From Cuniculiplasma divulgatum (lineage in GTDB: Archaea > Thermoplasmatota > Thermoplasmata > Thermoplasmatales > Thermoplasmataceae): DNA of 32,000 nt. Location of the stretch: NCBI RefSeq assembly GCF_900083515.1, contig NZ_LT671858.1:540001-572000 (forward strand), read 5' to 3'. Of the stretch, positions 1-32,000 are shown piece after piece. The position numbers and the translations under genes are program-made. The notes below the pieces were generated by a model, which was given only the letters and a program-made list of their open reading frames with translations, was not told the DNA's origin and made no database searches. Within the stretch, counting starts at the first letter, position 1. The number at the start of each line of letters is the position of its first letter.

Positions 1-268
1 AAAAAAGGTTGAAGCAGATTACGAATAGTTAGACCTTAAAAAGAGGTTCCACCAGAAGCTATCTGAAGTATGCATGAAAACAGAAAACGGATGAAATAAA
101 AAAACGTTTGAAAAATTCATATTAGTCTTTAAAATACCTTTAGCTAGCACTAACACACTGGATAGTTGTTAACGAAGTCATTTTCTCAAGGCAATCAGCA
201 TTGCTTGCTGGTAGAAGAATAAAGCCGGAGTTTATATATTCTCTAGTTATGGACGAAGGGTAAAGCAG

Positions 269-577
269 ATGAGTGGTGATGGAGTTCAAAAGAAAGGCAC
301 CTATTGTAAATCCGATGCTTCAGGCGTTATTCCCAGGGTGGACCCGGCAAAATGTGAAGCGAAGGGTGAATGTGTAAAAGTCTGCCCATATGAGGTTTTT
401 GAAATCAGACCCAGAACATCCAGTGAAATTTCAGGTCTGAATTTTCTCGGACGCATAAAAGCAAGGGCTCACGGAAACAGGATTGCCGGCACTCCTGGTC
501 TGGACAGATGTCACTCTTGCAGCGATTGCGTTACGGCATGCCCTGAGAAAGCAATAAGATTGGAGCCGAGAAACTGA
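269..577 (+). CDS. small 4Fe-4S ferredoxin-domain protein
   Basis: 102-aa ORF with one canonical CxxCxxCxxxCP cluster motif (CHSCSDCVTACP) and a second, degenerate Cys motif (CEAKGECVKVCP). Confidence 0.6.
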   Translation: MSGDGVQKKGTYCKSDASGVIPRVDPAKCEAKGECVKVCPYEVFEIRPRTSSEISGLNFLGRIKARAHGNRIAGTPGLDRCHSCSDCVTACPEKAIRLEPRN

Positions 578-848
578 TGGCATCCCGCGGAGCCATCTTT
601 ACATGAACCGGATACCAACAGGAAAGGCAACAGCTGATCCATGCATATGACGAATCACATTGGGAAATCCTCGAAATGACCGTCCCGTTATGAATGAAGC
701 CTGGATAAACAATATCATCCAGAATAAGAAATGGCAGCTTCATTCTTTATTGACTTCCCTGTCTGAGTTTCTAGATAATATCTGTCTGCTCTCTATGGAT
801 TTTTTGCTAAATTCAAATATCATTTTCTGGATTACTATCTGGAAACTC

Positions 849-862
849 TTTCATACTGTTAT
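849..862 (+). repeat. copy 1 of the short word TTTCATACTGT(TAT)
   Basis: Reads TTTCATACTGTTAT, identical over 14 nt to 21991-22004. It lies in an ORF-poor stretch. Confidence 0.6.
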
Positions 863-1382
863 TCCCGAAAGGTATGAGAGTATGATCCTCAGGAAGAAGC
901 CAGATGTGCCATCGTAACAATTCGGCAGGTAAATCCTCACCACGAAGGCCATGGTTTAGACAAAAATTCAGTTTCAATAATACAGGGAGAGCTTATAAAC
1001 GAAATTGATGGCGATCTAGGCAAATGGACAAGTTCTGTCCAGGTTTTTCCTTATTTGGTCAAGGAGAATTCCAAAAATGATTTGGATACTAGTGGAATCA
1101 ATGAAATGGATCGTTATGATTAAATTCTAAGATGAGGATTCTAATCTTTACATCATAAGGGAGATTCTTCTTCCTTTCCTCGCACATATAATAATATCTA
1201 ACTTTAAGTCTATAAATCCTGGTTCAATATATTGGGAGACACTTCTGGTGATATATTTTTGGTTATTTTCATCTATAAGATTATACTTTTTATTATCCCC
1301 ATCAAAAAAAGTAATATTCTTTTTAAGCATACCATACAGAATTTCATAATAAATAAAGAAAAAATTTGATGATCTGAATATA

Positions 1383-2141
1383 ATGATTGAAAGTTTTGGA
1401 GTATTCTCTTTGATAGGTATAATTACCGGAGTTCTAACCGGAATTACAGGCTCAAGTGGTGTAATTGTTGTTGTTCCCGCAATGACTTTTCTGGGATATA
1501 GTTTCCATATTGCAGTTGGCACTAGTCTTCTAGTAGATGTGATAACAACTTCATCCGTTGTTTATGTGTATTCCAGAGGAAAGAGAATTGACTGGAGGAT
1601 AGGATTAATTCTTGGTGGTGGAGCCCTTATAGGTGCTCAAATAGGTGCACACGTAGCAATTTTCATAAGTGACAGACCACTTGAAATAGTATTCACAATA
1701 ATGGCATTATTGATGGCAGCGCAATCCTTTAGAAGGGCAAAGAAAGGTCTTTCTCTGACCAGAAAGCAGATTTCTCATCCATATCTGGCAGGATTGGTAA
1801 TCAGTATACCAATAGGAATACTAGCCGGCACTCTGGGAACAAGTGGAGGAATTATGTTCATCGCAGTAATGATGATTCTCTATTCCATGGATCCAAAAAC
1901 TATGGTGGGTACTGCAACATTAGCCATGTTTGTATCTGCCATAAGCGGATCCACAGGTTATTTCCTTCTCAATAGTATTGACATTTTTGGAGGTATACTA
2001 ATTGGAGCTATCTCCCTCATTTCTGGGTTTTATTTTGCCAAACAGGCACTCAAGATGAAGGATAGCACCATATACTATTTTCTTGGAATAGTTTTTATCG
2101 GTGTTTCTTTACTTGAAATCATAACTATACTAAGGGTATAG
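1383..2141 (+). CDS. TauE/SafE (TSUP, DUF81) family anion-exporter permease
   Basis: 252-aa ORF that is almost entirely hydrophobic. Two-fold internal repeat, each half carrying a Gly/Ser-rich motif (GITGSSGV near the N-terminus, GTLGTSGG mid-protein), as in TSUP permeases. Confidence 0.7.
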   Translation: MIESFGVFSLIGIITGVLTGITGSSGVIVVVPAMTFLGYSFHIAVGTSLLVDVITTSSVVYVYSRGKRIDWRIGLILGGGALIGAQIGAHVAIFISDRPLEIVFTIMALLMAAQSFRRAKKGLSLTRKQISHPYLAGLVISIPIGILAGTLGTSGGIMFIAVMMILYSMDPKTMVGTATLAMFVSAISGSTGYFLLNSIDIFGGILIGAISLISGFYFAKQALKMKDSTIYYFLGIVFIGVSLLEIITILRV

Positions 2142-2286
2142 ACAGGTGTGACTCTTTCTTATGAAAATTAATATTATCCCTGATAATGACGATAGAAATG
2201 TTTAAGCAATAACGACTTGCAAAGTATAAAAAAATAAAAAGGGGCTGTTTTTGACACTTTATTTCAGGTAATGTTTCTTAATGGAA

Positions 2287-5283
2287 TTATTTTTCAAAAT
2301 TTAATATTATATTCCTGATCTGATACTTTCCATATTCTATGGAATCATTCACTTTTCCTCTTTTATCTTCCAGCATATTAGATTCTTCAAGACCAAATTT
2401 ATGTTTACTTGAAATGTCCAGTTTTCCTCCATTTTCAAGTGCATATGACCTCAACAGTACACCCTTTCCATTCTCGGTCTCCTTTATGTTCTCAATTATT
2501 ATATCATCCTCTGTTACTTTTAGTAACTGATCATTATATTTCATATTGGTTTCGCCTGCATGATCAATGACTATGGGTGGATGGAAAACAAAGTTCAGTT
2601 CTCTGTAAACCTTTTTGTAGTCCTTCTCAGGAAGAATGAAAAATGTAACTTCTGTCTCTTTACCATCTGAAAATGGATTCGGGTACAGTGGTGCTTTCAG
2701 GAGACTAATGCCCAGTGTATCATTTACGAAACTGTAACCATGTAGCTCCCTTGCTACGATAGAAAAACCCTTTGATTGATCAGACCAGTTGACAAATCTT
2801 AGGGCAGGGAACTCAAACTTTGCCTTATTTTTATCATCAGAGAAATCTCTTTCAACCATCCCAAAGGGAATTTCACACTTCAGTGTTTTGCTTTTAATTT
2901 TTGAATTTATGAAGAATTTTACCAGTTTTTCTCTGTTCCTTAGATTTATTCTATTTCTTACCTCAATAAAACTATTGTTAGGGTTCATTATGAACCTCTG
3001 CTCAATAATTGAATCATCCTCATAATGTATTTTTACAGATACTATTGTGTTAACGCCATCCTGCTTGAAATCCATACTCTTTGTCTTTTCGCTTAATAAA
3101 TTTCCTGGGTTTAGAGTATCAAGATCTATATTCCAGGCATCAAATCTACCTGGCACATCCTCCAGCAATGCCAGATGACCACTAAAAATGATTCCTAAAT
3201 CTCTTTCCACTGTTATATTACAGTTATCATCAACAATGAAGCTGTAATATTTTCCCTTTATGAAAACAGAATTCTTATCATTCTTAATTTCGAAGTCATT
3301 CTGGGAATTACTATTTACACTCAATGGCTTATCATTCAAATTTAGAGTAAAACTTGGAACTGATAAACTGACGTTTTGGCTTGATTCTTCCTTTCCAGAT
3401 TTTTCTGATATGTAAATTGTGTTTCTTCTTAGGTCTATAGAAGAATTAATGTTATACTGACTTGTGTTAACAATCATGTTTCCAAATGGAATTTTCATCT
3501 CTTTACAGTAAGCCTTTATGCTTTCATTGATAAATGATTCTGTATTTCTTATGGCCCTATCCAGATCGGAAAAAGCCTCATCGTATGCATAATAATTAGC
3601 AGAACCAGGTAAAACATCATGAAATTGGGCAGTGAGTAATGTCTCCCATTCTTCTGATAGATCGTTATGTTGATGGCTTATATTATGAGAGTTTAGAACT
3701 GATTTTATAAAATCGCAGGCAATAAGTCTGTCTTCTAGCAGTGCAACTCTTCTCTTTATTCCATAATTTGTAGTATAAACACCCCTGTGGGTTTCAACAT
3801 AAAGCTCACCATTTACTTCAGGTGCATTTTTGGAATTATTCATAACATCTTTCAGAAACTCTTCCTGCTTAAATTCTGGTTTAGCATTTTTGGCTACCTC
3901 GGGAAGGAAATCAAGTAGTTCCAGCATCTCGGAATTTGGTCCGCCTCCACCATCTCCATATCCGAACTGGTATACATATGGATCATCAAAATTATTTACA
4001 TTGCTTAAAACCCTGTTGATTTCATCAAATTGCATATTACCGTTGTAGGTTGAGTTTACAAGAATAGTTGGTATGACTGTACCATCTATTCCACACCAAT
4101 TAAAGAAAGTATGAGGGAAAACATTTGTGTCGTTCCATCTCAGTTTATGAGTAATGAAACTTTCAATCCCGGATTGTCTCATAATTTGTGGCAACTGGCC
4201 ACTGAAACCAAATGTATCCGGAAGCCATCCTATTTTTGCATCAGAATTAAAATTTGCTTTGAAATAGTTTTGACCGTAAAGGAATTGTCTTGCAAGTGAC
4301 TCACCTATAAGCAGATTCGTATCAGATTCTACCCACATACCTCCAACAGGCAACCATTTTCCCTCCCCTGCTAACTCCTTTATCCTGCTGAAGAGCTTAG
4401 AGTTTTTTTCTTTTGCCCATTTATAGAAAAGTGCTGAGCTTTGCGCAAAAACGAACTTATATCCATCATCAAACAGTCTTGTTACGTTTAAAAAGGACCT
4501 TTCAGTTTTCTTTTTTGTCTCACTGTATGGCCAGAGCCAGGCAGCGTCTATGTGACAGTGACCCATTGGGTAGATATTATGTTGTATCTTAATTCCACTG
4601 TTATGAAGTATTTCTTCTAATGGACTAATACTAAAATTTCCGTAAGGTAGGTCAGCAAGTTTTCCATCGTTTACTGGCACAGAATAAAAGTCTACTAGTT
4701 CTTCATAACTTCCTTCGTTTTTGTGATCTATAATATCTGAAACGGTTAACTGCATAATATTTGGTGTGGCTTTCACCTTATAAAGAGATTCTAAAAACCC
4801 AGATATCAAAGTTTCATCATCTCTCGCGAGAGCACTTTTGATTATAGATTCAATCCTCAATGCAGCAGAAAATTTCTTCCAATCCACAGTTGCAAAGATT
4901 ATTCTGTTAATTCTGAAACTCCACATATTACTGCCAAATAGTGAAGTTGAAGTTGCAACGATTTCAATGCTTTTTGGAGCTTTATCAAATGAAATATACC
5001 TGTGACCAGGGTCTATTGTCTGGATCTTATTGCCATCAAACTTTGCTATTCCTATCCCGCTCATGTCAAGGGCAATGAGATATTTTTGACCTTCATTTAA
5101 TGGTTGTAATTCTGGCTGCAATTTAATAGATATTTCTTCGTCTGGAGTGCTCTTTTTAGAAAATGGTAACATCTGATTTTCACCATTTATTTTTATCTGG
5201 TTGATCAAAATAACATAATTGAAACATATTGAAATAATATCCTGAACCCTTCGTAATGCCTTTCTCTTAATGTCAGGTTTCAT
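2287..5283 (-). CDS. GH38 family alpha-mannosidase
   Basis: 998-aa ORF with GH38 N-terminal catalytic blocks HCHIDAAWLWPY, WVESDTNL and GYGDGGGGP. Length fits cytosolic class II alpha-mannosidases. The true start may be the internal Met at codon 38 (MLPFSKK). Confidence 0.85.
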   Translation of the reverse strand: MKPDIKRKALRRVQDIISICFNYVILINQIKINGENQMLPFSKKSTPDEEISIKLQPELQPLNEGQKYLIALDMSGIGIAKFDGNKIQTIDPGHRYISFDKAPKSIEIVATSTSLFGSNMWSFRINRIIFATVDWKKFSAALRIESIIKSALARDDETLISGFLESLYKVKATPNIMQLTVSDIIDHKNEGSYEELVDFYSVPVNDGKLADLPYGNFSISPLEEILHNSGIKIQHNIYPMGHCHIDAAWLWPYSETKKKTERSFLNVTRLFDDGYKFVFAQSSALFYKWAKEKNSKLFSRIKELAGEGKWLPVGGMWVESDTNLLIGESLARQFLYGQNYFKANFNSDAKIGWLPDTFGFSGQLPQIMRQSGIESFITHKLRWNDTNVFPHTFFNWCGIDGTVIPTILVNSTYNGNMQFDEINRVLSNVNNFDDPYVYQFGYGDGGGGPNSEMLELLDFLPEVAKNAKPEFKQEEFLKDVMNNSKNAPEVNGELYVETHRGVYTTNYGIKRRVALLEDRLIACDFIKSVLNSHNISHQHNDLSEEWETLLTAQFHDVLPGSANYYAYDEAFSDLDRAIRNTESFINESIKAYCKEMKIPFGNMIVNTSQYNINSSIDLRRNTIYISEKSGKEESSQNVSLSVPSFTLNLNDKPLSVNSNSQNDFEIKNDKNSVFIKGKYYSFIVDDNCNITVERDLGIIFSGHLALLEDVPGRFDAWNIDLDTLNPGNLLSEKTKSMDFKQDGVNTIVSVKIHYEDDSIIEQRFIMNPNNSFIEVRNRINLRNREKLVKFFINSKIKSKTLKCEIPFGMVERDFSDDKNKAKFEFPALRFVNWSDQSKGFSIVARELHGYSFVNDTLGISLLKAPLYPNPFSDGKETEVTFFILPEKDYKKVYRELNFVFHPPIVIDHAGETNMKYNDQLLKVTEDDIIIENIKETENGKGVLLRSYALENGGKLDISSKHKFGLEESNMLEDKRGKVNDSIEYGKYQIRNIILNFEK

Positions 5284-5403
5284 ATTTCAAAAGTTTGCCT
5301 CTATATATAGACTTTCTGAGAATATTCAATTTGTTGTACAATTAAATATCTGATCTTAATAGTTAAGCAAAAAGAGAATTAGAACGGATAAAGTCATCAA
5401 CTC

Positions 5404-6357
5404 TTAAATTCCAATTAAAAACAGTGCAAAGTAGTTGTTATTATCTTTCCAAATTTTTCTTACTTTCAGATGATTTTTAACTGCAAGACTTGTAAACTCA
5501 TCAATGTCATATTTATATGAATTCTCTGTGTGTATTCGCTCACCCTTTTTCAGTAATATCTTGTTTCCATCCAGATCAAGAATTATATCTCTTCCCGCTT
5601 CAATGTGCATTTCAATTCTTCCTTTCTTTTCATTGTAAAAAGCTACATGTTTGAAATCAGACTTATCAAGGTTTAATCTAAATTCCCTATTAATACGATC
5701 TATTAAATTTAAATTAAATTCCGCGGTTATAGATTCACTATCATTATATGCCTTCTCAAGAACCTGTTTATCCTTTTTTAGATCGACTCCTACTAATACC
5801 CCATCTTCAGGACCCAACATTTCAGTGCAAGTTTGAAGGAACCTTGAGGTAGTTTCAGGTTCGAAATTACCTATGCTTGATCCGAGAAAAATTGCAATGA
5901 TATTTCCTTCCAGATCAAGAAAAGGTATTTTGAAAGGCTTGGTATAATCAACGCACATGGGAACTACATTCAGTGATGGATACATTGCTGCAATATTGTG
6001 TGATGAATACTGAAGAGCTGAAATGGATATGTCCATTGGAACATATGCCTTTATCTGTTTACAATGATTCAATATGATCTGGGTCTTCTTCGATCCTCCA
6101 CTTCCGTATTCAAAGAGGGCACTTCCTTCCTTAAAGTATGTACATATTTCTCCAATGTTATCCTCAAGAATTTTTCTTTCTGTTCTTGTTGGGTAATATT
6201 CCTTAGTTTCAGTTATTTTTTCGAATAGCATTGAGCCTTTTTCATCATAAAAGAATTTTGGATTTATTTCCTTTGGATTCTTTTTCAGCCCTTCTATTAT
6301 CTCTTTCTTAAATTCTCCTGTTTCAGGTTTCATGTCTATTATTTTTATTTCACTCAC
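5404..6357 (-). CDS. egtD: EgtD-type L-histidine N-alpha-methyltransferase (ergothioneine pathway)
   Basis: 317-aa ORF. The block FFYDEKGSMLFEKITETKEYYPTRTERKIL matches the EgtD hallmark (FYD..GS.LF..IT..PEYYPTRTE..IL). GSSIGNF, ITAEFNLNLIDRINREF and NSYKY blocks are also present. GTG start overlaps the egtB stop by 4 nt. Confidence 0.8.
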   Translation of the reverse strand: MSEIKIIDMKPETGEFKKEIIEGLKKNPKEINPKFFYDEKGSMLFEKITETKEYYPTRTERKILEDNIGEICTYFKEGSALFEYGSGGSKKTQIILNHCKQIKAYVPMDISISALQYSSHNIAAMYPSLNVVPMCVDYTKPFKIPFLDLEGNIIAIFLGSSIGNFEPETTSRFLQTCTEMLGPEDGVLVGVDLKKDKQVLEKAYNDSESITAEFNLNLIDRINREFRLNLDKSDFKHVAFYNEKKGRIEMHIEAGRDIILDLDGNKILLKKGERIHTENSYKYDIDEFTSLAVKNHLKVRKIWKDNNNYFALFLIGI

Positions 6358-7604
6358 TCAACATCACCTGCAAGCCTCAATCCACTGAACATCCATCTTT
6401 TTTCCGGAGTAAAGAAGTTTCTGTATGTGTGTCTTATGTGTTCTCTGGGTGTTACACATGAACCGCCTCTAAGTACCATCTGCCCAGACATAAATTTGTG
6501 ATTATATTCTCCAACTGAGCCCTCAAGTGGTTTGCTTCTTGGATAGGGTAAATAGGCACTTCTTGTCCATTCCCAAAGGTCTCCCATTGCCTGTGTTGCT
6601 GAATGTGAACATGGTGGCAGCGGTTTGAAGAAATTGTTTTCGATGAAATTTTCATTTTTTGTTATTGGCTCATTCATGAAGGCAACCTCCCACTCCTCTT
6701 CTGTAGGTAGTCTTTTGCCAGCCCATGTAGCATACGCGTCTGCCTCATAATAGCTTAAATGCGACACTGGATCCTCAGGATTTAGTTTTCCCTTTCCATC
6801 TAGGTTGAATTGACTATAGTAATCTCCTTCTTTTATCCAGTAAAGTGGGGATCTTATATTTTCTCTATTTATCCATGACCATCCATCTGATAGCCACAGT
6901 TTAGGATTTTCATAACAACCATCTCTCATAAACTCCAGGTATTCCTTGTTAGTCACAAGCCGATCTCCTATCTCAAAATCCTCTAAGTACACTTTGTGTC
7001 TTGGATATTCATTATCAAACTTAAACTCATTTCCTGAACTCCCAATTTCATATTCTCCGCCCTTAATCCTTTTGTATTTTAGGGGTCTCGAACTGTATTT
7101 GGGGAACTTACTTATTTTTGTATAAACAGGCAAAATGGGGTTATTGAAGAAATTGAATTTTATGTCCATCAGCATAAGCTCCTGATGTTGTTGCTCATGG
7201 TTTATTCCCAGTTCTATAAGAGAATGAATAGCTGGATTTTCGAGAATGGATTCATTTCTGAGAATATTATCATCTATGTATTTCCTGTATTTTAGTATTT
7301 CATCAACCCCGGGCCTTGACTGTGTCCCTCTTAAATTTTTTGGAAAGAAATTTCCCACAGTTTCATAGTAGGAATTAAAAAGATAGTCATACTTTTCATT
7401 AAATTTTTTATAACCCTTGACAAATGTTGAAAGTATGAATTTTTCAAAGAACCAGGTCGTGTGTGCCAGATGCCATCTAACAGGACTGGTATCGTTTCCT
7501 ACCTGAACAAGCATATCTTCCACTGTTAATGGTTCTGTTAGCGAAACTGTTTTGTTTCTAACAGCAATGAATTTGTCCACTAATTTCATCTGATATTCAG
7601 TCAT
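6354..7604 (-). CDS. egtB: EgtB-type sulfoxide synthase (DinB-like plus FGE-sulfatase-like domains)
   Basis: 416-aa ORF. The N-terminal DinB-like part has WHLAHTTWFFE and a putative iron-ligand block NHEQQHQE. The C-terminal FGE-like part has GDLWEWT and LRGGSC. There is no C-terminal methyltransferase domain, so it is EgtB-like rather than OvoA-like. Confidence 0.75.
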   Translation of the reverse strand: MTEYQMKLVDKFIAVRNKTVSLTEPLTVEDMLVQVGNDTSPVRWHLAHTTWFFEKFILSTFVKGYKKFNEKYDYLFNSYYETVGNFFPKNLRGTQSRPGVDEILKYRKYIDDNILRNESILENPAIHSLIELGINHEQQHQELMLMDIKFNFFNNPILPVYTKISKFPKYSSRPLKYKRIKGGEYEIGSSGNEFKFDNEYPRHKVYLEDFEIGDRLVTNKEYLEFMRDGCYENPKLWLSDGWSWINRENIRSPLYWIKEGDYYSQFNLDGKGKLNPEDPVSHLSYYEADAYATWAGKRLPTEEEWEVAFMNEPITKNENFIENNFFKPLPPCSHSATQAMGDLWEWTRSAYLPYPRSKPLEGSVGEYNHKFMSGQMVLRGGSCVTPREHIRHTYRNFFTPEKRWMFSGLRLAGDVE

Positions 7605-7848
7605 ATTTACTAATCATTAACATTATTTTAATAGTTATGCAGTAGAACCAGATGCATTAGAGAGAAAATTTTTATTATGCTTACTGGTTACGCATCTCTG
7701 ATTAAGATCGCATTATATCGAATTGAAGCAATCCCACTACTAATTATCATACTTAACCAAACGATAAGAAAATATCACATATAATTTATTAAAAGATAAT
7801 ATTTTTCTATAAGCCTGCTGTTTAAAAAAGATTTGCCCTTAAAATTTA

Positions 7849-9207
7849 TTATTTTAATGAATCATTTGTTATTATGGCTTTTACCTCGTTTAACATTTCT
7901 TCTCTAGGTTTTCTCCAGGAATTAAGAAGCTCTATTCTTTTTTCTTTCGCCTTTAAAATATCCACATTACTTACAGATTCAAATTCATACGGTTGGTGAA
8001 ATTCAAGAGGTATATTCTTCTTTATAATTTCCCCTACAGTAACATATGCATCTTTCCACGACTTTCCTGTTTGAAAGATTGAATATGCTTCAGCAGTTGC
8101 ATTAATTGAATTTTCCATCGAATCAAAAGCCCTTTTTTCGTCCAGCGTGAACTTCATCATGAAGCCATGAAAGTGATTCAGAATTTTCTCACATAAGATT
8201 ATAAATTTTATAGTTTTGTCCTTTGAAATCTGGAATTCTCTATGGTATCCCGTTCCCTTATTCATTAATATTGTAGCTGTAGAAACACAGTTTCCAATGG
8301 CTTCGGAAGCATAACCCTGAACAAGTTCAAGAAAGTCTGGATTCCTTTTATTTGGCATTAACGAACTTCCTGTGGAAAAGCCATCAGGGAGCGTTATGAA
8401 GGGGTTGGTGCCTCCACTGAAATTAATAAAGTCCTGTGAAATCTTAGATAAAAAAGTCATAAGCCTCAAAAGAAATATTGATATGTCTAAATCGTCAATT
8501 CCACGATAAAAACTTCCTGACATGGGGTTCTTTGCATTGGATCTGAAACCAAGGTTTTTAGCAACCTTACTAAAATTTATTGGTGAGAGTGAACCAAACC
8601 CAGAACCATAACCCAGAGGTGAAATAAGTGTAAATTTTTTAGAAATGTCTAGAGCATAAAGAGAGATGTCCAGAAATATCCTTGACAAATAATCAAAGTA
8701 TGTTGAAATCATGACCGGCATTGCCTGACGATTGTGGGTATAACCAGGCATCACCCCATTGAAGTCCATCTTGCGCATCATCATGTTTTCAGAAAGACTG
8801 GTTAGATCATTCGAAATTCTCAAAAGATGATCAATATAGAATGACCGTATATCAATGTGGCTTTGCTCGTTTCTTGATAGGAAAATTCTAAGGTTTTTGT
8901 ATGCTTTACCTCCATTCCCCTTTATATACTCTTCCACGAATCCATGTATATCTTCAACCATAGGATCTATGGTTATTTCCTTGCCAAGTAGATGCCAAAG
9001 CCCTGATAGTATAATGTCACTTTCATCCTTAGAAATGATTGATTCTTTTCTTAATTGCAATTGATAGGCAAGTAGTGATATTACTTCATAATCGAGAAGC
9101 AGGGAATCTATCTGTACATCTTCGGCTGTCATGATATCTGAAAGATCTTCTCCCCCCTCCTCAGATGCCCCTCCATTCCATATTTTTGCCATGCTCTTAC
9201 CCTTCAA
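7849..9207 (-). CDS. argH: argininosuccinate lyase
   Basis: 452-aa ORF with the fumarate-lyase superfamily signature GSSLMPNKRNPD. It lies directly downstream of argG. The start may be the second Met (MAKIWNGG), which would remove the 11-nt overlap with argG. Confidence 0.8.
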   Translation of the reverse strand: MKGKSMAKIWNGGASEEGGEDLSDIMTAEDVQIDSLLLDYEVISLLAYQLQLRKESIISKDESDIILSGLWHLLGKEITIDPMVEDIHGFVEEYIKGNGGKAYKNLRIFLSRNEQSHIDIRSFYIDHLLRISNDLTSLSENMMMRKMDFNGVMPGYTHNRQAMPVMISTYFDYLSRIFLDISLYALDISKKFTLISPLGYGSGFGSLSPINFSKVAKNLGFRSNAKNPMSGSFYRGIDDLDISIFLLRLMTFLSKISQDFINFSGGTNPFITLPDGFSTGSSLMPNKRNPDFLELVQGYASEAIGNCVSTATILMNKGTGYHREFQISKDKTIKFIILCEKILNHFHGFMMKFTLDEKRAFDSMENSINATAEAYSIFQTGKSWKDAYVTVGEIIKKNIPLEFHQPYEFESVSNVDILKAKEKRIELLNSWRKPREEMLNEVKAIITNDSLK

Positions 9208-10414
9208 TTACTATTTTATCTAACTGTTTTTTCCTCACTTTACTTGTTGTAATTGTCTGGCTTCCGAACACATAAATAAACCCTGGAGCCTTGCTTTGGT
9301 CAAAGGTCTGGTTCTTACCATATGTAGACATAAACACATCATAAAGTGAATTAGAGCTTTCAACGCCCATAGGTATAACGTTTCCCTTGTATAACTTAAG
9401 TTTAACCGTTCCGTTTACAAGTAAATTTATGCTCTGCTGAAACTTTTTTATATGTTCCATTGCAGGATCAAACCAGAGTCCACTGTATACCATTTCTGCA
9501 AACTGCTGATCCATGACCCTTTTTAACTGACTTTCCCTCTTGTTCAAAACCAGAGACTCTAAATATTTATGCCCATTTATTATTGTTACAGCAGCAGGAC
9601 ATTCGTAGAACTCGTGGCTTTTTATGCCCACAACCCTATCCTCTATTAAGTCAATGGCCCCAACTCCGTTCTGGCCCGCTTTATAATTTAGTTCAGTAAT
9701 CAGATCAGCAAGTAACATTGCTTTACCGTTTAGCTTGACAGGCAATCCATTATTGAATGTAATGGATATAACATCCGCCTTTTCAGCAGATTTTTCGATT
9801 GGTAGAACCCATCTGTAGGCATCCTCTGGAACCCCTTCATTTATTAATTCTATGTTTGAACCCTCCACTGATCTACCCCACAGGTTCTCATCTACAGAGT
9901 ATTTACCTCCATATGGTATCTCTATATTTCTCATCCTGGCATATTCTATTTCTTCATCCCTGTTCATGTTCATTTCTCTCACTGGCGCTATAACTGATAG
10001 ATTTTCATTTAAGGCCTTTATAGAAACTTCAAATCTTACCTGATCATTGCCTTTACCCGTTGACCCATGAACAACTGTAGTGCATTCGTTTTGTTCCGCA
10101 AATTTCACTGCTTCCATCGACATAAGAGGCCTGGCAAGGCTCGTCGATAGAGGGTATTTATCCTGATAAAGTCCATCATTCATAATTCCCTGGGCAACGA
10201 AGTCGTAGGAAAACTTTTCCGTCACATCTTCTGTAATAGTCTTTACGGCACCAAGATCCTTTGCCTTTATTGCTATTCGCTCTAGATCATTTTTTTCCTG
10301 TCCAACATCTAGGGTTAGGGTTACAACATCAAAATTAAGTTGTTCCTGTAGCCACTTTATCATGACAGAAGTGTCCAAACCACCAGAATATAATAAAAGA
10401 GCTTTCTCCTTCAT
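9197..10414 (-). CDS. argG: argininosuccinate synthase
   Basis: 405-aa ORF with the N-type ATP-pyrophosphatase motif LLYSGGLDTSV and the block GSTGKGNDQVRFE typical of ArgG. Confidence 0.9.
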   Translation of the reverse strand: MKEKALLLYSGGLDTSVMIKWLQEQLNFDVVTLTLDVGQEKNDLERIAIKAKDLGAVKTITEDVTEKFSYDFVAQGIMNDGLYQDKYPLSTSLARPLMSMEAVKFAEQNECTTVVHGSTGKGNDQVRFEVSIKALNENLSVIAPVREMNMNRDEEIEYARMRNIEIPYGGKYSVDENLWGRSVEGSNIELINEGVPEDAYRWVLPIEKSAEKADVISITFNNGLPVKLNGKAMLLADLITELNYKAGQNGVGAIDLIEDRVVGIKSHEFYECPAAVTIINGHKYLESLVLNKRESQLKRVMDQQFAEMVYSGLWFDPAMEHIKKFQQSINLLVNGTVKLKLYKGNVIPMGVESSNSLYDVFMSTYGKNQTFDQSKAPGFIYVFGSQTITTSKVRKKQLDKIVIEG

Positions 10415-10529
10415 AAGTGATAATTTCCCATTAGAATATTAAATTAGTTAAAAGCTATATCATTTTTTATGTTATGTTTGACTTAAAACCATAAACAATA
10501 TTAAAATATACATTATTAATGTCGATTCA

Positions 10530-11126
10530 ATGAAGAAAGATACAAAAGAGAAGGTTACCGTTGAAAGTAGAATTTCCAGATTTCTCACGGAAAATCCTGA
10601 TTATATGCTTTCACTAAGATCTGATGTGGTTAATGTGAGTAAACTGGCAATGCTTATACTGAAAGAAAACGCTGATCTAAATCCAATATCTGTAAGGGCA
10701 GCACTAAACAGATTTAAGCGCAAAGGAAATGGTGAAACTGGAAAAATTAAGGCAGACGATCTACTGAAGAAAAGTAAAATCTCATTGCAGGACAAGATTT
10801 GCGTGGTTACGTCAAAAACCCCTTTAACGATGAAATATATATCTGCAACGTATCTGCAGGATAATATCGTATATATAGTGGATGAAATGAAAACCAAAAT
10901 ACCAGAAGCGTCTCAAAATATTATAATTGAGGCAGATGTCAGCATGATTCATATACTCTCATCAAAAGAGATAGAGAGGACACATGGCTTTGTAATGCGA
11001 ATAACAAACAAACTCTTTGCTAGAGGTGTCAATATTTTGCAACTAATTTCATGTTCCAATGAAACAATAATAATCCTAAATAAGAAAGACTCCACACTAG
11101 CTTACGAAATATTGACGATGGCATAA
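10530..11126 (+). CDS. ACT-domain protein of unknown function
   Basis: 198-aa ORF. The C-terminal ~70 aa (HGFVMRITNKLFARGVNILQLISCSNETIIILNKKD...) follows the ACT-fold pattern seen in aspartate-kinase regulatory domains. The N-terminal half is unassigned. Confidence 0.45.
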   Translation: MKKDTKEKVTVESRISRFLTENPDYMLSLRSDVVNVSKLAMLILKENADLNPISVRAALNRFKRKGNGETGKIKADDLLKKSKISLQDKICVVTSKTPLTMKYISATYLQDNIVYIVDEMKTKIPEASQNIIIEADVSMIHILSSKEIERTHGFVMRITNKLFARGVNILQLISCSNETIIILNKKDSTLAYEILTMA

Positions 11127-11603
11127 ATGTATACAGCTTGAAGATGAACGCAAATTTTTATTCAACTATCCTTTTTTTGCCTGAAACTTGAGAAACAATG
11201 GGTATATAATGACATCTGAGAGTGAGAAAATCATCCCAATTCATGGAAAATAGGATATCATCGAAAGGTACGACCATCAAACTTTTTCATGACTATTGAA
11301 AATGAAATCCTGCACTACTGTCATATAAAAACTATTTTGCAGACATTTAATACAGTCTTGTCACACTATATACTTCATATCTGGAACACATCTGTAATAC
11401 AGTAATAATCAAATTATCAACGTTTGTCCAAATAGAAGGTTTTAAAATTTACAACTTTAAAATATTGTCGACGGCAGGGTGAAATAAATCTCTTTTTAGC
11501 AAAATCATTCAATTAATCGATTCGTTTACCATGCAACGCTATCTAATTATGTTTGAGCGATTTATAGATACATGTCCATTATGTTCCTTTTTTTAAATTG
11601 GAT

Positions 11604-12686
11604 CTAGTATTTTAGTTCTCTTTCCAGTGATATCAAAGCTTCTGAAACAATTTCAGCACTTTTCTCCACGTCCTCCAGTCTTATGAATTCATTATTAGTA
11701 TGTGAAAGCTGGGTGTTTCCTGGACCATAAGTTATAGCAGGAATATTCCATGAATTTCCGAGAACGTTCATATCGCCACTCCCGCTTTTGAACACAAGCC
11801 TGGCATTGGCCCCAGTCTTCTGACCTATTGCGAAACGAAATGCCTTGGCCAGTGGGCTTTTCGTGTTTGATACATAAGGCTTTACCTCGCTAATTATTCT
11901 TATTTTCACCTGAACTGGGAGATTCAATGATTCGCATATTCCTAACACTTCTTTCAGGATGTCATTTTTATCTACTGGCATGGGAAATCTAATATCAAGT
12001 GTTATTGTCGTTTTTGAGGGGATAACATTGTCTGATCTGCCTCCATGAATACCAGTCATTGCGACAGATACTTCATAAAACCCCGTTCTTCCGGAATAAT
12101 GATCCCTAATTTTAGACCATGCCGTCATGGCGGCATCCACAGAGCCGCCTCCGATCCAGGGAGCACTGGCATGAAAAGGTTCCGTTTCGAACATAACATC
12201 TAATAATAATCTTCCCCGGTAACCAACAGTAATGCCGTCAACATTACCAGGCTCACCGAATATTGCATAATCGCTCTTCGGTTGTGTCCGTGCAACCTCA
12301 AGTATGCCCTTTCCCATGCCTTCTTCTCCAGTTGCAGCTATTACGGTCAATGTTCCCTTGAACCCTGCCTCCTTAGCGATTATTGCACCATAGAGAAGTG
12401 AAACCAGTGATGACTTTGCATCCACTGACCCCCTACCATACAAAACTCCATTCTTAACCATGACTGGGAGTTTTCCTGGAACAGTATCTATATGACCACA
12501 TAGAGTTATGGATAATCCCTCTCCGGCAAATATACCGAGTCCATTTCCTGCTCTATCTGTTATAACATTTGTTGCCCCTAATTTCTTAAGATACGAATTG
12601 AATATCGAGATAGCCTGTTTTTCTTTTCCAGTGGGTGAGTAGGTTTTAACGAGATGAATTAGAGTATTATCTATATCCTTAATCAT
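11604..12686 (-). CDS. lysK: [LysW]-lysine/[LysW]-ornithine hydrolase (M20 deacylase, LysK/ArgE-like)
   Basis: 360-aa ORF with the M20 metallopeptidase metal-ligand block CGHIDTVP and a GEEG block. It is the last gene of the lysW operon and overlaps lysX by 4 nt. Confidence 0.75.
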   Translation of the reverse strand: MIKDIDNTLIHLVKTYSPTGKEKQAISIFNSYLKKLGATNVITDRAGNGLGIFAGEGLSITLCGHIDTVPGKLPVMVKNGVLYGRGSVDAKSSLVSLLYGAIIAKEAGFKGTLTVIAATGEEGMGKGILEVARTQPKSDYAIFGEPGNVDGITVGYRGRLLLDVMFETEPFHASAPWIGGGSVDAAMTAWSKIRDHYSGRTGFYEVSVAMTGIHGGRSDNVIPSKTTITLDIRFPMPVDKNDILKEVLGICESLNLPVQVKIRIISEVKPYVSNTKSPLAKAFRFAIGQKTGANARLVFKSGSGDMNVLGNSWNIPAITYGPGNTQLSHTNNEFIRLEDVEKSAEIVSEALISLERELKY

Positions 12687-13531
12687 TTCGAAACCTCAAG
12701 AAGATAGTCCAATATATCCCCAGGTATATCGATCTGAGTAGTGCTTGCTATTGTCTTGAACTCACTGGTACTATTAACCTCATGAACAAGGTAACCCCGT
12801 TCTGATTCCATTATGTCCACTCCTAGTATTCCATTTCCAACGCTTCTCGCAGCTTTTAGCGATATTTTCTCTAGCTCTGTAGTAATTTCACATTTCTCTG
12901 CACGTCCACCTATGGCGGCATTAGTTCTCCAGTCCCCTTCTGGCTGATATCTATACATTCCACACACTACTCGATCACCTATGACAAATATTCTTATGTC
13001 TCTTGGAGGTCTCTTAACATATTCCTGTAAATAGAATATTGAATACAAAGGATACATATATTCTCTGTCCTCTAGAAGAGCCATCGCCGATTCCGGGTTA
13101 TTCATGAGCGCAATCATTCTGCCCCAACTTCCTATTACTGGTTTAAGAACTGCTCTTCCCTGAAATTTTTCCGAAAACTGTTTCATTGCAGTTTCGTAAC
13201 TGGTGGAAACTGATGTTAAGGGTGATGGGACTCCGTTTGAAATAAGGGCCAGGGAGGTCAACATCTTATTTCCAGCGTTAATTATCGTCTTAAGATCATT
13301 TAGAACACTTTGTTTCTTATACTCAAGAAAGGCTGTCGAATGAAGTCCGCGATAATACGATGTGCATCGTTGCAGCGTTATGTTTCCATAATAATCGGGT
13401 AAAGGCTTATCGAAGTCCATATCAATGTCCTTAACATTTAACATTTTCAATTCTATTCCTTTCCTGTTAGCGGCCCTAAAAATAGCCTTTTCCTCCCACC
13501 TGACGGTATCATAAATCATAGAAATATTCAT
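12683..13531 (-). CDS. lysX: RimK-type ATP-grasp ligase, LysX/ArgX-like (loads substrate onto the LysW C-terminus)
   Basis: 282-aa ORF with size and layout of LysX-family ATP-grasp enzymes. It has 4-nt overlaps with both neighbours inside the lysW operon. Confidence 0.75.
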   Translation of the reverse strand: MNISMIYDTVRWEEKAIFRAANRKGIELKMLNVKDIDMDFDKPLPDYYGNITLQRCTSYYRGLHSTAFLEYKKQSVLNDLKTIINAGNKMLTSLALISNGVPSPLTSVSTSYETAMKQFSEKFQGRAVLKPVIGSWGRMIALMNNPESAMALLEDREYMYPLYSIFYLQEYVKRPPRDIRIFVIGDRVVCGMYRYQPEGDWRTNAAIGGRAEKCEITTELEKISLKAARSVGNGILGVDIMESERGYLVHEVNSTSEFKTIASTTQIDIPGDILDYLLEVSK

Positions 13532-14742
13532 TTTTGATCGTTCCTTCCCTGCTTCTTTATATATTGATCGAGTGCAGTCTTTAGTATTTCAATCGCACGA
13601 TCAACCTCTTCCTTGGAGACAGTGTAGGGTGGCAGCATCCTTATTGTGTTTATTCCTGAGTATAATGTAATGAGACCAAGATCAATCATATCCATAAGTA
13701 TGGGAACGAATCTTACTCTAAGTTCCATGGCAAGCATCATTCCAATACCCCTCGTCTGTGATACCAGTCTATGGGAATCGGTTTCCTCATTCATTCTTTG
13801 AAGTGTGTATTTTCCCATTTCACTGGCCCGTTTTATCATCCCGTTTCTTAGTTCTTTTATTACCACTTCTCCTGCGGCACATGATAAGGGATTTCCACCA
13901 GTTGTAGAACTCTGCTCCCCAATTCCAAGTGACTCAACGAATTCTCTTTTTCCCACTGTTACGCCCATTGGTATTCCACCTCCAATGCCCTTGCCTATTG
14001 TCATTATATCCGGAGTTATTCCCCAGTTTTCGTGTGCCCACATCTTTCCGGTCCTTCCAAGTCCGGATTGAATTTCGTCCATTACCAGGAGTGTTCCATA
14101 GCTGGATGTAGCCTCCCTGACAGACGGGAGAAATTGAGGGTCTGGGAGATTGATACCACCCTCTCCCTGAATTGGTTCCATGAATACGGCTGCAACATCT
14201 TCCTTTTTTAACAAAGTATGAACATGTTCATAATCTCCAAATTTCACAAATTCAACACCCGGGATCAGCATGTCTTCAAAAGAACTCCTGTATTTTGCTG
14301 AATGTGTTATGGAGAGGGCCCCCAGTGTTTTTCCATGATAACCCTTCTCCATGCTTATGATTTTTTTTCTTTTAGTCGATTTAACCGCTATTTTTAGTGC
14401 CGCCTCTATGGCTTCCGCCCCGCTATTTGAAAGATACGCCATGTTTAGCCCCGTCGGTGTAACATTCATAAGTTCTCTAAGAAATCTCGCCCTCGCAGGG
14501 CTGTAAACTGATGTGTGCGTTATATATATTTCATCCACTTGCTTTTTTATTGCCTCTGTTATGGCATTATTTGAGTGACCAAGAATAGCGACTCCATACC
14601 CACTCATAAAATCAAAATATTCCTTTCCGTTCATATCCCATATTTTTGTCCCTTTAGCTCTGGCTGCAACCACTGGTATTTTCTGATATGTGCCCGCGAG
14701 GTAACGGTCTTCAATCTCCTCAGTAAGCCCGTTTTTCATCAT
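13528..14742 (-). CDS. lysJ: class III PLP aminotransferase, LysJ/ArgD-like
   Basis: 404-aa ORF with the block LVMDEIQSGLGRTGKMWA typical of acetylornithine/LysW-aminotransferases. Sits within the operon. Confidence 0.85.
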   Translation of the reverse strand: MMKNGLTEEIEDRYLAGTYQKIPVVAARAKGTKIWDMNGKEYFDFMSGYGVAILGHSNNAITEAIKKQVDEIYITHTSVYSPARARFLRELMNVTPTGLNMAYLSNSGAEAIEAALKIAVKSTKRKKIISMEKGYHGKTLGALSITHSAKYRSSFEDMLIPGVEFVKFGDYEHVHTLLKKEDVAAVFMEPIQGEGGINLPDPQFLPSVREATSSYGTLLVMDEIQSGLGRTGKMWAHENWGITPDIMTIGKGIGGGIPMGVTVGKREFVESLGIGEQSSTTGGNPLSCAAGEVVIKELRNGMIKRASEMGKYTLQRMNEETDSHRLVSQTRGIGMMLAMELRVRFVPILMDMIDLGLITLYSGINTIRMLPPYTVSKEEVDRAIEILKTALDQYIKKQGRNDQK

Positions 14743-15542
14743 TTTGTTATCACCGTCCTTATATTCGTGTTAATTGCGGCTGATATTGGCATTGGTCTAT
14801 TTCCATTGGCAATAATTACCTCATTGGTACCAGCTTCTATGGATTCAATCGCGGCCATGATCTTTTTATCCATGCCATTCCCAACCAGTCTTAACATTTT
14901 TACAGCCTGTTTCATATTAAGTTTCTCCACTAATTTTCCGTTAAAAATTATACCATCGACGTCCGTTAAAAGGATCATCTTTGTGGCTTTCAATTCCCCA
15001 GATATAGCTGATGCAGCTCTATCTCCATCTACGTTCAGAGGTTCATGCTCCAGTCCAACCGCAATAGGCGCTACTACAGGGGTGATTTTTTCAGAAAAAA
15101 GATACTTAATGAACGTTCCATTTACCGATAATATCTTACCGGTGTATCCACCATCAATGAACATTTTCCTACCCTTCTCATTCATCGCTATTAACCTTTT
15201 TTTCCTCTCCGCAATAATCGTGGGCCCATCGATACCAGACATACCGAAGGACTTCATTCCAGCCTTTTGCAGTGCAAGAACTATGGACGCGTTAATGCTT
15301 CCACGCATACTCATTATATAGGTTTGCATCGTTTGAGCATCTGTGTATCTACTTCTTATTCCACTGGGAGAAGTAATAAATTTCGCCTCCATATTCAACC
15401 TTTTACAAAGATCGGTGACAGCAGGACCTCCACCATGGACAATCACATATTCATCATCTTTGTTCGATGAGAAATCTTTGGTAAAACTTTCTGATATACC
15501 ATTTTTCATTAGACTTCCTCCCAGCTTTAAAACAATTACCAC
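14739..15542 (-). CDS. lysZ: amino-acid kinase, LysZ/ArgB-like
   Basis: 267-aa ORF with N-terminal VLKLGGS and VIVHGGGP motifs of the acetylglutamate-kinase family. Confidence 0.85.
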   Translation of the reverse strand: MVIVLKLGGSLMKNGISESFTKDFSSNKDDEYVIVHGGGPAVTDLCKRLNMEAKFITSPSGIRSRYTDAQTMQTYIMSMRGSINASIVLALQKAGMKSFGMSGIDGPTIIAERKKRLIAMNEKGRKMFIDGGYTGKILSVNGTFIKYLFSEKITPVVAPIAVGLEHEPLNVDGDRAASAISGELKATKMILLTDVDGIIFNGKLVEKLNMKQAVKMLRLVGNGMDKKIMAAIESIEAGTNEVIIANGNRPMPISAAINTNIRTVITK

Positions 15543-15545
15543 GAT

Positions 15546-16598
15546 TTACACCAGCCGCATTGGAGACATCATTAACCCCTCTTTCTCATCAAATCCTTCC
15601 ATAATATTCATTGATTGAATTGCGTTTCCAGCTGCTCCCTTTATTAGGTTATCTATTGAACCAATAGCAACTATCCTTTTTACATGCCGATCAATAGCGA
15701 ATCCAAGGTCTATGAAATTTGAACCTACAACAAGTTTAGGATCAGGGTATTTATAGACCCCGCTTGGATCCATTATGAACCTAACAAATGGTTCTTCTCC
15801 ATACATTGTTCGGTAAGCGTTCCATATATTCTGAATTTTAGGCTCTCTCTCTACAAATACACTACTTGTAGTTAGAATTCCTCGAACCATGTTAATTGAG
15901 TGTGCTGACATAGTAACTTTTACTTTGGTACCTGAAATAATAGAAAGTTCCTGCTCAATTTCTCCTATGTGCCTATGTCCTGATGGACTGTATATCCTTA
16001 CCGAATTGTACCTTTCTGAAAAGTGAGTCGCCATGGATGGCTTATTTCCTGAGCCCGACGAACCTATTTTAGCGTCAATCACCACCACTCCATCCAGAAA
16101 TCCTGCCTTGGCAAGTGGTGCAATGCTATAAATCGAAGAGCTTGCAATGCATCCTGGAACAGAAATGAAACGTGCCGACTTCAATTCTTTCCTGTGAAGT
16201 TCTGGCATGCCGTAGACAAATTTCTGGAGAAGGTCAGGGGCTGGATGCTCCCAGCCATACCAGACTGGATAATCTGCCTGGTTCCTAAACCTGAAATCCG
16301 CACTCATATCTACAATCTTCACTCCCATTTCAGACATTTCAGGCACATGTTCAATGGATGATCCGTGTGGAACCGCCATAAAAACAATATCTACTTTTGA
16401 TGCAGCTTCTTCTGGGGTGTCCATGGAAAATCTCATAGAAGTGAACCCTTTGAGATTAGGATGCGCTTTGAAAACATACTCCCCGGCATGCTGTTGTGAA
16501 GTTGCAACTTTGACTTCGACTTCAGGATGCATCAGAAGAAGTCGCAGTAGTTCCCCCCCAACATATCCCGATGCACCAACAATAGCTACTGTCTTCAA
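15546..16598 (-). CDS. lysY: N-acyl-gamma-glutamyl/aminoadipyl-phosphate reductase, LysY/ArgC-like
   Basis: 350-aa ORF with a TTG start. Rossmann motif VAIVGASGYVGGELLRLL and catalytic-Cys block VPGCIASS typical of ArgC. Confidence 0.9.
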   Translation of the reverse strand: MKTVAIVGASGYVGGELLRLLLMHPEVEVKVATSQQHAGEYVFKAHPNLKGFTSMRFSMDTPEEAASKVDIVFMAVPHGSSIEHVPEMSEMGVKIVDMSADFRFRNQADYPVWYGWEHPAPDLLQKFVYGMPELHRKELKSARFISVPGCIASSSIYSIAPLAKAGFLDGVVVIDAKIGSSGSGNKPSMATHFSERYNSVRIYSPSGHRHIGEIEQELSIISGTKVKVTMSAHSINMVRGILTTSSVFVEREPKIQNIWNAYRTMYGEEPFVRFIMDPSGVYKYPDPKLVVGSNFIDLGFAIDRHVKRIVAIGSIDNLIKGAAGNAIQSMNIMEGFDEKEGLMMSPMRLV

Positions 16599-16680
16599 TT
16601 AGTAATTCCCCATTCTAAACAGAAAATAGTGATCACTTTTTTACTAATATACGAAATGAAACCGTAAGATTCTGGGCTAT

Positions 16681-16860
16681 TCATTCACCCCAATCCTCCT
16701 TTACCTCCTCTGCCACCTTGAGAAAAAATTTTCCAGGACTTTCTTCCTGTATTTCATAATCCAGTCCACAATCTCCACAACTGACAATTTCTCCTTTTAA
16801 GGCATCATCAGGGACTATAACCTTTCCACCACACATTTTACATTCCATATTCATTTTCAT
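16681..16860 (-). CDS. lysW: amino-group carrier protein LysW
   Basis: Zinc-ribbon CxxC...CxxC (CKMCGG...CGDCG) and an acidic tail ending EDWGE, the same C-terminus as Thermus LysW. The listed 77-aa ORF is probably too long. The likely start is one of three clustered ATGs (MKMNMECK), giving 55-59 aa; a G6 run sits just upstream. Confidence 0.85.
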   Translation of the reverse strand: MKMNMECKMCGGKVIVPDDALKGEIVSCGDCGLDYEIQEESPGKFFLKVAEEVKEDWGE

Positions 16861-17838
16861 CCCCCCTAGATCCAAAACAGAGCCGTAAGCTATGCAACTC
16901 TTCTGGAGTAGCATTTAATGAGACTTGTTTTGTAGTATTCCATTTATTTTATATAAATATTAAAACGTTATTGCCATAATTAGTCTTAGTTAGATTAAAA
17001 TGGTTAGAATTGAAATATTTATTAATAAAACTGTCAGAAATCTTGTCACCAGTGATACTATTATAGCAACATTCTTCAATAGATATGGTTCCAGTCAAGG
17101 AGGCAAAAGTAGTTAAAAAACCATTATTTTGGCTCAATTTTCAACATTTCACTTTTGTAAAATAACGAAAAACAGATCATATTTAATATAAAGGGTGTGT
17201 TTGTAATACAGCAATGCAAAATACTCCATAGAACTCCTAAATCATAAGTATCAATACAAGATAATTACGGTTGCAAAAGGTTAAAATGCTGATTGAAGAG
17301 CAGTCATTTGCAACTATAGTATGAAAAAAAGGAGTGTGACACAGACAAATCAACAACGGCAAGAATTTAACAATAAAAAAACTCTCAAAGGTAGGGTCAT
17401 CAGATGTCAGAACATAAATTACGACTCTAAAATTATAATGTTAACAGAACCGTTTGGTACGATTTATAACTGATTAAACAAAGATAATTTAGAAGCGCTA
17501 TGAAAGTTTTGATTTAGAAGATTTTTCAGACTCTCTGAGACTTATCTTCTTGCTGTGTTCCTTACGATACGTGCCAAGATCAACCTGACTTTGTACATTA
17601 ACGAGCAGTTACTCTTCCCTGATGGGAAGTCTCTTCTGTAGAATCTTTTCTATAGAATAAAGTTTATACATTACTACATTCTGGAATCCTATTATTTCAG
17701 AAAGGAGTGAATATGTTCCGCTCTGATATATCAAGATCATTGAATATATAATTGATGTAGTTTTTACTTTATCTCTTAAAAAATAAACCACATATGAAGT
17801 GGACCTGAACAGACGTCATTATAAGTGTAAGTAAATCC

Positions 17839-17850
17839 TTTTCATACTGT
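17839..17850 (+). repeat. copy 2 of the short word (T)TTTCATACTGT
   Basis: Reads TTTTCATACTGT, identical over 12 nt to 21990-22001. It lies in non-coding DNA about 190 nt upstream of the three-gene cassette. Confidence 0.6.
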
Positions 17851-18040
17851 AACGAAATTTATGATTGTCATCTTCTCTAATAACGTTTATCGTTAAACTG
17901 ATAAGTTAACATCTTGCTCTACCAGATCTTGTAACGCATTCAGGAAAAAATTCAATTAAAACCTTTGAAAAATCTAAAACATCTATTCCTTCACTTAATT
18001 TAGTAGCAAACTAAAAAAAGAAGAATAGTATTTAGTATTA

Positions 18041-18322
18041 ATGAAGGAAATGAGTGTGGAAGTTCTTAATTTGGCTCGAAACTTTGATGTTGAGAGTGGT
18101 AAGCCATCTGTCGTTGTATCATTTGGAAATTGCATAGATAGCACTCCAGATGTAAGAGAGAGGGTTGAAGCAAGTGGACAGACAGCTCAACCGGATAAAA
18201 CAATTGCCAATCGAGTAATATTATTCGTGCCAGATGTATCTGAAACGCCATACATTCTTGGCTCTAAATGGAATTTAAAAATAGAAGATAATGGTTCCAT
18301 ATCAATAACAAGGGATATGTAA
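18041..18322 (+). CDS. hypothetical protein, first gene of a three-gene cassette
   Basis: 93-aa ORF with non-repetitive, protein-like composition and no motif I recognise. It is followed 2 nt later by the next ORF. Confidence 0.5.
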   Translation: MKEMSVEVLNLARNFDVESGKPSVVVSFGNCIDSTPDVRERVEASGQTAQPDKTIANRVILFVPDVSETPYILGSKWNLKIEDNGSISITRDM

Positions 18323-18324
18323 AT

Positions 18325-18936
18325 ATGACATTTACAAGTCAAATAACAAATTATTCTTCAAATGCTGGAGAGAGTCCAAAAATTTTATTTTATCCTACTC
18401 AACTTGCAATTAAAGAAGATAGACATAAAAGAAAACCTTACGAAGGAAAAAATGTCATTGGTGAAAAATTTTCAATCCCTACATCAATTCCAATAGGGCC
18501 TTTTGAAAGTTTCACAAATTCAGACCCTATTAAGACCTCAAAAAAGAGTCCAAGCAATATCTTAGATAATACCTTAGAAAAAATAGTAAAGACAAAATTC
18601 GCTTTCATTAGTCCTGACAATCTTTCATTGATAAAAAATTATATTTCTAAAATGCATGCAACGAACAACTACAATCCAATAAATCTATTACTTATGGTTG
18701 AGAAAACAAACAAATATTTACACGAAGTTACTCAATATGGAAAAGAAATTTTCACAGAGATAGAATATTTTTTAGACGAAGAGGATGAAAAGTTAGATGG
18801 AATATCGATAAATATTTATTTGCCAGTCAAGGATGCAAAAGAGATTTCTGATATTTGGAACTACCTGAACGAAAATATTGATTCCGGAGAAAGTGGCTCT
18901 GAAAGGATCTTTTTTAACATTAGAAAAAAGATGTAA
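18325..18936 (+). CDS. hypothetical protein, second gene of the cassette
   Basis: 203-aa ORF. The N-terminal ~90 aa are Ser/Pro/Lys-rich and look disordered; the C-terminal ~110 aa look like a globular acidic domain. No GS...DxD nucleotidyltransferase motif. Confidence 0.5.
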   Translation: MTFTSQITNYSSNAGESPKILFYPTQLAIKEDRHKRKPYEGKNVIGEKFSIPTSIPIGPFESFTNSDPIKTSKKSPSNILDNTLEKIVKTKFAFISPDNLSLIKNYISKMHATNNYNPINLLLMVEKTNKYLHEVTQYGKEIFTEIEYFLDEEDEKLDGISINIYLPVKDAKEISDIWNYLNENIDSGESGSERIFFNIRKKM

Positions 18937-18939
18937 AGT

Positions 18940-19353
18940 ATGCAACCGAAAACTTTGCTAAGGCTTTCATCTGAATTTATTTCAATGATGTCTAAAATGT
19001 CAGATGATGATCTCATAGAAGGTTTAGTTAGAGCATCCATTGAAAAATCCTACTATTATGCATTCCTAGCAATTAGAGAAGCAATGACTGCAATTGGAAT
19101 CCAGATAACTGGGACTTCTGTGGCGCATCATGAAGTCATCGAAAATCTAAAAGAATTCTGTGAGCCTAAAATGGCTAATATCTATAGTAGGAAGCTCAAA
19201 AGTCTAAGGTCTCAAAGAAATACGGCCACGTACGATCTTTCTAAAAAGATAGACAAAATTGACGCAGAATCTTTAATATTAGAAGTGGGAAAACTATTGG
19301 AGGAATTAAGTAAAGATAAAAATTTGGGTGCCCAAATATTAAATTATAAATAA
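18940..19353 (+). CDS. HEPN-like all-helical protein, third gene of the cassette
   Basis: 137-aa ORF with a helical heptad-like pattern. An aromatic/Ala-rich helix (KSYYYAFLAIREAM) is followed by HHEV. SLRSQRNTATYD lies in the last third, giving R-N-x3-Y where RNase-type HEPN domains have R-x4-6-H. Confidence 0.45.
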   Translation: MQPKTLLRLSSEFISMMSKMSDDDLIEGLVRASIEKSYYYAFLAIREAMTAIGIQITGTSVAHHEVIENLKEFCEPKMANIYSRKLKSLRSQRNTATYDLSKKIDKIDAESLILEVGKLLEELSKDKNLGAQILNYK

Positions 19354-19845
19354 CGCTCCCACAATCACGTGTCATAACCACTTCAAGATTATATAAAGGA
19401 AAAAGAGAAAGCATTCAATTGTTTATATGCTCATTTACTAATCTCTATTGCAATATATATTTCTAAAAGCAGTTTCAAAGTTATAAGTAATCGATTCTAA
19501 AATGACTAAAATCAATGTGAATAATTAAACACTATTGAATTTGTATTGTCTAAACATAATTTACTTAGCTGGTGGATTGCTTCTCTTGTTTCATGCCACA
19601 TCTGATCAATGGATCATGAGTATAGAAAAGTGAGATATCATAGATTATAAACACATTAAATGAATTCAAAATTATTTGATGCTGTCGGTGAAACTCCTAA
19701 CCTAAGACTGCCTTGATGGGAAAAAAAACGGATCTCCTCTTTTTCCATTTCCTGTTCTTGATGTTTTTCCTTTTCTTTCTAGAATTGTCAGGGCAAACCC
19801 TACCTGCATTGTTAGATGAGTAGTAAAAAAATACAAATCATTTAA

Positions 19846-20961
19846 ATGAAAACAATGAATTTACCATTTGGTAAAAAATTGGAATTTACTAAATTACATT
19901 CAATGAATGAAAAAGAAACGATTAATGAATTCATTAAGAAACTACCATCTCTCCTACCGAATATGGATATAGAGGACATATCATACGAAATACCAATAGA
20001 CAAAAAGAGTTATTCTCATATAATGGTCAAGATTCTAACCGGAAATAAAAAGAAAAACCTACTTATTGAGGTTAAATCCAATGGAGAGCCAAGGTTTGTC
20101 GAAAGGTCCATTTATCAACTTAAAAATTTAACTAAAATTAAAAAAGGAATATACCCCGTTTTTGTCGCCCCTTACATTAGTGAAAGAGCAAGGGAAATTC
20201 TTAAATCAGAAAACATAGGTTATATTGATTTAATAGGAGACGCATACCTGCAATTTGACTCAGTATTGGTAGACCGTATAAGCATCGCTGAGAGGAAAAC
20301 AGAGAGACGTCTCAATCGCGGTATATTTGCCAGTAAGGCAACTCGCATTTTAAGAGCAATCCTTAATGATCCTGGTAAGAAATGGAAGAACACAGAACTT
20401 GCCAATATATGCAGAATGAGCCCTGCCGGTGTTTACTTTGTTGTGAATCAGCTTGAAGATAAAGGCTATGTATCACGCGATGAGGACAAGAGCATTAAAT
20501 TAATAGATTCAAAAAGGCTTCTAAAAAATTGGGCATCAAACTGGACAGTAGAAAAGAGCAGATCAAATGCTTTCTTCTCATTTGCAAGAAGTCCAGAAGA
20601 GATAATATTAAAACTCGCAAAGGCAGCAGATGAGTTGAATCTGAAATACGCATTCACAGGAATGGCAGGAGCTTCAATGGTAGCACCATTTGTACGATAT
20701 AATGATGTATGGGTATATATCTCAGGAGACCTAAATGAGATAGTGAAGAAACTTGACCTCAGACCAACAAGCTCTGGAGCCAATATTAGGATTTTTGAGC
20801 CCTTTGATGATGGAATATTTATGGATTTTAGGGAGATCAGAGGAATAAATGTGGTGAGTAACATCCAACTTTTTGTAGATCTATTCACATACCCAGGCCG
20901 GGGACAAGAGCAGGCTGAAAAAATTCTTGAGATAAATAGCAAAGAGGATGATATATCTTGA
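19846..20961 (+). CDS. AbiEi-like wHTH protein with an N-terminal PD-(D/E)xK-like extension
   Basis: 371-aa ORF in three parts. Residues ~60-140 show a nuclease-fold-like pattern (LLIEVKSNG...SIYQLKNL...YPVFVAPYIS...IGYIDL). Residues ~160-225 form a winged helix (WKNTELANICRMSPAGVYFVVNQLEDKGYVSRD). The C-terminal domain (YAFTGMAGASMVAPF...VWVYISGD...VVSNIQLFVDL) resembles the AbiEi antitoxin C-terminal domain. Confidence 0.5.
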   Translation: MKTMNLPFGKKLEFTKLHSMNEKETINEFIKKLPSLLPNMDIEDISYEIPIDKKSYSHIMVKILTGNKKKNLLIEVKSNGEPRFVERSIYQLKNLTKIKKGIYPVFVAPYISERAREILKSENIGYIDLIGDAYLQFDSVLVDRISIAERKTERRLNRGIFASKATRILRAILNDPGKKWKNTELANICRMSPAGVYFVVNQLEDKGYVSRDEDKSIKLIDSKRLLKNWASNWTVEKSRSNAFFSFARSPEEIILKLAKAADELNLKYAFTGMAGASMVAPFVRYNDVWVYISGDLNEIVKKLDLRPTSSGANIRIFEPFDDGIFMDFREIRGINVVSNIQLFVDLFTYPGRGQEQAEKILEINSKEDDIS

Positions 20962-21030
20962 AGACACGTTTTTCATCTGCCTTTGAAGATCAATTGATTC
21001 ACACATCTAAAAGTGTTCCAATAGAGTTAA

Positions 21031-21362
21031 TGCGAACTCTCAGACTTATACAAAGTAGCAATAGTTTTAATTGGAAGTTTGGTACCGTACCTGCTATTTG
21101 AATCTCGTAAAATCCGGGAAGATACTTTTATGCATGTGGGCTCAACTGACATTGACCTAATTGTTGACCCCGATATTGTTGATAATAATGAATACCAGAC
21201 AATTGTAGAATTAATAGAACAAAGTGGTCGGAATCAATTATCTGGTAACAGTTCATTTTTGCAAGAACGGTTAGAGGGAAAGACTTCTTCTACAGAGATA
21301 CAACTGTGGATTTTCTAAATCCTCAAAAAGGGACATGGGTAAAGAACATCGTCGAAAGTTAA
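21031..21362 (+). pseudogene. frameshifted and truncated nucleotidyltransferase-fold (AbiEii-like) remnant
   Basis: From ATG 21031 the frame reads MRTLRLIQSSIVLIGSLVPYLL...HVGSTDIDLIVD, i.e. a Gly/Ser loop plus DxD as in the pol-beta NTase fold. The sensible continuation (FARTVRGKDFFYRDTTVDFLNP...) is in another frame that opens at 21249. The shift maps to the T5 run at 21256-21260. The total is only ~110 codons. Confidence 0.45.
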
Positions 21363-21646
21363 CCGTTTTGAATTATCAATCGTAACGTTGCTGTCTGATT
21401 TCAAAACGTTTTGGCTGATTATACAAAACATTATTTTAATGGATTTCCAAATATAGATCCCTTTTTTCTAAAATGGACCAACAGGAGACAGGTGATAACA
21501 AACTCTATTTGAGCGACATAAGCAATAGTTGAATACGGCCTCCAAAATATACTGTATTTTTTTAAGAATAACCAAATCTACCAACCAGAATATTCATGAG
21601 TCAGCCATGTGCGTATAAACTTATATATTACATAAAAATATGTAAC

Positions 21647-21913
21647 ATGATGGAAAATAAGTCAATACTACATTATCCGAGGTTGGATACTATCCTTATG
21701 GTGGAGGATACTCTGAGAAAAGCAGAAGAATATCCATCAAAGAGGCAGCTGTGGCTTGCATTGGAGAAGAAAGTGATGTACCAAACATTCAACCTAATAA
21801 TTTCATATCTAGAAGAATCTGGAAAAATTGTTCAGCATAATGGGAAGATAATCTGGGTGTGGAATCCTGAACTGTTAAGCAAGTATAGTAACAACAAGCT
21901 GGTACTCAAGTAG
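21647..21913 (+). CDS. small winged-helix-like protein
   Basis: ORF 21596-21913; the more likely start is MMENK at 21647. The pattern PSKRQLWLALEKKVMYQTFNLIISYLEESGKIVQHNGKIIWVW resembles a wHTH. It is the last gene before tRNA-Val. Confidence 0.4.
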   Translation: MMENKSILHYPRLDTILMVEDTLRKAEEYPSKRQLWLALEKKVMYQTFNLIISYLEESGKIVQHNGKIIWVWNPELLSKYSNNKLVLK

Positions 21914-21990
21914 TGAGTGACACGAAGGCCGTAGTGGCATTTGCGGACGAAGATCGTCAGGAAAGTTCTAGGAGTTGAGAAATATGATTT

Positions 21991-22004
21991 TTTCATACTG
22001 TTAT
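21991..22004 (+). repeat. copy 3 of the short word TTTCATACTGTTAT
   Basis: Sits 6 nt from the 3' end (discriminator base) of tRNA-Val, in the same orientation as the other two copies. Confidence 0.6.
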
Positions 22005-22009
22005 GTCTA

Positions 22010-22082
22010 TGGGCCCGACCGGATTTGAACCGGTGACCACCGCCTTGTAAGGGCGGTATCATAACCACTAGACTACGAGCCC
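22010..22082 (-). tRNA. tRNA-Val (anticodon UAC), no encoded CCA
   Basis: The reverse complement reads GGGCTCGTAGTCTAGTGGTTATGATACCGCCCTTACAAGGCGGTGGTCACCGGTTCAAATCCGGTCGGGCCCA. It has a 7-bp acceptor stem (one G-U), anticodon stem CCGCC/GGCGG with loop CTTACAA, a GGTTCAAATCC T-loop and discriminator A. Confidence 0.9.
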
Positions 22083-22100
22083 TCTCTTCAGGATATTCAC

Positions 22101-22113
22101 AATGTATATATGA
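22101..22113 (-). promoter_or_regulatory. TATA box for tRNA-Val
   Basis: The minus strand reads TCATATATACATT, with its A/T core about 23-29 nt upstream of the tRNA 5' end. This is the usual archaeal TATA spacing. Confidence 0.45.
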
Positions 22114-22600
22114 ATTTTGAAAAATGAACGTTCTGTTATCCCGATAAGTTTCTCAAAAGTAATGGTTCTAGATTCAAAAATTCATATAGATAAATAAGAA
22201 GGAAATCATCTCAATAAAACTCTGATTTATAGTAATCTGGATCACCTGACTTAACTACAATTTCTTTCTCTTATCTTACCGTTAACCTATTCATCACACC
22301 AAAACGATTTAAAAGTGTTTGTTTGCTTAAACAATAGTAATAAAATTAAATTCAGAATAAATTCATAGAATAATCATAATTTTGCTGTAAAAACTGAATT
22401 TTCCAAATATTTTCATATTGAATAAATCATGATAGTTTATATCATTAATATTTTAAAATATACTGAAAGATATATATTTAGATTTACAACGTTGCTCATA
22501 ATATTTAACGTTTTACTTTCTCCTTTCACCTTAATAATTGTCTTGGAATAAATCGCTAAATTTAAATATCTCTTTAGAGTTAAAGTCTTAAGTGTAAAAA

Positions 22601-22882
22601 ATGAGAATTGAGATAGGAGAATGTTTTACCGTGGAATTTGAAATGTCATTGTTCCAGGAAGATAGAAAACTCTTGCCTGTCCACATTTTCGACAGAAATA
22701 TGGAAAGATTTGAAATGTTGGAACTGAACAGAACAATGATTAAATCAATTAACAGGTTTTTACATGATAAAAGCATAAAGACTGCTTTTCTGACAATAGT
22801 CAGAACTTCCAGATCAAAGTATGAAATAACACCAGGAACATTCATTATAACGAAAGAAAGAGGAAGGTTTCCAGTTCAGTAG
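22601..22882 (+). CDS. hypothetical protein
   Basis: 93-aa ORF with balanced charged and hydrophobic composition. I prefer it over the antisense 85-aa ORF (22588-22845), which is Leu/Ile/Ser-rich. Its convergent 7-nt overlap with the dehydrogenase gene is acceptable. Confidence 0.35.
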   Translation: MRIEIGECFTVEFEMSLFQEDRKLLPVHIFDRNMERFEMLELNRTMIKSINRFLHDKSIKTAFLTIVRTSRSKYEITPGTFIITKERGRFPVQ

Positions 22883-23835
22883 CTGTAAACTCCTTTTCCA
22901 GTCTTTCTCCCAAGCTTGCCTGCATTTCTGTACATTTTCAAAAGATTGGAAGGTCTGAATTTGGGATCGGCATATTCTTCATAAAGAATTTTCATAACGT
23001 CATAAGTGACGTCTATACCAACCATATCAGCGAGTTCCAGTGGGCCCATGGGCATCCCTGCCCCATATTTCATGGCTGAATCTATGTCTCTTGCAGAGGC
23101 AACTCTTTCATCCAGCATAAAGAAGGCTTCATTTATCATTGGTACCAGTATCCTGTTAACCAAAAACCCTGGCACCTCCTTAACCGATATGGGTTTAACC
23201 GGACCCCTATGATTTTTTAACGCACTAAAAAAACTCATGGTTTGCTCAAAGGTTTCATCAGAAGTTTCCATTGATCTTACAATCTCTACCAGTGGGAGTG
23301 TATAAGGCGGATTAAAGAAATGAGTCAGTATAAATCTTTCAGGGTACCTGTAAAACTTTGACATCTGGGTTACACTTAATGAGGAGGAATTTGAGGCAAG
23401 GATTGCTTTTCCATCCATGATCCCACCTAGTTTTTGAATTATCTCTTTTTTGACATCTATATTCTCAAAGGCAGCTTCTATTATAAGCTGACATTTTTTC
23501 ATTTCATCATATTTTAATGAATAGTGGATTCTCTTTGCTATTAGATTCACAACTTCATCTGTGTAAGATGATTTTAGCGTTTTCCTTATCTGTTCTTTCT
23601 GCTCATCAGTAAGTTTAACACCGAGTTTTTCTATTTTTTCAATTTCCTTTTCTGACCTGCCGTTGCTGAATTTTAACTGCGATTGCATGATCTTTTCAAT
23701 ATTCATCTTTCCCCTGTTCAGCATTTCATCATTTATGTCCACAAGGTGAACCTCGTATCCATTGAATGCCATTAGATATGCAATGGATGCTCCCATGGTT
23801 CCTGCACCCACAACTCCTATTTCCTTTATTTCCAT
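22876..23835 (-). CDS. hbd: 3-hydroxyacyl-CoA (3-hydroxybutyryl-CoA) dehydrogenase
   Basis: 319-aa ORF with an N-terminal NAD Rossmann motif IGVVGAGTMGASIA. Downstream blocks (SNSSSL, HFFNPP, GFLVNRIL, MGPLELADMVGID) are characteristic of the HAD family. Confidence 0.85.
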   Translation of the reverse strand: MEIKEIGVVGAGTMGASIAYLMAFNGYEVHLVDINDEMLNRGKMNIEKIMQSQLKFSNGRSEKEIEKIEKLGVKLTDEQKEQIRKTLKSSYTDEVVNLIAKRIHYSLKYDEMKKCQLIIEAAFENIDVKKEIIQKLGGIMDGKAILASNSSSLSVTQMSKFYRYPERFILTHFFNPPYTLPLVEIVRSMETSDETFEQTMSFFSALKNHRGPVKPISVKEVPGFLVNRILVPMINEAFFMLDERVASARDIDSAMKYGAGMPMGPLELADMVGIDVTYDVMKILYEEYADPKFRPSNLLKMYRNAGKLGRKTGKGVYSY

Positions 23836-24047
23836 ATTTGCTCATAGCTCAAAATTATAAATCCTTATTCCAGAGTATATAAACGTTCAAAAGTTGATGA
23901 TAAAATTTTTATTCCTGTTTTTATTAATAATATTAGGTCTTATCGATGGATAAAAAGAAAATTCTGCATGACCTTGATGAATTGGAAGCGGCCGACACTG
24001 AAGAAATGGATAGACTTGTTTTTGGAGAAGAAAGAAAAAAGAAGGGT

Positions 24048-25331
24048 TCAGGGAAAAACTCTCGTTCTATCTCTAGGAAATAGGGAAGCTTCCCTAATAT
24101 TATTTAACCCGAGGATGACCTGAGTAAGTCTTTCAAGACCCAGTCCCCATCCAGCATGTGGTGGCATCCCATATCTGAATGTTCTAAGATAGAATTCAAA
24201 GTTATCTGAATTTAAGCCTTTTTCCTCTATTCTACTTTTTAATTCATCCGGATTGTGAACTCTCTGGGCACCAGAAGTTAGCTCTATCTCCTTAAACTGA
24301 AGATCATATGACTTCGTAAAGTTCTTGTTATCGTCAAGAGTTGCTGTATAGAATGGTCTCACCGTGGTTGGCCAGTTTATTATGAAATAGAAATTTTCAA
24401 ATCTTTTTCCAATAATCTTTAGACCTTCGTTGTTCAGATCCTCTCCATCCTTCTGATCTACGCCTTCTTGCTTGAGGATTTTAACGCATTCACTGTATGT
24501 AATTCTTGGAAATGGTGTAACTGGTTTTTCCTTTACCAGAGACACTTCCTTTGCCTCTGGCACATTATTCAGGAAATTCTCTACACCAGCTGCGATGGAT
24601 TCTTCAAGCATCTTCATTGCATCCTCATGATTAGAGAATGCCATTTCTATATCAATGGATGTAAATTCGTTCAGATGCCGTGGTGTGTTGTGCTCCTCAG
24701 CCCTAAATGCTGGACCCACCTCAAACACCTTTTCTATTCCTGAAGCAATGAGCATTTCCTTGTATAATTGTGGGCTTTGATTAAGGAAGATATCCTTTTC
24801 GAAGTATTTTACACCAAAAAGTTCTGCACCTCCCTCAGTTGCAGCAGAAACCGTTTTTGGGGTTTGAACCTCTGTAAATCCCTTATTCATCAGGTAATTT
24901 CTTATACCCCACAGCAGTGCGGATTTTATGATAAATATTCTGTGATGTTCAGGCTTTCTAAGATCCATAAATCTATTGTTAAATCTTGTATCAAAATCAA
25001 CCTCAACCTCATCAACAATTCCAACTGGGAGTGGAACCTCAGCCCTGTTTAGAATTTCCATTGAGTCAACAACAATCTCCATTCCCAGTTTGCTCATCAC
25101 CTTTTCAGGAATTTTCCCGGTGATTGAAACAACACTTTCTCTTGTTATGTTGGTAAGATCAGCGAAATGTTTATTTTCTTTCCTGAAAGTAGCCTGAATA
25201 AGTCCACTGCTATCTCTCAGTATTATGAAACCTATATTCTTCATGACTCTTATTTCCTGAGCCCATCCCATTAAAGTTATACTTTCTCCAGAAGTTAATT
25301 TATTAACATCCTTAACAAAAACAGTTTTCAT
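24048..25331 (-). CDS. aspS: aspartyl-tRNA synthetase, archaeal type
   Basis: 427-aa ORF with an N-terminal OB anticodon-binding domain. Class II motif 2 is FRAEEHNTPRHLNEFTSIDIEM and motif 3 is GLGLERL. Confidence 0.9.
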   Translation of the reverse strand: MKTVFVKDVNKLTSGESITLMGWAQEIRVMKNIGFIILRDSSGLIQATFRKENKHFADLTNITRESVVSITGKIPEKVMSKLGMEIVVDSMEILNRAEVPLPVGIVDEVEVDFDTRFNNRFMDLRKPEHHRIFIIKSALLWGIRNYLMNKGFTEVQTPKTVSAATEGGAELFGVKYFEKDIFLNQSPQLYKEMLIASGIEKVFEVGPAFRAEEHNTPRHLNEFTSIDIEMAFSNHEDAMKMLEESIAAGVENFLNNVPEAKEVSLVKEKPVTPFPRITYSECVKILKQEGVDQKDGEDLNNEGLKIIGKRFENFYFIINWPTTVRPFYTATLDDNKNFTKSYDLQFKEIELTSGAQRVHNPDELKSRIEEKGLNSDNFEFYLRTFRYGMPPHAGWGLGLERLTQVILGLNNIREASLFPRDRTRVFP

Positions 25332-25710
25332 AGTTCACGCATTTTGAAGTTTCTAAAAACTTTTTCTAATATAAATTGGTTTGCGTTTTTGAAATCAATT
25401 AAATTGCCATATCTCTTTCATCTGAAGCATATTTCATTGATTTCTTTGCAAGATTTTCATTAATACAAACTAAATGACTCATGCCATTACCTTAATACCT
25501 ACATTACTTCGGTAGATTCTATAGCGGTGTCAAAGGCATATATATGAGAATTCTGGTGACATAATAGGTCATGAAGCATTTCTTTTTTCACTCAATGATG
25601 TTATTCACTGTGTATTCAATGATATACCTTCACTATTACTTTCCAAAAGCTTGTGAACAATTTCAATTACATGGCTGCGGGTGTTAATGTAAATAATACT
25701 AAATATAGGT

Positions 25711-27054
25711 ATGAAATTGTTGGATATGGATAAATCGAAGATCCCACTAATTCTGGCGATCTTAGTTATTTTAATTCTGGTAGTTTCTATGTTACCAGAA
25801 AGTTCAACTAATCATAACAGTTCAAATAATGTTACATATATGCAGAGCAGTACAGGTAAAAACCTGGTTATAATCAATTTTGACTATTCAGTTGACCCGG
25901 GAGCGGTGGACATGTTCAACAGTGCATTGAGTGGGTTGAACAGCACCAATACAGCAGGTGTTGTCATTGAAATGAACACTCAGGGTGGCTTGATAGATAG
26001 CATGCTTACCATAATAGACGATATTAATCACACCGAATCCCTTGGGATTCCAGTTTTCACATATATCACCACAAATGGTTTCGGTGCATATGCAGGCGCA
26101 TACATAGCAATGGCCTCCACACAGGTATGGATGGCCAGAGGTTCCGTAATAGGTCCAGCAACCCCATCAGAGGATGCATCCGATTTTCAGTCACTTATGA
26201 TAAGCCTTGCACAGGAACATAATCATAATGCCACAGCCGCATCTCTTATGGTAACCAATGGCGCAACCTATTCATATTCCAGCGCCACATCAAATGGGCT
26301 TATCAATGGAAACACGACCAGTTTCAACAACTTTCTAGCAAGAATAAACATGGCTGGATACCACCAGGACACAATTTCCGAATCCTATTTTGACCAGTTT
26401 GTCAGTTTCATAAGCAATGCCACAGTGGATGGTCTTCTAATTTCATTCGGCTCACTTGCCATATTACTGGATTTATACCACCGAACAATTTTTATGACAT
26501 TACTTGGTTTAGGTTTGATAATTTTGGGGTTCCTCGGATCACAGTTGATCGATGCTTCAGTCGTGGGTCTTGTCTTTCTGGTTATGGGCTCCATACTGAT
26601 ATTTCTAGAATTCAAGACTGGACATGGAATAGCACTTATGGCTGGTGTTGCTGTTGATATAATCGGAACTCTATTTCTTGTATCTCCACAGTATGATCTT
26701 ACTGCACAACCCTATTCTTCGGGATATTCACCTTCTCCAATAAACGACTCATTCATAATAACTGCAGTACTTGTTCTTTTGATTGCAGCATTTATAGCCT
26801 ATTATATAAATAGAATCGTCAGGTCTCAGGTGAGAAAACCTGTTACAGGCTGGGAATCCATGATTGGAAGTGAAGGTACTGCAGACACAGATATAGATCC
26901 AGAAGGATGGATATCTCTTGAAGGTGTAAGGTGGAAGGCAAGGACTGAGACAAACGAGAGAATTGAAAAAGGTGAACATGTGGTTGTTATAGGTATAAAT
27001 AACCTGACTTTGGTCGTAAAAAAGGTGGTAGATTCTGGACGTACTGGGATTTGA
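25711..27054 (+). CDS. long NfeD-family membrane protein (ClpP-like domain, TM bundle, C-terminal OB domain)
   Basis: 447-aa ORF with an N-terminal TM/signal anchor and a ClpP/SppA-like region (VVIEMNTQGG...). It has 4-5 central TM helices. The C-terminal NfeD OB block is MIGSEGTADTDIDPEGWISLEGVRWKART...GEHVVVIGINNLTLVV. Confidence 0.75.
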   Translation: MKLLDMDKSKIPLILAILVILILVVSMLPESSTNHNSSNNVTYMQSSTGKNLVIINFDYSVDPGAVDMFNSALSGLNSTNTAGVVIEMNTQGGLIDSMLTIIDDINHTESLGIPVFTYITTNGFGAYAGAYIAMASTQVWMARGSVIGPATPSEDASDFQSLMISLAQEHNHNATAASLMVTNGATYSYSSATSNGLINGNTTSFNNFLARINMAGYHQDTISESYFDQFVSFISNATVDGLLISFGSLAILLDLYHRTIFMTLLGLGLIILGFLGSQLIDASVVGLVFLVMGSILIFLEFKTGHGIALMAGVAVDIIGTLFLVSPQYDLTAQPYSSGYSPSPINDSFIITAVLVLLIAAFIAYYINRIVRSQVRKPVTGWESMIGSEGTADTDIDPEGWISLEGVRWKARTETNERIEKGEHVVVIGINNLTLVVKKVVDSGRTGI

Positions 27055-28033
27055 TATAGGTGGTTCTAAAATATCTGTATTTCTTTCAGAGAGTAATGGT
27101 GAAATCCATAAGAGACTTAAAATTAAGACTCCTAAATTCAACTCTCCACAGGAAATGGTAGATCTAATTGGCAATATGGTGGAAAGCATCGAGGAGGAAA
27201 CCGGGAGGATTCCTGATGCTATTTCTGTTGTTATTGCAGGAGCAGTTGATGCGAGACGGGGCATAATACGTTCATCACCAAATCTATTTGGTGGAACGGA
27301 AATTGAATTTTCAAAAATGCTGGAGGAGAGACTGGGAAAAATAGTTTACATAGAAAATGATGCCACAGCAACAGCTATTTCTGAGAAAATATTTGGGAAT
27401 GGCAAGTCTCAGGACAATTTCCTGTATATTACAATGAGCACCGGCATAGGTGGAGGTGTATTCATCAACAATAGAATTTATAGAGGATCTCTGGGAATGG
27501 CTGGAGAATTTGGACATATGGTAATAGATCCCCTTGGTCCTGTCTGTGGTTGTGGAAGAAGAGGATGTTTTGAAATCATGGCTGGTGGAAAGGGTACCCT
27601 GAGGATAGCAGAAGCCATGAATACCTATGCAAAATCACCCTATTTAAAAAAAATTCCACCGGAAAAACTTGAGGCAAGACATGTTTTTGACGGTGCTGAG
27701 GCTGGAGATAAAGAATGTATACGGGTTATCGACAAGGTTGTGGAAAACATGACCAGAGGTGTCGCAAACCTTGTAAATATTTTTGATCCAGAAGCCATAA
27801 TGATAGGCGGTGGGCTTTCAAATTCAAAAGAGCTTGTGGTTGATGGGATTGCCGAAAGACTTCAGGAAGAGCTCAAAACAATGAAAAGGAATGTGGAAAT
27901 ATTCAGGACAAATCAGATAACAGTCGAATTATCACCACTGGCAGTTGTCCTATATGAAAAGGAGATGCCATCATTCAATTATGAGAGAATTATAAGGGAA
28001 ATGAGGCAAAAGATTGCAGAAAAGACAAAATGA
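27032..28033 (+). CDS. ROK-family sugar kinase (glucokinase-like), start codon unresolved
   Basis: Carries the ROK zinc motif CGCGRRGCFE and a GHM block. The phosphate-1 motif LGFDIGGSK lies in frame upstream of the first ATG (27155). The open frame begins at 27032, after TAG 27029-27031, and has no ATG/GTG/TTG before 27155. Confidence 0.7.
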   Translation: MLDVLGFDIGGSKISVFLSESNGEIHKRLKIKTPKFNSPQEMVDLIGNMVESIEEETGRIPDAISVVIAGAVDARRGIIRSSPNLFGGTEIEFSKMLEERLGKIVYIENDATATAISEKIFGNGKSQDNFLYITMSTGIGGGVFINNRIYRGSLGMAGEFGHMVIDPLGPVCGCGRRGCFEIMAGGKGTLRIAEAMNTYAKSPYLKKIPPEKLEARHVFDGAEAGDKECIRVIDKVVENMTRGVANLVNIFDPEAIMIGGGLSNSKELVVDGIAERLQEELKTMKRNVEIFRTNQITVELSPLAVVLYEKEMPSFNYERIIREMRQKIAEKTK

Positions 28034-28041
28034 AATTAAAT

Positions 28042-28407
28042 CTACGAGGTTGCCTCATCACTTACAAGTTTGACGAACGGTTCAAGAGAAGTCAGTAACC
28101 TATCACCAAACTCCGTGAGAGTGTAGGTTAACTTTCCTCCTGCGTTACTCTTGCTTATTATACCAGAATTTACCAGTTCCCTTAATCGCTTTGAGATTAT
28201 GGTAGAACTTGACATTGGTATATGTGCCTTCACATTATTGAAGTTAGAACCTTTACCATTGATCTTAATGCTGAGCATGACAAGCAGGGAATATTTTCTT
28301 GAGAGCACCCTGAGAACAGGCAATGAAGGATCGATGCAGAGTTTTTTACCATCAACTTCTATCATGCATATCTCAAGTCTGTTCTGTCTCCTTGAATATT
28401 CATCCAT
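28042..28407 (-). CDS. HxlR/DUF24-type winged-helix transcriptional regulator
   Basis: The pattern C..(P)..VL.VLSRKYSLLVML......FNNVKAHIPMSSSTIISKRLRELVNSGIISK....GKLTYTLTEFGDRL matches the HxlR family layout. I prefer the ATG at 28407 (MDEYS) over the listed TTG at 28449. It is divergent from the HMA-merA pair. Confidence 0.65.
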   Translation of the reverse strand: MDEYSRRQNRLEICMIEVDGKKLCIDPSLPVLRVLSRKYSLLVMLSIKINGKGSNFNNVKAHIPMSSSTIISKRLRELVNSGIISKSNAGGKLTYTLTEFGDRLLTSLEPFVKLVSDEATS

Positions 28408-28440
28408 GCTAATAAAGTTAGAAAAATAATATAATCTTTT

Positions 28441-28458
28441 AGTAAACAAAAGTTTACT
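28441..28458. promoter_or_regulatory. perfect inverted repeat AGTAAAC-aaaa-GTTTACT, candidate operator
   Basis: A 7-bp perfect palindrome with a 4-bp spacer. It lies in the 85-bp divergent intergenic region, 9 nt upstream of the TATA-like TTTATAAA (28467-28474) that precedes the HMA gene ATG (28493). Confidence 0.4.
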
Positions 28459-28492
28459 TTGTACTATTTATAAACAGAATTAATTTCTGTAT

Positions 28493-28726
28493 ATGGTAGA
28501 AAAAAAGATTGAACTGAAAATATACGGAATGACATGCGAGGACTGCGCCTTCACCATAAAAAATGAAATGGAAAAAATAGGTGCAAAAGATATAAACATA
28601 GATTATAAAAAAGGGATAGGAAGTCTCAAACTGGATGATTCGGAAGATCCAAAGGACAGGATACTTAAAAGTCCAGTTTTTTCTCCACAATCCCATTATA
28701 AGGCAATAATCAAAAAGGTGGAGTGA
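28493..28726 (+). CDS. heavy-metal-associated (HMA) domain metallochaperone
   Basis: 77-aa ORF with GMTCEDC (the GMTCxxC metal-binding loop) at the expected position in a beta-alpha-beta-beta-alpha-beta fold. Its stop overlaps the merA start. Confidence 0.8.
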   Translation: MVEKKIELKIYGMTCEDCAFTIKNEMEKIGAKDINIDYKKGIGSLKLDDSEDPKDRILKSPVFSPQSHYKAIIKKVE

Positions 28727-30156
28727 TGCAGGAGGAATTTGATATTGCCATTTTGGGTCGGGGAGCAGCAGCATTCTCATTTGCCATAAAAACCTCTGAA
28801 CTGAGCCATAATCAGGCAAAAATTGTAATGATAGGCTATGGATTTATTGGAGGCACATGTGTTAATGTGGGTTGCGTCCCATCAAAGTATATCCTTGAGT
28901 CTGCAAAATTATATCAGAAGATGATTCATCCTCCATTTCCAGGTATATCATCTGACGAAAATTCTCTGGATTTCAGGAAGCTCATGGAAAGTATTGAAAA
29001 TTTGACATCAGGCGAGAGAAAGACAAAATATGAGGATGTGCTGACATATTATCCCAATATTCACATAATGAATGGTCGTGGAAGATTTCTTGGCCCTGAT
29101 AGGTTAGAAGTTGTAAATGGTAACGAAAGGTCAGAAATAAGTGCTGATAATATTGTAATTGCAACTGGATCATCCTCATCATACCCGAATATAAAAGGAG
29201 TGAAGGAATTGAAGGGTGAACTTCTCACAAGCGATAGTGTCTGGAATTTGAGAGAAAAACCTCATTCCATGGGCATAATTGGTGGAGGATATATTGCCCT
29301 GGAGCTGGGCCAGGCACTCTCCATGCTCGGTGTAAATGTAACTATTTTCAAACATCATGATACTATAAACAGGATGGGTGACAGAGATGTTGATCGTAAA
29401 CTAATAGATGCCATTCAGTCGGATCATCTGAAGGTCCTCACAGGATATTCGGTGAATGAAATTAAAAAAAATGGAACATCCTATGAAATAATTGCAGAAA
29501 ATGAAGGATCTATTTCTAAATTTGAGTTTGAGAAGGTAATGATTGCTTCTGGAAGAAAGGCCAATGTGGAAAGCTTAGATCTTGAAAAAGCTGGTGTGAA
29601 ATATAACAGTAGAGGTATAACTGTGGATGAGAGTATGTGCACATCAAATTCACAGATATATGCTGCAGGTGATGTGGTAGAACAGAAATTTAACCTTGAA
29701 ACCATTGCAGCAAGAGAGGGAACAATCGCAGCAAACGCCATGTTTGGGCAGCCTTACGTGCCAGTAGATGAAACATTCATACCATGGGGAATATTCACAG
29801 ACCCGCAGGGTGCCTTTGTAGGGTACAGTGAAAATGAACTGAGGCAAAAAGGGATTGCCCATGAGTCAGTAGAGATAGATCTTGAATCAGTTCCAAAGGC
29901 CAGAATTATAAATGAAACAAAAGGGATCTATAAGTTGCTGTTTTCAGCAGATGATCATAAAATCCTTGGTATACAGGTTATTTCACCAATGGCAACGGAG
30001 ATAATAATGGAAGGTGCTTACATATTGAGGAATAATATGAGCATTGAAGATCTTGTATCAATGACACACATATTTCCAACAATTTCAGAGGGAATAAAGA
30101 TTGCAGCCCAATCCTACTCAAGGGATATTTCAAAAATGAGTTGCTGCATGGAGTAA
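28723..30156 (+). CDS. merA: mercuric reductase lacking a fused NmerA domain
   Basis: 477-aa ORF with FAD motif ILGRGAAA and redox-active disulfide block GGTCVNVGCVPSK. A vicinal Cys pair sits near the C-terminus (KMSCCME), the MerA hallmark that distinguishes it from lipoamide dehydrogenase and glutathione reductase. Adjacent to the HMA gene. Confidence 0.8.
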   Translation: MMQEEFDIAILGRGAAAFSFAIKTSELSHNQAKIVMIGYGFIGGTCVNVGCVPSKYILESAKLYQKMIHPPFPGISSDENSLDFRKLMESIENLTSGERKTKYEDVLTYYPNIHIMNGRGRFLGPDRLEVVNGNERSEISADNIVIATGSSSSYPNIKGVKELKGELLTSDSVWNLREKPHSMGIIGGGYIALELGQALSMLGVNVTIFKHHDTINRMGDRDVDRKLIDAIQSDHLKVLTGYSVNEIKKNGTSYEIIAENEGSISKFEFEKVMIASGRKANVESLDLEKAGVKYNSRGITVDESMCTSNSQIYAAGDVVEQKFNLETIAAREGTIAANAMFGQPYVPVDETFIPWGIFTDPQGAFVGYSENELRQKGIAHESVEIDLESVPKARIINETKGIYKLLFSADDHKILGIQVISPMATEIIMEGAYILRNNMSIEDLVSMTHIFPTISEGIKIAAQSYSRDISKMSCCME

Positions 30157-30213
30157 GAAAAAATTTTTCAATATTTTTATGCGAGCTATCAATCCGGTCT
30201 CAAAGGATCTAAG

Positions 30214-31005
30214 ATGAAAAAGTTGAGGCTCATAAAATATCCCGGTTCAAAGTGGGTTTCCATTCCTGATATAAGGGAAGTTTGGAAAAAATCAAATATG
30301 GAAGCATTCGCTGATGTTTTTGGAGGATCAGCAACGGTTTCACTAAACATGGGTGCAGAGAACGTAATATATAACGAATTAAACACTCAATTATACAATC
30401 TTTTACTGAGCCTCAGAGATTCATACGATTCGTTTATGGAATATGTAAAACAGTGGTTGACCTCACCAAAAAGTTTTATGGAATTCAGGAAGCAGTTGAA
30501 GGAAGAATCAGATGAAAAAAGGGAGGACAGAACATACAGTGCCTTCAAAACATTTTACAGGTATAACACAACCTTTGGTGGAATGGGAGAAACATATTCA
30601 ACATCAAGGGAAAAGAGTACCTTCACGGCAATGGGTAAAACAATTGGCGTTCTCCCGGCAATACACAAGACCATATCTACCTGGAAACTGGAAAACATGG
30701 ATTTCCTTGCATTCATAAGGAAATATGACAGTGAAAAAACTTTTCTGTATATGGATCCACCATATCCTGGCAAGAACTGGTATGAGCACAATTTTTCCAT
30801 AAAGGATTACAGAGATCTTTCTTCTGTCAGGAAGGAAATGAGAGGAAAATATCTGATGAATTTTGACCGGGGGAGTGAGCAGATTACAAAGGTTTTTGGT
30901 GAACCACAGTTCATAAGAAAATACGAGAACAAAAATGGAAATGGCGAAGATATGGAAGAGCCATTCAGATACATCTCATTTTACACAAATGTACTGAATA
31001 AATAG
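30214..31005 (+). CDS. Dam-like (D12 class) N6-adenine DNA methyltransferase
   Basis: 263-aa ORF with an N-terminal YPGSKW block, AdoMet motif I FADVFGGSATV and catalytic motif IV DPPY (LYMDPPYPG). The order I...IV fits alpha-group Dam-type enzymes. Confidence 0.8.
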   Translation: MKKLRLIKYPGSKWVSIPDIREVWKKSNMEAFADVFGGSATVSLNMGAENVIYNELNTQLYNLLLSLRDSYDSFMEYVKQWLTSPKSFMEFRKQLKEESDEKREDRTYSAFKTFYRYNTTFGGMGETYSTSREKSTFTAMGKTIGVLPAIHKTISTWKLENMDFLAFIRKYDSEKTFLYMDPPYPGKNWYEHNFSIKDYRDLSSVRKEMRGKYLMNFDRGSEQITKVFGEPQFIRKYENKNGNGEDMEEPFRYISFYTNVLNK

Positions 31006-31106
31006 ACCAAATTTTGATCTTCGATTGAATTAGTGTTTTATTGACTCTTCAATTATAATATTGATGTGTGAAAAAAAATTAAAAACAATATATGTAATGA
31101 AACCAT

Positions 31107-32000
31107 GTGGGTAGGATAAGTTTGGATCAATACGACGCATCACAGATACAGATACTTGAGGGATTGAAGGCCGTAAGAAAAGTGCCAGGAATGTATATAG
31201 GTAATACTGGAGAGGGCGGTCTTCACCATCTTGTTTACGAGGTTGTAGATAACTGCGTTGATGAAGCGAACGCAGGATTTGCAGATAAGGTATTTATAAC
31301 GCTTGGAAGAGACGGTAGTGTAACAGTTGAGGATAATGGAAGAGGCATTCCAGTGGACATACACCCTCAATACAAGAGACCGGCACTTGAAATAGTGCTG
31401 ACGGAGTTACACAGCGGTGCAAAATTTGACAAAAAGGTTTACAAGGTTACTGGCGGTCTTCATGGGGTAGGAGTACACGTTGTTAATGCACTCTCAGAAA
31501 AACTTATTGCTGTAATTAAAAGAAATGGGAATATTTATTATGAAATTTTCAGGAGAGGCATACCAGATGGTCATCTGATAACAGTAAAGGAAGATGAAAA
31601 GGATAATGATCCAATTCTGAAGGATATAACACTCAATTTAAAGAGTGAATCCGGTACAACAATTAAATTCTGGCCTGATCCAGAAATTTTCCAGGAGACA
31701 GTATACAGTTACGAAATTCTAGAACGAAGAATGAGGGAACTGGCATATCTAAATCCCAATATATTCTTTGAGATGAGGGATGAAAGATCAGGAAAGAAAG
31801 ATACATTTCATTTTTCAGGAGGGTTATCCGAATTTGTATCATATCTTTCTGAAGGATATGATCTGCTTTTAAAGGAAACAATCAGGGGGCAGGAAGAAAA
31901 ATCAGATGTGGTTGTTGAATTTGCACTTCAGTATTCTTCAAATTCCATGGAGGTCATGAAGTCCTTTGTAAACAATATCAGAACGGACGAAGGCGGAACT
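31107..32000 (+). CDS. gyrB: DNA gyrase subunit B, 5' partial (runs off the window)
   Basis: Not in the ORF track because there is no stop in the window. The frame is open from 31101, with candidate starts GTG 31107 or TTG 31122. It reads ...IQILEGLKAVRKVPGMYIG...LHHLVYEVVDNCVDEA...EDNGRGIPVD...GGLHGVG, the GHKL ATPase blocks of GyrB. Confidence 0.9.
   Translation, partial: MGRISLDQYDASQIQILEGLKAVRKVPGMYIGNTGEGGLHHLVYEVVDNCVDEANAGFADKVFITLGRDGSVTVEDNGRGIPVDIHPQYKRPALEIVLTELHSGAKFDKKVYKVTGGLHGVGVHVVNALSEKLIAVIKRNGNIYYEIFRRGIPDGHLITVKEDEKDNDPILKDITLNLKSESGTTIKFWPDPEIFQETVYSYEILERRMRELAYLNPNIFFEMRDERSGKKDTFHFSGGLSEFVSYLSEGYDLLLKETIRGQEEKSDVVVEFALQYSSNSMEVMKSFVNNIRTDEGGT

Follow-up and report, generated by a model that had tools for sequence, protein, structure and literature searches.

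A candidate tripartite toxin-antitoxin-like cassette of Thermoplasmata that carries a Class II HEPN protein and no nucleotidyltransferase

We analyzed a cassette of three tightly spaced genes in the archaeon Cuniculiplasma divulgatum and find that it is most likely a new, three-part variant of a toxin-antitoxin (TA) module, in which a HEPN protein occurs without its usual nucleotidyltransferase and is accompanied by two proteins of no described family. We favor the view that these genes form a TA-like module of Thermoplasmata that has three parts, is translationally coupled and moves horizontally, and we assign this view a probability of roughly 0.6. A preliminary description of this DNA had suggested a three-component module of this kind, and the conservation of the trio as neighbouring genes fits that suggestion, with toxicity and neutralisation deduced from analogy to known systems.

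Results

Layout and genomic setting of the cassette

The cassette occupies part of a 32-kb window (the whole stretch of DNA that was analyzed, 32,000 nucleotides) and consists of three plus-strand open reading frames that are separated by only 2 nt (ORF1/ORF2) and 3 nt (ORF2/ORF3), just as initially described. The features discussed below are as follows.

17939–18040, plus strand: conserved upstream region, presumed promoter and 5' leader (DNA similarity that travels with the cassette)
18041–18322, plus strand: ORF1, 93 aa, a small beta barrel plus a single helix (AF2 model, family alignment)
18325–18936, plus strand: ORF2, 203 aa
18325–18555, plus strand: ORF2 N-terminal region, aa 1–77, variable, basic and predicted to be disordered (AF2, alignment)
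18556–18936, plus strand: ORF2 C-terminal domain, aa 78–203, conserved, acidic, alpha/beta, putative antitoxin moiety (alignment, low-confidence AF2)
18940–19353, plus strand: ORF3, 137 aa, putative toxin with a HEPN domain of the 'Class II' type (PF05168, by Pfam)
19126–19128, plus strand: H63 of ORF3, an invariant upstream His whose counterpart in the 9xbd_A alignment is the 'SHS' His
19216–19233, plus strand: R93-N94-T-A-T-Y98 motif of ORF3, the Rx4H equivalent, invariant in all trio HEPNs

On its 5' side the cassette is separated by 1126 nt from a LysW gene (16681–16914, minus strand) and on its 3' side by 492 nt from the next gene (19846), with the longest open reading frame in either gap being ≤62 aa. 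These distances agree with the roughly 1.1 kb and 0.5 kb of non-coding DNA originally proposed to isolate the unit, but the gap on the 3' side also holds a gene fragment, since a 163-aa gene that related genomes keep intact has left its 3' end at 19711–19815 (minus strand). A comparison of the 1.1-kb upstream gap with proteins of related loci detected no gene remnants. There is also no structured RNA or tRNA within the three-gene unit, the only tRNA found being a tRNA-Val at 22010–22082. The cassette lies in a low-GC stretch of about 5 kb that extends from LysW to this tRNA-Val and has housekeeping genes on either side, which is not the large defence island that an 'island location' would imply. 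The AbiE-like locus noted as a neighbour is indeed present with an intact AbiEi gene, but it is decayed, as AbiEii is a frameshifted and truncated pseudogene.

Database records list identical protein sequences as hypothetical or HEPN-domain proteins of C. divulgatum, and our literature search did not find the trio described in any paper. In the accessible portion of the C. divulgatum genome paper, the TA passage lists vapBC and mazEF, and the word 'HEPN' is missing from that text.

ORF3 matches the Class II HEPN family

Judged by its profile match, ORF3 is a HEPN protein of the PF05168 'Class II' (HEPN-T) type. It scores 26.4 bits against PF05168 (cut-off GA 22), with residues 21–123 aligned to profile positions 15–114 of 117, and this is the only Pfam family above threshold, which bears out the HEPN-like character first suggested by its sequence. 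ORF3 also matches PADLOC PDC-M05B (5.9e-6) and phrog_5176 (6.3e-12), and among its homologues some carry a precomputed PF05168 match and some are named 'UPF0332 family' by JGI. Against the PDB, the ORF3 profile retrieved 9xbd_A ('HEPN domain-containing protein', E 0.0019), which shares the upstream His and the RNxxxY pattern; note that 9xbd and the related entry 9xbc were reached only by the broader profile A7, as neither ORF3 on its own nor a shallower profile (A4) produced a match. A literature search found no paper citing PDB 9xbd.

ORF3 has a pI of 7.8–9.6 in these cassettes, and the residues E27, G28, R31, K36, Y38–40, R46, A62, H63, R90, R93, N94, A96 and Y98 are invariant across the trios. 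The SLRSQRNTATYD stretch was confirmed, with R93 encoded at 19216–19218 and Y98 at 19231–19233, and its context (R93-N-T-A-T-Y98-D-L) does not conform to RX4HXY. The preliminary description treated the Tyr in the His position as a peculiarity of ORF3, which turns out not to be the case. Specifically, an in-silico mutation scan lowered the PF05168 score from 26.4 bits for the wild type to 21.5 for Y98H and for Y98F (−4.9 each), 19.8 for Y98A (−6.6) and 24.3 for R93A, with Y98H being the biggest drop among the conservative changes tested. Because Y98H cuts the score by 4.9 bits, Tyr is the PF05168 consensus at the 'His' position, and in the published definition, too, Class II HEPNs have a conserved Tyr and no RX4H (PMC7641770). 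H63 may have a catalytic role, as an alternative His like it has been described for AF0298-like PF05168 HEPNs (Anantharaman et al. 2013, PMC3710099).

A point against assigning ORF3 a toxic role is that PF05168 HEPNs lack the canonical RX4H RNase motif and that, by 2020, neither their validation as toxins nor any biochemical work on Class II modules was on record (PMC7641770). ORF3 may therefore not be an RNase. HEPN domains without the motif have moreover been proposed to be binding domains (PMC3710099). These points, together with the unusually high conservation of ORF1, would suit a trio that forms a small non-toxic regulatory or RNA-/nucleotide-binding complex with a catalytically inert HEPN. 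We regard such a complex as improbable given the invariant polar residues R93, N94, Y98, H63, E27 and R31, and given the distribution of the cassette and its relatives considered below.

ORF2 is not a recognizable nucleotidyltransferase

ORF2 was thought to combine a disordered N-terminus with an acidic C-terminal domain, and this division is supported. In the AF2 model, residues 1–77 have a pLDDT of 33–41 and no secondary structure, and this region differs in length and sequence among lineages while its reading frame is preserved (dN/dS 0.38–0.63; pI mostly 8–9.9, with 6.7 in lineage L004). The C-terminal domain has a pI of about 4.8–5 in most lineages (up to 6.6), is invariant family-wide at L121, D151, E153, W178, L181, N182, F196 and F197, and is predicted with low confidence by AF2 to contain three helices followed by strand-strand-helix-strand. 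The protein could not be recognized initially, and it still matches no family in Pfam, NCBIfam, PADLOC or PHROGs (Pfam is blank for 9 members) and nothing meaningful among PDB sequences. A HMMER search of 1.84e9 proteins with an ORF2 profile gave only 8 matches, all within the same trio. The AF2 model is poor overall (pLDDT 42.8), and its Foldseek matches are heterogeneous (T3SS ring proteins, MamM CTD, OsmC and ribosomal S3, all with E > 0.03).

The absence of a nucleotidyltransferase motif from ORF2, noted at the outset, was confirmed by motif scan, Pfam and PADLOC, and on these grounds we rejected ORF2 as a nucleotidyltransferase. The GSX10DXD motif is absent from every ORF1 or ORF2 family member checked, no cassette protein matches PADLOC PDC-M05A or a PF01909-type nucleotidyltransferase, and the window contains no nucleotidyltransferase except for the dead AbiEii. 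One could still imagine a type VII-like cryptic enzyme in which the ORF2 C-terminal domain is a diverged nucleotidyltransferase that modifies Tyr98, much as MntA AMPylates HepT. ORF2 does sit at the nucleotidyltransferase gene position and has an invariant D151-x-E153 where a predicted strand ends, adenylylation of the conserved Tyr of Class II HEPNs has been suggested (PMC7641770), and the closest solved HEPN has a deposited Tyr-to-Phe variant at the aligned position (9xbc versus 9xbd). However, neither GSX10DXD nor a looser G[SG]...[DE]x[DE] pattern occurs in 10 ORF2 sequences, searches of 9 members at E up to 1 gave no NTP_transf_2 or other Pfam match, and PDC-M05A was not matched. The predicted order of elements also does not contain a strand-GS-helix-strand-DxD core, and Foldseek gave no nucleotidyltransferase match with what is an unreliable model. 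We therefore consider a cryptic enzyme very unlikely.

Distant homologues of ORF1 head cassettes of the ParE/RelE type

ORF1 was initially described as a small beta-rich protein of no recognized type. The AF2 model (pLDDT 84.8) indeed has five strands and one helix, and no family was matched in Pfam, NCBIfam, PADLOC or PHROGs. Pfam searches with 15 ORF1-family members yielded zero matches, SecB included, comparison with PDB sequences gave nothing meaningful, and family searches revealed no DNA-binding family and no HTH, RHH, AbrB or SecB signature. An AbrB/SpoVT-like antitoxin, suspected from the C-terminal sequence pattern, was rejected after hhalign gave a probability of 0.2 against the AbrB N-domain. 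Foldseek returned only weak OB-fold-like matches (SSB, PriB, DUF2500 and DUF3127; E 0.02–0.1, TM 0.4–0.5). ORF1 is the best-conserved gene of the trio, with 43–57% identity to the most distant trio members, and is acidic to neutral in HEPN-type cassettes (pI 4.7–6.2). This conservation is unlike that of typical fast-evolving TA accessories and counts against a TA-like module.

Distant ORF1 homologues (19–34% identity in the superfamily alignment, with E7, P70, Y71, G74, S75, W77 and G85 invariant) head 9 more lineages of tight three-gene cassettes, where the third gene codes for a ParE/RelE-superfamily toxin (PF15781, 28.8 bits, GA 28; PF05016, 26.1 bits, GA 23). The middle protein of these cassettes is very acidic and antitoxin-like (pI 4.0–4.6) relative to the toxin (pI 9.5–9.7), and this charge pairing is mirrored in the HEPN cassette by the acidic ORF2 C-terminal domain and the basic ORF3. 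The ORF1-family link provides an independent comparative argument for the third gene being a toxin, and it ties the family to bona fide ParE/RelE toxins, which speaks against a non-toxic complex. We regard this link, which lies beyond what the preliminary description could see, as the strongest evidence obtained.

The middle proteins themselves are not alike, as hhalign detected no homology between ORF2 and the acidic ParE-type middle proteins (probability 0.1). This difference and the low pLDDT of the ORF2 fold prediction also count against a TA-like module. A short N-terminal motif may be shared by the two, but is too weak to claim. The ORF1 family is a candidate for a modular accessory protein, and we tentatively raise the possibility that it forms an unrecognized archaeal class in which one beta-barrel chaperone, adaptor or sensor governs interchangeable antitoxin-toxin pairs. 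Under that doubtful scheme, the pairs so far would be ORF2 with the Class II HEPN and the acidic protein with ParE/RelE.

The cassette is mobile, rare and frequently decayed

The preliminary description asked whether the trio co-occurs as neighbours elsewhere, and it does so in the same order in about 10 sequence lineages and in unrelated contexts, with products of 93, 201–231 and 136–141 aa and with genes that are adjacent (2–3 nt gaps) or overlapping. Such recurrence goes well beyond chance. In protein sets of 5.8e9 and 1.84e9 sequences, all ORF2 relatives lie between ORF1 and HEPN homologues wherever the contig allows. The distribution is patchy and rare, with a match in 1/185,579 species representatives. 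Neighbouring genes differ among the cassettes (LysW/AbiE, amino-acid permease/HicAB, thermopsin, endonuclease VII or an HTH regulator), one relative has the cassette inverted relative to its flank, and two have it beside a tRNA-Val.

Similarity between contexts is limited to about 60–100 nt upstream and the three genes. DNA similarity to cassettes in unrelated contexts starts at 17939 (L001), 17972 (L010) and 17980 (L013), and stops at 19348–19349. The upstream block that travels with the genes may function as a promoter. Aligning 17939–18040 across cassettes revealed no convincing or conserved operator palindrome or repeat.

All three genes are real and under purifying selection, with dN/dS in distant pairs of 0.11–0.25 for ORF1, 0.33–0.50 for ORF2 and 0.17–0.49 for ORF3. 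Independent degraded copies number only three; every one of them has lost a functional ORF3, whereas ORF2 or ORF1 is sometimes still intact, and the reverse case of a broken ORF2 beside an intact ORF3 was not observed. The cassette shares with type II-like TA modules its small neighbouring genes of one direction that travel together, its patchy distribution and its frequent decay. Extreme patchiness, several unrelated contexts with inversion and recombination, and repeated pseudogenization are not what a non-toxic complex would lead one to expect. Because of this patchiness, mobility and decay, the ParE/RelE link and the invariant residues, we find a selfish or conflict module a better fit than a housekeeping complex.

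When the close relatives L010 and L013 are compared, ORF3 has a dN/dS of 2.7 and ORF2 is barely changed. ORF3 alleles have also been swapped through recombination. A fast ORF3 beside a near-static ORF2 is not predicted for a tightly co-evolving toxin-antitoxin interface. Rapid change and allele swapping are what an arms race would produce, as in abortive-infection or antiviral defence where an OB-like ORF1 would respond to a cue from a virus, such as a nucleic acid or a protein, and free ORF3 from ORF2. This possibility is also in keeping with the ssDNA-binding OB folds among the weak ORF1 matches, with the AbiE remnant that adjoins the cassette here and HicAB that adjoins it in L001, and with the match of ORF3 to the HEPN part of PDC-M05, a PADLOC candidate that shows enrichment in archaea and has an unconfirmed antiviral role (PMC12988326). 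We nevertheless think it rather unlikely, since PDC-M05 is itself unvalidated, the window flanks hold housekeeping genes and no defence island, the pI of ORF1 is poor for binding nucleic acid, and the dN/dS excess is built on roughly 30 substitutions. Searches of viral contigs with ORF1, its superfamily and ORF3 also came back empty, a viral origin was rejected, and there is no sign of a viral trigger. Defence would in any case extend a TA-like reading and does not exclude it.

Discussion

Proposed mechanism and significance

Our working model of the tripartite TA-like module is that ORF3 would be the effector or toxin, presumably acting on RNA via the invariant R93, N94 and Y98 plus H63 and E27/R31. 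ORF2 would fill the slot that a minimal nucleotidyltransferase has in ordinary HEPN modules and most likely would neutralise ORF3 in a type II manner through direct binding by its acidic C-terminal domain, with the basic disordered N-terminus possibly conferring lability or acting as a tether. ORF1 is envisaged as a conserved beta-barrel accessory subunit shared with the sibling ParE/RelE-type cassettes; it could be either an adaptor or chaperone for the disordered extension of the antitoxin or a separate autoregulator.

In archaea, the HEPN partner is more commonly of the PF05168 'Class II' type. ORF3 retains the invariant Arg, Asn, Tyr and His in a cassette with no nucleotidyltransferase, which separates what the Tyr does intrinsically from the part proposed for it as acceptor of adenylylation. 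If the ORF1 family does form a class that governs interchangeable antitoxin-toxin pairs, then it would be an archaeal counterpart of the logic of bacterial toxin-antitoxin-chaperone (TAC) systems and would provide the first genetic evidence that PF05168 HEPNs with R-x4-Y and no nucleotidyltransferase partner are genuine toxins. The family is rare and narrowly distributed, so any general impact would come via mechanism and not prevalence. The acidophilic host is cultured and the proteins are small, which makes these predictions directly testable.

Comparison with known systems

Among three-component TA systems, paaR2-paaA2-parE2 and omega-epsilon-zeta encode a separate factor in their first gene, which in such regulator-first systems is a recognizable DNA-binding repressor (RHH/HTH). 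In TAC systems, a SecB-like chaperone family is paired with unrelated toxin families, the chaperone gene is usually last, and the disordered extension of the antitoxin is C-terminal. Like these systems, the cassette has three small co-directional genes and, at the antitoxin position, a protein with no recognizable DNA-binding domain. The resemblance to TAC is one of logic and not of membership, in that the ORF1 family precedes unrelated toxins (HEPN and ParE/RelE) and the antitoxin-position proteins of ORF1-family cassettes bear a disordered extension. In contrast to TAC, ORF1 has no SecB signature and weakly resembles OB folds, its gene is first, and the disordered extension is N-terminal. 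ORF1 also differs from the omega-epsilon-zeta and paaR-paaA-parE regulators in that it has no RHH or HTH, is acidic to neutral and is not preceded by an operator-like repeat.

The proposed control of ORF3 is similar to that of RnlA/RnlB and LsoA/LsoB, where a non-enzymatic protein antitoxin keeps a HEPN nuclease inactive; RnlA and LsoA are HEPN RNase toxins neutralised through direct protein binding (PMC3710099). However, RnlA and LsoA are large, multidomain, bacterial and carry the canonical Rx4-6H, no kinship in sequence links these systems to ORF2, and neither of them has a third gene.

The closest likeness in the HEPN itself is to Class II HEPN/MNT modules (PF05168 with PF01909; PDC-M05), as ORF3 is of the usual size, has the conserved Tyr of R-N-x3-Y and an upstream His, matches PDC-M05B and is encoded last in a small, tightly packed, mobile operon. 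The difference is that the cassette has no adjacent nucleotidyltransferase (PF01909, GSX10DXD) and has two familyless proteins at the partner position, so that it counts three genes and not two. A small operon in which the HEPN effector gene follows that of its neutraliser is also seen in type VII HepT/MntA (Class I, DUF86, RX4HXY), whereas ORF3 has Tyr for His in place of RX4HXY and belongs to PF05168, not DUF86 (PMC7641770). The cassette also differs from HepT/MntA in having no detectable AMPylating partner. Small operons like HepT/MntA are widespread on mobile DNA.

A three-gene cassette conserved as a unit

The preliminary description had proposed that three adjoining genes form a three-component toxin-antitoxin (TA) or abortive-infection (Abi) module whose HEPN protein has no nucleotidyltransferase partner. 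Overall, the comparative evidence largely supports an undescribed TA- or Abi-like module of three components, the last being a HEPN protein and putative toxin. The corrections to be made are that the nearby AbiE module is decayed, that the flanks are housekeeping and that a tyrosine taken as odd is the family consensus. The candidate module combines two protein families without library annotation and a Class II HEPN, and would be of the tripartite toxin-antitoxin kind.

Features of the cassette region (positions in the window)
16681-16914, LysW gene, upstream neighbour, 1126 nt from ORF1
18041-18322, + strand, ORF1, 93 aa
18325-18936, + strand, ORF2, 203 aa
18940-19353, + strand, ORF3, 137 aa
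19711-19815, minus strand, 3' remnant (35 codons) of a 163-aa gene intact in related loci L003 and L017
19846-20961, AbiEi, PF09952 plus winged helix, intact
20958 to about 21329, AbiEii, frameshifted N-terminal fragment in two frames, with stop codons

The three same-strand ORFs were found as described, with gaps of 2 nt (ORF1-ORF2) and 3 nt (ORF2-ORF3), and identical proteins are already recorded as hypothetical or HEPN-domain proteins for Cuniculiplasma divulgatum, a cultured acidophile of the Thermoplasmatales. Word-indexed searches of 5.8 billion proteins found eight relatives of ORF2, eight of ORF1 and six of ORF3, and an exhaustive HMMER search of 1.84 billion cluster representatives with a profile of the ORF2 C-terminal domain found eight proteins in total, six of them new, including five that are full-length and 18-30% identical to ORF2. 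Wherever the contig suffices, an ORF1 homologue (93-96 aa) is followed by an ORF2 homologue (201-231 aa) and a HEPN homologue (136-141 aa), with spacing that ranges from gaps of 2-3 nt to overlaps of 4-11 nt. Co-occurrence in other genomes, which had been put forward as a check, is seen, in this same order and tight spacing, across about 10 separate lineages of sequence, including one from a soil metagenome. The most distant members are 43-57% (ORF1), 36-45% (ORF3) and 19-30% (ORF2) identical to the window, and dN/dS in distant pairs is 0.11-0.25 for ORF1, 0.17-0.49 for ORF3 and 0.33-0.50 for ORF2, with the variable N-terminal part of ORF2 also below 1. ORF1, ORF2 and ORF3 are real genes that form a unit. 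Their family is rare and has a narrow distribution; only one of 185,579 species-representative genomes, a Thermoplasmata MAG, carries the cassette.

Surroundings of the cassette

The isolation, island location and AbiE-like neighbour ascribed to the trio each hold in part. No ORF longer than 62 aa is present in the 1126-nt upstream gap or in the 492-nt gap after ORF3, but the latter contains the gene remnant. G+C is 0.31-0.34 across about 16.9-22 kb of the window versus about 0.40 in the flanks, but both flanks are housekeeping, with ergothioneine-type genes, ArgH, ArgG and a LysW-type arginine/lysine cluster on one side and tRNA-Val, 3-hydroxyacyl-CoA dehydrogenase, an aminoacyl-tRNA synthetase, NfeD and a ROK protein on the other. 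Likewise AbiEi is intact, but AbiEii is a fragment lacking about 150 C-terminal residues that are found in the related MAG locus L017 (12086-12931), and the module is decayed. The intact 163-aa gene of L003 and L017 gives a weak winged-helix-like match, and about 566 bp of L017 is missing from the window between 19814 and 19825. A 15-nt imperfect direct repeat (CTTCCCTGATGGGAA / CTGCCTTGATGGGAA, window 17614-17628 and 19708-19722, spacing 2094 nt) brackets the cassette and may be due to chance.

ORF3 and the Class II HEPN proteins

ORF3 scores above threshold for Pfam HEPN (PF05168), which bears out its description as HEPN-like, and has two further matches, one to a phage-protein family of unknown function and one to PDC-M05B of PADLOC. 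In PDC-M05, a candidate system enriched in archaea and not validated by experiment, a nucleotidyltransferase (PDC-M05A) is paired with a HEPN protein (PDC-M05B) (PMC12988326). The Tyr at the His position of the motif R93-N94-T-A-T-Y98 had been regarded as an oddity, a view contradicted by scoring ORF3 point variants against the PF05168 profile. Specifically, wild-type ORF3 scored 26.4 bits, Y98H and Y98F 21.5 bits each and Y98A 19.8 bits, with 24.3 bits for R93A, 24.5 for R90A, 25.4 for H63A and 26.1 for N94A. Tyr is therefore the residue that the profile rewards most at this column. The Y98H variant also gains weak matches to HEPN families of the Rx4H type, and the register of the alignment is thereby confirmed. 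This preference agrees with published accounts of the PF05168 Class II HEPN/MNT (minimal nucleotidyltransferase) modules, which lack the RX4HXY motif of Class I and keep a conserved Tyr, are commoner than Class I in archaea and are biochemically unstudied (PMC7641770; PMC11586414).

Anantharaman et al. described AF0298-like PF05168 proteins that are without the motif His and have an alternative conserved His in a helix 2-3 insert plus an Ex3[KR] motif (PMC3710099); ORF3 has both features, as the invariant H63 and E27-x3-R31. The nearest solved structure, found by a marginal profile match (E 0.0019), is 9xbd_A, a 'HEPN domain-containing protein' that shares with ORF3 the His and RNxxxY. The companion PDB entry 9xbc_A has Tyr changed to Phe at the position aligned to Y98, indicating that this Tyr has evidently already been probed by somebody; no paper citing 9xbd was found in the literature searched. 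Judged from its sequence, ORF3 is thus an ordinary Class II HEPN, with a catalytic status no more certain than that of the class in general.

ORF2 and ORF1

Both partners of ORF3 had been called unrecognisable, and indeed there is no Pfam match in any of 15 ORF1-superfamily or 9 ORF2-family members; ORF2 itself has no Pfam, NCBIfam, PADLOC or PHROGs match. As had been noted for ORF2, a GSX10DXD or looser nucleotidyltransferase motif is absent, and this is true of every family member. The two-part layout proposed for ORF2 was also recovered, with an N-terminal part of about 77 residues that differs in sequence and length between members, is basic (pI mostly 8-9.9) and has predicted disorder, followed by about 126 conserved, acidic residues (pI about 4.8-5 in most lineages). 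The invariant positions are L121, D151, E153, W178, L181, N182, F196 and F197, and the predicted C-terminal elements are three helices, then strand-strand-helix-strand; the ORF2 model (pLDDT 42.8) is too poor for fold assignment. The AF2 model of ORF1 is confident (pLDDT 84.8) and predicts a long hairpin, one helix and three more strands, in agreement with the small beta-rich protein initially suggested. Foldseek against the PDB and a viral library gave weak matches (E 0.02-0.1, TM 0.4-0.5), which were consistently OB-fold proteins (SSB, PriB, DUF2500, DUF3127). Across the ORF1 superfamily E7, P70, Y71, G74, S75, W77 and G85 are invariant.

ORF1 homologues also head ParE/RelE-type cassettes

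A metagenome scan with an ORF1 profile revealed 12 further, more distant homologues (26-37% identity in the best tblastn segment), none of which has an ORF2 or HEPN homologue downstream. Each is gene 1 of another tight three-gene cassette, in which gene 1 is ORF1-like (84-103 aa), gene 2 (82-117 aa) varies at its N-terminus and has a conserved acidic motif (DP[LI]TxEE...) at its C-terminus, and gene 3 (88-111 aa) matches ParE/RelE-superfamily toxin models (PF15781, 28.8 bits vs GA 28; PF05016, 26.1 vs GA 23), with weaker matches to YoeB and YafQ. The toxin gene was recovered by tblastn in one cassette (L032) and is truncated in another (L031). The middle protein has a pI of 4.0-4.6 and the toxin 9.5-9.7; an acidic antitoxin with a basic toxin is the classical charge pairing, and this pairing is repeated by the ORF2 C-terminal domain and ORF3. 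One accessory family is combined with two unrelated effector families, always as the first gene of three. That the ORF1 family heads both HEPN and ParE/RelE cassettes is the strongest argument that the trio would be TA-like with its toxin third. The ParE/RelE-type cassette with an ORF1-like first gene appears to be undescribed in its own right. These sibling cassettes fall into nine lineages (G+C 0.36-0.54), and at least two are beside archaeal markers (Kae1, NMD3-like protein).

ORF1 could be a separate autoregulator, which would suit a gene placed first in cassettes whose middle proteins lack a DNA-binding domain. Against this, ORF1 carries no signature of DNA binding, its members from HEPN-type cassettes are acidic to neutral, and comparison of the upstream region revealed no conserved operator. 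Alternatively, ORF1 could be an adaptor or chaperone for the disordered extension of the antitoxin-position proteins. The modular use of one accessory family recalls toxin-antitoxin-chaperone systems, and ORF1 and the ORF2 N-terminus are oppositely charged, although a shared motif in the extensions could not be demonstrated. A role as sensor is possible but unsupported. Because its host archaeon is cultured, the trio opens both the unvalidated Class II HEPNs and this modular accessory protein to direct experiment.

Mobility, recombination and decay

DNA similarity between cassettes in unrelated contexts begins 60-100 nt 5' of ORF1 and ends no more than a few bases from the ORF3 stop. The neighbouring genes differ: LysW and AbiE adjoin the cassette of the window, an amino-acid permease and HicAB that of a Thermoplasmataceae MAG, and thermopsin, an endonuclease VII gene or an HTH regulator those of further lineages. 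The cassette of related locus L004, 79% identical to that of the window, has the opposite orientation with respect to a flank that matches window 17425-17565 at 99% identity. Specifically, L004 2162-2305 is the reverse complement of this upstream flank and abuts the cassette; therefore a segment of about 2.2 kb has been inverted or re-inserted, with one junction at about window 17565/19788 and the other lying off the contig. At loci L006 and L007 the cassette, intact in the former and decayed in the latter, lies about 150 nt from tRNA-Val (L006 1241-1318 and L007 1740-1814, matching window 22009-22085) with no AbiE genes between, and the LysW-to-tRNA-Val stretch is therefore a variable insertion site.

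Strain-level relatives are mosaic: L003 and L017 match the window at 96-100% identity over ORF1 and the greater part of ORF2 and, from a breakpoint at about 18840-18900, are L004-like (92-100%) through the last ~30 ORF2 codons, ORF3 and downstream DNA. In the closely related pair L010 (8001-8411) and L013 (6044-6454), ORF3 has a dN of 0.096 and a dS of 0.036 (ratio about 2.7, from small substitution counts), while ORF1 (0.05) and ORF2 (0.13) are strongly constrained. These mosaic alleles and ratios suggest diversification of the HEPN component.

ORF3 is inactivated in all three independent degraded copies. In L017 ORF1 is frameshifted, ORF2 is intact and ORF3 lacks residues 23-75; in L007-L009 both ORF1 and the N-terminus of ORF2 are gone and ORF3 is frameshifted; and in L012 ORF1 is intact, ORF2 has stop codons, and ORF3 is truncated N-terminally and carries Y98C. 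This is expected if ORF3 is the harmful component, with three copies being few.

A LysW-carrier cluster in the window (11604-16914) looks complete (LysW, ArgC/LysY, kinase, aminotransferase, LysX and M20 peptidase) and adjoins ArgG and ArgH. Because lysine biosynthesis is given as incomplete in the C. divulgatum genome paper, this cluster presumably serves arginine synthesis.
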